From an uncultured delta proteobacterium (GTDB lineage: Bacteria > Myxococcota_A > Polyangia > Fen-1088), in NCBI GenBank assembly GCA_963767925.1, contig CAVYGB010000002.1, positions 512,001 to 576,000 of the forward strand: a DNA stretch of 64,000 bases, written 5' to 3'. Every line of letters begins with the position of its first letter. Positions within the stretch are counted from its first letter, which is position 1. This document shows positions 1 to 64,000 of the stretch, piece after piece. The position numbers and the translations under genes are program-made. Below the pieces are notes generated by a model. That model was not told the origin of the DNA. It searched no databases and worked only from the letters and a program-made list of their open reading frames with translations.

Positions 1-596
<596 letters not shown>

Positions 597-615
<19 letters not shown>

Positions 616-1370
616 AGCGGGCCCCCACCGGCGGGAGCCAGGGCCGCCGCCTGCAGCGTGAGGTTGCCGTACTGGCGGGAGACCGACCTGATGGTCCAGT
701 CGACGATCAGCGCCTGCCCGGACCGGAGGTCGGCGAAGTCGACGAGGACGATGGCGTCGCGGCCGCTCCCGCTGCCGGCGAGCACGCGCCGGATCGGAGC
801 CAGCGCAGGCGCCCCCTCGACCCAGACCTGCAGCTCGCCCTCGGCCCCCCAGGCGCCGAGGTGCACAGTCAGGGTCTCGGGCCCTGGCCCGCCTCGACGC
901 GCAGCCGGTAGCCGGAGCCCGGCCCTTCGCCCACCGCCATCCCCGCCCGCGTGCGGGCGGACCGGGTGGGGGCGCCGTCGCTCCAGGTGACCGCGATCGG
1001 GCGGTCGTCGTAGCGGCCGGGGCGGGCGCTCTGCAGGAGGAAGGCGGCGATGCGGGCGGGGACGCCGCACTTTGCGGTTGAGGCTCGAGACGTTGGGGCG
1101 CCCCCAGTGGACCCAGTCGGTGCCGCCGCTCTCGGTGAGGTCGGTCAGGGCCTTCGCGGGCTCCGAGCGGACGGCCAGGAGCGGCAGCGGCGCGGGCGGC
1201 GGGGCGGAGACGGCGGCGGCGGGCGGCGGGGCGGAGACGGCGGCGGCGGGCGGCGAGGCCGGCGAGGCCGCGACGGGAGGACGGACCGAGGGTGCGTGGC
1301 AGCTCGGACCGACAGATCCAACAGATCGGAACAGAAGCGTAACGAGATGGGACAGCAGCGCTGCTCGTCG
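597..1370 (-). pseudogene. Frameshifted putative secreted protein with DLTxxGxxDWVHWG...NRK...GNLTLQAAAL domain
   Basis: Minus strand reads a Pro/Ala linker then LTDLTESGGTDWVHWG (~1150-1100); C-terminus TLTVHLGAWG...YGNLTLQAAAL is in another frame; start not identifiable. Confidence 0.55.
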
Positions 1371-1382
1371 CGCGCCCCCGGA

Positions 1383-1555
1383 GACCCCTCACCCCTCCCT
1401 CTCCCCGCTCCGCGGGGCGAGGGCGAACGATTGGACTGCTGCACCGATCATCCTCCGAGTGGAGGCAGCAGCCGTGCATTCATCGGAGATTTCGGCTCTC
1501 CGGTTGTCCGTTCGCCCTCGCCCCGCGGCAGCGGGGAGAGGGAGGGGTGAGGGTC
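1383..1555. repeat. REP-like inverted doublet (intact reference copy)
   Basis: Left arm gacccctcacccctccctctccccgctccgcggggcgagggcgaacg and its inverted right arm cgttcgccctcgccccgcggcagcggggagagggaggggtgagggtc; each arm is itself a hairpin. Confidence 0.9.
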
Positions 1556-1563
1556 CGCCGGTG

Positions 1564-2163
1564 TTAGCGGTAGGCGAGCACGGTGAGGCTGCGGGCGCCG
1601 TGGGCGCCTACTACCAGCGTCTGCTCGATGTCGGCGGTCTTCGAGGGGCCGCTCATCCAGGTCAGGTGGTGGGGCGGCGGAACCGGGAGCAGGGCCTGGG
1701 CGGTGACGAGGTCGGGGACCAGGACCTGAGCGGGCACCAGCACCAGGAGGTGCTGCGCGAGAAAGGCGAGCGCCCGCTCGGGGAGCGAGGTCGCGCTGAG
1801 CAGGAGGGCGGCGTTCTCCGCGACGGCCCGCTCGGCGGTCAGGATACCGAGCTCGACGTCGTCGAGGGCGTGCGGCCGGGCGCCGCCGTCGGGCGCCGCC
1901 GACCAGCCGCTGGTGCCGGCGAGCAGCGGGATCGCCGAGGCGCTCGCCACGCAGCGCCCGCCAGCCCCGGCGATCCGCTCGATCACCGTCGCGGTCACGG
2001 CCGCGCGATCGAGGGGCCCGAAGAAGCTGCCGCCGACCGCGGCCAGCACGCGCCCGAAACGCTCCCAGGTCGCCTCGTAAGCCGGCGGCGGATAGGCACC
2101 GGGGTGGGGACGCCGCTGCTCGCCCGAGCGGCGGAAGCGGGCCAGGAACGTGCGCTCATCCAT
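1564..2163 (-). CDS. lutC: Lactate utilization protein C (LUD domain)
   Basis: AVAENAAL and WMSGPSKTADIEQTLVVGAHG motifs; downstream of lutB. Confidence 0.88.
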   Translation of the reverse strand: MDERTFLARFRRSGEQRRPHPGAYPPPAYEATWERFGRVLAAVGGSFFGPLDRAAVTATVIERIAGAGGRCVASASAIPLLAGTSGWSAAPDGGARPHALDDVELGILTAERAVAENAALLLSATSLPERALAFLAQHLLVLVPAQVLVPDLVTAQALLPVPPPHHLTWMSGPSKTADIEQTLVVGAHGARSLTVLAYR

Positions 2164-3754
2164 GACCGCCCCTGCCCTCCCCGCTCTCCGGACCCGCCTT
2201 CACCGTCACGCCTGCGTCGGCGCCCGCCCTCGCCACCGCACCCGCGCCTGCGTCCGCACCGGCGCCTGAGCTGGCACCCGCCTTCACCCCCGCACCCGCG
2301 CCTGCGTCCGCACCCGCCTTCACCCTCGCACCTGCGTCCGCACCCTCACCGGCCTCCGCACCCGCCCCCGTCCCCGCCCCGTCCTGCCAGCGCTCGCGGA
2401 ACGACTTGCCCGGACTGGGCGGCAGCGCCCGATCCTTCAGCCAGGGCCACAGCGGACTCACCGGAAAGCGCCGGGTGATGAGCGGCCACAGCCTTCGCAC
2501 CACCCGCCCGAGCAGGCCGTAGACCGCCGGGCGGGCGAAGACCCAGGCCCCGACCCGCATCGCGAAGCGCTTGCTCCAGGGGACCAGCTTGCGCTCGGCC
2601 AGGCGGCGGCGCCACGACAGGAGCTGATCGTGCAGATCGATCTTCACCGGGCAGACGTTGGTGCAGCTCCCGCACAGCGTGCTGGCGAAGGGGAGCTCGC
2701 GCGACAGGGCATCGCCGGCCAGCGAGGGGCCGAGCACCGAGCCGATCGGGCCGGGCACCGTGAGGCCGTAGGCGTGGCCGCTGGCCCGGCGATACACCGG
2801 GCAGGTGTTGAGGCAGGCGCCGCAGCGGATGCAGGAGAGCGCGCGGCGGTGCTCGAGGTCGGCGTTGAGGGCGCTGCGGCCGGCGTCGACGATGACCAGG
2901 TGGGCCTCGTGCCCCGGGCGCAGGGGATCGGGGCCCGTGAGGTGGGTGGTGTAGGCGGTGATGGGCTGGCCGGTGGCGCTGCGGCCGAGCAGGCGCAGGA
3001 AGACCGCCGCGTCGGCCAGCCGGGGGATCAGCTTCTCGACGCCCATGCAGGCGATGTGGGTGGGCGGCAACGCGGTCCCCAGGTCGGCGTTGCCCTCGTT
3101 GGTGCAGATGATGATCGAGCCGGTCTCGGCCACCGCGAAGTTGACCCCGGTGATGCCCGCCTCGGCGGCCAGGAAGCGGGCCCGCAGGTCGCGGCGGGCG
3201 GCATGCGCCAGGCGGGTGGGATCGTCCTCGCCGGCCGGCGTGCCGAGGGTCTTGTGGAAGAGATCGCCGATCTCGCGCCGGCGCAGGTGCACCGCCGGGA
3301 CCACGATGTGGCTCGGCGGCTCGTGCCGGAGCTGCACGATGCGCTCGCCGAGATCGGTGTCGGCCAGCTCGAAGCCCCGCTCCTCGAGGTAGGGGTTCAG
3401 CCCGCACTCCTCGGTGAGCATCGACTTGCTCTTGACCACCCGCCGGACGCCCTTGCGCTCGAGGATGCCGTGGACGGTCTGCCGCAGCTCCGCGCCGTCG
3501 GCCGCGCAGTGCACCTGCCAGCCTGCCGCCCGGGCCTTGCCGATGAACGCCGCCAGCAGGTCGGGCAGGTGGTCGAGGACGTGGGCCTTGATGGCGGCGG
3601 CGTGGGTGCGCAGGGCCTCCCAGTCGGGGACGTCGTCGGCGGCGACGTCGCGCTTGCGGCGCAGGTGCCAGATGGCCTGGTCGTGCCAGGTCACCCGCTC
3701 CTGATCCTTCAGGTAGCGCTCGGCGTCGCGGTGAAAGCGGGGCGGGCCGTTCAC
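2156..3754 (-). CDS. lutB: Lactate utilization Fe-S protein B, with Gly/Ala repeat C-terminal tail
   Basis: VKSKSMLTEE, TDLGERIVQL, PSHIVVPA, TNEGNAD, CIRCGACLNTCPVY, STLCGSCTNVCPVKI; GTG start overlaps lutA stop (GTGA). Confidence 0.93.
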   Translation of the reverse strand: MNGPPRFHRDAERYLKDQERVTWHDQAIWHLRRKRDVAADDVPDWEALRTHAAAIKAHVLDHLPDLLAAFIGKARAAGWQVHCAADGAELRQTVHGILERKGVRRVVKSKSMLTEECGLNPYLEERGFELADTDLGERIVQLRHEPPSHIVVPAVHLRRREIGDLFHKTLGTPAGEDDPTRLAHAARRDLRARFLAAEAGITGVNFAVAETGSIIICTNEGNADLGTALPPTHIACMGVEKLIPRLADAAVFLRLLGRSATGQPITAYTTHLTGPDPLRPGHEAHLVIVDAGRSALNADLEHRRALSCIRCGACLNTCPVYRRASGHAYGLTVPGPIGSVLGPSLAGDALSRELPFASTLCGSCTNVCPVKIDLHDQLLSWRRRLAERKLVPWSKRFAMRVGAWVFARPAVYGLLGRVVRRLWPLITRRFPVSPLWPWLKDRALPPSPGKSFRERWQDGAGTGAGAEAGEGADAGARVKAGADAGAGAGVKAGASSGAGADAGAGAVARAGADAGVTVKAGPESGEGRGGHG

Positions 3755-4488
3755 GAGGAGGCCAGGATCTCGGCCAGGTGCACCGCCCGGGGGCCGCCGT
3801 GGCGCTGGCTCACCCCGTCGAGGTGCATGAGGCAGCTCATGTCGGTGGCGGTCACGAAGGTCGCCCCCGCCGCCGCGAAGTCGGCGCAGCGGTCGCGGCC
3901 CATGCGCACCGAGAGGCCGGCCTCGGCCACCGCGAAGGTGCCCCCGAACCCGCAGCACTCGTCGGGCCGGGTGGGCGCCACCAGCTCGAGCCCCGCCACC
4001 TTGCGCAGCAGCAGCTCGGCCGGCGAGGCGACGTGGCCGTCGCGGCGCTCGCTCATGCTGCCGAGGCCCAGCTCGCGCAGGCCGTGGCAGCTCGCGTGCA
4101 GGCCCACCTTGTGGGGAAAACGGGCCCCGAAGTCGGTGAAGCCGAGGCGCTTGACCAGGAACTCGCTCAGCTCGAACGTCTCGGCCATCGTCCGCTCGTC
4201 GGCCTCGTCGAGCCGCAGGCCGAGGTCGTGGTAGTGATGCCTCACCTGGCTCACGCAGGAGGCGGACGGGCTGACGCTGGTGGTGCCCCGGAAGATGTCG
4301 AGGTGGCGGCGGGCCAGGGTGGCGGCCTCCCCGGCGCAGCCGGAGTTCGACATGGGCTGGCCGCAGCAGGTCTGGCGCGCGTCGAAGCGGACCTCGCAGC
4401 CGGCCTGCCGCAGCACCGCCACGGTGGCCTCCGCTACCTGGGGGTAGAGCTGGTCGACGTAACAGGGGACGAAGATCTGGACGATCAC
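3751..4488 (-). CDS. lutA: Lactate utilization protein A (CCG domains)
   Basis: FVPCYVDQLYP, QTCCGQP, HASCH, ECCGFGGTF, DMSCLMHL; GTG start overlaps upstream stop. Confidence 0.92.
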   Translation of the reverse strand: MIVQIFVPCYVDQLYPQVAEATVAVLRQAGCEVRFDARQTCCGQPMSNSGCAGEAATLARRHLDIFRGTTSVSPSASCVSQVRHHYHDLGLRLDEADERTMAETFELSEFLVKRLGFTDFGARFPHKVGLHASCHGLRELGLGSMSERRDGHVASPAELLLRKVAGLELVAPTRPDECCGFGGTFAVAEAGLSVRMGRDRCADFAAAGATFVTATDMSCLMHLDGVSQRHGGPRAVHLAEILASS

Positions 4489-5627
4489 CGCTCGAGGTCC
4501 AGGACGAACTTGTTGTTGGGCCCGGTCTTCTCCCGGTCGAGGAAGGGTGAATAGGTGCGCACGTCGACCAGGTGGTCGTCGGACTGGAAGCGCATGATCC
4601 GCAGGTAGCCGTCGCCCCCCTTGGTGGGCTGGCCGGTCTCGGGGTCGATGCAGATCTGGGGCTGGGCCGGGTCGTACACGCCGCAGGTCTGGTAGTTGGC
4701 CAGGATCTCGTGGACGTGGCTGCCCGAGGGGCGGACGCTGCGCCGGCGGCTGGCGGCGTTGCCGGTCATGTGGCCGGAGAGCACGAACTGCAGGTTGTCG
4801 TGGCGGGAGACCAGCTCCTGCCACATCTCCTCGCCGTCGTTGACCGGCTCGGGCAGGCCGTAGCCGTGGGGGCCGAAACACTGCCGGCCGGAGCAGCCCC
4901 CGGGCAGGTTGCGGTCGTAGCGCTGCTCGTCGATGTACATGTACGCGTGGGTGACCAGGATGGCGGGGGTCGCGGCGAAGCGGGTGAGGACGTCGCTGGC
5001 CCAGGCCAGGACGGCGTCGCGCGGGCCGAACTCCAGGCTCAGGACGAGAAAATCGCGGCCGCCCGCCCGCAAGAGCTGGTGGCTGTTCTGGATCTGGTCG
5101 GGCTCGAAGGTCCCGCCCCAGCCGGGCCGATCGGAGAAGCGCGACACCGGGAAGAACGCGTTCATCAGGGGGGCGGCGAAGGTGAGGCCGGTGCCGGGCA
5201 CGGTCAGCAGGTCGTGGTTGCCGGCCGACAGGACGTAGGGGACCTGGCCGTCGAGCAGGCGGAAGGCGTCGGAGGCGCGTTGCCACTGCCCGCGGTCCTC
5301 GGCGTAGTCGACGATGTCCCCCTCGTGCAGGACGAAGGCGATGCCCAGCTCCTGCGCCTTGTCCCGGATCCAGCGGGTCTGGGCCTGGAAGATCTCGGGG
5401 TGGTCGAGGGCGTAAAACTGCGTGTCGGGCAGGACCACCAGGGTAAAGCTCGGGGGCGCGTCGCCCCCGGACGCGTCGCCCGCCGGCCCGGCGTCAGCGG
5501 GCCGGGCGTCGGAGCCCGGCCCGGCATCGGCGGCGGGGCCCGCGTCCCCCGGCAACATCCCCTCGGCGTCGCACCCGGCCAGCAGGGCCATCGTGACGGC
5601 CAGCGGGGCCGTCGTCGCGCGCAGCAT
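4485..5627 (-). CDS. Calcineurin-like metallophosphoesterase, lipoprotein
   Basis: Lipobox LLAGC; PDTQ, HEGDIVD, GNHD, THAY, SGH metal-binding motifs. Confidence 0.85.
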   Translation of the reverse strand: MLRATTAPLAVTMALLAGCDAEGMLPGDAGPAADAGPGSDARPADAGPAGDASGGDAPPSFTLVVLPDTQFYALDHPEIFQAQTRWIRDKAQELGIAFVLHEGDIVDYAEDRGQWQRASDAFRLLDGQVPYVLSAGNHDLLTVPGTGLTFAAPLMNAFFPVSRFSDRPGWGGTFEPDQIQNSHQLLRAGGRDFLVLSLEFGPRDAVLAWASDVLTRFAATPAILVTHAYMYIDEQRYDRNLPGGCSGRQCFGPHGYGLPEPVNDGEEMWQELVSRHDNLQFVLSGHMTGNAASRRRSVRPSGSHVHEILANYQTCGVYDPAQPQICIDPETGQPTKGGDGYLRIMRFQSDDHLVDVRTYSPFLDREKTGPNNKFVLDLER

Positions 5628-5635
5628 GGACGGTC

Positions 5636-6328
5636 TCAGCCCCCGACCAGCTCGGACACGATGGGCACGCCCCAGATCGCGCCCAGCACCAGGGTGGCCG
5701 AGGCGGCCACCAGCCGGACGGTGGCCCCGACCTGGCCGCCCCGCACCGCGCGGGCCAGGGCCAGGCCGGCCGCGCCGGACAGCGCCGCCATCGCCAGGAT
5801 CGACCCGACCCCGAAGCAGAGGACGTAGATCAGCCGCTCGCCCAGCGAGGGGAGCTTGGCGGCGACAAGGGCGGCCAGGGCCCCGCTGCCGGCCAGCCCG
5901 TGCAGCAGGCCGATCAGCAAGGGGCGCCGGGCGAAGGCCCAGGGGCCGAGGTGGACATGGTGGGCGATGCCGGCGTGCCGGTGGGCCAGCCCGCCGTGGG
6001 CGTGCAGGAGCTCGGGACCACCGCGCATGTCGATCAGGGCCCGCACGATGCCGCGGGTGCCGAGGACGATCAACATGACCGCCACCCCGAGCTCGAAGGT
6101 GCTCTCGAGCCAGGCCGGCATGGCCGATCCGGCCGCCGCCAGCACGAGGGCGGCGGCGAGCAGGGCGATGGTGTGGCCGAATCCCCAGACGGCCCCCAGC
6201 AGGGCGGCCCGGCGGGGCGATCGGTTCTCGGTGGTCAGCAGCGCGACGGCCGCCACGTGATCCGGCTCGAACGCGTGGCGCGCGCCGAGCAGGGCCCCCA
6301 GGGCCAGAGCCACCAGCAGCGCCGTCAC
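5636..6328 (-). CDS. Nickel/cobalt transporter-like membrane protein (UreH/NicO type)
   Basis: RHAFEPDHVAAV, WGFGHT, His-rich loop HAHGGLAHRH, GLLHGLAGSG; several hydrophobic helices. Confidence 0.82.
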   Translation of the reverse strand: MTALLVALALGALLGARHAFEPDHVAAVALLTTENRSPRRAALLGAVWGFGHTIALLAAALVLAAAGSAMPAWLESTFELGVAVMLIVLGTRGIVRALIDMRGGPELLHAHGGLAHRHAGIAHHVHLGPWAFARRPLLIGLLHGLAGSGALAALVAAKLPSLGERLIYVLCFGVGSILAMAALSGAAGLALARAVRGGQVGATVRLVAASATLVLGAIWGVPIVSELVGG

Positions 6329-6583
6329 GGTCTCTCCCTCGTCGGAACGGAGGCATCTGCCAGCATGTTCGTGCTCTCGTTGCGACCGAGGAGGGCTACC
6401 GGACCGCGCGGGTCGCGTTCGTGCTCCGGCTGACGCTCCGAGGCGGAAGACGCCGCGTCGAAACGCCGATGAGGTCTGACGGTCGCTTTTATCAGATCTC
6501 GGGCGAGGGGGCGTTTCAGAACCAAATCGCCCGGGGCCGGTGCTCCTTGACGGGAAGGGCCACGAGCGCCACGATCACGCGCC

Positions 6584-7243
6584 ATGCCCGGCGCCGAAAC
6601 GTTCGTTCAGGAGATGGAGACGAAGAATCTTGCCTCGTTCGAGCGCTTGCTGGCTGCCTGGGCCATCACCCTCGGCAAGGAAGACTTCGCGCCGGCCGAC
6701 CTGCTGCGCCTGGAGATGAAGACCACGGTGGAGGCGATCGAGGTGTCGGCCCTCTGGCTGGCCGAGACCGACTCGCTCGACATCAAGGTCGCGCTGGCTT
6801 CGGTGTGCGGCGACGGGGCCCGCACCATCGGCCTGCTGCGCGACCGCCTGGCCGCGCTGGGGGTGGATTTGCTGGGGTTCGACGTGCGCTTCGGGGGCTA
6901 CTCGAAGCTGTTCGCCTTCTTCCGGTCGCTGATGACCACCGAGGAGCGGGCCTCGGCCGGGCCGGTCACCCTGCGGGCCTTCAACATGCGCCGGCTGGAG
7001 ATGGCCGCCCAGCACTGCCTGGCCAAGGGGGACGCCGAGACAGCGACCCTGATGCGCGACACCCTCGTCCGCGACGAGGAGGGCCACCGCGACGTCGGCC
7101 GCCGCACCCTGATCGACACCGCTATCAACGAGGAGAGCCAGGCCCGCGCCCGCCGCGCCGCCTTCCGCACCATCGAGCTGCTGGGCGAGGTCCACGAGCC
7201 CGCCCTCCTGCGCAAGTTCCTCGCCCGCTCGCTCAAGCGGTAG
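6584..7243 (+). CDS. Ferritin-like domain protein
   Basis: Helical protein with DEEGH (ExxH) motif; first ExxH position reads DGART; host-like codon usage. Confidence 0.6.
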   Translation: MPGAETFVQEMETKNLASFERLLAAWAITLGKEDFAPADLLRLEMKTTVEAIEVSALWLAETDSLDIKVALASVCGDGARTIGLLRDRLAALGVDLLGFDVRFGGYSKLFAFFRSLMTTEERASAGPVTLRAFNMRRLEMAAQHCLAKGDAETATLMRDTLVRDEEGHRDVGRRTLIDTAINEESQARARRAAFRTIELLGEVHEPALLRKFLARSLKR

Positions 7244-7312
7244 GTCGGGGACTAGCCCAGCGAGCGAACCCGGCTATCTCCGTCGATTGGCCGGGCCCCG
7301 CCGGGATGGCGG

Positions 7313-8074
7313 TCAGTCGTCGCCGACGACGTCGGTGACGACCACGGTGATGTTGTCGCGGCCGCCGCGCTGGTTGGCGAGGTTGATGAGCTGGGACGCC
7401 ACCTCGTGGCGGTCGCCCTCCATGCGGGCGGCCAGCTCTCCGTTCTCCAGGTAGCCGTGCAGGCCGTCCGAGCAGAGCAGGAAGCGGTCGCCCGGCACGA
7501 GGGGCAAGGTCGTTGTGTCCACCTCGACGTAGTCCTGGTGTCCCACCGCCCGGGTGATGATGTTCTTGCCGGGGGCGTTGGCCGCCTCCTCCGGGGTGAT
7601 GAGCCCCAGCTTCAGGCGGAAGTTGACCAGGGTGTGATCCTCGGTGAGCTGCACACACTCCTGTCCCCGCATGACGTACACCCGGCTGTCGCCCACCTGG
7701 GCGATGAACCCGGTCGAGCCCACACACAGCAGCGAGGACAACGTACAGGACATGCCCCGTTGCCGGGGATCCAGCTCGCCCATGCCAAACACCATGTAAC
7801 AGGCCGACTGGACCGCGCTCTCCATCAGGCGGCGCACCAACCCCTGGTTTTCCTGGGTCGGTTCGCTCACGAAGGTCTCCACCGTGCCCCGCCAACGCTT
7901 GACCCAGGAGTGCACGAGCTCGACCGACTCGGCGCTGGCTACCTCGCCCTTGGCGTTGCCACCCACCCCGTCGCACACGACGTACAGCCCCAAATCGTCG
8001 TCCACCAGGAACGCATCTTCGTTGTGAGGCCGCCGCCGTCCGACATCCGTGCTGCCCGCCGATCGGAAAATCAT
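7313..8074 (-). CDS. PP2C-family Ser/Thr protein phosphatase
   Basis: TDVGRRRPHNED, VCDGVGG, VGDSRVY, LTEDH, LCSDGL, GGRDNIT; RBS gaggag. Confidence 0.93.
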   Translation of the reverse strand: MIFRSAGSTDVGRRRPHNEDAFLVDDDLGLYVVCDGVGGNAKGEVASAESVELVHSWVKRWRGTVETFVSEPTQENQGLVRRLMESAVQSACYMVFGMGELDPRQRGMSCTLSSLLCVGSTGFIAQVGDSRVYVMRGQECVQLTEDHTLVNFRLKLGLITPEEAANAPGKNIITRAVGHQDYVEVDTTTLPLVPGDRFLLCSDGLHGYLENGELAARMEGDRHEVASQLINLANQRGGRDNITVVVTDVVGDD

Positions 8075-8202
8075 CTCCTCCCCTCCTCCTCGGCACCCCA
8101 ACGGCGGTACTGAAAAAATTCCGCCGGCTCGCTCAACACCGCGTGAATCCGGCTGAAATCAGCGATGAGGCCACCTCGGTATTTTAGCATGTTGTTTCGG
8201 CG

Positions 8203-8211
8203 TGTTATAGT
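8203..8211 (+). promoter_or_regulatory. Putative extended -10 promoter (TGnTATAGT); kinase mRNA would be near-leaderless
   Basis: tgttatagt ends 8 nt before ATG 8220; the same motif lies on the minus strand at 21081-21089 upstream of another gene. Confidence 0.45.
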
Positions 8212-8219
8212 CGAAGACG

Positions 8220-10439
8220 ATGCCGGCAGAGGGAAAGGACACGTTTCCCTCCCCGTTCGGGCGGTACACGCTCACCGAGCGACTGGCTACCGGGGGAATG
8301 GCGGAGGTCTTCAAGGCGAAGATCCTGTCTACCCACGGCTTCGAGAAGCAGCTCGTGATCAAGCGGATCTTGCCCCACCTGGCGGCGGACAAGACCTTCG
8401 TGGCCATGTTCATCGACGAGGCCAAGCTGACCGCCCAGCTCCTGCACCCGAAGATCGTGCAGGTCATCGACTTCGGCGAGGTCAACAGCCAGTACTTCAT
8501 CGCCCTCGAATTCATCGACGGGTTCGACGCCCTGGCTTTGCTGCGCTCGGCGGCCATCAAGCAGACCCGCCTGCCGGTCCCCATCAGCATGTTCATCGCG
8601 ATGGAGATCCTCGACGCCCTCGACTACGCCCACAACGCCATGGACAACGAGAACCGGCCCATGAAGCTGGTTCACCGGGACATCTCCCCCTCGAACGTCT
8701 TCATCGCCCGGCGGGGCGACGTCAAGCTGGGCGACTTCGGCATCGCCCACGCCGCCAAGCGCGAATCGAAGACCATGGCCGGCACCCTCAAGGGTAAATA
8801 CGGTTACATGTCCCCCGAACAGGTGGTTGGGGCCAAGCTCGACGCCCGCAGCGACCTGTTTGCGGTGGGGATCGTATTCGCCGAGATGTTGATGGGGCGT
8901 CGTTTGTTCACCGCCCCCAATGACCTCGACGTCTTGTTGATGGTGCGCGACGGCCGGCTGGAACGGCTCACCAAATACGCCGGCGACCTGCCGCCGGCGC
9001 TCGATCGCATCGTCAAGCAGGGCCTGGCCCGGCGGGTGGGCGATCGCTTCCAGAGCGCGGCCGAGTTTCGCGACGCCCTCTCCGATCTGCTGTTCAAGGT
9101 GCGCATGCGGGTCTCCGCCTCGGACGTGGGGCGCATCGCGGTCGACTTCCTCGACCAGAGCCCGGAGGCGGCCGGCCGCGCGCGCGAGCACGTCCGCCTG
9201 TGGGAGCTGCCGGCGGTGCAGGTGACCGGCGGAAACGCGGTCCGACCGGCTGCCGCCCCGGCCCCGGCGCCCGCCGCCGCCCCGGTCTCCGGACTGAGCA
9301 CGCCCGGGTCGATGGGCTCTTCCGGGTCCCTGCCCTCCGGGGCGTCCTCGGCCCTGTCGACGCCCTCCCCCGCCCGGGGCGCGCACGCCTCCGGGACGGC
9401 CCCGGCCAACGCCAGCGGGGTCGGCGCGTCCCCCGGCACCGGCAGCTCGGGCGGCGGCGGCGAGGCCATCGACGCGCAGGGCGAGGAGGGCGCCTCCCGC
9501 AAGGGCACCAAGAAGAAGCAGCACGAGCGCTACAAGATCGACGCCCAGACCGCGGCTGCCCTCGACAACCTGCTGAGCCAGCCGCTGTCGGTGGTGGACC
9601 TCGACATGTACGAGGCGCCGCTCACGCCTGCGCCGGGGAGCGCCCTGTCGCTCGGGCCGGGGTCGCGGGCGGGGCCGATGCCGACCGGGGTCAACGCGGG
9701 GACGCCGCGGCCGGCCGCGCCGCTGGTACCGGAGCTGACGGCCGAGCTGACGGCGGTGACGCCGATGCGGATCTTCTCCGACCTGGCGGTCACCGCCGAG
9801 ACGGGGTTGCTACGCTTCGAGAGCCCCGCGCTGAACAGCGAGGTGTATCTGGTGCGGGGGGCGCCCGAGTCCCTGGGTTCGCAGCTCACCGGCCAGCGCT
9901 TCGGCGAATACCTGGTCGGCCGGGGGGTGCTCCGGCCGCAGGAGCTGAAGGTGGCGGTGGCGCAGCTCCCGAACTTCGGGGGCAAGATCGTCGACGCCAT
10001 CATCGGGCTCGGCATCATGAAGCCGGTCGATGTGTTCCGGCTGCTGTCCGAGGAGGTGCGGCAGCGGGTGCTGGAGACCTTCGGGTTTCTGCAGGGGCGA
10101 GCGCACTTTTACCGGGGCCAGCGCAATCCGCACGAGTCGTTTCCGCTGGGGCTCGATCCGTTCGAGATCCTGGGGGCGGGGGTGCTGAGCTTGCCGTTCG
10201 AGCAGCTTCAGCGGCGGTTCGTTGTGTTGCGGGACTTGCGGCCACGGGCGTTCGATCCGCCGCGGCTGAGCCCGGAGGCGTTTCGGCTGGGGCCGACGCC
10301 GCGGGAGCTGTGGAGCATGCTCGATGGGACGCGGACGGTGCGGGAGTGGCTGCGGCACTTCCAGAACGCGGACGAGCAGCTCACGTTTTTGCGGACGCTG
10401 TATTTGTTGCTCGAGACTGGGCTCGCGGGGCTGGGGTAG
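8220..10439 (+). CDS. Ser/Thr protein kinase with low-complexity linker and DUF4388-like C-terminal domain
   Basis: GGMAEVF, LVIKR, HRDISPSN, DFG, GKYGYMSPEQ, SDLFAVG; C-terminal TGLLRF...RFGEYLV. Confidence 0.92.
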   Translation: MPAEGKDTFPSPFGRYTLTERLATGGMAEVFKAKILSTHGFEKQLVIKRILPHLAADKTFVAMFIDEAKLTAQLLHPKIVQVIDFGEVNSQYFIALEFIDGFDALALLRSAAIKQTRLPVPISMFIAMEILDALDYAHNAMDNENRPMKLVHRDISPSNVFIARRGDVKLGDFGIAHAAKRESKTMAGTLKGKYGYMSPEQVVGAKLDARSDLFAVGIVFAEMLMGRRLFTAPNDLDVLLMVRDGRLERLTKYAGDLPPALDRIVKQGLARRVGDRFQSAAEFRDALSDLLFKVRMRVSASDVGRIAVDFLDQSPEAAGRAREHVRLWELPAVQVTGGNAVRPAAAPAPAPAAAPVSGLSTPGSMGSSGSLPSGASSALSTPSPARGAHASGTAPANASGVGASPGTGSSGGGGEAIDAQGEEGASRKGTKKKQHERYKIDAQTAAALDNLLSQPLSVVDLDMYEAPLTPAPGSALSLGPGSRAGPMPTGVNAGTPRPAAPLVPELTAELTAVTPMRIFSDLAVTAETGLLRFESPALNSEVYLVRGAPESLGSQLTGQRFGEYLVGRGVLRPQELKVAVAQLPNFGGKIVDAIIGLGIMKPVDVFRLLSEEVRQRVLETFGFLQGRAHFYRGQRNPHESFPLGLDPFEILGAGVLSLPFEQLQRRFVVLRDLRPRAFDPPRLSPEAFRLGPTPRELWSMLDGTRTVREWLRHFQNADEQLTFLRTLYLLLETGLAGLG

Positions 10440-10459
10440 GCGCGGCCGCCGACTAGGTT

Positions 10460-10545
10460 GGCGTCCGGGCGAAACCGGCGGGGCTGGGGTCCGGGCGAAA
10501 CTGGCGGGGCCGGGGTCCGGGCAAAACCGGCGGGGCCGGGGTCCG
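10460..10545. repeat. 26-bp tandem repeat, about 3.3 copies
   Basis: Unit ggggtccgggcgaaacYggcggggcY. Confidence 0.85.
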
Positions 10546-10554
10546 CTGCGCTTC

Positions 10555-10689
10555 GGGGAGGGGAAGATCTGCCTGAGGGCTCGCCGGGGCTTACAGCGCT
10601 TCGCGCTTGCCCCTCTGTCGCCGTTGGCGACTTCGCGCAGACGCGAAGTGCACGTCTCCACTCGCCCTCGGCCAGATCTCCCCCTCCCC
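10555..10689. repeat. Long imperfect inverted repeat (MITE/REP-like palindromic element)
   Basis: ggggaggggaagatctgcctgagggc ... gccctcggccagatctcccctcccc enclosing smaller hairpins (cttcgcgcagacgcgaag). Confidence 0.7.
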
Positions 10690-10703
10690 TCCGCTTCGCT
10701 ACG

Positions 10704-10887
10704 TCCGGCTCGAGTGAGCGGATGTGGACGGCGCGATCCCTCCCCGGCTCGAGGGAGCGGGTGGGGACGGCGCCAATCTCTCCCCGGCTCGAGGGAGCGG
10801 GTGGGGACGGCGCCGATCTCTCCCCGGCTCGAGGGAGCGGGTGGGGACGGCGCCAATCTCTCCCCGGCTCGAGGGAGCGGGTGGGGA
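10704..10887. repeat. 40-bp tandem repeat (3 full, 1 partial, 1 degenerate copy), no spacers
   Basis: tccccggctcgagggagcgggtggggacggcgccRatctc at 10741, 10781, 10821, partial at 10861. Confidence 0.9.
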
Positions 10888-10972
10888 GGCGCGGAGGCAT
10901 CACCTCTCCCCGGGGCTGCGGGGGGAGAGGTTGGTGGGGGTGCGCGACGGGGCCGAGTCGAGGCGGGGGGGG

Positions 10973-12757
10973 TTACTGTTTCTTCGTCAGCGACAACGTG
11001 ACCTTGCGGCCGACTACGTCCATCTTGGCTTCGTTGCGTTCGGGGTCGTACATGAAGCGCAGCTCGCTGCCGGCGCCTTTGCGGTTGACCTGGACGGTGA
11101 GGAGCTCGCCGGCGGGCTTGTAGGTCCCCGGCAGGACTTTGGGCCGTCCGCGGGGGAGGAGGAGGGTGACGCCGGGGGGTTGAGTGAGGAGCTGGCGGCG
11201 GGCGCCGCGGCTGCTGCCGACCAGGGGGAGGGTGAACTTGCTGGTGGGGCCGGCGGCGGCGAAGGTCAGCGTGCCCTTTTTGGGGGTGCTGATGGGGACC
11301 GGTGGCGCGGCGGCTGCTGGCGCGGCGGGCGGCGTGCCCTCCTTGCCGGCGGCGGGCGTGCCGGGGGCGTTGAGCGGGGTGGCCTCGGGGCGCGCGGTGG
11401 GAGCCGGCGGGGGTGGGGCGGCGGCGGTGGAGCCGCTGCGGCGCTGCGAGGTGATGAGGACCAGCCCGGCCACGGCGGCCACCGCCACCGCGCCCACGCC
11501 CCACACGTTGAAACGCCGGCGGGGGGCCTGCGACAGCGGGGTGGAGAGGGTCATCGGCGGGATGGTCTGGGGGCTCGAAGCGTCCGAGACGGTGGGCGTC
11601 TTCTCCGAGTCGGGCGCCTGGCGGCGGTGGCGCAGGGCCGGCAGCGGCGGCGGGCCCAGCCGGACCATGTGCGAGACCAGCGGCGAGGCCCCCTCGACCG
11701 GCTGCTCGATGGCCGGCTCGGCCGACAGGCCGTTGACGGCGGGGGTCGGCTCCTCGGCGGGGGCGTGGGCCAGCTCGGCGGCCTCGAGCTGGGTGAGCCG
11801 GGGGCCGGGGGTCTCCTCGGCCGGGGGCGCGGCGAACAGCTCGGAGGGCTCGGGCAGCGCCGGGAGATCCGAGAGCTGCAGCGAGGGACCCGAGGGGCTC
11901 TCGCTCGCGGCCGCGCCGGGCACCGGCAGGGGCGGCGGCGTCGGGGCCGGCGGGGCCGGCATCTCCTCGGCGCCGCCGAGGAGCTGGGCCGAGCCGGAAT
12001 CGGGCGGGTATGCCGTCTCGACCGCGGCGGAGTGGGGAAATGCCGAGACGATGTCCGACCGCCCGATGGCGCCGAACGGCGACTCGTCGCGGGCCTCGGG
12101 CGCCACCGCGGCGGCCCGCTGCACCTCGGGATCGCCGTCGAGATCGATCTCGGCCAGCGGCGCCGCCGCCACGTGATCCCGTCCCAGCAGCGAGACGTTG
12201 AGCTGCAGCCGGGGCACGCCGTCCTCGCTGCTCGGCTCGAGCACGACGGCGTCGAGGGTGCCTTCCTCGTTGGCCCCGCCGTTGGGGCCGAAGCTGACCC
12301 GCACCGTCGAGTTGAGGCGCAGGAACGGCAGGCGCGTCGCCAGGCGCACGCCCTCGCCCAGCACCGCGGCCTGGCAGCGGATGGGGGCGGCCATGCCCTC
12401 GAACCAGACATCGACCGGCTTGCTGTCGCGCGGGTCGGGCTCGACGACGCGGTTGAGCAACTCGGCGTCCTTCTCGTCGAGATCGAGGAACTCGATGCCG
12501 GCGCCCGGGCTCTTGTCGGGGGTGGAGGCCGAGGGCTGGCGCACCCAGGCCACCCGCCCGCGCACCGTCCGGTGCTGGCCACCGAGATCGAGCCGGCAGA
12601 TGACCTCGGTGCCCGCCTCCGGGAGATCGGTGGCGGTCACGAACACCCCGTGGGGGCTGAGGTTCTGGACCCGGGCGACCACGCTGTCGTCTCGGTCCGG
12701 CGTTTTCAAACGTATCCGAGTTTGATACGCGATCCGGTGCTGGCGGCGCAGCTGCAT
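10973..12757 (-). CDS. PilZ-domain bitopic membrane protein with Pro-rich linkers
   Basis: RRQHR (RxxxR) and NLSPHG (D/NxSxxG), GRVAWVR, GAGIEF; one TM segment VWGVGAVAVAAVAGLVLI. Confidence 0.85.
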   Translation of the reverse strand: MQLRRQHRIAYQTRIRLKTPDRDDSVVARVQNLSPHGVFVTATDLPEAGTEVICRLDLGGQHRTVRGRVAWVRQPSASTPDKSPGAGIEFLDLDEKDAELLNRVVEPDPRDSKPVDVWFEGMAAPIRCQAAVLGEGVRLATRLPFLRLNSTVRVSFGPNGGANEEGTLDAVVLEPSSEDGVPRLQLNVSLLGRDHVAAAPLAEIDLDGDPEVQRAAAVAPEARDESPFGAIGRSDIVSAFPHSAAVETAYPPDSGSAQLLGGAEEMPAPPAPTPPPLPVPGAAASESPSGPSLQLSDLPALPEPSELFAAPPAEETPGPRLTQLEAAELAHAPAEEPTPAVNGLSAEPAIEQPVEGASPLVSHMVRLGPPPLPALRHRRQAPDSEKTPTVSDASSPQTIPPMTLSTPLSQAPRRRFNVWGVGAVAVAAVAGLVLITSQRRSGSTAAAPPPPAPTARPEATPLNAPGTPAAGKEGTPPAAPAAAAPPVPISTPKKGTLTFAAAGPTSKFTLPLVGSSRGARRQLLTQPPGVTLLLPRGRPKVLPGTYKPAGELLTVQVNRKGAGSELRFMYDPERNEAKMDVVGRKVTLSLTKKQ

Positions 12758-13026
12758 CTGGTTCCCTTTCCTCCCGGGGAATGTGGCGGGGTGAGTTTAG
12801 GCAGGGGTCTCGCCGCGACACAAGCAAGTCGGCCACTGGACGCGCCTGGCCTACGCACCCCGCAGCTCCCCTCGCACCCCACCTGCACGCCGCGGCGTCT
12901 GTAGGCAGGCGATCGGGCGCGCTCAGCGACGAAGAAACCGCGACTGACCGGAGACCGCGCGCGCTGTCTCGAGCCACGCACGCGACAAATTGGCCGCCTC
13001 TTCCGGCAACCGGCTTAACGCATTTT

Positions 13027-13404
13027 TTACCGAGAGTCCCAGGTTCGCGCGCCGGGCAGCGCGCTCAGGTCGCCCTTGGCGCGGATGACACAGAAGCGCT
13101 GCCCGGTCGGCGCTTCCATCACCCACCAGGTGTTGACCTGGGCGACTCGCCGCGCCCCCAGCGCCTCGAGGCGGCTGGCCTCCGCCTCGACGTCGTCGGC
13201 CTCGATGTCGACGTGCACGCGGCTGGGGTGGGTCACGGCCTGCACCTCGATGGCGAGGTCCCGGCTCGATCCGTCGAGGCGGATGTAGCTGCCCTCTTTC
13301 TCGAGCGGCTCCATCCCCAGGGCGGCGCTCCAGAAGGAGGCCGCGCCCGGGAGGTCGGTGGTGTTGCAGTCGAGGATGAACCCGGCCAGCCGGCTACGGT
13401 GCAT
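13027..13404 (-). CDS. VOC/glyoxalase-family protein
   Basis: MHRSRLAGFILDC, SRVHVDIEADD, WWVMEAPTGQRFCVI. Confidence 0.88.
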   Translation of the reverse strand: MHRSRLAGFILDCNTTDLPGAASFWSAALGMEPLEKEGSYIRLDGSSRDLAIEVQAVTHPSRVHVDIEADDVEAEASRLEALGARRVAQVNTWWVMEAPTGQRFCVIRAKGDLSALPGARTWDSR

Positions 13405-13468
13405 GGTGCCGGCAATATGGCCACCGCGGCGGGAGATGTCACCCCGCCGTCGGTGGCACAATAGGTTC

Positions 13469-14296
13469 ATGGACGAGGAGCGGGCGCTGGTCGCCCCCGC
13501 CAGCTCGCAGCTCATCGACCGGGCTGGCGTCGAGGTGGAACGTTCCCTCGGCTCCCGCGCAGGACGTTACGTCGTGCTCGTGACTGCCGGTGTCGCGGTG
13601 GCGACGGTGGCGGGTGCGCTCGGCGGGACGCCGCTGGGGGCGGCGACCCTGCTGGTCACCCTGGTGGGGCCGCCGCTGGTGTTCCTCGCCCGGCGGGTGC
13701 TGCGGTTCGTGCGGGCGGGCTTCGCCGCCACCGGCGCCTTTCGCCTGGCCAAACACCGCCTGCGGGCCAGCTTCGACGGCCTGGCCGAGGGGCAGTGGGT
13801 GCGCGTGCGCGGCCAGGTGCTGCCCGGCCCCACCTTCACCAGCGCGGGGGGCCAGGCCCAGGCGGTGCTGGCCTGTTACGTGGGGACGCTGGGGGGCCTG
13901 CGGGCCTCGATCGACGCCGCCCAGCGCTGGGAGCTGCACGGCCTGGACTTCTCGCTGGCCGTCCCCGGCGGCGAGCGGGTGCTGATCAAGGTGGCGGGCG
14001 CGCGCTTCCTCGATCGGCTCTCGGTGGTGCCCGACGAGTGGTTCGACCGGCGCCCGCTGGCCTCGCGCAACACCGACCGCCGGGGCGTGGAGGTGGCCGC
14101 GGTCTACGGGGAGGACGTGGTGATGGTGGGCGAGGAGATCGAGGTGCTGGGGTTCCTGCGGCGGGAGGTCGACCCGCGCAGCGAGTCCGGCTTCCGGGGC
14201 GCCCGCCCGATCCCCGTCCTGCGCGCCCGCCCCCCCTGGGCCCTCCTGATCCGCCGCCCACCTCCCGAGCTCCCCCCCGTGCGGGACCCGGCCTGA
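13469..14296 (+). CDS. Hypothetical membrane protein
   Basis: Two N-terminal TM segments, then a beta-rich domain (WVRVRGQV, GEEIEVLG). Confidence 0.65.
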   Translation: MDEERALVAPASSQLIDRAGVEVERSLGSRAGRYVVLVTAGVAVATVAGALGGTPLGAATLLVTLVGPPLVFLARRVLRFVRAGFAATGAFRLAKHRLRASFDGLAEGQWVRVRGQVLPGPTFTSAGGQAQAVLACYVGTLGGLRASIDAAQRWELHGLDFSLAVPGGERVLIKVAGARFLDRLSVVPDEWFDRRPLASRNTDRRGVEVAAVYGEDVVMVGEEIEVLGFLRREVDPRSESGFRGARPIPVLRARPPWALLIRRPPPELPPVRDPA

Positions 14297-14393
14297 CCCG
14301 CACGAGCAGCCCTTTCCCCGCCGAGCCCGTCTGCCCCGATCGTTCCCGTCCCCGCTCCCGTTCCCGGACCCGTCCTCCGTACCGGCAACCTGC

Positions 14394-15668
14394 CTACGCC
14401 GCCGCCGCCGCCGGGCGGGGCTCGTCGACCAGGGGGACGGTGGGGTCGATGCGGGTGAAGACCACCGCCGAGATGGCCGTCATCGCCGCCAGGGGGATGA
14501 GCGCCAGGCTGTAGTGGCCGTCGAGCGCCTTGACCAGGTAGCCGAACACCACCGCCGAGACGAACGAGCCGAGCTGACCGGCCATGTTCATGGCGCCCGA
14601 GATCGACCCCGCCGAGCGGCGGCCGAGATCGAGGCTCATCGCCCAGGCCACCGGTAAAAAACAGTCCATCGAGAACGCGCCCAGGCAGAGGAAGATCGCC
14701 GCCGCCACGTTGTTCTCGGTGAAGGCGGCCGCGAACAGGAAGGCTGCGCCGAAGGCCAGGCCCAGCGTCCCCACCGTGCGCCGCCCGAACAGCAGGCCCC
14801 GCCGCCGCACGAGCAGATCGGAGACCATGCCCCCGGTGAAGTTGCCGATGGCGCCCATGAGGAAGGGCAGCGCCGACCACAGCTTCATGTCGTTCTCGCT
14901 GAAGCCGCGCCCCTTCTGCAGATAGGTGTGCAGCCAGCCGACATAGAAGAACGCGCCCCAGGCATAGGCGTGGTAGGTGAACAGCAGCTTCCAGAAGTTG
15001 GCCTTGCGGATCACCGCGCCCCAGGCGACGGGGCGGTGGGCGGGGGGCGGACCGGCGTCGGCCCCGCGGATGAGGGCCAGCTCGGCCGCGCTGATCCCCT
15101 TCTTGTCCTCGGGGCGGTCGCGGTACCAGAGGTACCAGACCAGGCACCAGATCACGCCGATGGCCCCGAAGATGTAAAAGCTCGTGCGCCAGCCCCAGCG
15201 CTGCTGGATCGGGACCACGAGCAGGGCCGAGAACATCCCTCCCAGGCGGCTGGCCATCCAGACCACGCCCTGGGCGCGGCTGCGCTCGTGGGCCGGGAAC
15301 CAGCGGGAGATGGCCGAGGTGGCCCCCGGGAAGGCGCCCGCCTCCCCCGCCCCGAACAGGAAGCGCACCAGCAGCAGCAGCCCAAGCGACGACACCAGCC
15401 CGGTGGCGTAGGTGAAGACCGACCAGAACAGGACGATCCGGGTCAAGGTGACCCGCGCCCCCCAGCGGTCGGCCATCATGCCGCCCGGGATCTCGAACAG
15501 CGCGTACCCCAGGGTGAAGGCGCCGATCACCCAGCCCCACTGGTGGGGCGCGATCCCCAGCTCGTTCTGCATGCGGGGTCCCGCCACGCTGATGCAGACC
15601 CGGTCGAGGTAGGTCACGACCGAGAGGAAAAACAGGAGGGCGAGCGTCCGATGCCGGTACCCCAACAC
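14394..15668 (-). CDS. MFS transporter (ACS / sugar-acid type)
   Basis: YLDRVCIS, GMMADRWGAR, RFLFGAGEAG, RWFPAHER, GAMNMAG; about 12 TM segments. Confidence 0.92.
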   Translation of the reverse strand: MLGYRHRTLALLFFLSVVTYLDRVCISVAGPRMQNELGIAPHQWGWVIGAFTLGYALFEIPGGMMADRWGARVTLTRIVLFWSVFTYATGLVSSLGLLLLVRFLFGAGEAGAFPGATSAISRWFPAHERSRAQGVVWMASRLGGMFSALLVVPIQQRWGWRTSFYIFGAIGVIWCLVWYLWYRDRPEDKKGISAAELALIRGADAGPPPAHRPVAWGAVIRKANFWKLLFTYHAYAWGAFFYVGWLHTYLQKGRGFSENDMKLWSALPFLMGAIGNFTGGMVSDLLVRRRGLLFGRRTVGTLGLAFGAAFLFAAAFTENNVAAAIFLCLGAFSMDCFLPVAWAMSLDLGRRSAGSISGAMNMAGQLGSFVSAVVFGYLVKALDGHYSLALIPLAAMTAISAVVFTRIDPTVPLVDEPRPAAAAA

Positions 15669-15720
15669 GCCCCGACACTACCCCCATCGCCCGACCGGCT
15701 ACCACCCCTAGTCCTCACGG

Positions 15721-16062
15721 ACGGTTCGAGCCGCGCCGCCGGAGGCCCCTCACCCCTTCCCTCTCCTTGCGCCGCGGGGCGAGGGCGAACATTTCAGCCA
15801 GGTGCCGCGAGCATCTTCGCGAGCGGGCGCCCGTCGCAAATTCTCCCGCGATTTCCCTCACCCGGGCCCATTCGCCAAGGTGCTCGACGGCGGAGTCACC
15901 GAAATTTCCGCGCCCCGTTGCCCGTTCGCCCCCGCCCCGCGGCAGCGGGGAGAGTCCTCGTGACGCCGGAGACGGCCTCACCCCACTGACGGAAATGGTG
16001 AGATCACTGATCTCGAGCGGTTGCGGCCCTTTTCCATAGCAGGGAGGGGTGAGGGGGCTCCG
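15721..16062. repeat. REP-like inverted doublet with interrupted right arm
   Basis: Same arms as 1383-1555; right arm is split within ggggag|agggaggggtgaggg. Confidence 0.85.
15953..16040. mobile_element. 88-bp REP-inserted element, copy 1 (MITE candidate)
   Basis: Absent from intact REP arms; near-identical to 30932-31021; ends ...tttccatagc. Confidence 0.6.
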
Positions 16063-16118
16063 GGCAAAGGTGGGCGTTCGGGTTGCGTCACCCGAAGCCG
16101 CCCGCGGCGGGATGCCGC

Positions 16119-16625
16119 TCAGGGCTTCTTGGCCGCCGGGGTCTGCGCGGTGGCGGGCGCGGGTGGGGAGGCGGGCGCGGCGGCGGTGGGCGCCAGGGGG
16201 CGGGTGGCGTGGCGGGCGAGCATTTGCCAGCCGGCGGGCGTCCTGGTCCAGACGGTGAGGTAGACGAGGTTGACGACGTTGACCTTGTCGTCGTTCCGCT
16301 GCCGCATCTCCATCTTGCCGGTCAGCACCGCGGTGGAGCCGTGCACCTTCACGGTGCTGTCGGTCAGGTCGATTCCCTCGTAGGTGACCTTGTTGGTCAA
16401 CACGTGCTCGATGGCCTGGGCCTTCGTCTCGAGCAGCCCGCTCGAGTGACCGTAGGTGAGCCCCGGGTGGTAGACCTTCTCGAACAGCCCCTTGTCCTTC
16501 TTCATGGTGGCCTGGCGCCAGGTGTCCATGGCACCCAGCACCGCTGTCTCGGTCGGGCTGGCCGCCAGGGCCGGCGCGCCCGCCAGCGTGCACACACCGA
16601 GAACGACGAGATGAAATCCGCGCAT
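16119..16625 (-). CDS. Secreted NTF2-like (DUF4440-type) protein
   Basis: Signal peptide ending ALA; LTYGHSSG, VKVHGSTAVLTG, VWTRTPAGWQMLARHA. Confidence 0.85.
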   Translation of the reverse strand: MRGFHLVVLGVCTLAGAPALAASPTETAVLGAMDTWRQATMKKDKGLFEKVYHPGLTYGHSSGLLETKAQAIEHVLTNKVTYEGIDLTDSTVKVHGSTAVLTGKMEMRQRNDDKVNVVNLVYLTVWTRTPAGWQMLARHATRPLAPTAAAPASPPAPATAQTPAAKKP

Positions 16626-16842
16626 GAGAGCTCCTCTTTCCCCCCGGGCCGGCCTGACCGACCCGGGGCCCCGTTGCCGGCCGCCCGGCCGTCGTCCGAC
16701 GCGCCAGCGGCCAATCGCGCCCGAGCCTAGACGTAAACCCCGACCCGCGCAGCGAGATTCGCCGGCCCACGGGCAGGCGCGTCCGGGCCGGCGCCCCCTC
16801 GATCCCGTAGTCAGCCGGGCCGGGCGGCGCTAGATTGCCGGC

Positions 16843-19092
16843 GTGACGGTCGAGGCGGAGGCACGTGGCGAGCACGACCTGGGGGGGCTCGGTTACGAGA
16901 ACCAGGGGCAACTGCTGCGCGACGTGGTCGCCGGCGCGCCGCTGCCGCGCATCCTCGAGAGCCTGGTCCGGGCCATCGAGGGCAGGGCGCCCGGGCTGCT
17001 CGCTTCGATCCTCCTGATGGAGAGGGGCCGGCTCCGGCTGGGGGCCGCCCCCAGCTTGCCCGAGGGGTACAACCGCGCCGCCGACGACCACCCGATCGGC
17101 GAGGGCTTCGGCTCCTGCGGGACCGCCGCCCACCGGCGCCAGCTCGTCGTCGTCGAGGCCATCGACAGCGATCCCCTGTGGAAGAACTACCGGGAGATCG
17201 CCCGCCGCTACCACCTGGGCGCCTGCTGGTCGATGCCGATCCTCAACGCCCGGGACGAGGTGCTCGGGACCTTCGCCCTCTACCACCAGGAGCCGCGCCG
17301 CCCCTCGCCCGAGGAGCTGGCCCTCATCCGCCACTTCTCCGAGCTGACCGCCTTCGCCATCGAGCACCACCGGCTGCGCGGCGCCCTGCAGGACCGCGAC
17401 CAGCGGCTCCGCGAGCTGCTGGCGGATCTCGACGGGCTGGCCTGGGAGCCCGCGGGCGAGGGCCGTTGCTTCGCGCAGGTCAGGCAGGGCGCTGCGCGCG
17501 TGCTGGGCCAGGTCGCCGAGCGCTGGCAGCGCGAGCCCGGCCTCTGGGCCAGCCTGCTGCACCCCGAGGACCGGGAGACGACCTTGCGCCGCCACCAGCA
17601 GGCGGTGGCCGATCCCGAGGAAGGGGAGCTGACCTACCGCCTGCTGGGCGCCGACGGCCAGGTGGTCTGGGTGCGCGACGTCCTGCACGTGCGCACCGAC
17701 CCGGCCAGCGGGGCCCGGGAGCTGCGGGGCGTGATGGTGGACGTCACACGCCAGCGCGAGGCCGAGCAGGAGCGCGAGGACCTGCTGCGCCGCCAGCGCG
17801 ATCCGGCGGCGCTCGAGCGCCAGCGGGTCGAGGGGTCGCTGCGCCTGCTGGCCGACGCGGGGGCCGAGCTGGGGACCTTGCTCGAGCCGGAGAGCACCGC
17901 CCGCAGCGTGGCGGCGCTGGCCACCCGGGAGCTGGCCGACTGGTGCCTCATGGTCACCCGCGAGGGCGAGGGAATCCGCGCCGCCGCGTTCGCCCACCGG
18001 GATCCCGGCAAGGCCGCCCTCGGCGCCGAGCTGGAGCGCCTGCTGCCCGAGCCGGGCGGGGCCCCCTTCGGCGTCGCCGGTGTCCTGGCGGGCGGCGAGC
18101 GGGAGCTCCTGCCCGAGATCTCCGCCGAGGCCTTCGGCCCGGGCGCGGCCCGGCCCGAGCTGATGCGCCTGATGCGGGGCCTGGGGGCCGAGTCGGCGAT
18201 GACCGTGCCGCTGCAGGCCCGCCACCAGGTGCTGGGCGCCATCCTCTACGTCTCGGCCTCCCCGCAACACCGCTACGGCGAGCGCGACCTGCTGGTGGCC
18301 GAGGAGCTGGGGCGGCGGGCGGCCCTGGCCCTGGCCAACGCGCGCCTGTACCACGAGGCCCAGGCGGCCATCCGCCAGCGCGAGGAGTTCCTCTCCATCG
18401 CTGCCCACGAGCTGCGCACGCCGCTCGCCACCTTGCAGCTCGCCACCCAGAGCATCCTGCTGGTGCTCGACAGCAGCCCCCTCAGCGTCGATTTCCTGCG
18501 GGCGCGGGCGCTGGCCGGCGAGCGCCAGACCCTGCGGCTGAGCCGCCTGATCAACGACCTGCTCGACGTGTCGGCGATGAAGGCCGGCCAGATGCGGATC
18601 CAGCGGGAGAACATGGACCTGGTGGCGGCGGTGCAGGCGGTGCTCAACCGGATGCACCACGACCTGACCCGCAAGGGCATCGACGTGACGGTCCACGCCC
18701 CCGGCGCCGCGATGGGGCGCTGGGACCCCGACCGCCTCGAGCAGATCATCACCAACCTGCTCACCAATGCGGTCAAATACGGCGAACGGCGCCCGGTGCA
18801 GGTGTCCGCCCTGGCCGAGGGCGAGTGGGCCCGGCTCGAGGTGGCCGACCAGGGGATCGGCATGAGCGCCGAGGTGCGGGGCCGCCTGTTCCAGGCCTTC
18901 GAGCGGGGGATCTCGGCGACCCACTACGGCGGCCTGGGCCTGGGCCTGTACATCACCGCCCAGATCGTGCGCGCGCACGGGGGGACCATCTCGGTGCGCA
19001 GCACGCCGGAGGAGGGATCGACCTTCACGGTCGAGCTGCCGCGGGGCCTGTCACAACGGGGAGGCCATGAGCACGATCCTCATCGTGGATGA
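16843..19092 (+). CDS. Sensor histidine kinase (GAF-PAS-GAF-HisKA-HATPase)
   Basis: [46 protein letters not shown]. Confidence 0.93.
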
Positions 19093-19420
19093 CGACGAGG
19101 ACTTCCACGAGGCGCTCGAGGCGGCCATCGCGAGCCAGGGGTTCGCGGTCCGGCACGCGGCGAACGGGCGGGAGGCCCTGCGCAGCCTGGCCCCCGGGCA
19201 GCCCCGCCCCGACGCCATCCTGATCGATCTGATGATGCCCCAGATGGACGGCTGGGAGCTCCTGCAGGCCATCGCCCAGGACCCCGCGCTGGTGGCGATC
19301 CCGGCGGCGGTGCTGAGCGCGGCCCCCGATCCGGGCGCGCTGCCCCCCGGGGTGACCCTGCTGCCCAAACCCTGCGACCTGCACGAGCTGCTCCGCTTCC
19401 TGCGCGCCGCCGGCGGGTGA
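19067..19420 (+). CDS. Single-domain response regulator
   Basis: [18 protein letters not shown]. Confidence 0.9.
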
Positions 19421-19464
19421 ACGCCGCCGGCCGGTGCGCGCCGCCGGCCGGTGCGCGCGGATGC

Positions 19465-19905
19465 TCAGGGGGCCCGGGCGGGCGCGGGCCCGGGGGCGCC
19501 AGCCACGAGGGAGGTGGTGCAGGAGCGGCAGCGGCGGGCCGCCTCGGGGATGGTCTCCAGGCACTCCGGGCAGGTCTTGGTGGCGGGCGGCCTGGGCGGC
19601 GCCTCCTTGCGGTTGAACAGGCCGAGGAACTTCACCAGCACGAAGAACAGCACCGCCGCCACGATGACGAAGTCGATGATCGACGCCAGCAGGTGCCCCA
19701 CCTTGAGCTGCATCCCGGCGATGGGCTCGAACACCACGTCCCGCCAGCCGCCCGCGGGGAGCAGCAGCGAGATCACCGGCATGACCAGATCCTCGACGAA
19801 GGCGGTGGTGATCTTGCCGAAGGCGGCGCCGATGATCACGCCGACCGCCAGGTCGACGACATTCCCGCGGAACACGAACTGCCGGAACTCGTTCCTCAGC
19901 GACAT
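19465..19905 (-). CDS. mscL: Large-conductance mechanosensitive channel with C-terminal Cys4 zinc ribbon
   Basis: EFRQFVFRGNVVDLAVGVIIGAAFGKI; CPEC...RCRSCT tail. Confidence 0.95.
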   Translation of the reverse strand: MSLRNEFRQFVFRGNVVDLAVGVIIGAAFGKITTAFVEDLVMPVISLLLPAGGWRDVVFEPIAGMQLKVGHLLASIIDFVIVAAVLFFVLVKFLGLFNRKEAPPRPPATKTCPECLETIPEAARRCRSCTTSLVAGAPGPAPARAP

Positions 19906-19953
19906 CAATCTTCCTTACACCCGCCCGCCACCGCCCGGCAAATCCGCCCCGCT

Positions 19954-21063
19954 TCAGTCGACGACGATGGGGGCAAAGCCGCGCACGACGATGGTGCGAT
20001 CGGCCGACTGCCCCCAGGTGGAGAAGAAGAAGTCGCCGGTGGCGGGATCGCGGTAGGCGCCCTCGGCCCCCTGCAGGCCCACGATGAAGGGGCGGCGGGT
20101 GGCCAGGCGGGGGTCGCCCCGCTCGTCGACCTCGTAGGTGGTGATCTGGTCGGCGCTCCACTCGGACACGAGCAGCGAATGGGCCGGGAACAGCGGGCTG
20201 CCGGCGGCGACGTAGACGAACCCCTCGGGCCCGCCGGGCAGGGTCAGCACGTGGGTGGCGGCGGGGACGTCGAAGGTCCCCTGACCGTCGGGCTGCAGGG
20301 TCACGGTGTACCACTGCCCGACCGACCAGGAGACCAGCTTGAGCGCGTCGCCGGGGGCCACGCTGGCGGGCACGAAGTTCAGGCTGGCCGAGGCGTGGGC
20401 CACCCCGAGGGCCGACAGATCGATCACCTTGTCGGCCAGGGCGCTGCCCGGGCGGGTCTGCTGGAGGGCGTTGCTCGGCCAGCGCGACAGCAGCAGCGTG
20501 CCGTTGGGGGCGAAGGCGACGCCGCCGTCGTTGTAGGGCGCCTCGGCGTGGACGGTGGCGGGGCCGGCGAAGCCGTTGACGTGGCCGGTGGCGTCGCGGG
20601 TGACCGGGACGGCGTAGAGCTTGCCGGTGGCGAGGTTGGCGTCCCCGCCGATGAGCAGGGTCGAGCTGCAGCGCTCGGGGGTGAGGGTGAGGCCCCCGTA
20701 TTTCTGGGGCGGGACCCCGGGCACCGGCCCGAGGTCGTGGCAGGTGTATTTGCCGGCGTAGAAGGGATCGACGGTCACGCCGAGCTCGGCGCAGCTCCGG
20801 GTGGTGGTGGCCGCCGCGCCGGCGGGCGGGCAGGCGGGCATCGCGATCGGGGGGGCGGGCCCGCTGGGCGCGGCGGGCGGCAGCACGAACCCGGCATCCG
20901 GCGCGGGCGGCGGCGCGGGCGCGGCGGCGCTGGCCGCGGGTGGCGCCGGCGCGGGGTCCACCGTCGTCAGCAGCTTGGGCCTGGCGCAGGCCACGGCCCC
21001 GCCCAGCAGAAGGAGCAACCCGACCGCCACCCGGCCGCGCGAGCGCGCATGCGTGTTCGTCAT
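19954..21063 (-). CDS. Lipoprotein with beta-propeller-like domain
   Basis: Lipobox AVAC, Pro/Ala linker, YGGLT, APYNDGG, GPEGFVYV, GAEGA; RBS ggagg. Confidence 0.7.
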   Translation of the reverse strand: MTNTHARSRGRVAVGLLLLLGGAVACARPKLLTTVDPAPAPPAASAAAPAPPPAPDAGFVLPPAAPSGPAPPIAMPACPPAGAAATTTRSCAELGVTVDPFYAGKYTCHDLGPVPGVPPQKYGGLTLTPERCSSTLLIGGDANLATGKLYAVPVTRDATGHVNGFAGPATVHAEAPYNDGGVAFAPNGTLLLSRWPSNALQQTRPGSALADKVIDLSALGVAHASASLNFVPASVAPGDALKLVSWSVGQWYTVTLQPDGQGTFDVPAATHVLTLPGGPEGFVYVAAGSPLFPAHSLLVSEWSADQITTYEVDERGDPRLATRRPFIVGLQGAEGAYRDPATGDFFFSTWGQSADRTIVVRGFAPIVVD

Positions 21064-21201
21064 GTCCCGCCTCCGGCGCCACTATAACAACCAGCGCCCA
21101 CCCCGATCGCCGACCCGCCCCGACGAGAAAGTTCCCGGCTTCGCGCGCGCGTCCCGCCCCGATCGCAATCACCTCTGCCCGCTGATCGACCCGGGAGCGC
21201 C

Positions 21202-21489
21202 GGAGGACCCCTCACCCCTCCCTCTCCCCGCTGCCGCGGGGCGAGGGCGAACAATCGGCCACCTGCCTCGATCATCTTCCCGAGCGGAAGATCTGCGGCC
21301 CCTTCGTACCGGGCATCCTCTCCCCGCTGCCGCGCGCCGAGGGCGAACAATCGGCCACCTGCCTCGATCATCTTCCCGAGCGGAAGATCTGCGGCCCCTT
21401 CGTACCGGGCATCCCGGGTTCCGCTGTCCGTTCGCCCTCGCCCCGCGGAGCGGGGAGAGGGAGGGGTGAGGGGGCTCCGCTCGAACCGT
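21202..21489. repeat. REP-like inverted doublet with internal 96-bp tandem duplication
   Basis: Arms as in 1383-1555; 21221-21316 is repeated at 21317-21412. Confidence 0.88.
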
Positions 21490-21498
21490 TCGGTGTGG

Positions 21499-22587
21499 TC
21501 AGGGCTGGCGACGGCGGACGACGCTGGGGACCTGGCGCAGGATGGCCTGGCGGGTGGGGCGGGCGGCGGCGGCCAGGCGGGCTTCCTCTTTCATCAGGCG
21601 GCGGAAGGCGGCGTCGTCGAGGCCGGCGCGGGCCATCCAGGCGGCGGCGTCCTCCTCGGAGGTGAGGCCCTGCGCCCGGCGGAACGCCGAGGTGGCCGCC
21701 TCCACCTCGGCCTCGTCGGGGGCGGGATGGGGCAGCAGGAGGCCGAGGGCGCGTTCGGTCGCCTCGCGCAGCACGCCGGGCAGGGCGTCGGGATCGTCCC
21801 GCTCCAGCTCGGACAGCAGGCGGGCCCCGTCCTCGACCCGGTCGGGGCCGGGATCGGTGCGCTCGACCTGGCGCTCGAGCTCCAGCCAGGCCTCCGTGCG
21901 GGGCAGCTCGAAGGCGGGCGGGGGACCTGGCGCCGGGAAGCCCTGGGCCCGGTCGGCGCCCATCACCTCGAGCAGGTGGCAGGCGTCTTCGGCCTTCACG
22001 TCGACGGCGCGCCCGAAGCCCTCGCCCAGCCAGCGCTCGAAGGCGGCCATGCCGCCCGGGGTGGGGGTGGGCGCGCTGACGACGGCCTGCTCGAGGATCG
22101 CCGGCCAGGTGCGGTGCGGGTGGAACAGCCGCCGCGCGCCGGAGAGCACCGCCGCGGCGTCGTCGCGGCTGAACACCGCCTCGGCGACCGCCTCCGAGCA
22201 GGTGGCGCGCACGTTGACGAGCGCGACGACCGGCGCGGGCGCGCCCGCCACCTCGTCGTCGGCCTCGAGGTGGCCGTCCCGGAACCACTCGAACACCGTC
22301 CCCACCCCGCGCATGCCGAAGGGGGCCAGCTCGACCGCGCGGAGGGCGCCGGTGCCGGCGGCGCCGTAGACGGCGATGCCGCGGGCGAGGGCCCAGAGGA
22401 TCTCCTCGGGGCCGACCGCCAGGCGCGGGTCGGACGCGCCGTCGATGAGGCCGATGGCCTGGGGGGCCTGGCGGGCCGCCCGGTAGAGATCGCCCGGGCC
22501 GGCGGGCGGCAGGAAGATCGCGTCGGGCAGCAGCCGGGCGCCCTCGGCGGCGGCCAGGGTGGGACCGGTGAAGACGACGACGGTCAT
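21499..22587 (-). CDS. tfuA: TfuA-like protein (degenerate motifs)
   Basis: VVFTGPTL, PPAGPGD, GLIDG, GALRAVELAPFGMRGVG, DDEVA, VNVRAT; overlaps ycaO stop. Confidence 0.85.
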   Translation of the reverse strand: MTVVVFTGPTLAAAEGARLLPDAIFLPPAGPGDLYRAARQAPQAIGLIDGASDPRLAVGPEEILWALARGIAVYGAAGTGALRAVELAPFGMRGVGTVFEWFRDGHLEADDEVAGAPAPVVALVNVRATCSEAVAEAVFSRDDAAAVLSGARRLFHPHRTWPAILEQAVVSAPTPTPGGMAAFERWLGEGFGRAVDVKAEDACHLLEVMGADRAQGFPAPGPPPAFELPRTEAWLELERQVERTDPGPDRVEDGARLLSELERDDPDALPGVLREATERALGLLLPHPAPDEAEVEAATSAFRRAQGLTSEEDAAAWMARAGLDDAAFRRLMKEEARLAAAARPTRQAILRQVPSVVRRRQP

Positions 22588-23834
22588 GTGCCCAGCTCCT
22601 GCTTCTGGCGGGCCACCCGCGCGCCGGGCTGGTAGCCGGGCAGCTCGCAGAAGGCCTCCAGGCCGGGGACGACGACCCGCACCACCTGGACCGGCAGCTC
22701 GCGGCGGGACAGGTCGACGACGATCACCTCGGGCAGGTCGTGTTCGCCCAGCACCTCGGCGGTCCAGCGCAGGGCCTGGGTGGCGGTGAGAAAGCCGCGC
22801 GAGGGGATCTCCCGGAAGTCCCGGGGCGGCGGCCGCGTCTCCTGCAGCAGCGCCTGGCTGCGGGCGTGGCTCTCGGCGGTGGCGGGGGCCGCGGGCTGGC
22901 GCGGGTGCAGCTCGTCGCGGATGCCGAGCAGGCGGGTCAGGCGGCGCTGGGCCGCTTCACACAGGGCCCGGGCCAGGGCGACGCTGCGGCTGGGGTGGCA
23001 GCCGGCCCCGCGGGCGCTGCCCACCGGGCGGGCGGGGTCGTGCACGCGGTCGAGCGCCAGGCAGAGGAAGCTGGCCACGCCGAGGTCGCTGCTGGTGTCC
23101 CAGACCGCCACGTCGACCTCGGCGTCGCGGTAGGCCTGCAGCAGCGTCCGGCAGGTGTCGTCCTGGACGGTCGCGAGATCGATCCGCCGCTGCCACTGCA
23201 GCAGGCCGGGCAGCCCGAGGAACAGCGTGGTGCCATCGCGCTCGATCAGCTCGTACAGCCCGTGGGCGATGGCCTCGTCGAGGCGGGCGCCGGCGGCGAG
23301 GCCGCCGGGGCTGGCGAGGAAACGGCCGCTGCCTTCGGGGGGCGGCTGGCGCAGGTCGAGCTGCACCGTCTCGAGCGGGAGCCAGCGGAGCTGGCCGTTG
23401 CGCAGCTCGCGCCCCTCGATCCAGAGCAGGCGGTCGTCGGGCGCTGGGGCGGATCCGGGCAGGCGGGCCACCTCGGCCAGCGGCTGGTTGCGCCCGAGCT
23501 CGGCCGCGCTGGCCAGGCGCAGGGGGGCCTCGATCCGCTCGGCGTGCCAGGCCTCGACGGCGTCGAGGATGCCCGAGATCCGGGCCGCGTCGGGGGTGAA
23601 GCCGCGGCCCTGGCTGATGGCGAACGAGCGCGCTTCGGGCCGCACCACCATGACGGTGGGGATGCCGAGGGTGTCGAGGCCGGTGACGTTGGCCAGCCGG
23701 GTGATGCCCAGCGCGGGCAGGTGGGGGCGCAGGTTGGCCAGCAGCGCCGCCGGGCCCAGGGTGCGCAGGTCGGAGGCGTTGACGTCCGGTCCGTCAGAGG
23801 GGCCCGGGTCCCTTGCAGGTTCATCGTCGCGCAC
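22584..23834 (-). CDS. ycaO: YcaO-like protein (TfuA-associated type); start uncertain
   Basis: GITRLANVTGLD, SQGRG, ELIERD, GAGCHP, ALCEAAQ, VVRVVVPGLE. Confidence 0.88.
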   Translation of the reverse strand: MRDDEPARDPGPSDGPDVNASDLRTLGPAALLANLRPHLPALGITRLANVTGLDTLGIPTVMVVRPEARSFAISQGRGFTPDAARISGILDAVEAWHAERIEAPLRLASAAELGRNQPLAEVARLPGSAPAPDDRLLWIEGRELRNGQLRWLPLETVQLDLRQPPPEGSGRFLASPGGLAAGARLDEAIAHGLYELIERDGTTLFLGLPGLLQWQRRIDLATVQDDTCRTLLQAYRDAEVDVAVWDTSSDLGVASFLCLALDRVHDPARPVGSARGAGCHPSRSVALARALCEAAQRRLTRLLGIRDELHPRQPAAPATAESHARSQALLQETRPPPRDFREIPSRGFLTATQALRWTAEVLGEHDLPEVIVVDLSRRELPVQVVRVVVPGLEAFCELPGYQPGARVARQKQELGT

Positions 23835-23896
23835 CGGCAGCCTCCCCTCGGGGAGAGGCTACCGCGCGCGCGCGCATTCGGATAGCGGCTGCGCGC

Positions 23897-25039
23897 TCAG
23901 GGGGTGGTGGCCCAGGGGGCCCACCCGTTCTTCTTGAGCAGGGCGATCCCGCGCTCGGCCCAGAGCTTGTGGCCGGTGAGGTCGTAGTGGTGGCCGTCGA
24001 GCGGGTTGATGGGCAGCCCGTCGCTGGGGATGAGGAGCGAGCGGGAGATGCGCATCGCCAGGCTCTCGAGCTGCGGGATGATCACCCGGCCGGTGCCCGA
24101 GTTGCGCGACAGGCCGCCCTCCGCCTCCTCCCAGTCGCCCACCAGGAAGGGCAGCTCGGGCTCGCCGAGGTCGGTGCGCATGTCGTTGGCCACCCCGACC
24201 ATGCAGTCGGCGAAGCGGCCGTTGTTGGAGCGGTCGTTCACCTCGGAGAGGCCGAGCATCGTCCAGATGCCGGCGAAGGTGACCTTGCCCTTGAGCTCGA
24301 TGGCGGAGTCCATGACGAAGCCGTAGAGCAGGCCGCCCTTGCGGAAGCTGCGGCAGTAGCCGTTGGTGACGCCCGACTGGCCGCGGCCGATCGAGACCAC
24401 GTAGCTGTCGGGCGAAGCGGCCAGCGCCGTCCGCAGGATCGACATCCCGGGCCCCGCGCCCGCGGGCAGGCCCGAGCAGCCGACGCCGCCGCACGAGCTG
24501 GTCATGCTGTCGCCCGAGAGCGGCTCACGGGCCGGGCGGAAGGTGCCGTTGCGGTAGGCCCACAGGCGGGGGTGGGTCTCGAAGCTGAGGGCCCGCAACG
24601 CCTGGGGCGTGGTGGTACGGCCGGCCATGTTCGAGTGGCCGATGTGCAGGAAGACGAGGACCTTCTCCTTGGGCACCTGGGCGCCGCCGATGGTGATGGT
24701 CGCGCCGGAGGGTGGGGGCGCGGGCGGGTTCGGCGCCGCGGGGCCGGCCGCGTCGGGGCCGCTGCCGCCGGTGCCGCCCATCCCGGTGACGGGCGGAGGC
24801 TGCGGCATGGGGACGGGCGCGCTGCCGCCGGCGCCACCGAGGCCGGGGACGGGCGGGGGCGCCGGGGCGGGGGGCATGGGCTCGGGGGCGGGGGCCGGGG
24901 CGGGTCCCGACGGAGGGGAGACGCCGGTCATCGGGGGGCTGGAGGGGGGCTCCTGGGTCTCGGGCTGCGGCATCTCGCTGAGGCCACAGGCGAGGACCAG
25001 CGTCATCGGGACCCCGGCGAAGATTGCTTTACGACTCAT
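23897..25039 (-). CDS. Lipoprotein with SASA/CE6-type SGNH acetylesterase domain
   Basis: VLAC lipobox, Pro-rich linker, IGHSNMAG, AREPL, DGHHYD. Confidence 0.72.
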   Translation of the reverse strand: MSRKAIFAGVPMTLVLACGLSEMPQPETQEPPSSPPMTGVSPPSGPAPAPAPEPMPPAPAPPPVPGLGGAGGSAPVPMPQPPPVTGMGGTGGSGPDAAGPAAPNPPAPPPSGATITIGGAQVPKEKVLVFLHIGHSNMAGRTTTPQALRALSFETHPRLWAYRNGTFRPAREPLSGDSMTSSCGGVGCSGLPAGAGPGMSILRTALAASPDSYVVSIGRGQSGVTNGYCRSFRKGGLLYGFVMDSAIELKGKVTFAGIWTMLGLSEVNDRSNNGRFADCMVGVANDMRTDLGEPELPFLVGDWEEAEGGLSRNSGTGRVIIPQLESLAMRISRSLLIPSDGLPINPLDGHHYDLTGHKLWAERGIALLKKNGWAPWATTP

Positions 25040-25243
25040 CGGGCCGCTCCTTTTTGGCGTTGGCGTTCAGAGGGGCTCTTGGATATCACGTATACGGGTT
25101 AGCAGCTCCGGTTCCCGACACGCGACCCAGTTCGGGCCAAGCCATTCTCCAGAACGGGTCACCGCGCCCCGCCACGCCACGCCGGCGCCCCTCGCCCGGC
25201 GCGCAAACGGCCAGCGCCGGCTAGCGGTCAGCTAAGCGGTCAG

Positions 25244-27094
25244 CTAGCGGACGCCGAGGGCCAGATAGGTGATCTGGATCGGGACGATGTCGTTGCCGAG
25301 CCAGCGGAGGGCGAAGCCGCCGGGGCCGAACCCGCCGGCGGTCGCCTCGGCCTCGATCAGGAGGCGGTCCTGGTCGGCCTTGAGGAAGGTGCGCGCGCGG
25401 CTGGTGATCGAGCGGGCGCTCGAGACGATCTGGCCGCTGGTGTCGCTGAGGGTGGTGCAGCCAGTGCGGGTGCCGTCGGAGGCGCCCAGCACGAAGCGGG
25501 CGCTGGCGGTGGGGTCGAGCTGGGCGCGGTCCTCGACGCTGGAGAGGAGGACCAGGCCCGGGCGCAAGCCGACGCCGGTGATCTCCTGGGTCTGGGGGGC
25601 CTGGCCGACCGGCTTGAGGAAGGCGCCGGCGCTGGCGGCGATCCCGCCGAGGGCGAGCGAGATCACCCGGGTGCGCAGCGGGCGGGCGTTGCGGAAGTCG
25701 AGGGAGAAGCCGTCGGCGTCCATCGACCGCAACACGGCGTCGGGGGCCACCACCTCCTGGTCGCGGGCGAGCATGTAGATGGCGGCCTCGGTGCGCTGGA
25801 CCCGCCGCGTGTCGGTGGGCAGGGCGCCGGCGGGGATGGCGATCGCGTTGGCCCACTGTCGCCCCGCGCGGGTCATCACGCCGAGGCCGAAGGAGCCGCC
25901 TTCCATCACCGCGGGGACCGGCGCGGTGAAGCCGAGGCCCACGTGCAGGTTCATCACCACCTCGGGCGGGAAGCCGACCCCCTCGATGGACAGGGCGCCG
26001 TCGGCGACCGGCGTGAGCCAGTCGATCACCCGGGCGGTGACCGCGTCGCCGCCGATGACCACCGCGTGCACGATGTAGGCGGAGGCGTTGCTGGTGCTCC
26101 AGCGCAAGGTGAAGCTGGTGGCGTCCCAGGCCACCAGGTCGGCCGCGGCGGCGGTCGACCCGTCGGCCCGGCCCACGCTGAGGAGGTTGTCGACGATGCG
26201 GCGGCTGGCCTGGCTGGTGACGGCGCCGTCGGCGCTGGCGAAGGCGACGGCGCGGCTGAGGCCGCCGGGCCCCTCGGACATCCCCATCGAGAAGGTGAGG
26301 CCGGCGCCGAAGTCATCGCCGGTGCGGCCCGCCGTCCAGAGCAGGATCGCGCGAGGAGGCGCGCCGAGGGTGTGGCCCACCCGCTGCTCGCTGCCGGCCG
26401 GGCCGGTGCTCTTGGTGAAGGTCCCCATGGTGACGGCGGGGGGGCCGGGCGGCGCACGGTCGGCGGCGGCGTCGGGGGTCGGCGGGGCGACCTCGGGCGC
26501 GCCGGCGTCGGACGGTGCGGGGGCCGGCGGTGGGGGCGCGGCGGCATCGGGCGTGGTCGGCGCGCCGGTGGGCGGGTCCGTGGGGGGCAGGGGGGCAGCG
26601 GCGTCGGCGCTGGTGATCCCGCCGGAGGCGTCGGGCTCGTCGGGGCAGCGGCCGTCGGCGGCGGCGACGGTGGGGCAGGCGTCGACCTCGTCGGGGAGGC
26701 CGTCGCCGTCGCGGTCGGGCAACGGATCGGCGCCGAGGACCACCTCGACGTCGCGGCGGCCGCCGGTGAAGCCGTCGATGCGGGCGATGCCCTGGCTGAT
26801 GGTGCGGTCGCCGATCTTGCCGTAGCCGACCACGCGGCGGGAGCCGAGGCGGCCCGGGGCCAGCTCGATGAAGAGGGTGAAGCGGCCGGCCTGCTGGGCG
26901 GAGAGCTCACCGGCCTCGGGGAGGCGGCGGCGCAAGAGCAGGTGGTTGTCGCCGTCGAGCCACAGCACCTCGAGCGAGGTCGGCGCCTCGCCGGGGCTCA
27001 GCACGGTGAGCAGCACGCCGCTCTGATCGTCGGCGGCGCAGGCCTGCGCGAGCAGAAGGCCGGCCCACGCGACGGGCGACAACCACCGCTTCAT
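25244..27094 (-). CDS. Lipoprotein with TSP3-like Ca-binding repeat and repeated beta-rich C-terminal modules
   Basis: LAQAC; DRDGDGLPDEVDACP; three modules HTLGAPP / GVGFPP / GVGLRP ending in FTLRW-like strands. Confidence 0.7.
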   Translation of the reverse strand: MKRWLSPVAWAGLLLAQACAADDQSGVLLTVLSPGEAPTSLEVLWLDGDNHLLLRRRLPEAGELSAQQAGRFTLFIELAPGRLGSRRVVGYGKIGDRTISQGIARIDGFTGGRRDVEVVLGADPLPDRDGDGLPDEVDACPTVAAADGRCPDEPDASGGITSADAAAPLPPTDPPTGAPTTPDAAAPPPPAPAPSDAGAPEVAPPTPDAAADRAPPGPPAVTMGTFTKSTGPAGSEQRVGHTLGAPPRAILLWTAGRTGDDFGAGLTFSMGMSEGPGGLSRAVAFASADGAVTSQASRRIVDNLLSVGRADGSTAAAADLVAWDATSFTLRWSTSNASAYIVHAVVIGGDAVTARVIDWLTPVADGALSIEGVGFPPEVVMNLHVGLGFTAPVPAVMEGGSFGLGVMTRAGRQWANAIAIPAGALPTDTRRVQRTEAAIYMLARDQEVVAPDAVLRSMDADGFSLDFRNARPLRTRVISLALGGIAASAGAFLKPVGQAPQTQEITGVGLRPGLVLLSSVEDRAQLDPTASARFVLGASDGTRTGCTTLSDTSGQIVSSARSITSRARTFLKADQDRLLIEAEATAGGFGPGGFALRWLGNDIVPIQITYLALGVR

Positions 27095-27291
27095 CGGTCG
27101 CGAACCTAACACGCGTGCCGGTGGTCGGCGCCAGCGCTCCCCGACGACACCGCGAATTTGCAGGCCGGAAACCAGGGGGCGCAGGGAGCGGCAACCACCC
27201 GAGTCCCGGGGCCGATCCCGACTCGGGTGGGCACCACCGAGTGAGAGCAGAGCCTCCTTCGATACGCCCACCACGCGCGTGATGGTCCGAG

Positions 27292-27380
27292 GACCCAGCG
27301 GTAGCCGTGGGTCTCCTTGCCGTGGCTGGGGAAACCACTCGGCGATGGAGGCGGCGAGGTAGCCGGCGTCGAACCAGGCG
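27292..27380. repeat. Intergenic direct copy of 27599-27686
   Basis: Identical except for one extra A (ggggaaacc vs ggggaacc). Confidence 0.9.
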
Positions 27381-27430
27381 GCCGGTGGGATTCAGGGACG
27401 CCCGCGGCCCTGCGCCTCGCGGGGGCGCCG

Positions 27431-28060
27431 TCAGGGGGTGGTGCGGGCGGTGATGTTGCGGGCGAGCAGCGGGTTGTTCTTCGCGGCGGCGGTGGCGCGG
27501 GACCAGTGGCCGTTGGGGGTGCCGGGGCGTTCGCGGGTGATGAGGGCGGCGGCGAGCTCCATCTCGGCGTCGCCGGCGCGGGCGCGCAGGGCGCGCGTGA
27601 CCCAGCGGTAGCCGTGGGTCTCCTTGCCGTGGCTGGGGAACCACTCGGCGATGGAGGCGGCGAGGTAGCCGGCGTCGAACCAGGCGATCGGGTCGGGCTT
27701 GCCAGCCGCCTCGGCGTCGAGCGCGCGGGCCTGCAGGTGGGTGAGCAGCTCGTCGCCGAGGCGGGGCTGGCCCTTCTCCGCGAACAGGCGGGCGTAGATG
27801 GTGGCGCGCCTCATGGTCTCCATGCGCACCAGCACGGGGGTGCTGGGCGCGAGCAGCGCCAGGGTGTCCGCGACCAGGCGGTCGGCCCGGTAGCTGTCGA
27901 GCGGGGCGTGGTGCGACCGCGCGGTGTCGCCCCAGGGCAAGGAGGCGGCGCTGCCGATGTCGTTGGCGTGGCACATGAGGGGCGTGCCGGCGCGGGCGGC
28001 GGCGGGCAGCACCAGGGCGGAGGCGGTGACGAGCAGCGAGACGAGGTGTCGTCGAGTCAT
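27431..28060 (-). CDS. Secreted hypothetical protein downstream of ECF/FecR pair
   Basis: Signal peptide ending ARA; GTPLMCH..DIGSAASLPW, TPVLVRMETMRRA, WFDAGYL. Confidence 0.75.
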   Translation of the reverse strand: MTRRHLVSLLVTASALVLPAAARAGTPLMCHANDIGSAASLPWGDTARSHHAPLDSYRADRLVADTLALLAPSTPVLVRMETMRRATIYARLFAEKGQPRLGDELLTHLQARALDAEAAGKPDPIAWFDAGYLAASIAEWFPSHGKETHGYRWVTRALRARAGDAEMELAAALITRERPGTPNGHWSRATAAAKNNPLLARNITARTTP

Positions 28061-28145
28061 GGGCTCTTCTCCCTTTTTTTTTGCGACGGCCGGCGGAGGT
28101 TGGTCGGGGCCGGTCGGAAGAAGAGACGGGCGGCGGGCGCGGGCG

Positions 28146-29567
28146 TTAACGGGCGGGGTCGCGATCGAGGTCGGCCTTCCAGTGGCGCCACACGGAGATG
28201 GGGCCGAGGTCGAGGCGATCCCAGAGCGCCTCGACGGCGCCGCGGTCCCCGGCCAGTACGCGCGCGGCGGGCACCTCGGCGGCGGCGGGGACCAGCGCCT
28301 GCAGGCGGCGGAGCACGCCCGGGCGGGAGTCGGGGAGCGCGCGCTCGAGCAGGTGCCAGAGGGTGAGGGCATCGCGGGGGCGGGCCTCGGCCAGCAGCGT
28401 GCGGAGCGCGCGGGCCTGATCGCGGCCGGCGCCGCTGGTGTCGAAGGCGGTGAGCGCGCCCTGGAACGACGGCGTGGCGTCCAGGAAGCAGGGGGTGCCC
28501 GGGCCGGTGCGGACCCGGATGGCGCAGGAGGCACCCTGGGGGATGAACGACTCGCGCCCCCCTTGCTGGAAGCCGACCCAGCCGGCCTGCACGGTCACCA
28601 CGCCGTCGCCGTCGCGCCCCACCTCGACGGTGTAGACGCAGCCCAGGTCGACGGCGGTGCCGGCGGGGGTCTCGATGAAGAAGGTCCCCGGCGGGGCGAA
28701 GATGGTCCCGTGGAGCACGCCGCGCGACAGGCGCAGGCGGTGGGCGCGGGCCTCCGTCCCCAGCAGCGTCACGCGCGTGCGCGGATCGATCTGCACGGTC
28801 CCCACGCCCGGGACGTCCAGGCGCGCCCGTGCCCCGTCGTCGGTCTCCAGCGTCTCGCCCACCGCCAGCCGCGCCGGCAGCCCCTCCTGCCCCTCGATCC
28901 GGGGCCGCCCGGTCACGACGGTCAGCCCCCACCCGCCCGGCGCGCCCCCTGCCACCGGCAGGTCCGCCGGCGCGCGCGCCCCCGGCGCCCGCCCCATCCG
29001 CACCCGCAAGGCGATCCCCCCCGCCACCCCCGCCAGCGCGAGCCCCCCCACGAGCAACCGCCGCCGCGCCGGTCGCGCGGTCGAGGTGGGCGCGGGGGAT
29101 GCGGTGGGGTTGTGGGCGGTGCCGGCCGCCCGATCGAACGCGATGGGCTGGGCGCTGCCATCCGCCCGATCGAACGCGGCGGGCTGGGCGCTTCCGTCCG
29201 CCCGATCGAACGCGGCGGTGTGGGCGCTGCCGTCCGCCCCATCGAAGGCGCTGGTGTGGGCGATGCCGTTCGCGTGACGGAGCTCGGCGCCAGGAGAGAC
29301 CAGCGGGGCGTCCGGTGTCTCGGTGTCGGCGATGGACCAGGTGGACGGGCCGGGAAGGCCGGCGGTGCCGTTCGCGTGGTCGAGGTCGGCGGCTCCGGAG
29401 AATAGCGGGGCGTCGAGGGTCTCCACGTCGGCGGTGGCCGCAGTGGAAGCGAGCTCGGGGAGAGGCGGCAGGCGGGCGGTCGCGCGCAAGGGAGCGAGCA
29501 GCCGCTCGAGCCGTTCGATGTCGGGATCGGGCGGGCCCGATCCGTCCCAGAGGTAGTCGTCCTTCAC
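28146..29567 (-). CDS. FecR-domain anti-sigma factor with tandem 12-aa repeats in the N-terminal linker
   Basis: DDYLWDGSGPPD, TM segment, LETDDGARA, IETPAGTAVDLG; GTG start overlaps sigma stop. Confidence 0.82.
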   Translation of the reverse strand: MKDDYLWDGSGPPDPDIERLERLLAPLRATARLPPLPELASTAATADVETLDAPLFSGAADLDHANGTAGLPGPSTWSIADTETPDAPLVSPGAELRHANGIAHTSAFDGADGSAHTAAFDRADGSAQPAAFDRADGSAQPIAFDRAAGTAHNPTASPAPTSTARPARRRLLVGGLALAGVAGGIALRVRMGRAPGARAPADLPVAGGAPGGWGLTVVTGRPRIEGQEGLPARLAVGETLETDDGARARLDVPGVGTVQIDPRTRVTLLGTEARAHRLRLSRGVLHGTIFAPPGTFFIETPAGTAVDLGCVYTVEVGRDGDGVVTVQAGWVGFQQGGRESFIPQGASCAIRVRTGPGTPCFLDATPSFQGALTAFDTSGAGRDQARALRTLLAEARPRDALTLWHLLERALPDSRPGVLRRLQALVPAAAEVPAARVLAGDRGAVEALWDRLDLGPISVWRHWKADLDRDPAR

Positions 29568-30121
29568 AGCGCACCTCCTGGCCCGGCGGCCAGCCTTTCG
29601 CGGAGCTTCTTCATGCCCCGGTGCAGGTTCACCCGCACCGACTCGGGCGTCAGCCCGGTGCGCGCCGCGATCTCGGGCCCGGTCATCCCCTCGACCAGCC
29701 GGAGCACCAGCGTCTCCCGGTAGGCCAGCGGCAGCTCGTGGATGATCGCCAGCACCGCGTGCGCCTCCACCTCCTCCGCCGCCAGCGCGGGCGCCGCGAC
29801 CTCCTCCTCTGCCCGGGGCCGCACCGCCTGCGCCCGGTGGTGATCCGCCGCCCGATGCCGGGCGATCGCCGCCACCCATCCCCCGAAGGCCGCCCCCTCC
29901 CTCAGCGTCCCGAGCTTGCGCATCGCTCGCAAGAACACGTCCTGCACGAGGTCCTCCACCTCCGCCGGCCCCACCTGCGCGAGCAACACCCCGTGCACCA
30001 TGCGGCCATACCGCTCGTACAGCCGCCCGAACGCCCCCCGGTCCCCCGCCCGCGCCGCATCGACGAGCACCGCATCCGGCTCCGCCCCCCCACCCTCAGG
30101 GGCGCGGACATCCGCCTGCAT
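29564..30121 (-). CDS. ECF RNA polymerase sigma-70 factor
   Basis: GDRGAFGRLY, EDLVQDVF, LPLAYRETLVLR, EIAARTG, VRVNLHRG. Confidence 0.93.
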   Translation of the reverse strand: MQADVRAPEGGGAEPDAVLVDAARAGDRGAFGRLYERYGRMVHGVLLAQVGPAEVEDLVQDVFLRAMRKLGTLREGAAFGGWVAAIARHRAADHHRAQAVRPRAEEEVAAPALAAEEVEAHAVLAIIHELPLAYRETLVLRLVEGMTGPEIAARTGLTPESVRVNLHRGMKKLRERLAAGPGGAL

Positions 30122-30285
30122 GACACCGGCACGCCACACCCCAGAAGGACGCCCCACCATCCCGATCCGTTAACCCTTCCCCGCCGCTTCCCCCGCTGGG
30201 TGTGACCCCGGCGGCAGCCCCGACCGCGTCACCGCTCCTGGCGCGACGCCAGGTGGCAAGGCCGTTCGGCAAGACAACCCGCTGC

Positions 30286-30331
30286 CCGTTTGCCCTCGCC
30301 CCGTGGCCGTCTGCAGCCGTGGGGAGAGGGG
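30286..30331. repeat. Degenerate single REP arm
   Basis: ccgtttgccctcgccccgtgg...gtggggagaggg. Confidence 0.55.
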
Positions 30332-30386
30332 ATGGCGCGGCGGTTTTCGGGAAAGGGGGATCTCGCTGCGACTCCGGCGTTGCGCG

Positions 30387-30794
30387 CTAGGTGTCATCGG
30401 TGACGGCGCGCAGGTCGGCGTCGAGATCGCCCTTGTACCCGGGGAGCTTCGGCCAGGCATCGACGCCGTCGCCGCGCCAGCGGGGCAACACGTGCACGTG
30501 GAAGTGACCGACCGACTGCTGCGCCTCCGGCCCGCCGGCGAACAGGACGTTCACCGCCTGCGCCCCCAGACGGGCGCAGAGGCGCCGCGAGACCTCCTGG
30601 GTGGCCAGGAACAGACTCTGCACGAGCTGTTGCCCGACCTCCGGCCAGATCCCCACGTGCCGCACCGGCGCCACGATGGTGTGCCCGCGAACCTGCGGCT
30701 CGATCGAGAAGAACGCAATCGTCGTCTCGTCCCGATACACGATCCTCCCGGGCGCCTCCCCCGAGCTGACCCTACAAAAGATGCACGCACGCAT
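30387..30794 (-). CDS. HIT-family nucleotide hydrolase
   Basis: CIFC, GHTIVAP, QSVGHFHVHVLPR. Confidence 0.92.
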   Translation of the reverse strand: MRACIFCRVSSGEAPGRIVYRDETTIAFFSIEPQVRGHTIVAPVRHVGIWPEVGQQLVQSLFLATQEVSRRLCARLGAQAVNVLFAGGPEAQQSVGHFHVHVLPRWRGDGVDAWPKLPGYKGDLDADLRAVTDDT

Positions 30795-30898
30795 GGTCCA
30801 GTGACTCCCCGGCAATCCCGCCTCGACGCCCATCTTCTCACGCCCCGGGCCGACGATGAAGGGGCATGCGGAGTCGCCCGAGATTCTGGCTCACCGGT

Positions 30899-31050
30899 GT
30901 CCGTTCGCCCCCGCCCCGCGGCAGCGGGGAGATTCCTCGTGACGCCGGAGACGGCCTCACCCCCACTGAAGGAAATGGTGAGATCCGTGATCTGGAGCGG
31001 TTGCGGCCCCATTTCCATAGCAGGGAGGGGTGAGGGGCCTCCGCTCGAAC
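30899..31050. repeat. REP right arm interrupted by insert
   Basis: Matches 15921-16062. Confidence 0.85.
30932..31021. mobile_element. 90-bp REP-inserted element, copy 2
   Basis: Same insertion point in the REP arm as copy 1; internal inverted repeat ggaaatgg/ccatttcc. Confidence 0.6.
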
Positions 31051-31074
31051 AGGGACGCTGGCCCCGCCGGACCT

Positions 31075-31553
31075 CACAGGTTCCGCTCCATCCAGTCGGT
31101 GGCAAACTTCACGAACGGCCGGGCGGCCAGGAGCTCGAGCGCATCGACCGCCTGGCCGCGCGCCTCACTGATCAGGACGTCGCGGTGCTGGGGACGGTCG
31201 CCAACCTCTCCAGCAATGCCATCTCCCTCCTAGCCAAAGGCGAGCCGGGCCCCCTCCTAGCGTTGAGGCTTTCGGCCGATGGCCGGTCGATCGGGTACTA
31301 CCCCCGCGTGCCCCCGCCCCGAACCAATCGCGCGTTCGAAGACTCCTACACCCTTGAACCCATCAACCTCATCGCAGTCAACGAGCTGGCCGCCGATGGG
31401 TGCGTTCTCGTGGGTGACCTCGCCGCCGGCGGCCTTCGCGAGGGAGAGCGCTTCATAGAAGTGACCGCCTTGGGTCACCTCTTCGTGACCGCCCTGAAGC
31501 GAGAACCGCTCGCGTCCGTGATGGCCGCGACGGCGACAGGAGCAAGCCCGTAG
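31075..31553 (+). pseudogene. 5'-truncated gene fragment, possibly Abi-alpha/DUF4393-like winged-helix C-terminus
   Basis: LAARLTDQDVAVL...LAADGCV...VTALGHLFVTAL; no start codon after the REP; atypical codons. Confidence 0.3.
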
Positions 31554-31686
31554 CAACCTCCAGCTCGAGACGCCCGATACCTCCCGTGCATCTGGCGAGT
31601 GACACCCACATCTGTGCGCGGCCGCGGAAGGATGAGTACCAACTCCGGCGGCACACGGTTCGAAAGCGGATGACTGCCAAGCTGCA

Positions 31687-31793
31687 TGCGCATTTCGGTC
31701 ATCGTGAACGCCGCGATCGGAGCATCGTGAACGGAGCGATCGGACCATCGTGAACGGGGCTGGTCGGAGCGAAGCGACGCTGGTGATGGGTGG
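31687..31793 (-). mobile_element. IS21-family right end with internal repeats
   Basis: Starts tgcgcatttcgg; atcgtgaacg at 31701, 31724, 31747 (23-bp period); directly follows the istB stop. Confidence 0.8.
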
Positions 31794-32097
31794 TCAGGGG
31801 TTGGTGGTCTCCTCTTTGCGCTTACTCGGTCCCTTTAGAGCCAGCCGCTGAAACCTGTGGAGAATTTGCGCCGATGGGCGAAACGAGGTATCGAGGCCGG
31901 GACGCGTGCTCGTGGGCGTGTTCGAGCGCGTGTTCGAGTTCGAGTTCGTGTGGGGCGAGCGTTGAGCGGCCAGGCGGCTCTCGGTGCGCGTAAATCACGC
32001 GAGCCGAGGCCCGCGGGCCGAACACGCTCACCACACACGGACACGAACTCGAACACGCGCTCGCACACGAGCACGACCACGACAGCCGCGGCAGTCA

Positions 32098-32352
32098 TCA
32101 GGGTTGGTGGCGGTGCATGCCGGCGAGCCGAGTGAGCATCGCGCACAGCCGGCCGAGCAGAGACATCACCGCTTCGATCTCGGTATCGGGAGCAAGTCCC
32201 AGGATTGCAACCGCCTCCAAGGCGGCTGCCGCCTCGGACGCTTCGCCTCTGGCGGTGCGGAACCGTGAGATCCTGTCGGCGCCCGTTCGGCTGGATGCCT
32301 CGGCGATGCCCAGGTATGCCGACAACAGCGCGCGCCGAAGCTGGTCCTGCAA
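32098..32352 (-). pseudogene. Four-helix-bundle (23S-IVP/Avd-like) gene lacking its N-terminus
   Basis: LQDQLRRALLSAYLGIAEAS..RFRTARGEASE..AMLTRL. Confidence 0.8.
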
Positions 32353-32464
32353 CAAGCTCAAGACCGGGTGCCTCATCCGCTGGGAACGCAAAGCCGAGAA
32401 TTACTTAGCCTTCGTTCGGCTCGCCTGTGCGCTGATTGCCTTCAACGCTGCCTCTCGTGCGTAA
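32351..32464 (+). pseudogene. IS5-family transposase C-terminal remnant
   Basis: LIRWERKAENYLAFVRLACALI*. Confidence 0.85.
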
Positions 32465-32644
32465 TTCACAGGTTTCAGCGGCTCACTCTTAACACGATCT
32501 TGTGGGCTCGGTGGAGGACCCGGTCGACGATGGTGTCGGCGGTGAGTGTCAAGGTAGTTGCGGCCTGAATCGTCTTCTCTCAATGAGAGCGTGTTTAGAA
32601 AGCCCCCGTCGCCAAACGGCGAGGCTCAGGCCAATCACGGTGAG

Positions 32645-33163
32645 TGTCAAGGTAGTTGCCGCCATTTTCTGGTCGATTTCTCGGCTGCGTGAATGGGGGC
32701 TCCCGCGGCCTCAGGCGGAAGGAGTGGTGCGGGGACCGGGACGTCCCCCCGCCCGGCGTGTGGGGATTCTCGAGGAGTGCTCGGCGCCGTAAAGGCTGCC
32801 CTCGCTGCGCTCGGCGGCTACGCGGGTCGGACCCGCTGCGCCGGCCTTGACGGCGCCTGCGCTCTCCCCGTCGCTCCGCCTATGCCGGCCAAGGGGGAGG
32901 CTGGGCGGCGGACTCGGTGCTAAAGCATCCGCCGCAGCGGGCGTAGATTTTCGGTGCCCAGACCGAAGCGCGGGGTTCAGCTCGACGACCTCGATGCGGC
33001 CCCAGTTGCGAGTGTCGCCCGTCCAGCGCGCGGGATTGCGTTCGCGGGCGGCGCCGTAGACCTGCTTGCGGTTCTCCAGGATGGCGATTTCGTGGCCGTC
33101 GTGGCGCTGGGCGGGGGTGACGAAGCGGATCCCGCTGTGCTGATGGTCCTCGTTATACCAAGA
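32645..33163 (-). mobile_element. IS3-family remnant (transposase C-terminus, structured 3' region, right end)
   Basis: WYNEDHQHSGIRFVTPAQRH...NPARWTGDTRNW; end tgtcaaggtagttgccgcc; internal inverted repeat ggcgccgtaaaggc/gccttgacggcgcc. Confidence 0.8.
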
Positions 33164-33288
33164 CGGCGGGGGCAAGGGTGGTCGGTCGGACTTCCGTCGC
33201 TCTCGGTCGTTCTCGAGCTGATGATGGAGATCCACGCGCAGCTTGCGCCGGGCGAGGACTTGGAGCGTGAGGTGAGGAGGGAACGTGC

Positions 33289-34683
33289 ATGGCTTGCCAG
33301 GCGGGCGATTCCTGCCTTCCCGCGAACCCCTGCCACGAAGGGACCCTCGATTGCGCTGGAGGTGCCGCTGCGTGCACGGATAGCGGTCGGGTCAAGGCGG
33401 CCGGGAGCCAGTGCGGGGTGAACAAGGTCTGTGGTTCGGCCGGTGAGTGCGTGGCCTGCGTGGCCGGCATGGCCTGCGAGCTTCCACAAGAGCCCTGCAA
33501 GACCGGAAAGATCGAATGCACCACCGGCGCTCCTGCCTGCGTGACTTCCGGCAATGCTCAGAATGGCAAAGCCTGCGGCGACGGTCGCGTCTGTCGCGAT
33601 GGAACCTGCGAGACCTGCGCCGACGGGATGCCCTGCACCCCAGACAACAAGTGCCACACCGGCACGCTCTCCTGCACGAGCGGACGGCCCACCTGCATGG
33701 ACTCCGGGACGAACACCCGGAACGGCACCCAGTGCGGAAACAACCAGTTCTGCAGCAACGGAAGCTGTGTCGCCTGCACGCCGAACATGGCCTGCACGCC
33801 GAACAACAATTCCTGCAAGACCGGCCGCACGTCCTGCGAGACCGGCACGTCCCAGTGCGAGGAGATGGGGAATCAACGAGACGGGGCGGGCTGCGGAGAC
33901 GGCCGCGTCTGCCGGGCCGGGGAGTGCGTGAGCTGCGGAGGGCAAGGACAGCCATGCTGCGGGAGCGCCTGCAACGGCGGGCCGAGTTGCTCGGCTGGCA
34001 ACGTGGTTTCGCCTTTCTGCGACAATGGCACCTGCCGGGAGCGGGTCAGCGATGACTGCGACCCCTGCGAAGATTGCAGCGGCAACCGATGTGTGGCGAA
34101 GCAGTGTGGATCCAATTCAGTCTGTCGGGGTGGATCGTGCGTGGGTTGCGGCGGACAGAGTCAGCCCTGTTGCCCGAGCGGTTCGAACGGCGGTTGCGTA
34201 GGCAACCCCGCCTGCTCCGGCAGCAGCGTGGTCGCACCGTTCTGCGACAACGGTACTTGTCGCGAGCGAGACAGCCAACGATGCGGCTCTTGCGACGATT
34301 GTATCGGCAACCGTTGCGTGCCAAAAAACTGCGGATCCGGCCAGTGTAGAGAGGGAAGGTGTGTGGAGGTCGTCGACAATGGCAGGAGTTGCGGGGCGAA
34401 TGCCGTCTGCAAACCAGGGTCGAGCTGCAGGAACGGCCTCTGCTGTACCAACGGCACCAAGTGCCTCGGAACCGGCGCCTTGTGCATCGCCGACACCGCA
34501 GTCGCACCCTACCGGGCCAGGGACTGCGCCAGCGGACTATGCGACGTCAGCGTCGGCGGGGTTGGCGCGGTCTGCGTCGGAGGGTCCAACAATGGCGGAG
34601 GATGCATCGGCCCTCCAGAGGACCCCGAGCAGTGTGGGATGCCTGGCACGTGCCGCTGGACTGGTTCCTGCGCGGCGCCGTGA
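33289..34683 (+). CDS. Cysteine-rich repeat protein, probably N-terminally truncated
   Basis: Repeated CxxGxxCxPxxxCxxGxxxC units; begins mid-repeat (EGTC|MAC) beside IS debris; no signal peptide. Confidence 0.75.
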   Translation: MACQAGDSCLPANPCHEGTLDCAGGAAACTDSGRVKAAGSQCGVNKVCGSAGECVACVAGMACELPQEPCKTGKIECTTGAPACVTSGNAQNGKACGDGRVCRDGTCETCADGMPCTPDNKCHTGTLSCTSGRPTCMDSGTNTRNGTQCGNNQFCSNGSCVACTPNMACTPNNNSCKTGRTSCETGTSQCEEMGNQRDGAGCGDGRVCRAGECVSCGGQGQPCCGSACNGGPSCSAGNVVSPFCDNGTCRERVSDDCDPCEDCSGNRCVAKQCGSNSVCRGGSCVGCGGQSQPCCPSGSNGGCVGNPACSGSSVVAPFCDNGTCRERDSQRCGSCDDCIGNRCVPKNCGSGQCREGRCVEVVDNGRSCGANAVCKPGSSCRNGLCCTNGTKCLGTGALCIADTAVAPYRARDCASGLCDVSVGGVGAVCVGGSNNGGGCIGPPEDPEQCGMPGTCRWTGSCAAP

Positions 34684-34868
34684 CCCGTCCCCGCACGAGC
34701 CGCGGAAGTTTGCAGTCCCGATCCATGCAGCAGCAGCCAAGGCTTCAGGGCGCCCCCGAACACGTGTCGGGCTAGTTTAGTCTAGCTAGTCTTAGTCTAG
34801 CCGGACCGCACCGGAGGGCGCCGGCCCCGCAAGGGCGGGGCTCGGCACCTTACGGTGTCGCGGGACGT

Positions 34869-36029
34869 CTACTGCACGTCGCGGTGCCAGGGCACTTCGA
34901 GGCCCTCGACGTCGTTCATCACGCGGAGGATGCCTCGGCCGTTTCCGGCAATATACATGTCGGAGCATCGGAGCGCGCCGGCGCCAAACTCGATGTTCGC
35001 ACCGGGAACCTCGGCACCGATTCGGAGACGTGTCACCTGCTTCTGCGGGGTGATCTTGAACAGACCGTTTGCGGTGACGTACATGTTGCCCATCTTGTCG
35101 AACGCGATGCCGTCCGCGTTCCCGGACCCCATTCCGACCGCCATGAACATCTCCTGCGCGGTCGCGACGCCATTCGCAAGCCTGAGCTGCGTCACGGTTG
35201 CCTGGGTGTACGAGAGCACGTAGAGGTTCTTGTCCGGACCAAAGGCCAGGCCGTTTGGCTGCGTGATGGCAGCCATGTTGACCTTCTGGAGCATCTTCGT
35301 ATTCAGGTCGAACCGCCATACGTTGTTCGTGTTCTGGGTCGAGAAGTAGACCGCGTCGTCTTCACCGAGGATCACGCCATTGATCCCAGCTTCGACCGCA
35401 GTCAGGGTGGCCACCGTGGGCGGTGTCTTCGTCAGATCGACGGCGATCAGCGCGTTCCCGGTCCGGCGTCCGCCATAGATCGCCTTGCGCTTGGGGTCGT
35501 ACGTAATGCCGAGCACCGTGGCTCCGATGTCCACGAAGTTGGCTTCCGGCGCCGCCGTATAGGGCGGACGGTGCCGGCCCAGGAACGGCGTGTTGCCGCC
35601 TGAATAAGGCGCCGTCCAGTAGATCGTTCCATCCGGCGCGATGGTGAGACCTTCGGCGGTCGGGATACCCATGAAGCTCGCCTCGCTCATCCCGCACTTG
35701 ACGGCCGCCGCGGCCCCACCGGTATCCCCACTGCTCCCGCCATCAGACGGGCGGCCGGAGTCGGGGGTGCGGCCGGTGTCGGGGGTGCGGCCGCTGTCGG
35801 GGCCGCGCGCGTCGGGGGCGCGGCCACCGGAGCCGCCCGAGCCGGCGCTGCCGCCGGTGCCGGCCGAGCCACCGGTGCCGGCGCTACCGCCGGTGCCGCT
35901 GCTGCCGCCGCGGCCGCCGGTGGCGGAGCCGCCGGTTCCGCCGGTGCCGCCGCCGGGGTCGGGGTCGCTGGAGCAGGCACCGAGGGCGAAGGTCAGGGCG
36001 AGGCAGGTTCGGACCAGAATCGGCTTCAT
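34869..36029 (-). CDS. SMP-30/gluconolactonase-like beta-propeller lipoprotein
   Basis: ALGAC lipobox, GTGG linker, AEG, PNGLAFGPD, ADGIAFD, ANIEFG; RBS ggagag. Confidence 0.82.
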   Translation of the reverse strand: MKPILVRTCLALTFALGACSSDPDPGGGTGGTGGSATGGRGGSSGTGGSAGTGGSAGTGGSAGSGGSGGRAPDARGPDSGRTPDTGRTPDSGRPSDGGSSGDTGGAAAAVKCGMSEASFMGIPTAEGLTIAPDGTIYWTAPYSGGNTPFLGRHRPPYTAAPEANFVDIGATVLGITYDPKRKAIYGGRRTGNALIAVDLTKTPPTVATLTAVEAGINGVILGEDDAVYFSTQNTNNVWRFDLNTKMLQKVNMAAITQPNGLAFGPDKNLYVLSYTQATVTQLRLANGVATAQEMFMAVGMGSGNADGIAFDKMGNMYVTANGLFKITPQKQVTRLRIGAEVPGANIEFGAGALRCSDMYIAGNGRGILRVMNDVEGLEVPWHRDVQ

Positions 36030-36257
36030 GTCACTCTCCGGGCAAAGGGGGTTCGCTGCGGTACCGGCCGGCGCAACACCCCTTCTCACCGCACCACAAA
36101 GAGCCGACGGCTGGTGTGTGAGCATGTGCCTCCGGGTGGGGCCAAAGTCAACCCGGGCACGGCTCCTGAGCGGGAGAAACCGTTTTCACGAACCGGGCGG
36201 ATCTCCTGCGCAGGGAGGTTTCGGGCCATGCGGCCCGGCGTTATCGTGGCGGCGGTG

Positions 36258-37091
36258 ATGACGCCCGCTTCGCCTGGCGCCGGGATGCCGCGGACGTTGC
36301 CCGCGGGGCACCGGCGCTTCCTCGACAACCTCGTGCGCGTGCTGCCCGAGGACGCGCGGATCGTGGGGATCGCGATCGGGGGGTCGTTCCTGTCCGATTC
36401 GATGGACGCCTTCAGCGATCTCGATCTCGTCATCGCGGTCGAGCCGGCCGACTACGCGGGGGTGCAAGCGGCGCGGCCGGCCATCGCGGCCTCGCTGGGC
36501 AACCTGCTGGCGGCGTTCACCGGCGAGCACGTGGGCGAGCCGCGGTTGCTGATCTGCCTCTATGGCGAGCCGCTGCTGCACGTCGATCTGAAGTTCGTGG
36601 CGCTCGACGACCTCGCCGCGCGGATCGAAGATCCCTTCGTGCTGTGGGAGCGGCAGGGGCGGGTCAGCGCCGTGCTGGCTCGGACGCAAGCCCGGTATCC
36701 GCGGCCCGACCGGCAGTGGATCGAGGACCGGTTCTGGACCTGGGTCCACTACGGGGCGGCCAAGATCGGGCGGGGTGAGCTGCTGGAGACGGTCGACTTC
36801 CTGGGCGGCCTGCGGGGGCAGGTGCTGGCTCCCCTCGGCGCCGAGCGCGCTGGCCGCCGGCCCGGCGGCGTGCGGCGTATCGAGGCCGCCCTGCCCGACC
36901 TGGCGGTCGAGCTGCGAGCGACGCTCGCCGGCGCGACCACCGGCGATTGCCTGCGCGCGCTGCGGGCGTGCGTGGAGCTCTATCGATCCTTGCGCGCGGC
37001 GGGCCCGGCCATCACGGAGCGGACGGTTGCCGAGCGGGCGGCGGTTGAGTATCTAGACGAGATTGCGCAGGGCGCGCCCGCGGGATCCTGA
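36258..37091 (+). CDS. Pol-beta-type nucleotidyltransferase domain protein; start uncertain
   Basis: GGS...DAFSDLDL, HVDLKF, WIEDRFWTW, KIGRGE. Confidence 0.8.
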   Translation: MTPASPGAGMPRTLPAGHRRFLDNLVRVLPEDARIVGIAIGGSFLSDSMDAFSDLDLVIAVEPADYAGVQAARPAIAASLGNLLAAFTGEHVGEPRLLICLYGEPLLHVDLKFVALDDLAARIEDPFVLWERQGRVSAVLARTQARYPRPDRQWIEDRFWTWVHYGAAKIGRGELLETVDFLGGLRGQVLAPLGAERAGRRPGGVRRIEAALPDLAVELRATLAGATTGDCLRALRACVELYRSLRAAGPAITERTVAERAAVEYLDEIAQGAPAGS

Positions 37092-37154
37092 CCGCGGCAT
37101 TCGACCATTCGGAGTGTCTGCGCGCGGGAGGGCGCCCGAACAGGCAACCGCCCT

Positions 37155-37230
37155 CCCCCTGCCCTCTCCTCACGGCAGACCGCGGGGAGAGGGTTCTGCT
37201 GGCTGCTGGCTGCTGGCTGCTGGCTGCTGG
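37155..37230. repeat. Degenerate REP arm followed by (CTGCTGG)5 heptamer run
   Basis: ccctctcctcacggcagaccgcggggagaggg; ctgctgg x5 at 37196-37230. Confidence 0.65.
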
Positions 37231-37575
37231 CCCCTGGTTCCTGCCTGTTTGTTGGCTGTTGGCTGCTGGCGCAATCGAGTGGGAGGAGGTAGGCAAAAGT
37301 GGGAAAAAGCGCGAATTTTGCCGGGGTTTTTGAGAGCGGGAGATGTCGTTCGGGGTGGCGGGGAGGGATGAAGCGAGTAAGGTTTGCCCCGTTCGAGCCG
37401 ATGTAATCCGGGGCAAAGCTGAGGGCCGAAGGGCCTGATCCGCTGGACGCGAGGTGCTCGCGGTCCGGTGTGACGAGGTGGGGTGCTGGGATCTCCGGCG
37501 GACGTTGAATGGATCCGTGTGCGCGCCGGGGCAGCTCGTGCCCGGCGTGTGCGGCGGACGCGGCGAGGAGGTCCC

Positions 37576-39279
37576 ATGTTCGGGCAGGTCACACGCAACA
37601 CTTCTTTGTCCATGCTGCTGGTTTGCGCGGCGGGCGCGGGCGGATGCAGCGGGGAGATCGTCGGCGGCCCGGGCGGCCCCGGCGCGGGCGCCGGGGGTGG
37701 TGGTGGCGGCTCTGGCGGGGCGCCGGGGGCCAGCGTGCCGCCGCCGCCCGCGGGCGACGATCGCGTCTTCTTCGCCAGCGCCGTGCGCCGCCTGACCAAG
37801 GGCGAGCTGCGCGGCACCCTCTCGGAGCTGCTGGGCCTCGACCTCGGCGCCGAGCTGAGCAAGTTCCCCGAGGACTTCTCGGAGGCGGGCGACGTGTTCG
37901 CCTTCGACAACAACTACGCCCACCAGGAGCCGTCGGCCAGCTTGGTAGAGGCGGCCCGCAACCTGGCCGACGTGGCCGGCGCGCGCGTGCTGTCCGACGC
38001 GGCCCTGCGCGGGCGCCTCGTCTCCTGCACGCCGAGCGGTCCGGGCGACGCCGACTGCCTGCGCAGCTTCGTGAGCGGCTTCGGGCGGCGGGTGCTGCGG
38101 CGGCCGCTGACCGACGTCGAGGTCGACGGCTACGTCGCCAGGACGCGCCCGGCGGCGATGGAGGCTGGCGACTTTCACCGGGCGGTCAGCCTGGTGGTGC
38201 GCGCGCTGCTGCAGGACGTGGAGTTCCTGTACCGGGCCGAGGTGGGCGTGCCGGTACAGGGGGTGGACGGCCTGCACAAGCTGACCGGCCCCGAGGTGGC
38301 GTCGCGCCTCTCCTTCTTCTTGTGGGGCACCGGCCCCGACGACGGACTGCTCGACGCCGCCGCCAGCGGGGACCGGCTGCAGAGCCCTGCCGCCATCCGC
38401 ACCGCCGCCGAGACCATGCTGGCCGACCCGCGCACCCGCCGGGGCGTCGCCCGCTTCCACGGCCTGTGGCTCGGTTTCGAGCGGCAGCCGCCGCCGGCGC
38501 TGGCCGGCGCCATGCTGGAGGAGACCCGCCGCCTCATCGACAAGATCGTCTTCGAGGACAAGCGCCCCTGGCTGGATCTGTTCCGGGCCAGGGAGACCTA
38601 CCTCGACAGCGCCCTGGCCGCCCACTACGGCCTGCCCGCCCCCGCGGGCGGCGCCGGCTGGGTAGCCTACGGCGACTCGGGCCGCCAGGGCATCCTCGCG
38701 CACGGCACCTTCCTCGGCGTCGAGCGCAAGCACGAGGACACCAGCCCCACCATGCGCGGGGCCTTCGTGCGCACCCGCCTGCTGTGCCAGGTGGTGCCCC
38801 CTCCCCCGCCCGAGCTGATGGTCGACATCGACGCCGTGCCCACCGAAGGCGCCTGCAAGAGCGACCGCTACAGCATGTGGAAGAAGGACGGCTGCCGGGG
38901 TTGCCACGTGCTGATGGACCCCATCGGGCACGGGCTCGAGACCTTCGATCGCACGGGCCGGCGGCGCACCCTCGCGCCGTCCGACGCGGGCAAGGCCGGC
39001 TGCGCGCTCGAGGGGCGCGGGGAGCTGGCGAGCGGCAGCGAGAGCGCCCCCTTCACGGGGGTGGCGGGGCTGAGCGATCGGCTGGTCGACTCGGGCACGC
39101 TGGAGCGCTGCCTGACCACCCAGCTCGCCAGCTACCTGCTGGGCCGCGCCCCCCGCGGCGATGAGGTGGCGCTGTTCGAGCGGGTGGCGGGGCGCTTTGC
39201 CGCCGGCGAGCACCGCTTCGATCGGATGTTGCTCGACATCGTGAGCTTGCCCGGCTTCGGCTACCGGATGGCCGAGTGA
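37576..39279 (+). CDS. DUF1592/DUF1595/DUF1588-family lipoprotein
   Basis: VRRLTKGE, FDNN, FGRRVLRRPL, FLYRAE, ASRLSFFLW, TSPTMRG, CRGCH..MDPIG; RBS gaggagg. Confidence 0.9.
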   Translation: MFGQVTRNTSLSMLLVCAAGAGGCSGEIVGGPGGPGAGAGGGGGGSGGAPGASVPPPPAGDDRVFFASAVRRLTKGELRGTLSELLGLDLGAELSKFPEDFSEAGDVFAFDNNYAHQEPSASLVEAARNLADVAGARVLSDAALRGRLVSCTPSGPGDADCLRSFVSGFGRRVLRRPLTDVEVDGYVARTRPAAMEAGDFHRAVSLVVRALLQDVEFLYRAEVGVPVQGVDGLHKLTGPEVASRLSFFLWGTGPDDGLLDAAASGDRLQSPAAIRTAAETMLADPRTRRGVARFHGLWLGFERQPPPALAGAMLEETRRLIDKIVFEDKRPWLDLFRARETYLDSALAAHYGLPAPAGGAGWVAYGDSGRQGILAHGTFLGVERKHEDTSPTMRGAFVRTRLLCQVVPPPPPELMVDIDAVPTEGACKSDRYSMWKKDGCRGCHVLMDPIGHGLETFDRTGRRRTLAPSDAGKAGCALEGRGELASGSESAPFTGVAGLSDRLVDSGTLERCLTTQLASYLLGRAPRGDEVALFERVAGRFAAGEHRFDRMLLDIVSLPGFGYRMAE

Positions 39280-39290
39280 GGAGGCGGACC

Positions 39291-40766
39291 ATGAAGAACA
39301 ACCGGCTCGATCGACGAACCTTCCTCCGGGGCGCGGGCGGCGTGGGCATCGCCCTGCCCTTCCTGGAGGCCATGTCCCCCCGGGCGGCCTTCGCCCAGAG
39401 CGCCCCCCGGCGCTACGTCGTCTGCTTCGCCGGCATGTCGCTGGGGCGGGACAACGCCGGCCGCCTCGAGGACATCGTCCCCGACGGCGCGGGCGCCTCC
39501 TTCACCCTGCGCCCGCCGATGCTGCCGCTCCTGCCCTACAAGGACGACATCGTCATCGTCAGCGGGCTGCGCATCCCAATCGGCGGACCGGGCGGGCGCC
39601 TGGGCGGCTTTCACAAGAGCAGCATCAGCCCGCTGCTGTCGGGCGTGTTGCCGCCCGACATCGGGCCCAACTGCCACGGTCCCACCTCGGATCAGATCGT
39701 CGCGAATGATCCGGCCTTCAAGGGGAAATCGCGCCTGCCCTTCCTCACCCTCCGGGCGCAGGCCGAGGCCTACCGGGGCGGGGGCAACGTGGGGGTTGTC
39801 TCCTGGCGCGGGCGGGGCAGCAAGAACGACCCCACCGTGAGCCCGGCCCTCGCCTTCAACAACCTGTTCGCCGGGTTCACCCCGCCGCCCGCGGGCAGCG
39901 GCGGCCCCGATCCGGTCGAGGTGGCCGCCGCCGAGCGGCTGCGCCGCGAGCAGATCAGCGTGCTCGACCTGGTCCGCAGCAGCGCCGATCGCCTGAAGGC
40001 CCGCCTGGGCCGGGCCGATCAGACCCGGCTCGACCGGCACTTCGAGGAGATCCGCGCGCTGGAGCAGCGCCTGAGCGCCATCCCCGGCGGCCCGGCCCCT
40101 GGCACGCCCGGCACCCCGGCCCCGGGCACCGGCTGCGCGGCGCCCGGCAGCCCCGGCGCCGATCCGCGCATCGAGACCGGGGAGGCCGAAGGCTCGGGCG
40201 AGATCGGCTACGCCGGCGAGGAGGAGCGGGCCCAGGTGCTGACCGGGCTGCTCGCCAAGGCGTTCGCCTGCGACCTCACCCGGGTGGCGACCCTGCAATA
40301 CACCTGCGTCCAGTGTTTCATGAACGTGGAGAAGCTGGTGGGCGTCCGCATGGACCTGCACGAGCTGGCCCACCTCTCGACCATCCAGGGCGGCAAGGAC
40401 GTCGCCCAGCAGAAGGTGATGGAGATGTACGGCTGGCACATGAAACACTTCGCCAGCCTGATCGGGCAGCTCGAGGCCGAGATCGGCCCCGACGGGCGGC
40501 CGGTGCTCGACAACACCGTGCTGGTGTTCGTCAATGAAGGCGGGCTGGGGCCCGCCGAGGGCAAGAACCCCGCCTCGCACTCCACCGACAACATGATGGT
40601 GGTGCTGGCCGGCGGAAAGAACCTCGGCATCCAGGGCGGCCGCCACCACCGCGCGGGCAACGAGCACCCGGCCAAGGTGCTCACCGCCGCCATGAACGCC
40701 GTCGGGGTGGCCGCTCCCGGGCTCGGCGAGGTACAGGGTCGCCTCGAGGCGATCTTCACCGGCTGA
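39291..40766 (+). CDS. DUF1552-family protein with Tat signal
   Basis: DRRTFLRGAGG..LPFLEAM, SVLDLV, AFACDLTRVATL, HELAH, VLDNT. Confidence 0.9.
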   Translation: MKNNRLDRRTFLRGAGGVGIALPFLEAMSPRAAFAQSAPRRYVVCFAGMSLGRDNAGRLEDIVPDGAGASFTLRPPMLPLLPYKDDIVIVSGLRIPIGGPGGRLGGFHKSSISPLLSGVLPPDIGPNCHGPTSDQIVANDPAFKGKSRLPFLTLRAQAEAYRGGGNVGVVSWRGRGSKNDPTVSPALAFNNLFAGFTPPPAGSGGPDPVEVAAAERLRREQISVLDLVRSSADRLKARLGRADQTRLDRHFEEIRALEQRLSAIPGGPAPGTPGTPAPGTGCAAPGSPGADPRIETGEAEGSGEIGYAGEEERAQVLTGLLAKAFACDLTRVATLQYTCVQCFMNVEKLVGVRMDLHELAHLSTIQGGKDVAQQKVMEMYGWHMKHFASLIGQLEAEIGPDGRPVLDNTVLVFVNEGGLGPAEGKNPASHSTDNMMVVLAGGKNLGIQGGRHHRAGNEHPAKVLTAAMNAVGVAAPGLGEVQGRLEAIFTG

Positions 40767-40880
40767 GCAGCGCCCCACCGCGCCGACCGCCGCGTGCGCC
40801 CCGGCGCGCGAGGGCCTGCCCTCTGTGTGCTAGGCTCGCGCGCGATCGGGGTCCTGCGACACACGCGAAAGGAGACCGCC

Positions 40881-43688
40881 ATGCGCGCAGCTTCGTTGTT
40901 GGCCTGCTGGGTCGTGATGTCCGCGGGGTTCGCGGGGGGATGTGCGACGGCGACGGAGGGCGGCGGGGCCGGGCCGGTTGCGGTCGCCGAGGCCGCCCCC
41001 GCCAAGGTGAACCTCACGCCCCCCGCGGGGCTGCCGCCGCTCATCGAGCGGGAGCTGTTCTTCGACGACCCGGAGATCACCGGCGGGCAGATCTCGCCCG
41101 ACGGAAAGTTCATCTCGTTTCGCAAGCCCTACAAGGGCGTGGTCAACATCTGGGTCAAGCGGCGCGAGGAGCCGTTCGAGGCGGCGCGGCCCCTCACCGC
41201 CGACGCCAAGCGGCCGGTGACCATGTACTTCTGGAGCGAGGACAGCAAGCGCATCCTCTACGCCCAGGACAAGGGCGGCGACGAGAACTTCCGGGTCTAC
41301 ACCGTCGACCCGGCCGGCAAGCCCGACCCCGCCACCGGCGTGCCGCCCGCGCGCGATCTCACCCCCTACCCGGGAGCGCGGGCCATGATCCTCGACCTGC
41401 CCGAGCGGACGCCCGGCGCCCTCATCGTGGGGCTCAACGACCGCGACCCGCAGCTCCACGACGTGTACCGGATCGACCTCGCCACCGGCAAGCGCACCCT
41501 CCTGTTCAAGAACGATCAGAACGTCGCCGGCTGGGAGCTCGACCTGGCCGGCCGCCTGCGCCTGGCCGTGCGGCAGACCGCCGACGGGGGCAGCGAGATC
41601 CTGCGGGTCGACGGCAAGAAGCTGGTCAAGGTCTACACCTGCAGCGCCGAGGAGACCTGCGGGCCGCTCCGCTTTCACAAGGACGGCCGGCGGGTCTACC
41701 TCCTCACCAACCGGGGCGCGCCCGACCTGGCCCGGCTGGTGCTGTTCGACCCCCGCAGCGGGCGCGAGGAGCTGGTGGAGAGCGATCCCGACAACCAGGT
41801 CGACCTGACCACGGTGCGCTTCTCCGACGCCAGCGAGGAGCTGGTGGCGACCTTCTACGAAGGCGAGCGCCTGCGCACCTACCCCCGCGACCCGAAGTTC
41901 CGCCAGGACTACGATCGGGTGCGGCGGGCCTTCCCCGAGGGCGACCTGCGCTTCCAGTCGAGCAGCGAGGACGACCGCCTGCAGCTCGTGAGCGTCACCT
42001 CCGACCTCGACCCGGGCAGCGTGCACCTGTACGACCGGCAGAGCGGCAAGATCGAGCTGCTCTACCGCCCGCGCCCCAAGCTGCCCGTCGAGCACCTGGC
42101 CCCGATGAAGCCGGTGCGCTACGCCGCCCGCGACGGGGTCAGCATCCCCGCCTACCTCACCATCCCCAAGGGGGTCGAGCCGAAGAACCTGCCGGTGGTG
42201 ATCAACCCCCACGGAGGGCCCTGGGCGCGTGATAGCTGGGGCTTCAACAGCCTGGCCCAGTTCCTGGCCAACCGGGGCTACGCGGTCCTGCAGCCCAACT
42301 TCCGGGGGTCGACCGGCTACGGCAAGAAGTTCCTCAACCTCGGCAACGGGCAGTGGGGTACGGGGACCATGCAGCACGACCTCACCGACGGGGTGAAGTG
42401 GCTGATCGACCAGGGCATCGCCGATCCGAAGCGGATCGCCATCGCCGGGGGCTCCTACGGCGGGTACGCCACCCTGGCGGGCGTGGCCTTCACCCCGGAT
42501 CTGTACGCGGCCGGGGTCGACATCGTGGGGCCCTCCAGCATCGTCACGCTGCTCAAGTCGATCCCGCCCTACTGGGCGCCCATCAAGAAGCTGTTCACGG
42601 TGCGGGTCGGCGACCTCGACAAGCCGGCCGACGTCGAGCGGATGAAGGCCCAGTCGCCGCTGCACGCCGCCCAGGCGATCAAGACGCCGCTGCTGGTGAT
42701 CCAGGGGGCCAACGACCCCCGGGTCAAGCAGCCGGAGTCGGACCAGATCGTCATCGCCCTGCGCGAGAACAAGCACCCGGTGGAGTACCTGGTCGCCGCC
42801 GACGAGGGGCACGGCTTCGCCGGCAAGGAGAACCGCCTCGCCATGTTCACGGCGATGGAGAAGTTCCTCGCCAAACACGTCGGTGGCCGCTACCAGGAGA
42901 GCCTGGCGGCGCCGATCGCCGCGCGGCTGGCTGCCCTCACCGTCGACGTGTCGAAGGTGGCGCTCAAGCCGGCGCTCAGCACGGAGGGGTCGGCGCTGGC
43001 CAAGCAGCCGGCCTTCGCCGGCGAGTCGCTGCGGCCGGCGACGCTGAAGTACACCTTCAAGGGCCAGATCATGGGGCGGCCGCTCGAGGGGTCGTCGACC
43101 CTGACCATCGCCGCGGGCAAGCAGGCGGATCGCGCCGTGTGGACCATCTCCGAGGTGAGCAAGACCTCGTTCGGCGACGGCAAGGACACCACCGTGCTCG
43201 ACGGCAAGACGCTGCTGCCGATCGAGCGCAGCGTGCAGCAGGGCCCGGCCACCATCGACGTCGCCTTCACCGACAAGGAGGCGCGCGGCACGATGAAGGC
43301 GGGGCCTCAGGAGATGCCGATCAACGCCAAGCTCGACGGGGCCGTGCTGGTCGACGGCATGCCCCTCAACCTGGCGGTGGGGACGTTGCCCCTGGCCCTC
43401 GGCTACAAGACGCAGCTCCGCAGCTTCGACCTGATGGGCAGCAAGGTCCAGGTCCAGCGGCTCGAGGTGACCGGCGCCGAGGAGGTCACCACGCCGGCCG
43501 GGAAGTTCTCCGCGCTGAAGGTGGTGATCACGCCCGAGGACGGGGTCGGCGGGGTAACCCTCTGGGTGGAGAAGGGCGGCCCGGGCCGCATCCTCAAGTG
43601 GGACGCCCTGCTGGCGCCCAACCGCGGCGGCGGCAAGGTCAGCGCCGAGCTGGTCGACGGCGGCGGCGGCGGCGGCAAGGCGAAGTAG
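40881..43688 (+). CDS. S9-family peptidase lipoprotein with extra beta-rich C-terminal domain (DUF3108-like)
   Basis: [34 protein letters not shown] aaggag. Confidence 0.93.
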
Positions 43689-43754
43689 ACGGCTGCGAGC
43701 ACACCTTGAGCCGCTCGCGCAGGGCGCGGGCGGCGGCGGCATGCTCCTTCAGCA

Positions 43755-46232
43755 TCAGCCGCTCGCGCGCAGGGCGCGGGCGGCGGCGGCGAGGTTGTGC
43801 AGGGCGGGGGCTACCTCCTGCCAGGTGCGGGTCTTCAGGCCGCAGTCGGGGTTGACCCACAGGCGGTCGGCGGGCAGGCCGGCGGCGCGGGCCCGGGCCA
43901 GGCGGTCGGCCATGTCGGCGGCGCTGGGGACGTGCGGCGAGTGGATGTCCCAGACGCCGGGGCCGATCTCGTTGGGATAGCCGGCCGCCGCGAAGGGGGC
44001 GACGGCGTCGCGGCCCGAGCGGGTGGCCTCGATGGTGAGGACGTCGGCGTCGAGGGCGATCACCGCCGGCAAGATGTCGGCGAACTCGGCGTAACACATG
44101 TGGGTGTGGATCTGGGCGGCGGGGGAGACGCCCCCGGCGGCGAGGCGAAAGCAGGCCACCGCCCAGGCCAGGTAGTCGGCGCGGTCGGCGCTGCGCAGGG
44201 GGAGCCCCTCGCGCAGCGCGGGCTCGTCGATCTGGATGATGCCGATGCCGGCGCGCTCGAGGTCGATGGCCTCCTCGCGGATAGCGGCGGCGATCTCGGC
44301 GCAGGTGGCGGCCAGCGGCTGGTCCTCGCGGGGGAAGCTCCACTTGAGGATTGTGGCGGGCCCGGTGAGCATGCCCTTGACCGGGTGGCTGGTGAGCGCC
44401 TGGGCGAAGCGCGCCCAGCGCACGGTGAGGGGGCCACGGCGGCGCACGGGGCCGTGCAAGATGGGCGGGCGCACGTAGCGCGAGCCGTAGCTTTGCACCC
44501 AGCCCTGCTGGGTTGTGACGAAGCCGTCGAGCTGCTCGGCGAAGTGCTCGACCATGTCGGTCCGCTCGAGCTCACCGTGGATGAGCACGTCCAGGCCGGC
44601 CGCCTGCTGCTGGGCGATGGCGGCCGCCGTCTCGCGCTCGAGGGTGGCCTGGTAGGCGGCGGCGTCCAGCTCGCCCGACCGCCAGCGGGCGCGGGCGCCC
44701 CGGATGGCGTCGGTCTGGGGGAGCGAGCCGATGGTGGTGGTGGGCCAGGGCGGGAGCTGGAGGCGCTCGTGCTGGAGGCGCCGGCGGGCGGGGTACGGCA
44801 GCCGCCGGATGAGGGCCCCGCTGCTGTCCCCCGCCGCGGCCAGCGTGAGCAGGCCGGCGAATCGGACCGCGCCGCCGGGGCGGCCGTCGCCCGCAACGGG
44901 GTGGTCAGAACCGGCGAGGGGGCCAGCGCCCGCGACGGGGCGGCCTGCGGCGGCGCCGGGAGAACACCCGCCGACACCAAGGAGCCAGCCACCGGGGAGA
45001 CGGGCGGCGAGGCCGGGAGCGACAGGGCCGGAGATCCTCCGGCTGTCCGCGATCTCCGCGCCCATCGGGGCGCCGCGCAGGGCGCGGGCCAGAGTGACCA
45101 GCTCGGCCAGCTTCTCCTCGGCGAAGGCCAGGCGCGGGCGGACCTCGGCGGGGATGGCCGGCTCGGCCCGCAGCGACCAGGGGACGTGGAGGAGCGAGCA
45201 GGAGGGGGCGATCATCAGGTGCTCGCTGCCGACCGCGGCGCGCGCCCGCTCGAGCTGGGCCCAGGCGGCGGCCAGGTCGGTGCGCCAGACGTTGCGGCCG
45301 TCGACCACCCCGAGCGAGAGCGTCCGCCCGCGCGGGAAGCGCTCGAGCAGGTCGGGCAGCTCGGCCCGGCCGCGGACGGCGTCGACGTGCAGGCCGGCCA
45401 CCGGCAGGCGCAGGAAGGTGTCGAGGTTGGCGCCGAGCGGGCCGAAGTAGGTCGCCACCAGCAGCCGCAGCCGGGGGGCCGCCGCGCGCAGCAGCTCGCA
45501 GGACCGGGCCAGGGCCGCCCGCCACGCGTCCGGCAGATCCAGCGCCAGGACCGGCTCGTCGAGCTGCACCCATGAAGCGCCCTGACGATCCAGCCGCTGC
45601 AGCACCTGGGCGTACACCGCCAGCAGCGGCGGCAGCAGCGACAGCGGGTCGAACCCGGCGGGCGCGTCTTCGGCGGCCTTGGCGAGCCGCAGGAAGGTCA
45701 CCGGCCCCAGCAGCACCGGCTTGGCCGCCAGCCCCGCCGCCCGGGCCGCGGCCAGCTCCTCGAAGGGCTTGTCGTGGGCCAGCCGGAAGGTGGTGCCCGG
45801 CCCCAGCTCCGGCACCAGGTGGTGGTAGTTGGTGTCGAACCACTTCGTCATCTCCAGCGCCCGCTGGCCGCGGGCCCCGCCCCGGGCCATCGCGAACATC
45901 GTCGCGGTCGAGATGCGCGCCTCCGCGAAGTCGAAGCGGGCCGGCACCGCCCCCACCAGACAGAGGGTGTCGAGCACGTGGTCGTACAGGGAGAAGTCGT
46001 TGCTCGCCACCAGGTCCACGCCGGCCTGGCGCTGCGCCTCCCACCCCTTCCGCCGCAGCCCCCGGGCCGTCTCGGCCAGCGCCGCCTCGCCGAGCTCTCC
46101 GCGCCAGTGGCGCTCGAGGGCCCGCTTCAGCTCCCGCCGGGGCCCGATGCGCGGGACCCCCAGCGTGTGGGTCAGGGGAGGCAAGGGAGAATCGAGAGGA
46201 GGTGCCGGGGACGGCGTCGCGTGCGAGCCCAT
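43755..46232 (-). CDS. metE: Cobalamin-independent methionine synthase
   Basis: PRIG..RELK, DFSLYDHVLD, EMTKWFDTNYH, TTTIGSLPQT, GWVQSYGSR, KGMLTGP, HTHMC, WVNPDCGLKTR. Confidence 0.95.
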   Translation of the reverse strand: MGSHATPSPAPPLDSPLPPLTHTLGVPRIGPRRELKRALERHWRGELGEAALAETARGLRRKGWEAQRQAGVDLVASNDFSLYDHVLDTLCLVGAVPARFDFAEARISTATMFAMARGGARGQRALEMTKWFDTNYHHLVPELGPGTTFRLAHDKPFEELAAARAAGLAAKPVLLGPVTFLRLAKAAEDAPAGFDPLSLLPPLLAVYAQVLQRLDRQGASWVQLDEPVLALDLPDAWRAALARSCELLRAAAPRLRLLVATYFGPLGANLDTFLRLPVAGLHVDAVRGRAELPDLLERFPRGRTLSLGVVDGRNVWRTDLAAAWAQLERARAAVGSEHLMIAPSCSLLHVPWSLRAEPAIPAEVRPRLAFAEEKLAELVTLARALRGAPMGAEIADSRRISGPVAPGLAARLPGGWLLGVGGCSPGAAAGRPVAGAGPLAGSDHPVAGDGRPGGAVRFAGLLTLAAAGDSSGALIRRLPYPARRRLQHERLQLPPWPTTTIGSLPQTDAIRGARARWRSGELDAAAYQATLERETAAAIAQQQAAGLDVLIHGELERTDMVEHFAEQLDGFVTTQQGWVQSYGSRYVRPPILHGPVRRRGPLTVRWARFAQALTSHPVKGMLTGPATILKWSFPREDQPLAATCAEIAAAIREEAIDLERAGIGIIQIDEPALREGLPLRSADRADYLAWAVACFRLAAGGVSPAAQIHTHMCYAEFADILPAVIALDADVLTIEATRSGRDAVAPFAAAGYPNEIGPGVWDIHSPHVPSAADMADRLARARAAGLPADRLWVNPDCGLKTRTWQEVAPALHNLAAAARALRASG

Positions 46233-46350
46233 GCCCCGGTTGTAGGGCCGCGCCCCCCGCGGGCGTTACCTCGAGTTTTTCACTCTCATCTTCGATTCTC
46301 TGCAGCGACCCGGCGGTTGATCTTCCGCCGCCGGCAGGGAAAGGTGGGGC

Positions 46351-47265
46351 ATGGTCGAGGTCCGTCATCTGCGCACCATCGTCGCCCTCGCCGACACCGG
46401 CAGCCTGGGCCGGGCCGCCAAGCGCGTGCACCTGAGCGGCAGCGCCCTGTCCCACCAGCTCAAGCTGATCGAGGATCACTACGGCGAGCTTTACGTGCGC
46501 AAGAGCCAGCCGCTGCGCCTGACCGCCGTCGGCCGCCGGCTGCTGCGGCTGGCCCGGGTGGTGGAGGAGGCCGTCTCGGAGACGGAGCGCGACCTGGCCC
46601 TGCTCGAGGGCGGGCGCTCGGGCGACCTTCGGGTGGCGGTGGAGTGCCACTCCTGCTTCGACTGGCTGATGCCGGCCATGGACGAGTTCCGCGAGGTGTG
46701 GGACGCCGTCGAGCTCGACCTGGTCTCCGGCTTTCACCCCGACCCGGTGGGCCTGCTGGCCGAGCGGCGCGCCGACCTGGTGATCGTCTCGCGCCGCGAC
46801 GGCCGCCCCGGCATCAGCTACCACCCGCTGTTTCGCTTCCAGATGCTCGCCCTGGTCCCCAACCGCCACGCCTACGCCAGCAAGCCGTTCCTCACCGCGA
46901 AGGACTTCGCCTCCGAGACCCTCGTCACCTACCCCATCCCCGACGACCGCCTCGACGTCATCCGCGAAGTCCTGGCCCCCGCCGGCGTCGACCCCCCACG
47001 CCGCACCACCGACCTCACCGTCGCCATCCTGCAGCTCGTGGCCAGCCGCCGCGGCGTCGCCGTCCTCCCCGGCTGGGCCGTCGAGCCCTATCTCTCCCGC
47101 GGCTACGTCACCGCCCGCCCCATCACCCCCCAGGGCCTCTGGAGCACCCTCTTCGCCGCCACCACCACCCGCACCGCCCGCCTCGACTACATGCGCGCCT
47201 TCATCGAGACCATGCGCCGGGTGAGCTTCACCCAGCTGCAGGGGCTGCAGCCCGTCTCAGGTTGA
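46351..47265 (+). CDS. metR: LysR-family regulator MetR
   Basis: SALSHQLK, RKSQP, VECHSCFDWLMP, LVASRRG; divergent from metE. Confidence 0.9.
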   Translation: MVEVRHLRTIVALADTGSLGRAAKRVHLSGSALSHQLKLIEDHYGELYVRKSQPLRLTAVGRRLLRLARVVEEAVSETERDLALLEGGRSGDLRVAVECHSCFDWLMPAMDEFREVWDAVELDLVSGFHPDPVGLLAERRADLVIVSRRDGRPGISYHPLFRFQMLALVPNRHAYASKPFLTAKDFASETLVTYPIPDDRLDVIREVLAPAGVDPPRRTTDLTVAILQLVASRRGVAVLPGWAVEPYLSRGYVTARPITPQGLWSTLFAATTTRTARLDYMRAFIETMRRVSFTQLQGLQPVSG

Positions 47266-47326
47266 AGGGGGGGGCGGCGCGGGTGTGGGCGTGCCGCCTG
47301 ATTGCGCGAAGCCCCGCCGGGCGGGA

Positions 47327-50023
47327 TCAGGGCCAGGTTTCGACGGCGACCGAGAGCTGCCAGTTTCTGACGAGGAGGACGGCGATCGCGCTGTCGGACA
47401 GCGGGACCGCGAAGGGCGGGTAGTCGGCGGCAGGCAGGACCTTCGCCGGGGCGAAGCTGCTCGCGCCCGCCTCCAGGCGGCGGGCCTCCACGGCACTGCA
47501 GACGCGGTCGGGGGTCGCGCTCAGCACGACGACGTTATCCCAGGCGTCGGCCACAAGACTGTGGGAAAACGAGAACCGATCGATCAGCCCGGGGAGAGGA
47601 CACGCCAACAGCTCGGGTAGCCCGGGGATCGTCTCCGGGGCGGCAGACCCGTCGCGCCGCCCGATAGTCAGGTCCCTGGACGTGCCGAACAGCAGGTTCG
47701 GGCTCACCGCCAGGGAGTTGCTCCACGCCCGATTGCCCGGGGGGAAACGGGGGCCCAGCTCGAAGGACCTGCCGTCGTCGCGGCTGGTGTGCAAGGTAAT
47801 GTAGTAGTCGTAGGGGTCGTCGGGCAGGGCCCAGAGGGTGTTGTCGGGGTCGACCCCCACCAGCACCGGTGCACCCGGCAGCATCGGCTTGAAGGATTGG
47901 AAGGTGCGGCCGGCGTCGTCGCTGAGCCACCAGGTGTTGCCGGTGACGGTGTCGGCAGTGACCAGCACCCGATCACCGGCGGCCGCCACGCGGAAGTTCC
48001 CGGGGGAGGGGTTGAGCATCTGGGGCGGCTGCCAGGTGACGCCCGCGTCCTCGGTGCGAACGATCGAGAGCCCTCCCGGGCCGTTGGTCGCCACCACCGC
48101 CAGACCGGGGCTGCCGGCCACCACCACCGCGCTGTAATTGATAGAGGAGGAAAGGCCGGTGTCGATCGGCGCACCGAAGGTGCGCCCGCCGTCCAGGCTC
48201 ACCATCACGAAGACGGTGGTCCCGGAGGGGCCAGCGTCGGCCCGGGGAGGCGGGGCGCCGCCGTCGGCCGGGGACATGGACGGGTCGCAGACCATCATCG
48301 CGTACAGAATGCCGGCCTGATCGACGGCGAGGTGCTGGAAGCCGTAAGTGCGGTTGCAGGGAAGGTCGCCGCTGATCACATGGGCGACCACCCGCTCGAA
48401 GTCGTTGTCGGTGTTTTGCGCGGGGCGATCGTCGGGGTCGATGCCGGAGTAGTCGACGTCGGCGCTGGCGGCGGGGCCGAACAGGACCTGATAGCCCTGG
48501 CTGCCGTCGCGCTCGTCGTCGTCGATGCCGGTCACGGTGACGGTCTGGGGCTGGTTCCAGGTAACGGGATCGAACACCAGCTCGGCGGGGCTCGCCTTGC
48601 CCTCGCCCTCGTCGCTGGTGGAAATGGGTAGGCGCACAGTGGCCGAGGGGGCCCGTCTGAGCACCACCTTGAAGGTCGCCTCGATGCCCGACTCGGAAGT
48701 GAACAGGATGGCCCGCCCCTCGAAGCTGAAGCCGGGCTCGTCATCGCGGTTCACCAGCGGCACGGCGCTGCCGCTCACCCCGGCGTAACGTGGGTCCTGC
48801 GAAACCGCAGGCCCGATGGCGACGCTGTAAGATCCATCGCCGTCCCGGGCGCTGTCGTCGGCGCCGGTGACGGTGACCGTCTGCGGTTTCTGCCAGTTGT
48901 CGGCCGTGAAGTGCAAGGTGGACGGGCTGGCGGTACCCTCGGCTGGCACCGTGCTGGCGATAGGGACATCGACCGGCTCGATCACCGGTGCGCCCAGCGC
49001 GACCTCGAAGGTGGCTTGACCGCCCGCTTCGCTGGTGGTCAGCCAGCGAGCCGCGCGGACGGAGATCGAGCCCGGCGGCGGCGGCATGATCACCAAGAGA
49101 TTGAACGGCTTCTGCGGCGAACCCTCGAAGGTGGTGGCCTCAACCACCAAGGTCTTGGTTTCCGAGTCGTTGTTGACGAAGTTGAGGTCAAAGAAACCGC
49201 CGGAACGACAGCTCGTGGCCGCGCAGCCGTCGCGCGCCACCAGATGCGCCGAGTTGACAAAATCCCCTTCGGCGGGCTGGACGATCAGGCGCAGCGACTG
49301 CTGGGGAGACAAGGTGGCGGTGTAAAATAGCGAGGGGACCCCGCGTTTGTTGCAGAGGCCTACGTTGCCTTCCGACAGGTCCTGATTGCGCAGCACCTGC
49401 CCATCCGACAGCGGAAGCGCAGTGGCGCAGGTCAGGTTCGGCGGCGGCTCGGCGATGGCGATCTCCAGCCGAAAGCGGGCGCCGCTGGCCAGCGCCAGCG
49501 AGGAGACGGCCAGCAATACCGTCTGCTCGGTGGCTCCGTCGTTGCGGTAGCGAAGCACCGATTGCCCCTGGGTGGGGTCGCTGGTCTGACAGAAGTTCGC
49601 CCCCGCGTCGCCGGCGCCGCCCGCACTGCAGCTCGAGAACGCCTGCAGGACCGGGGTCCAGGGCCGGTCGCCGGCGGTGGGCACCGCCCGGGCGGTGAGG
49701 CGCTGGCCCGCGGGGATCACCGCCCGGTAAAACAGCGCCGGGCGCGGCTCGCCGGCGACGCAGGGGGAGGGGTCGCGGGCCAGGTCCAGCTCCTGGTCGA
49801 CGAGCCGCGCACCGTCGCCGACGCGGAGGGCGCTGGCGCAGCTCGTCGGGCCGGGACCCTGGGGCACGTCCTCGGCGCCGTCACTGCCGCCGGCGCCGTC
49901 ACTGCCGCCGGCAGCGTCGCGCCCGCCGTCCGCCACCGTCGGCGCCCCCGGTCCTTCCTGGCAGCCAGCCCCCAGCGCCGCCTCGAGCAGCAACGCCCCC
50001 GCCCACCCACCGAATGTTCGCAT
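47327..50023 (-). CDS. Large surface lipoprotein with two Calx-beta-like domains and BNR/Asp-box propeller
   Basis: GAGC lipobox; TTSEAGG..FTADNWQKPQTVTVTG twice; SLDGGRTF, SDDAGRTF, SRDDGRSF; RBS aggagg. Confidence 0.82.
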   Translation of the reverse strand: MRTFGGWAGALLLEAALGAGCQEGPGAPTVADGGRDAAGGSDGAGGSDGAEDVPQGPGPTSCASALRVGDGARLVDQELDLARDPSPCVAGEPRPALFYRAVIPAGQRLTARAVPTAGDRPWTPVLQAFSSCSAGGAGDAGANFCQTSDPTQGQSVLRYRNDGATEQTVLLAVSSLALASGARFRLEIAIAEPPPNLTCATALPLSDGQVLRNQDLSEGNVGLCNKRGVPSLFYTATLSPQQSLRLIVQPAEGDFVNSAHLVARDGCAATSCRSGGFFDLNFVNNDSETKTLVVEATTFEGSPQKPFNLLVIMPPPPGSISVRAARWLTTSEAGGQATFEVALGAPVIEPVDVPIASTVPAEGTASPSTLHFTADNWQKPQTVTVTGADDSARDGDGSYSVAIGPAVSQDPRYAGVSGSAVPLVNRDDEPGFSFEGRAILFTSESGIEATFKVVLRRAPSATVRLPISTSDEGEGKASPAELVFDPVTWNQPQTVTVTGIDDDERDGSQGYQVLFGPAASADVDYSGIDPDDRPAQNTDNDFERVVAHVISGDLPCNRTYGFQHLAVDQAGILYAMMVCDPSMSPADGGAPPPRADAGPSGTTVFVMVSLDGGRTFGAPIDTGLSSSINYSAVVVAGSPGLAVVATNGPGGLSIVRTEDAGVTWQPPQMLNPSPGNFRVAAAGDRVLVTADTVTGNTWWLSDDAGRTFQSFKPMLPGAPVLVGVDPDNTLWALPDDPYDYYITLHTSRDDGRSFELGPRFPPGNRAWSNSLAVSPNLLFGTSRDLTIGRRDGSAAPETIPGLPELLACPLPGLIDRFSFSHSLVADAWDNVVVLSATPDRVCSAVEARRLEAGASSFAPAKVLPAADYPPFAVPLSDSAIAVLLVRNWQLSVAVETWP

Positions 50024-50265
50024 CTGCTGCCTCCTGACGAGCCCGGCCAGGTCGTGGAGCTGCGGCGCCCGGAAGGGAGCACCGGCGCCGACGTCGGCCA
50101 TGATGATCCAACGTCGGCTGGTGGCCGCTCCGATGAAAGAGCACGGTGGCCCTGATTCCGCGACGCAGCGACCTGGTCCGGCGCTCACCGTCACCGACAA
50201 GACGCCACATCTGACTAGGGACTGTTTTCGAAGTAGTCGGGTCCCCTCGCTTCGCTCGGGCCCGA

Positions 50266-51042
50266 CTAGCCCGCGCCGCCGCCGCGGGGCCAGGTCTCCT
50301 TCCGGAAGCGCTGGTACCAGGCCTCCGAGGCCGCGTCGGCCAGGCGGTCGAAGGCGGGGGCCGGGATGGCGACCGACTCGCGCCCGGGGATCTCCAGGAA
50401 GTCGAGCAGGCCGCGCACGGTCTGCTCGTACGAGGCGATGAAGTCCTCGTAGACGATGGTGTATGGGACCACGCCCCAGCGATCGAACACCTCCTGCATC
50501 TCCGCCTCGCGCGCGCTGGCCCCCACGAGGAGCTCGCGGAGGGCGTCGGGGTTGTACTTGTCGATGACCTCGGCGGCGCTGGTCCTTCTGGGCGCCTGCC
50601 CCACCACGGTGTCGTCCCGGTTGGGCCGGTGCCACTCCTCGGACACGATCGCCCGCCACCAGGAGACCGCCAGCCGCAGCTTGTTCCGCCGGGTCAGGAA
50701 CACGTGTTTGCAGGCCGGATAGAACGCCTCCCAGGCCTTGCGCCCGTCGGGATCCGGCACCCCCGGGATCACCTGCCCGAACAGCGCCGTCAGGTCGTCG
50801 TGCCCGTTCATCCCATATTTCGTCCCGATCACTCCGTTGGCCGTCGTGGCCTCCCGCCAGAGGTGCTCCCGCAGCCCGCTGGCCCCGACCACCCCGTATT
50901 TCGCCGGCAGCCCCGCCCCCGCCGCGTCGTAGAGCCACTCGCGCGGCCGCCCGGCGACGCCGGTGTCCTCGAGCGCCTGGGTCAGCAGCGTGCTGCCCAC
51001 CCGCTGGCTGAACCAGATGAGATATGAGCGCGTCGGATGCAT
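50266..51042 (-). CDS. Stf0-family sulfotransferase
   Basis: QRVGSTLL, PREW, LTRRNKLRLAVSWWRA, IVYEDF. Confidence 0.88.
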   Translation of the reverse strand: MHPTRSYLIWFSQRVGSTLLTQALEDTGVAGRPREWLYDAAGAGLPAKYGVVGASGLREHLWREATTANGVIGTKYGMNGHDDLTALFGQVIPGVPDPDGRKAWEAFYPACKHVFLTRRNKLRLAVSWWRAIVSEEWHRPNRDDTVVGQAPRRTSAAEVIDKYNPDALRELLVGASAREAEMQEVFDRWGVVPYTIVYEDFIASYEQTVRGLLDFLEIPGRESVAIPAPAFDRLADAASEAWYQRFRKETWPRGGGAG

Positions 51043-51050
51043 GCCGTAGC

Positions 51051-51554
51051 CTACAGCTTCCTGAAGGGTTGGGGCGCCAGGGTGAGGGTGGCGGTGGCGC
51101 CTTCCACGCCGGTGATCTTCTCGATGATGCCCACGTCGGCCAGGGCGCGGGCCACGCCTTCGAGTAGAGCCGGGCCGAGGTCGGCCAGGGCCTTCGGGTT
51201 GGCCAGGACCACCACCACGCGGCAGCGGTGGCCGCTGGCGAGGAGGGTTCGCAGGTGGTCCACCTTGAGGGTCAGATCGGGGGGGGCGATGCTGGCGCTG
51301 ATCCAGAGCTCCTCGACGGTGGCGTCGCCGCCGTGCAGGCGCCGGGCCGCCTTCAGACGTTTGGCCGACTCGAACTTGAATCGGGCGAAATCCATCATCC
51401 GGTAGACCGGGGGGTCGGCCTCGGCGTCGACGACCATCAGCTCGAGGCGCCGCTCCTCGGTCAGCCGCCGCGCCTCATCGATCGCCACGATCCCGACCTC
51501 GCGTCCCCGGGAATCCAGCAGGCGCACCGAGGGCGGATCCAGCGGGGCGGTCAC
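51051..51554 (-). CDS. infC: Divergent translation initiation factor IF-3-like protein
   Basis: VRLLD..G..GIV, ADPPVYRMMDF, D...K...L..G.....V, EG....TLAP; GTG start with SD ggagg; TATACT upstream. Confidence 0.75.
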   Translation of the reverse strand: MTAPLDPPSVRLLDSRGREVGIVAIDEARRLTEERRLELMVVDAEADPPVYRMMDFARFKFESAKRLKAARRLHGGDATVEELWISASIAPPDLTLKVDHLRTLLASGHRCRVVVVLANPKALADLGPALLEGVARALADVGIIEKITGVEGATATLTLAPQPFRKL

Positions 51555-51752
51555 GCTCCCCCTCCGCGCCGGCCTGGCTTCACAGGAAAAGTATAAGCCA
51601 GGTTCGGGAGCGGCAGCGCGGCTGCGACGATCTGGCGCCCGGCGGCCGACCACGAAGCTCAGCCCTTGCTGTTCTCCTCGAGCTGGGCGCGCAGGTATAT
51701 TCGGCGCCGAAGTCGTCGGCCTCGAAGACGGGGCGGAGCGGTGGCGGGCGCC

Positions 51753-52853
51753 CTACCGCACCTGAAAGTCGTCGAAATAGAGGGTGCCGGACCAGGTCGC
51801 GTTGACGTAACAGTCGACCACGGCGCGCAGGATGGGCCCGGATTGTCTGGTTCCGACCACTTGCTGCCAGCCCCCCATGGGCACCAGCACCCGGGGCGAG
51901 GCCTGGTAGTGGTAGGGCGCGCCCTCGTGAAGGACGCCCAGCTCGCAGCCGGAGCCCACGTCTCCGGCCGGGAAGGGCTGACCGCGCCACTGCACCCAGA
52001 AGCTGACGCTGCGGGCCCCCAGATCGCCCACCGCGCCTTCGCACAGGGGCTTGCTGAAGACCAGGCGGCCGCTGCCGTTGGTGATCGTGACGGCCAGCGA
52101 ACGGCTGCCCCCGTGGGCCAGCTCGGTCGTCACACGGGGCGCGGCGAACGGGCCCTCGGCCTGGGTCACCGTCCACCCGCCGATACCGCCGCTCTCGAAG
52201 TCCTGATCGAAGGCGCGACAGCTCCGGCCCGGTCCACACGGCAGAAAGCCGCTCTTGCAGGCGTACTGGCAGATGTGGTCCAGGCAGCTGCCGGTCTGGC
52301 TGGTCGGCTCGACGTCGCAGTCGGCAGAGGAGCAGCAGGCGTAGCAGGCCCCGTCGCACTTCGCGCCTCCGGCGCACTGGTAGTCGCACACCCCGTCGGC
52401 CCGGCAGATGGCCACGCCGTCCGCCGGGGGCGCGGGGCAGGCGCTGCAGCCGGGGCCGCAGGCCCGGGGCGAGTTGCTGGCCACACAGACCGACCCCTGC
52501 CGGCACATACCGGCGCCGCAAGCGGGCGGCTCCTGCGCGTCGATCGAGGGCGCGGGGGGCGGAGGCTCCGGGGGCGAAGGCTCGGGTGGCACGGGCGCGT
52601 CGCGCCTGCCGGTGGGACCGTCGGCGGCCGCGTCTGGCCGAGTTTCCTCGCCCGGCGTCGCCCCGCCCGCGTCGGCCCCTCCCGATCCCCCGTCGGAGGG
52701 GCCCGAGGTCGACCCGGTCCCGGCCTCCGCTACTGGCTCGTTTCTCGGGGCGGCGCAGGCGGGCAGCAGGACCAGCAGCGCCAGGACAACGCCGAGCGCC
52801 CGAAGCCCTCCACGGATTGTCGCGCCCGCGCGTGCCGCCATCACCCAGTTCAT
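51753..52853 (-). CDS. Lipoprotein with Cys-rich segment and CBM-like C-terminal domain; start uncertain
   Basis: LPAC lipobox; CGPGCSACP; DFESG..GW, AHGGSRSL, GTLYFDD. Confidence 0.7.
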   Translation of the reverse strand: MNWVMAARAGATIRGGLRALGVVLALLVLLPACAAPRNEPVAEAGTGSTSGPSDGGSGGADAGGATPGEETRPDAAADGPTGRRDAPVPPEPSPPEPPPPAPSIDAQEPPACGAGMCRQGSVCVASNSPRACGPGCSACPAPPADGVAICRADGVCDYQCAGGAKCDGACYACCSSADCDVEPTSQTGSCLDHICQYACKSGFLPCGPGRSCRAFDQDFESGGIGGWTVTQAEGPFAAPRVTTELAHGGSRSLAVTITNGSGRLVFSKPLCEGAVGDLGARSVSFWVQWRGQPFPAGDVGSGCELGVLHEGAPYHYQASPRVLVPMGGWQQVVGTRQSGPILRAVVDCYVNATWSGTLYFDDFQVR

Positions 52854-53025
52854 AGCCGAACCCACCGCCGCCGGCGGACGCTTTTGGGATTCGATCGAGG
52901 AAGGCGGCCTCCGGCGGTGTCACAAATCGAAACAGCCCCGCCGCTCGGAGTCGCCCGATACTCCGTGCGTGCCCGCAGGCATTCGTGATCCTTACGTCAG
53001 ACGGTGCATCCACGAGATTTTCTCC

Positions 53026-54489
53026 ATGAATCCCGGAAGCAAGTGCCTCTTCGCTCTCCTCTGCGCCGCCTTCTCGCTCCATTGCGCGAGCCCTCGCGAC
53101 GAAGGCATCACCGAGGTCGACGCCAGCGACGACGCGCCCGCGCGCAGCCCCGCGGTTGAAGCGGGCGGTCCGCCCGGGCCGCTCGACGCGGGCCACGCTC
53201 CGCCTTCCGCAGACGGGGCGGCGCCCACAGCCGATCCAGACGCCGGAGCCATGGACGGTCGCGACCTCGATGCCTCTCCGCCGCCGACCCCTCCAGCGCC
53301 GCCGATCCCTCCAGCGCCGCCGCCGACCGACCCACCGTCGCGGCTGGTCTCGGTCACCAGCCTGGCCGACTTCGGGTATGTCGCCGTGTCGGCCGACGCC
53401 ATCTACGCGACGGGATCGTTCGGTCTGTTCACCAGGACCCACGACTTCGGGGGCGTCACCGCCGCCGGCGCCGGCGCCCAGGACTTCTACGTTGCCCGGT
53501 ACGACCTCGAGGGGAACCTGCAGTGGGTGAAGACCACGGGCAACGCCGGCTACGACTATGGAAGCGGCATCGCCCTGGCCAGGGACGGCACCGTCGTGGT
53601 CTCGGGCTGCTATCGGAAGACCCTGGACCTGGAGGGCATGACGTTGCCGGACATGGGCGGCGGCGAGAACGAGAACGGGTTTGTCGCCTGGTATTCGCCC
53701 AGCGGGAGCCTGCTGCGGGTCTCCAGCAGGACCGGCTGCGGCGGCGTGCAGTTCGATGCCTCGGGAAACCTGCTGGCCACAAGCTACTCCCTCAACCAGA
53801 GCTCGCTGGTCAGCTTCGCCCCGGACGGGCAGGTGAACTGGATCGCCGACGACAAGTTCTCCAGCGGGTCGATCGCCATCCAGGCGGACGGCAGCTTCTT
53901 CGTGGGCGCCCAGCTGAACCCCAGCCTGCAGGTCGTCCTGCGCGACGGCCGACAGCAGACGCTGATCAGCAAGGGGAGCCTCGACATCGCCGTCCTGAAG
54001 TACACCCGCGACGGCAAGGTGGTCTGGGCGACCGGGTTCGGCAGCGAGGGCTTCGACTTCGCCAACATCGCCGCCGACGCGGCCGACGTCTACGTGTCTG
54101 GCAGCTTCGAGGGGGCCAGCCTCGAGGTGGGCGGCCAGTCACGGCCGCGCGCCGCGAAGGTCACCGCCTTCGCGGTCAAGCTCGCGGGGAGCGACGGACG
54201 GCTGCAATGGGTCCAGAGCTACCGCTCCACCGACAATCTGATCATGGGGTCGCCGGCCGTCGACGCCCGCGGCCGGCTCGTCCTGGGCGTCAGCTTCAGC
54301 ACCGGCTCGGGCAGCATCGACCTGGGCCTCGGCGACGCGTCGGGCACGGGTGTGGCGGGCTTTCTGGACACCAGGACCGGAAAGCCGATCCTGGTCATCT
54401 CCACCGTCTCCGGCGTCGATTCGTTCGCCCTGTCTCCCGGCGGCGACCTCTACATCGGTGGTAGAAGGCTGCTCCGACTGACCCCCTGA
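53026..54489 (+). CDS. Lipoprotein with SBBP-like beta-propeller repeats
   Basis: SLHC, Pro/DAG linker, DFYVARYD..GNLQW, DIAVLKY..GKVVW. Confidence 0.78.
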   Translation: MNPGSKCLFALLCAAFSLHCASPRDEGITEVDASDDAPARSPAVEAGGPPGPLDAGHAPPSADGAAPTADPDAGAMDGRDLDASPPPTPPAPPIPPAPPPTDPPSRLVSVTSLADFGYVAVSADAIYATGSFGLFTRTHDFGGVTAAGAGAQDFYVARYDLEGNLQWVKTTGNAGYDYGSGIALARDGTVVVSGCYRKTLDLEGMTLPDMGGGENENGFVAWYSPSGSLLRVSSRTGCGGVQFDASGNLLATSYSLNQSSLVSFAPDGQVNWIADDKFSSGSIAIQADGSFFVGAQLNPSLQVVLRDGRQQTLISKGSLDIAVLKYTRDGKVVWATGFGSEGFDFANIAADAADVYVSGSFEGASLEVGGQSRPRAAKVTAFAVKLAGSDGRLQWVQSYRSTDNLIMGSPAVDARGRLVLGVSFSTGSGSIDLGLGDASGTGVAGFLDTRTGKPILVISTVSGVDSFALSPGGDLYIGGRRLLRLTP

Positions 54490-54598
54490 GTGGACGCGGG
54501 GCCGCGGTGATCGGTCGGCCAGATCACCTGGAATTGGCGAACCGCTGGGGCAGCCGAGCGGCGGGAGCCGAGTCTCGCGACCGGGCGATCGCGAGCTG

Positions 54599-54976
54599 TC
54601 ACACTCGGATGATCTCCACATGCAGCCCCGCGCCTTCGGCGAGCGGGGCGAGGTCGTCGGGGTCGGCCGTGACGATCCAGTCGCCGTCGCTGGCAAGGAG
54701 CACCAGCGCCGAGTCGACGACGTCGGCTCGCCGCGCTCGGGCGAGCAGCAGCCCCGCCCGGCGCCCGAGCTCGAGGCCCAGGTCGACCACCTCGATCGCC
54801 TGGAGGAGCCTCGCGACGCGGGCCTGTCTGGCCCCTGCCCGCCAGATCTGGCCGACCACGCCACCGTGCGTACATGGCCGCCGCCGGGCCTCGAGCTCGC
54901 GCTTCAACAGCGCCGCGACAATTCGATCGCCCCGCTCGAAGGCGATGAATGCCCCGGCGTCGAGGACGAGCTTCAC
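54599..54976 (-). CDS. PIN-domain (VapC-like) toxin
   Basis: LVLDAGAFIA, DVVD, IVTADPDDL. Confidence 0.88.
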   Translation of the reverse strand: MKLVLDAGAFIAFERGDRIVAALLKRELEARRRPCTHGGVVGQIWRAGARQARVARLLQAIEVVDLGLELGRRAGLLLARARRADVVDSALVLLASDGDWIVTADPDDLAPLAEGAGLHVEIIRV

Positions 54977-55299
54977 CGGCTCCGCCTGGGGGCGCGCGAC
55001 GGTCGCGCCGCCGCGCGGGCCTCTCCCGCCCGGGCGCCCCGGACGCTCACCGACCGCGAGCGGGCGGCGCGCACCGCTCTCTCGATCTCTCCGGGGGTGA
55101 TCTCGCCATGCTCGGCCTCGAAGACGGCGATGACCCCGGCCAGCTCGGCGAGACCCCGGTCGTGTTCGACCTTCAGTCGCATGGCGTCGTTAACCCATGC
55201 GCTCACGTTGGCCACCTCACCCCGCTTTGCCGCCGACTCCGCCGCGCCCAGGAGCTCGGCATCCACCGAGGCGCTCAGGCGCTGCTTCGTGGCCTTCAT
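54973..55299 (-). CDS. Antitoxin (ribbon-helix-helix-like)
   Basis: KQRLSASVD, NVSAWVN, FEAEHGEIT; GTGA overlap with the toxin gene. Confidence 0.82.
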   Translation of the reverse strand: MKATKQRLSASVDAELLGAAESAAKRGEVANVSAWVNDAMRLKVEHDRGLAELAGVIAVFEAEHGEITPGEIERAVRAARSRSVSVRGARAGEARAAARPSRAPRRSR

Positions 55300-55426
55300 A
55301 CATTCATGCTACACGCCACCCACGATCGTAGCAACGGTGCGCCGCGGGGTGCCGCTGGCTACCCCGCGACAGGCTGCGCTCCCCCAGCTCCGGAGCGTCC
55401 GCCCAGCTCGCCCGTTGGGGGGGCCG

Positions 55427-55944
55427 TCACGCGCGGGCGGGGATCGGGGCTCTCTTCCAGCGGCCCCAGGCGATCAGGGCGGCCAGGCCGCCGAAGACGA
55501 GGTTGACCGGGAGGACCTGGGGTTCTCCCCGCCAGAGGTGGAAGACGGCGGCGAGGACGGTGATGAGGGCGAGGCCCGTCGCCGCGAGGGGGGTGAGGCG
55601 CGGTTTGATCCGGGTGAGGGCGGGCAGCACCAGGCCCAGCGCGCCGGCCAGCTCGGCGAGGCCGATGAAGCGGACCAGTGCGGGCGGCAGCTCGCCCGGC
55701 CACACCATCATTGCGGCGAGCTCGGGGATAGGCTGGGTCGCCTTCATCAGCCCGCCCGTGGCGAACACCACGCCGAGCAGCGCTTGCACGACCCAGAGCG
55801 CGACGTGAAAGGCGCCGCGCGGGCGGGCGGACGCGGTCGAAGGGGCGGGGATGGTCGGTACCGTCCGGGAGGTTGCGGGCGCGGGGGCGCGGCGGGTGCG
55901 GTCAGGGCAGAGGCAGTTGCGGCGCTGGCGGTCGGGGTGGTCAT
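55427..55944 (-). CDS. DoxX-family membrane protein with one apparent frameshift
   Basis: HVALWVVQALLG, GLMK, RFIGLAELAGALGLVLP; ATG at 55944 is out of frame unless the G5 run at 55883-87 is G6. Confidence 0.8.
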
Positions 55945-56268
55945 GGGAGATTCCTCGGGTTGGGGGTCACGCCGGCCCGGAGATCCGTTTCGTCTCCGAG
56001 CCTCTACCCGGGATCCGTTCCATCTTGCGGAACAACGTTCAGCGGCAGGACTGATCGCGCGAGTCAACGCTGCCGCTCGGCCACCCGCCGCATCAGACGA
56101 TCAGCGACGCCAGCAGCGGCTCGGGTTGGCGCTGGCGTTTGGCGCGGCAGTTGCTGGTGAGTCAGGGCGAGCGCCGCCGCTGGGAAGGGTTCCCGGTACG
56201 AAGTCCCGACCAGTCCTGCCCCCGCGGGGCGGCGCTCATGAGACATCCCACCTACCGAAAGGCGATAC

Positions 56269-56852
56269 ATGACCTCGATCAATTCCCTCTTTAAGACGAA
56301 GATTCCGCTGGTCGGAGTTACCTTTGCCCTGTCGCTGGCTCTCGTTGGCGGCTGCGATAGCAACGAAGCACTCGTGACACCTGATCAAGGCGAGTTCAGA
56401 GCCTCCCGCCCGCCGCGCTGAAACAGCGAATGGACGCCTCACCCGAGACAAAACAGCAGACTGGCATCGCACTCTGGGAGCTGGAGACCGTCGGTGGACG
56501 GGCGACTTTTACGGGCGTTTCATCGAGCGGACAGTCTCTTGGTCGCTGGAACGCAATTTCCCTTGGCGCTGAGACGGTCGAGATCAATCAGAGCGTGCCG
56601 AATCGAGTCGCGATCCGACTCACGAGAGATGGAAAGATCTCGTCAGAGGGCAGGCTCAATGAGTCGTCGAAGAAGATGCTCCTGGCCCTGGCTTCTGACA
56701 TTGCGTCCGGGATCGTTCCTCAGGGCTGCATCGGAACCACGATTGCCATGTTCGGCATTTGCGCCGTGGCGTTGGCCGAGCCGACGTTTCTTGGCGAACT
56801 CGCGTGCGTCGCTGCGTACATTTCGTACGTAGAAGACTGCGGGGCTTCTTAG
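56269..56852 (+). pseudogene. AT-richer lipoprotein with hydrophobic Cys-containing C-terminal peptide; frameshift near 56385-56420
   Basis: MTSINSLFKTKIPLVGVTFALSLALVGGC in frame 1; remainder (56430-56852) in frame 3. Confidence 0.6.
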
Positions 56853-56863
56853 CCGCAGCTTGA

Positions 56864-57366
56864 GAGCCAGACGCTGAAACCTGCGGAGAATTTGCGCCGA
56901 TGGGCGAAACGAGGTATCGAGGCCGGGACGCGTGCTCGTGGGCGTGTTCGAGCGCGTGTTCGAGTTCGAGTTCGTGTGGGGCGAGCGTTGAGCGGCCAGG
57001 CGGCTCTCGGTGCGCGTAAATCACGCGAGCCGAGGCCCGCGGGCCGAACACGCTCACCACACACGGACACGAACTCGAACACGCGCTCGAACACGAGCAC
57101 GACCACGACAGCCGCGGCAGTCATCAGGGTTGGTGGCGGTGCATGCCGGCGAGCCGAGTGAGCATCGCGCACAGCCGGTCGAGCAGAGACATCACCGCTT
57201 CGATCTCGGTATCGGGAGCAAGTCCCAGGATTGCAACCGCCTCCAAGGCGGCTGCCGCCTCGGACGCTTCGCCTCTGGCGGTGCGGAACCGTGAGATCCT
57301 GTCGGCGCCCGTTCGGCTGGATGCCTCGGCGATGCCCAGGTATGCCGACAACAGCGCGCGCCGAAG
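56864..57366. mobile_element. Truncated second copy of the 651-bp element
   Basis: 503 bp colinear with 31838-32340; I count 4 mismatches; left TIR present, right end missing. Confidence 0.9.
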
Positions 57367-57570
57367 TACTGGGGCCCGGCGCCGGATCGGCGGTGTTGTG
57401 GGGATGCGGGGCGGGCCTTGTGAGCGTCGCAGTCCTGGTCGCTTATCTGTCGCTCTTGCCCGTCTTTGGTGAACGACTGCTCCCTTCCACGTCGGGAGCA
57501 AGCACTGGCGTTGGTCGACTAGCGCTGCTCGTCATCGCCAGCGCACTTGCTGGCCCCTTTCTCGAGGAGG
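57367..57570 (+). pseudogene. CPBP/CAAX (Abi) protease fragment
   Basis: Two hydrophobic segments ending ALAGPFLEE (start of the EExxxR motif); atypical codons. Confidence 0.5.
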
Positions 57571-57574
57571 CCTG

Positions 57575-58660
57575 GTGCGCGTGGTCTTGCCCCTGCCGGC
57601 CAACATGGACGTCCTCGATCTCGAGGGCAACGTCGTCACGCCGCCCGACCGCACCATCGCCGTGTGGCGCGGGGTTCCCAGCGTCGCCGACACGGTGCTG
57701 ACCGCCCCTTACCAGCTCGACGGGCGGGCGGCCACGCTCCCCGAGCAGGCCCGGGCCGCGCTGCTCGGCCACAGCGAGGCAGCGAGCGCCACTACCGCCG
57801 AGCTCGAGGGGATCGCCGCTTTCCAGCGGGCGACCTTCTCTTCGGGGCGGGCCCGCTTCGTCTCCGTCCTGCTCGACCTGGGCGTCCCGCTCGCGCAGAT
57901 CCCCTCCCCCGAGGACTTCATGCCCCTCACGCCGCCGCTAGCGCGGGGGCGCGCGCTGTACAAGAAGGCCTGCCTGCAGGCGTGCCACGGCGGCGCCACC
58001 ACCGACCGGATCGTCAACCGCGAGGTGCAGGCCCTGTGGTTTCCCGCGCTCACCGCCGAGGGGAACGTGCGCTTCGACGTCGTCCCGGGGCGGGGCCCGG
58101 TGCCGGTGCGCCGCTCGCGCCCGGACGTCGAGTTTCTCAACATCGGCGTCGGCCTCACCACCTACTTCGGGCAGCTCGGGCTCGGCACGGCCTTCAACGA
58201 TCCGGTGAAGCTGCCGCGCTACCGGTTCCGTTTCTATGAGGACGGCACCCGCCGCGCCGCGATCGTCGATCTGCCGCCGCGGCCCATGACGAAAAGTGGC
58301 GACCCCCTCGACCCGCGGCCGGCCCTCGACGAGCGGGGCGCGCCCATCGTGGGACCCAACCTGGTCCCGCAGCTCTTCACGACCGACCCCGGGCGCGCCG
58401 CCATCACCGGCGATCCGGCGGACTTCGAGGCGTTCGATATGCCTCCGCTCCGCGGCGTCGCCCGCACGGCCCCCTACTTCCACGACAACAGCCACGGCAC
58501 CTTGCGCGAGGTCGTGGACGCCTACAGCCGCTTCATCCTCCCGTTCGCCACGCCGCTCGGCCTCCCCGGCGTCCACCCCCCCGAACGCGCCGGGGGCCGG
58601 CCCGAGTCGCTGACTCCGGCCGAGAAGGACGATCTGCTCAGCTTCCTCGAGCGGCTGTGA
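57575..58660 (+). pseudogene. Cytochrome c peroxidase/MauG-like protein, N-terminally truncated
   Basis: PSVAD..APYQLDGRA.TLPEQA, RGRALY..CLQACH, TTDPGRA, PPLRGVARTAPYFHD; no signal peptide or first heme site. Confidence 0.72.
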
Positions 58661-58736
58661 GGAGCGCGCTCAGCAGTGCCGAGGCTCGGGGCGCCGGCTT
58701 GAACAGATTGTTCAGCCGTTCCCGTGCGCGCGCAGC

Positions 58737-58771
58737 CTGTCCCTCCCCCGCGAAACGCAGGAGAGGGACAG
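58737..58771. terminator. Hairpin between convergent genes
   Basis: ctgtccctcccccgcg-aaa-cgcaggagagggacag; no U-tract. Confidence 0.45.
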
Positions 58772-58786
58772 CCGCTCGCGGGAGCG

Positions 58787-58909
58787 TCAGTTGGAGTGGC
58801 GGCCCGTGCGACGGCGGCCTCCGCCGCCCGCGACGAGGGCGAGCTCGCTCTCGGTGAGCTCGGGGAGCTGGGTGGCGGTCTGGGTCTCGGGCTCATTGTT
58901 CTTCTTCAC
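58787..58909 (-). CDS. 40-aa double-glycine-leader-type peptide
   Basis: GGAGG 5 nt before GTG; MKKNNEPETQTATQLPELTESELALVAGG-GGRRRTGRHSN. Confidence 0.7.
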   Translation of the reverse strand: MKKNNEPETQTATQLPELTESELALVAGGGGRRRTGRHSN

Positions 58910-59248
58910 GGGTACCTCCACATGGTCGGTTCGCGCCGTTACGACCTGCCTTGAGCTCCGGCCGCATCGGCAATCACCCCCCAGTGCAGACCCCGTGCCG
59001 CCTCGCGGGCGCATGTCGACTGGGGCCAGCGGCCTGTATTTGTACAAATTGCGTAAAATACCCAGGACAAATTGTGACGATCGCCGTCTCATGTCACGCA
59101 GGAGGTGCGGCTGGCCCACCCGAGGGTCGACCACGGCGACCTGTCACATCGCCCGCGGCGCCGGCGTTCTCGCCCTCGCTGACTCGACAGCCGTGATATC
59201 GAAGCCGCTCCGTTGCACGCCGAAACCCGCTCTTCCAGGAGGCGTCCG

Positions 59249-60484
59249 ATGCAAACAAGTCGTGTGTGGTCTTCTTTCATGTGTGCCGCTCTGTTGATCC
59301 CTTCCGTCAGCGGCTGCGGCGACGATGCCCAGCCCGCTCCAGGTGGAGGAGGCGCCGTCAACGTTCAGGCCCTCACCGTATTCATGGGCACATATACCCG
59401 AGGCTGGGCCTGTCCACCTCCGACGGAGGCCGGCGCGTGCACCAGCAAGGGAATCTACCGGGCGACCTTCGACCCGCAGACCGGTGAGCTGGGCCAGCCC
59501 GAGCTGGCCGCCGAGGCCGACAACCCCTCGTACCTGACGACCAGCGCCGACGGCCGGTTCCTCTTCGCGGTCAACGAGGTCGGCGACTACAAGGGCGAGA
59601 AGAGCGGCGCGGTCAGCGCCTTCGAGATCGACCGCTCCGGAGCGCTCCGCCTCATCAACCAGCTCTCCTCGCATGGCGCCGACCCCTGCCACCTCTCCGT
59701 CGACAGCGCCGGCAAGACGCTCCTGGTGGCCAACTATTCCGGCGGCAACGTCTCGAGCTACCGGATCGGGGCCGACGGCACCCTCGCCGAGGGCAGCAAC
59801 CTGGCCAACCCCGGCGAGCACGGCCCCCACATGAACCAGGAGGCCGCCCACGCCCACTACATCGTCGAGGGCCCGACCCCCGGTCTCGTGTACGTGGCCG
59901 ACCTGGGCCTGGACAAGGTCCTGCTCTACGACCTGGACGCTGCCACCAGCAAGCTGACCCCGCACGCCGCCCAGCCCTTCGTCAGCGTCCCCCCCGGCGG
60001 CGGCCCACGCCACGTCGCCCTGCACCCCAACAAGAAGTTTCTCTACACCAACAACGAGCTGGCCACCGCCGCTTCGGTCTTCGCGCGCAACCCCGACACC
60101 GGCCGCCTCGACGCCACCCCGCTGCAGACCATCAGCACCATCCCCCTTCCCTACACGTCACGCAGCAACAACGCGGAGCTGATCCTCTCTGGCGACGGCC
60201 GGTTCGCCTACGTCTCCAACCGCGGCCACGACAGCATCACGACCTTCTCGGTGGACCCGGCCAGCGGGCGCCTCACCACCGTGGAGAACCTCGCCACCGG
60301 GGGCAAGGAACCCCGCGACTTCAAGATCGACCCCAGCGGCAAGTTCATGGTGGTGGGCCACCAGATCTCCGACGAGGTGATCCTCTTCGCCATCGACGCC
60401 ACCACCGGCAAGCTCCAGCGCAAGGGCACCCCGGTCAAGGTGTCGAAGGTCGTCAACTTCGCCTTCTGGCAAGGGCGCCAGTAG
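59249..60484 (+). CDS. Lactonase family (6-phosphogluconolactonase-like) lipoprotein
   Basis: GTYT, NPSYL, ANYSGG, HAH, DLGLD, GPRH, SNRGHDSI, PRDF; RBS aggagg. Confidence 0.9.
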   Translation: MQTSRVWSSFMCAALLIPSVSGCGDDAQPAPGGGGAVNVQALTVFMGTYTRGWACPPPTEAGACTSKGIYRATFDPQTGELGQPELAAEADNPSYLTTSADGRFLFAVNEVGDYKGEKSGAVSAFEIDRSGALRLINQLSSHGADPCHLSVDSAGKTLLVANYSGGNVSSYRIGADGTLAEGSNLANPGEHGPHMNQEAAHAHYIVEGPTPGLVYVADLGLDKVLLYDLDAATSKLTPHAAQPFVSVPPGGGPRHVALHPNKKFLYTNNELATAASVFARNPDTGRLDATPLQTISTIPLPYTSRSNNAELILSGDGRFAYVSNRGHDSITTFSVDPASGRLTTVENLATGGKEPRDFKIDPSGKFMVVGHQISDEVILFAIDATTGKLQRKGTPVKVSKVVNFAFWQGRQ

Positions 60485-60526
60485 ATCGCCCCGGGAAGGC
60501 CCGCCCCTCGAGATTCCGCCTGCGCT

Positions 60527-60554
60527 GACGCCCGTCTCGCTCGAGACGGGCGTC
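60527..60554. terminator. Perfect 13-bp inverted repeat
   Basis: gacgcccgtctcg-ct-cgagacgggcgtc; no U-tract. Confidence 0.4.
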
Positions 60555-60603
60555 GGCGCGACGGTCGGCGGGTCGGTGTCGGGTTCGGTGTAACCTGGGG
60601 GCC

Positions 60604-61479
60604 ATGATGAAGCGGCGCGGGTTCTTGATGCAGGCGGTAGCCACCGCCGTCCCGCCCTCCCCCCAGGCGCCCTGCATCGATCTGCACTTCCATGCTGGTA
60701 ACCGCAGCGTCGAGGAGTCTCTCGCCCACTGTCGGGCGCTCGGAGTCACCCGGGCGGTGCTGCTCGGGGGGGCCGGGCAGGATGAGGCCTCCCCCGCGAC
60801 GCGGTTGCTGCGCGGGGCCGGCGCGCGGTTCGTCGCCTTCACGCGGGAGGATCCCCGGCAGGCCGAGGCGCCCGCCCGCCTGCGCGCCGCCCTCCGGGCC
60901 GGGGCCGTCGGGATCGGCGAGCAGAAGAGCGCCGTCGCCATCGACGGCCCCGAGATGCGGATGGTCTACGACATCGCCGCCGAGCACCGCGTGCCGGTGT
61001 TGCTGCACATCGGGGGCGAGGACAACTCCGGCTACCAGCGGTTCCCCGCCATCCTGAAGCGGTACCCGTCGGTCACCTTCATCGGGCACGCCACCGGCTT
61101 CTGGGGCCACATCTCGGCCGACTACGACGGCACCACCGGCTACCCGACCGGCCCCGTCGCGCCGGGCGGCTCGACCGATCGCTGGCTCGCCGAATACCCC
61201 AACCTCCACGGCGACCTGTCGGCGCGCTCTGGCCTCGGCGCCCTGACCCGTGACGCCGCCTTCGCCCGGGCGTTCCTGCGCCGCCACGGCCGCAAGCTCC
61301 TCTGGGGAACGGATTGCCCCTGCAAGGACGGCAAGGGCACCGGCCAGCCAGACGGCAAGTGCCTGGGCCAGGAGTCGAAGCGGGCCCTGGTTGCGTTGCT
61401 CGGCAACGGCCGGCTGCTCCAGGACGTCCTCGGCGGAAACGCCCGCCGCCTCCTGAAGCTCGACCGCCTTCGCGGCTGA
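60604..61479 (+). CDS. Amidohydrolase-family protein with twin-arginine motif
   Basis: KRRGFL, IDLHFH, GIGEQK, PVLLH, FIGHA, GDLSA, WGTD. Confidence 0.87.
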   Translation: MMKRRGFLMQAVATAVPPSPQAPCIDLHFHAGNRSVEESLAHCRALGVTRAVLLGGAGQDEASPATRLLRGAGARFVAFTREDPRQAEAPARLRAALRAGAVGIGEQKSAVAIDGPEMRMVYDIAAEHRVPVLLHIGGEDNSGYQRFPAILKRYPSVTFIGHATGFWGHISADYDGTTGYPTGPVAPGGSTDRWLAEYPNLHGDLSARSGLGALTRDAAFARAFLRRHGRKLLWGTDCPCKDGKGTGQPDGKCLGQESKRALVALLGNGRLLQDVLGGNARRLLKLDRLRG

Positions 61480-61608
61480 GCCCGGCGCTCGCCCCTGGGT
61501 CGTGATCCTTCCGCTGGCCCGTCGCGATTTGTGACGAACCGAGCGCGACTATTCGCTCGAAGGCGGCAGGGCGGGGTGCCAAGGTCGATCGGGCTGCCGA
61601 TCGCCACC

Positions 61609-63408
61609 ATGGTCCTGACGCCACGCTCGCGCGCCACGCGCGCAACCTGCGCTCTCCGAGATCGGCGGTGTCGCGATCTGCCGGCGTGGGCCCGGGCGGT
61701 CTCGTTGGCCGTCGCGCTGGTGGGGTGCCGGGAGGTGGGGGTGGATGGGTTCCGGGCTTCCGTGAATCGGGCCTGTCCGCCGGGGTTCGACCTGGTCGGG
61801 GAGCGCTGTTTCCGGAAGACCGGTCCCGCGGAGACGGGCGATGGCGGGGTCGTGGTGGGGACGGATGGCGGGCGTGGCCCGGTCGGTCCGGGCGATGGGG
61901 GCGACATCGGTGGCGGAGATGGGGCGGTGGTGCGGTTCGATGGGCCGGGGGCAGGACGCGATGGGGAGGCCGGGATTCCGCCGGTGGGGCCGGCGCAGTT
62001 CCGGCTCGACCTCGTCGTCGAGGGGGCGGGGGTGGTGCGCGACTCGCTCACCGGGGGCATCTGCAGCGCCGGGAGCTCCTGCCAGGTGTCAGGGGCGCCG
62101 GGGCAGGTCGTCACGCTCGAGGCCGAGCCGGCCTACGACGCCCGCTTCGAGGGGTGGACGGGCGCCTGCGCCGGGATGGGGGCCTGCCGGATCACGCTCG
62201 ACGCCGACAAGGCCGTTACCGCCGGGTTCCGCCAGGTGCGGTGGGAGCCACCTCTTGGGGCCTGGGCCTCCCGGCTCGCGGTCGCCGGCGACAACGTCTA
62301 CATCGGTGGGGAGTTCGAGGGGACCGTCGAGATCGGCGGCACCACGCTGACGGCGGTCGGGGCGAGGGACGCGTTCATCGCGGCGCTCGACGACCTCGGC
62401 CAGCCCAGGTGGGCCAAGCGCTTCGGCGTCCAGATGGGTGAGAGCGTGCTGGGGCTGGCCATCGGGCCGGGCGACGCCCTCGTCATGGCCGGTCATTTCA
62501 GCGACGACGCCCCGCTGGCCTTCGAGGGGCGCAGCATCCCGGTCGACCCCCGCGTCAACGCGACGAACTTCCTCGCCACCTTTCGCCCGGATGGCACCCT
62601 CCTGTCGGCCCACGGCAACGGCGGCTGCAAAGGGCTCGCCCTCGACTCGCGGAGCAACGCCCTCTTTTACCCCCAGTATTACCCGGCCCAGCTCGCCAAG
62701 AAGACGCTGCAGGGCCAGACCATCTGGACCTATCCGGAGACCTTTCAGTTCTTCGTCGAGGACATGGCCGTCGACGCCAGCGACAGCTCGATCATCTGCA
62801 CCAGCACGGCGTCCCCCGTCACGTTGACCCTGCCGCAGGGCCGGCGCACGGTCACGCCGACGAACGAATGGGCGATCCTCGTCGTCAAGCTCGACCGGGA
62901 TGGGCAGGCCCAGTGGATGACCCTGCTGGACAACACGCGCACCTCCGACACCGACGCCGTCCTGTGCGACAGCCTGTCGCTGACCGCCGAGGGGGACGTC
63001 ATCGTGGCGGGGTACTACCACGGCACGCTCACCGGCGGGTCGTTCGCCCGGCGGAGCCAGGGCAGCGCCGACATCTTCGTGGCCCGGCTGGCGGCGAGCA
63101 ACGGCAGCCCGCGCTGGCTCAGCAGCTTCGGCTCGCCCGAGTTCGACAACGGATCGATCCGGATCGTCGAGGACAGCGGCAACCTCCTCCTCACGCCCCA
63201 GCTCGGCGGGGACACCGACTTCGGCGGCGGCGTCATCGTGCCCCCTCCCGGCGGCATCATCCGGATCGCCGGGGACAGCGGGGCCGTCGTCGGCCGCGTG
63301 TTGCCCGAGCTGAGCGACATCGTCATCGACCTGGCCCTGCACCCCCCATCGGGCGACTACTTCCTGCTCGACCTCAACCGCCGCGTCTCCCGGGTGCGGC
63401 TGCGCTGA
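61609..63408 (+). CDS. Lipoprotein with InlB B-repeat-like domain and SBBP-like propeller; start uncertain
   Basis: LVGC; VTLEAEP..FEGWTGAC..VTAGF; DAFIAALD..W, DIFVARL..W. Confidence 0.75.
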   Translation: MVLTPRSRATRATCALRDRRCRDLPAWARAVSLAVALVGCREVGVDGFRASVNRACPPGFDLVGERCFRKTGPAETGDGGVVVGTDGGRGPVGPGDGGDIGGGDGAVVRFDGPGAGRDGEAGIPPVGPAQFRLDLVVEGAGVVRDSLTGGICSAGSSCQVSGAPGQVVTLEAEPAYDARFEGWTGACAGMGACRITLDADKAVTAGFRQVRWEPPLGAWASRLAVAGDNVYIGGEFEGTVEIGGTTLTAVGARDAFIAALDDLGQPRWAKRFGVQMGESVLGLAIGPGDALVMAGHFSDDAPLAFEGRSIPVDPRVNATNFLATFRPDGTLLSAHGNGGCKGLALDSRSNALFYPQYYPAQLAKKTLQGQTIWTYPETFQFFVEDMAVDASDSSIICTSTASPVTLTLPQGRRTVTPTNEWAILVVKLDRDGQAQWMTLLDNTRTSDTDAVLCDSLSLTAEGDVIVAGYYHGTLTGGSFARRSQGSADIFVARLAASNGSPRWLSSFGSPEFDNGSIRIVEDSGNLLLTPQLGGDTDFGGGVIVPPPGGIIRIAGDSGAVVGRVLPELSDIVIDLALHPPSGDYFLLDLNRRVSRVRLR

Positions 63409-63496
63409 CCACCGCTGGGGAGGTGGCCCCCCGGCTCAGCGAGCGGGGCCAGCGTCGGGCCGAGACGCCGGCCTGCTGAGGGCCTCCGGCTCCCGG

Positions 63497-63943
63497 TCAG
63501 GGCTCTACCACCTCGAAGAACACCGCGCCCGATTGCCGGCGGCCGTGGACGCGCCGGGTGAACCAGGGGTCGCGCGCGACGACGTCGTCGATGACCCGGA
63601 CGATCTGGTTGCGTTTGCCGTGGTCGCGGGGGTCGTCCGCGTCGACGCGGCAGAAGCGCGCCCGGCAGGCCACGACGTGGAACCAGGGGTGGTCCAGCGC
63701 GCGCATCGCCCGGCGCAGCTCGCTGGTCACCTTTGCGGTCAGCGCCGGATTGGACACGCTCTCCTCGAACCGGACCCACAGCGGCTTCCTCTCCTCCCAG
63801 CGCCGGGCCAGCGCCTCCACCCGGAGGTCGGTGGCGACGGCCTCGCTGCGACAGGCGTCCAGCGAGCGTGGCGGGGCGCCGGGGGCCAGGGCCTGGTGGA
63901 CGGCCCGGCGGTCCCGCGGCTCACCGGGGGCGAGGGTCGTCAT
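63497..63943 (-). CDS. Hypothetical protein
   Basis: Open frame with host-like codons in its 3' part; 5' end unclear near the window edge. Confidence 0.4.
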   Translation of the reverse strand: MTTLAPGEPRDRRAVHQALAPGAPPRSLDACRSEAVATDLRVEALARRWEERKPLWVRFEESVSNPALTAKVTSELRRAMRALDHPWFHVVACRARFCRVDADDPRDHGKRNQIVRVIDDVVARDPWFTRRVHGRRQSGAVFFEVVEP

Positions 63944-64000
63944 CCTCGGCGTCCCGGGTCAGCCGCCGAGCGAGGCGCCGCGCCCAGGCGGCGTTGGCCA

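Follow-up and report, generated by a model that had tools for sequence, protein, structure and literature searches.

REP-interrupting inserts of 88 to 90 bp in an uncultured Polyangia genome: probable orphan, nonautonomous derivatives of an IS110-family element

Two REPs lying 15 kb apart in the genome of an uncultured Polyangia (Myxococcota) are interrupted at the same point by a short, repeat-rich sequence, which raises the question of whether a mobile element has entered preexisting REPs, and of which kind, or whether these are simply longer REP variants. The window (the whole 64,000-nucleotide stretch that was analyzed) corresponds to positions 512001 to 576000 of contig C2 in the assembly studied here, designated G000 (9.34 Mb, 13 contigs, 71% GC, rated 83.8% complete). 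By a CarD protein search, the nearest named relatives of this genome are uncultured Polyangia/Myxococcota. Uninterrupted REPs in the window (1508 to 1555 and approximately 21428 to 21475) read ...gcggggag-agggaggggtgaggg. The insert splits GGGGAG from agggaggggtgaggg (also given as AGGGAGGGGTGAGGG) at 15953 to 16040 (88 bp) and again at 30932 to 31021 (90 bp), as described in the original prediction, in which it was taken for a nonautonomous, possibly guide-carrying IS110/IS1111 derivative. It starts with AGTCCTCGTGACG and ends with TTTCCATAGCAG; with the core included, these ends read AG/TCCTCGTGACGCC and CCATTTCCATAGC/AG. The features of the window, in window coordinates, are as follows.

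1514 to 1555, plus strand: uninterrupted REP, empty target site, with inverted partner at 1410 to 1424 (minus strand)
15738 to 15791, minus strand: partner REP, inverted, in a head-to-head pair with the host of copy 1
15928 to 15952, plus strand: REP left hairpin hosting copy 1, GCCCCCGCCCC-gcggcagc-GGGGAG, with a rare T>C arm variant
15953 to 16040, plus strand: putative mini-element copy 1, 88 bp, AG/TCCTCGTGACG...TTTTCCATAGC; left-end part approximately 15953 to 16007, right-end part approximately 16008 to 16040
15965 to 15976, plus strand: left-end palindrome GCCG-GAGA-CGGC, which with the following CCTCACCCC corresponds to the canonical REP tail GGGGTGAGGGGTCTCCGG in inverted form
15991 to 15998, plus strand: left arm of the left-end/right-end inverted repeat, GGAAATGG, element positions 40 to 47; matches the place of ATGAAACAG (33 to 41) in the IS110-family element of genome G024
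16028 to 16035, plus strand: right arm of the inverted repeat, CCTTTTCC in copy 1 and CCATTTCC in the other copies, 8 to 15 nt from the right end including the core
16041 to 16058, plus strand: second AG (core), then third REP arm GGAGGGGTGAGGGGG, copy 1
21434 to 21475, plus strand: uninterrupted REP, empty target site, with inverted partner at 21234 to 21248 (minus strand)
30907 to 30931, plus strand: REP left hairpin hosting copy 2, with the identical T>C variant
30932 to 31021, plus strand: putative mini-element copy 2, 90 bp, left core AT; inverted-repeat arms at 30971 to 30978 and 31009 to 31016
31022 to 31039, plus strand: second AG (core), then third REP arm, copy 2

The host REP reads cGTTCGCCCTCGCCCCGCGGCAGCGGGGAGAGGGaGGGGTGAGGGGtCtccgG in an ungapped profile of 143 copies. 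REPs of this type numbered roughly 300 to 420 in the genome, often arranged as head-to-head pairs, and those in the window were mostly paired in this way [1410(-)/1514(+), 15772(-)/15928(+), and 21234(-)/21434(+)]. The REP was also found in a genome of the same genus (G001; 19 matches) and in four other genomes of the family. The sequence GGGGAGAGGG occurred 366 times, with 316 occurrences inside REPs, so that REP structure and this 10-mer alone are not separable as the target. Head-to-head pairing under a strict pattern was seen for 6 of 11 insert hosts and 134 of 420 REPs overall; this pattern failed to recognize one host and missed the partner of copy 1, and a preference for pairs is therefore too weak to claim.

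Ten full copies of the insert were found in the genome, eight on contig C2 and one each on C10 and C13, and BLAST, a genome search, and an unfiltered nhmmer profile agreed on this count. The flanks of these copies, whose tabulation had been proposed with the original prediction, placed all ten in REPs at the identical position, GGGGAG/AG../GG, and in one orientation. Mean pairwise identity among the ten was 92.7% (range, 86.7 to 100%), and all were intergenic. Partial and divergent copies were also present: a 36-nt left-end fragment at C10:1197595 that runs into another repeat family, a right-end fragment of roughly 40 nt at C2:1527108, and a copy at C2:1312714 that is 72% identical, internally duplicated, and located downstream of carD, outside any recognizable REP left arm. 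A true TIR-MITE of another family adjoins the copy at C10:1726710.

The dinucleotide AG borders the insert on both sides (AG/TCCT...ATAGC/AG); all 10 copies have it at the right junction and 9 of them at the left, where copy 2 reads AT. The original observation of no clear target duplication thus holds for any longer duplication and misses this dinucleotide. The boundary is ambiguous by 2 bp, like a 2-bp recombination core, and deletion of the insert together with one AG gives back an intact REP. The tips of the insert are not inverted repeats of each other; a MITE of a classical DDE transposon was rejected on the lack of terminal inverted repeats and on the 2-bp ambiguous core as the only repeated sequence at the junctions. 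Internally, the hairpins and the motifs ggaga and cctcacccc noted earlier were all present in copy 1, including the inner palindrome gagatc..gatctc at 16000 to 16014. The reported inverted repeat ggaaatgg/ccatttcc has its exact partner in copy 2; copy 1 has ccttttcc at that place. The segment cctcacccc had been read as a match to the reverse complement of the right flank, and is better explained as part of CCGGAGACGGCCTCACCCCC, which is the REP tail GGGGTGAGGGGTCTCCGG copied in inverted orientation (17 of 19 positions); positions 14 to 33 of the insert look like such an inverted tail.

The insert is an insertion into preexisting REPs and not a longer REP variant. It was missing from at least 240 uninterrupted REPs of the genome. 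The original prediction had allowed that all copies might sit in one monophyletic REP subfamily, but the copy at C2:1830921 is flanked on both sides by a second, long-loop REP family (family B; 51 hits in the genome) and lies at the homologous GGGGAG/AGGGA point; the two families share only about 8 to 10 identical bases beside the insert. Two copies, at C2:445590 and C2:1126406, had inserts of 100% identity within REPs that differ in the loop and right flank. A complete third arm, GGAGGGGTGAGG, was missing in 3 of 10 copies, and REP variants without the third arm also exist uninterrupted. The insert was found in 0 of 40 relatives, including G001, G014, and others having the REP, and BLAST against 88 genomes of the family gave no real match (weak hits in four genomes, of which the two inspected were coding-like sequence). 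The intergenic region of copy 1 lacks the REP altogether in G001 and is therefore uninformative as an empty site; the copy 2 locus had no orthologue in that genome, and the carD-linked diverged copy was absent from it.

Not all ten copies represent independent insertions. The T>C arm change common to both interrupted REPs, pointed out in the original prediction together with the caveat that one insertion followed by REP duplication might account for it, is real and rare, being found in only three REPs of the genome (both window hosts and C2:920754). The two window copies also have the insert variant ggttGcgg in common. From these two shared variants, the window copies are sisters of one REP-plus-insert unit that was copied whole at least once, and the caveat was right for this pair. 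Host arms were more decayed than those of other REPs, with a perfect 15-mer arm in 2 of 10 insert-bearing REPs versus 141 of 240 uninterrupted REPs.

An IS110-family element with related ends was identified in G024, a genome of the same family. The element is 1,502 bp long (L140:1738-3239; six copies aligned, loci L140 to L145) and encodes a 421-amino-acid protein with DEDD_Tnp_IS110 (PF01548; E value, 2.6e-24) and Transposase_20 (PF02371; E value, 1.6e-20) domains, preceded by a 233-nt noncoding region upstream of the transposase gene. The stop codon of the gene is the TAG within CATAGCAG, inside the right end. G024 contained seven protein matches to this transposase, and a relative (92%) was found in G043. 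The element starts with AGTCCTGACGG, ends with TTTCATAGCAG, and is flanked by AG. Its left junction reads ..cccctctcctcg-loop-cgaggagAG/TCCTGACGGGG (also given as ..tcccctctcctcg-loop-cgaggagAG/TCCTGACGGGGCGCTGCCGCACCCCGAAAGATGAAACAG) and its right junction ...GTTTCATAGCAG/GGCTAGGGTGAGGAG (also given as CCGGACAGGCTGTTTCATAGCAG/GGCTAGGGTGAGGAGTCCGG), such that the flanks form a REP that is homologous to that of G000 and is interrupted at the corresponding point. An additional copy in G024 lies at ..CTCGGGGAG-AG-GCG...

The insert and the G024 element have in common the AG core, a start of AGTCC..TGACG, and an end of TTTC(C)ATAGCAG, and both occupy the homologous position of the target REP in one and the same orientation. 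Alignment of the left ends gave a score of 23, which was reached by 19 of 2,000 shuffles and was specific (scores of 8 to 13 against three other IS110 elements). The right-end alignment score of 14 was reached by 47 of 2,000 shuffles and was not specific, being no better than that against another IS110 clade (9 to 18). The likeness is confined to the termini (5 plus 5 nt of the left end and about 12 nt of the right end), and the inner 36 nt of the insert did not match the G024 element (score, 19; shuffle mean, 17.9). When 12 IS110 loci from relatives were searched with the insert by BLAST, the matches were only 11 to 12 nt long; one of them was recognized as the true right-end match to the G024 element after the G024 copies were aligned. 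Because its ends are partly identical to those of the insert and its inner part is unrelated, the G024 element is, judging by sequence, a cousin of the parent and not the parent.

An inverted repeat lies at corresponding positions in the insert and in two IS110 elements. The best exact left/right inverted repeat occurs at ATGAAACAG (positions 33 to 41) and CTGTTTCAT (6 to 14 nt from the right end) in the G024 element, at GAAGCCGAC (39 to 47) and GTCGGCTTC (8 to 16) in a 38%-related element of G090, and at GGAAATGG (40 to 47) and CCATTTCC (8 to 15) in the insert. The places are the same in all three, and the sequence differs each time. In a circular form, the repeat would close a hairpin across the junction.

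Taken together, the core, termini, target, orientation, and inverted-repeat architecture shared with this cousin indicate that the insert is very probably an orphan, nonautonomous derivative of the IS110 family, or a MITE in the loose sense; no cognate parent is at hand. The REP-targeting IS110 identity proposed in the original prediction is thereby borne out. The IS1111 half of its label finds no clear support; the long noncoding region of the G024 element lies upstream of the transposase gene, as in the layout of the IS110 group. Most likely, the insert consists of about 55 nt of a parental left end fused to about 35 nt of the right end.

A recombinase that could serve the insert was sought in G000 and beyond. 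Searches with PF01548 and PF02371 gave 0 matches in G000 (the positive controls matched in 6 of 14 control genomes), and tblastn with the IS110 proteins of G001 and G024 gave no hit in G000 at an E value of ≤0.01. Searches by tblastn beside the truncated and diverged copies returned noise and no transposase remnants, and no larger element with the ends of the insert was found in G000 by nhmmer. An IS110 transposase sharing the ends, which the original prediction had called for, therefore exists in the related genome G024, where the ends are partly alike, and not in the G000 assembly. With no IS110 transposase in G000, the element is classed as an orphan, which has no bearing on its descent; at 83.8% completeness of the assembly, the absence of the parent is not proven. 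IS110 transposases were detected in 13 of 24 same-family genomes searched, and among 89 family genomes, proteins close to the G024 transposase occurred in G024 and G043 only; elsewhere, similar proteins were <41% identical (401 class genomes and one further record in genome_contigs). Exact-pattern scans gave 0 hits in genome_contigs for an exact 24-mer and a two-part degenerate pattern of the insert and 0 hits in metagenome_contigs for a degenerate pattern and a 22-mer; diverged relatives would escape such scans.

An origin within the REPs themselves was considered as an alternative. Here, 88 bp would have been captured once, for instance as filler DNA at a break, and then spread only with its REP through REP/RAYT copying or gene conversion, with no IS110 involvement. 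Every full copy does lie within a REP, part of the insert (positions 14 to 33) is like an inverted REP tail, the shared variants of the window copies attest to at least one duplication that included the REP arm, and the genome encodes 11 Y1 transposases. A capture of this kind is also on record in the same genome, where 73 nt of a pyruvate carboxylase gene have been taken up by the REP at C10:1753150-1753330, almost at the site used by the insert and with microhomology at each of the two joints. Spread with the REP alone would nevertheless have to accommodate one copy flanked on both sides by a different REP family with about 8 to 10 nt of identity, identical inserts in different REP variants, three copies without a complete third arm, and a 72%-identical copy outside a recognizable REP left arm, as well as the match of termini, AG core, target, and inverted repeat to a real IS110 element. 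We regard it as improbable.

The 11 paralogous Y1_Tnp genes, the most divergent of which has an inverted REP 34 nt past its stop codon, might also suggest a single-stranded mini-element moved by a Y1 (HUH) transposase, of IS200/IS605 type or a RAYT, and inserting 3' of GGGGAGAG by the REP hairpin. The lack of terminal inverted repeats, the internal hairpins, and the strict left-flank motif of the target would agree with such an element. The Y1 loci, however, share only a promoter-like upstream stretch and have no ends in common with the insert, and nhmmer detected nothing resembling the insert next to any of these loci. Neither hairpin of the insert resembles the other or that of the REP, and it is an IS110 element that the ends of the insert match. 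A 2-bp crossover is expected to leave one dinucleotide at both junctions, and IS200/IS605 elements are not. Movement by a Y1 enzyme is accordingly quite improbable.

Least probable of the three, and very unlikely, is a small RNA or regulatory DNA element kept by host selection, such as a structured transcript or a palindrome bound by a protein, that lies in REPs by chance. In its favor are the inner palindrome, GAGATC-N3-GATCTC, whose 3-nt loop varies in 4 of 10 copies with changes among the 12 stem positions in 2 of 10, and the exclusively intergenic location of the insert. Against it, Rfam gave nothing meaningful for the window copies, the diverged copies, or the left end of the G024 element; the insert alone folded no better than shuffled sequences (z scores, -0.26 and -0.88); and pattern scans detected no sigma-70 promoter or terminator for the insert. 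The neighboring genes of the window copies (MFS transporter, DUF4440, HIT-domain protein, and sigma-70 factor) are unrelated, and neither the same-genus genome nor any of 88 genomes of the family has the insert. No compensatory change was seen in any stem among the ten copies, which are too alike for covariation to be informative.

For the IS110-derived mini-element favored here, a further question is whether it carries a guide. Words equal to the left target plus core and to the right end plus core were searched for in the left-end noncoding region of four elements of the clade. A 7-mer of the left target plus core was found in all four at positions 118 to 127 (AGGAGAG, TCAGTAG, TAAGTAG, and TCAGTAG), each identical to the element's own target, and a 7-mer of the right end plus core (ATAGCAG or CTAGTAG) was found in all four at 186 to 198. 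Each word was reached by 4 to 29 of 1,000 shuffles. The left-target word covaries with the target in this IS110 clade, and the ATAGCAG of the G024 element is identical to the right end plus core of the insert. As far as the published rule is described, the guides for the left target and the left donor correspond to top-strand sequence, core included (PMC11208160), and the words in these elements fit it. The insert keeps about 55 nt of the left end, and the positions of the guide-like words fall far outside this part, so that, contrary to the suggestion in the original prediction, the insert is not guide carrying. A bridge RNA or seekRNA gene within the insert was likewise rejected, as the guide-word positions lie outside the kept left end, the inner 36 nt are unrelated, and there is no Rfam match.

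These observations are compatible with a route in which a full-length parent, related to the 1.5-kb G024 element and missing from the G000 assembly, would have supplied a bridge-RNA-guided DEDD recombinase in trans. The recombinase would have recognized the circle junction of the mini-element (...CCATAGC-AG-TCCT...) and recombined it with the AG in the REP motif GGGGAG-AG-GG. Such an event would place AG on either side of the insert without any longer duplication, and the orientation would always be the same. Mobilization in trans is suggested here by analogy with ISPpu9 and IS621; the mini-element would presumably have been placed by RNA guidance, and the parent may since have been lost from the G000 lineage. 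A cognate parent would be expected to measure about 1.4 to 1.6 kb, to start with AGTC(C/T)TCGTGACGCCGGAGACGG, and to end with CCATTTCCATAGCAG. Since the parent is missing from the assembly, the ten copies, at a mean pairwise identity of 92.7%, are probably immobile fossils.

The IS110 family is the source of the bridge-RNA and seekRNA recombinases under development for genome engineering. Little is known of what donor DNA requires beyond the bases adjacent to the core, or of nonautonomous relatives, for which MITEPpu9 was the only case found in the literature searched. Together, the insert and the G024 element point to a natural donor of 88 bp and to a conserved inverted repeat across the junction. 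The part preserved in the insert may comprise the core and the junction-spanning hairpin (from the right-end arm through AG and some 40 nt of left end to the left-end arm). An inverted repeat that is kept in position and changed in sequence across three IS110 lineages is a candidate cis element for excision or donor capture, beyond RNA-DNA pairing. The sister copies in the window suggest that insert-bearing REPs can still be copied by the REP machinery. We offer only tentatively the combined proposal that the mini-element is a natural minimal donor, that the junction hairpin is a previously unrecognized cis element, and that the orphan relic is still spread by the REP machinery; were this so, an orphan IS110 relic could keep spreading without its recombinase. 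The guide-like words, target, and ends of the G024 element can be read directly. For genome annotation, odd "long REPs" can be fossil IS110 ends, and IS110 relics can outlive their transposase.

Among known systems, REPs and REPINs with RAYTs have two points in common with the present case: the repeat hosting the insert is a REP, and G000 encodes Y1 transposases. The insert differs from a REP or REPIN variant in lying outside the REP consensus, in occurring in two REP families, and in being missing from REP-bearing relatives. Mini-elements of the IS200/IS605 type are marked by similar subterminal hairpins and by ends in common with a Y1 transposase element; the two hairpins of the insert are not alike, and none of the 11 Y1 loci has its ends. 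Subterminal inverted repeats a few base pairs from the ends and a downstream RNA region are the mark of IS1111 elements; the left arm in the elements described here lies 33 to 47 nt from the tip.

The bridge-RNA system of IS621 and the seekRNA systems of IS1111 and IS110 elements, as far as the cited accounts describe them, share with the insert a 2-bp core in both donor and target and site-specific insertion, often into REPs (PMC11208160, PMC11187229). For IS621, a 22-bp donor is reported to be enough if bridge RNA is supplied in trans (PMC11208160). Compared with IS621 as described there, the insert has no recognizable target- or donor-binding loop, and the core on the strand of the transposase gene is AG in this clade versus CT.

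The closest precedent is in Pseudomonas putida KT2440, where ISPpu9, of the IS110 group, is described as recombining at an AG inside REPs, with AG then flanking the element (PMC12288879). According to the same account, IS110-group elements have a long noncoding region upstream of the transposase gene; the A box of ISPpu9 includes a GCCC-N4-GGGC palindrome near the left end that resembles one in the 3' REP fragment; and MITEPpu9, a noncoding ssr9 module with A'/B' end boxes, forms circles with the transposase supplied in trans (PMC12288879). Going by that description, MITEPpu9 and the insert are both noncoding modules with end sequences of an IS110-group element, both are inserted inside REPs at AG with AG ending up at both junctions, both systems have a short palindrome near the left end resembling 3' REP fragment sequence, and tandem or rearranged copies occur in both. 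Differences are that MITEPpu9 shares its genome with seven copies of ISPpu9 and contains a gene for an expressed sRNA, whereas G000 is without an IS110 transposase and the insert is only 88 to 90 bp long, gives no sign of an RNA gene, and resides in a member of the Polyangia. There is no sequence similarity between the insert and the Pseudomonas elements, a comparison that was made by description and not base by base. The insert is comparable to the published MITEPpu9 as its precedent and adds a second example, which is independent, far smaller, and from another phylum.

Palindromic hairpin repeats (REPs) were distributed very unevenly across the uncultured Polyangia genome (G000), with approximately 60% located on contig C2 (2.26 Mb, 24% of the assembly) and only about 2 to 3% on contig C8 (3.31 Mb). 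Left hairpins of the REPs were also arrayed in tandem at constant spacing, the periods being 117 bp (x6), 144 bp (x5), 81 bp (x7), 66 bp (x3), and about 68 bp (x3), and in these arrays the stretch between hairpins was repeated as well. The arrays were found at the following sites:

G000:C2:460074-460689
G000:C2:471871-472475
G000:C2:1390792-1391306
G000:C2:742950-743150
G000:C2:1701636-1701900

One REP (G000:C10:1753150-1753330, minus strand) contained a different insert at nearly the same junction as the mini-element. This insert was 73 nt long and 96% identical to an internal part of a pyruvate carboxylase gene (G000:C2:1364547-1364619), and both of its joints showed microhomology (GAG and a G run). 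The fragment looks like filler DNA captured in the REP at a break or via template switching.

A diverged, old copy of the mini-element (72% identical) was located directly past the terminator of a carD/cdnL gene, within a stretch of lower GC content (58 to 66%), and was not found at the corresponding place in the same-genus genome G001. Its first 18 nt were tandemly duplicated, as, separately, were its right two-thirds (64 nt). A second, distinct miniature element (MITE), palindromic and approximately 175 bp long, directly adjoined the mini-element copy at C10:1726710. Its terminal inverted repeats spanned roughly 20 to 40 bp (ctagtcccctggaacggtga...), and it recurred after G000:C2:853460 and downstream of a Y1 gene at G000:C10:706280. 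Coordinates of these two elements are as follows:

L023:1470-1655 (G000:C2:1312683-1312868), old mini-element copy
L014:1595-1790 (G000:C10:1726806-1727000), ~175-bp palindromic MITE

Eleven paralogous Y1 (HUH) transposase genes of ~225 aa were present in G000 (loci L001 to L010 and G000:C2:1804393-1805085). A promoter-like upstream stretch was common to these paralogues, and no conserved element ends were found among the eleven loci. An inverted REP lay 34 nt past the stop codon of the most divergent paralogue, which may be the REP's own associated transposase (RAYT).

Within the window, a TfuA-like gene (PF07812) was immediately followed on the same strand by a 416-aa ORF, and the two may constitute a YcaO/TfuA-type pair:

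window 21499-23834, minus strand, TfuA-like gene and adjoining ORF

Among relatives, an IS110 clade was represented by elements of ~1.5 kb, all flanked by AG, in genomes G024, G090, G043, and G082 (loci L140, L156, L160, and L157, respectively). Noncoding regions at the left ends of these elements held 7-mers identical to their own left target plus core and to the right end plus core, and these 7-mers covaried with the target. The 7-mers are a clear natural example of putative guide words of the bridge-RNA type in Polyangia.
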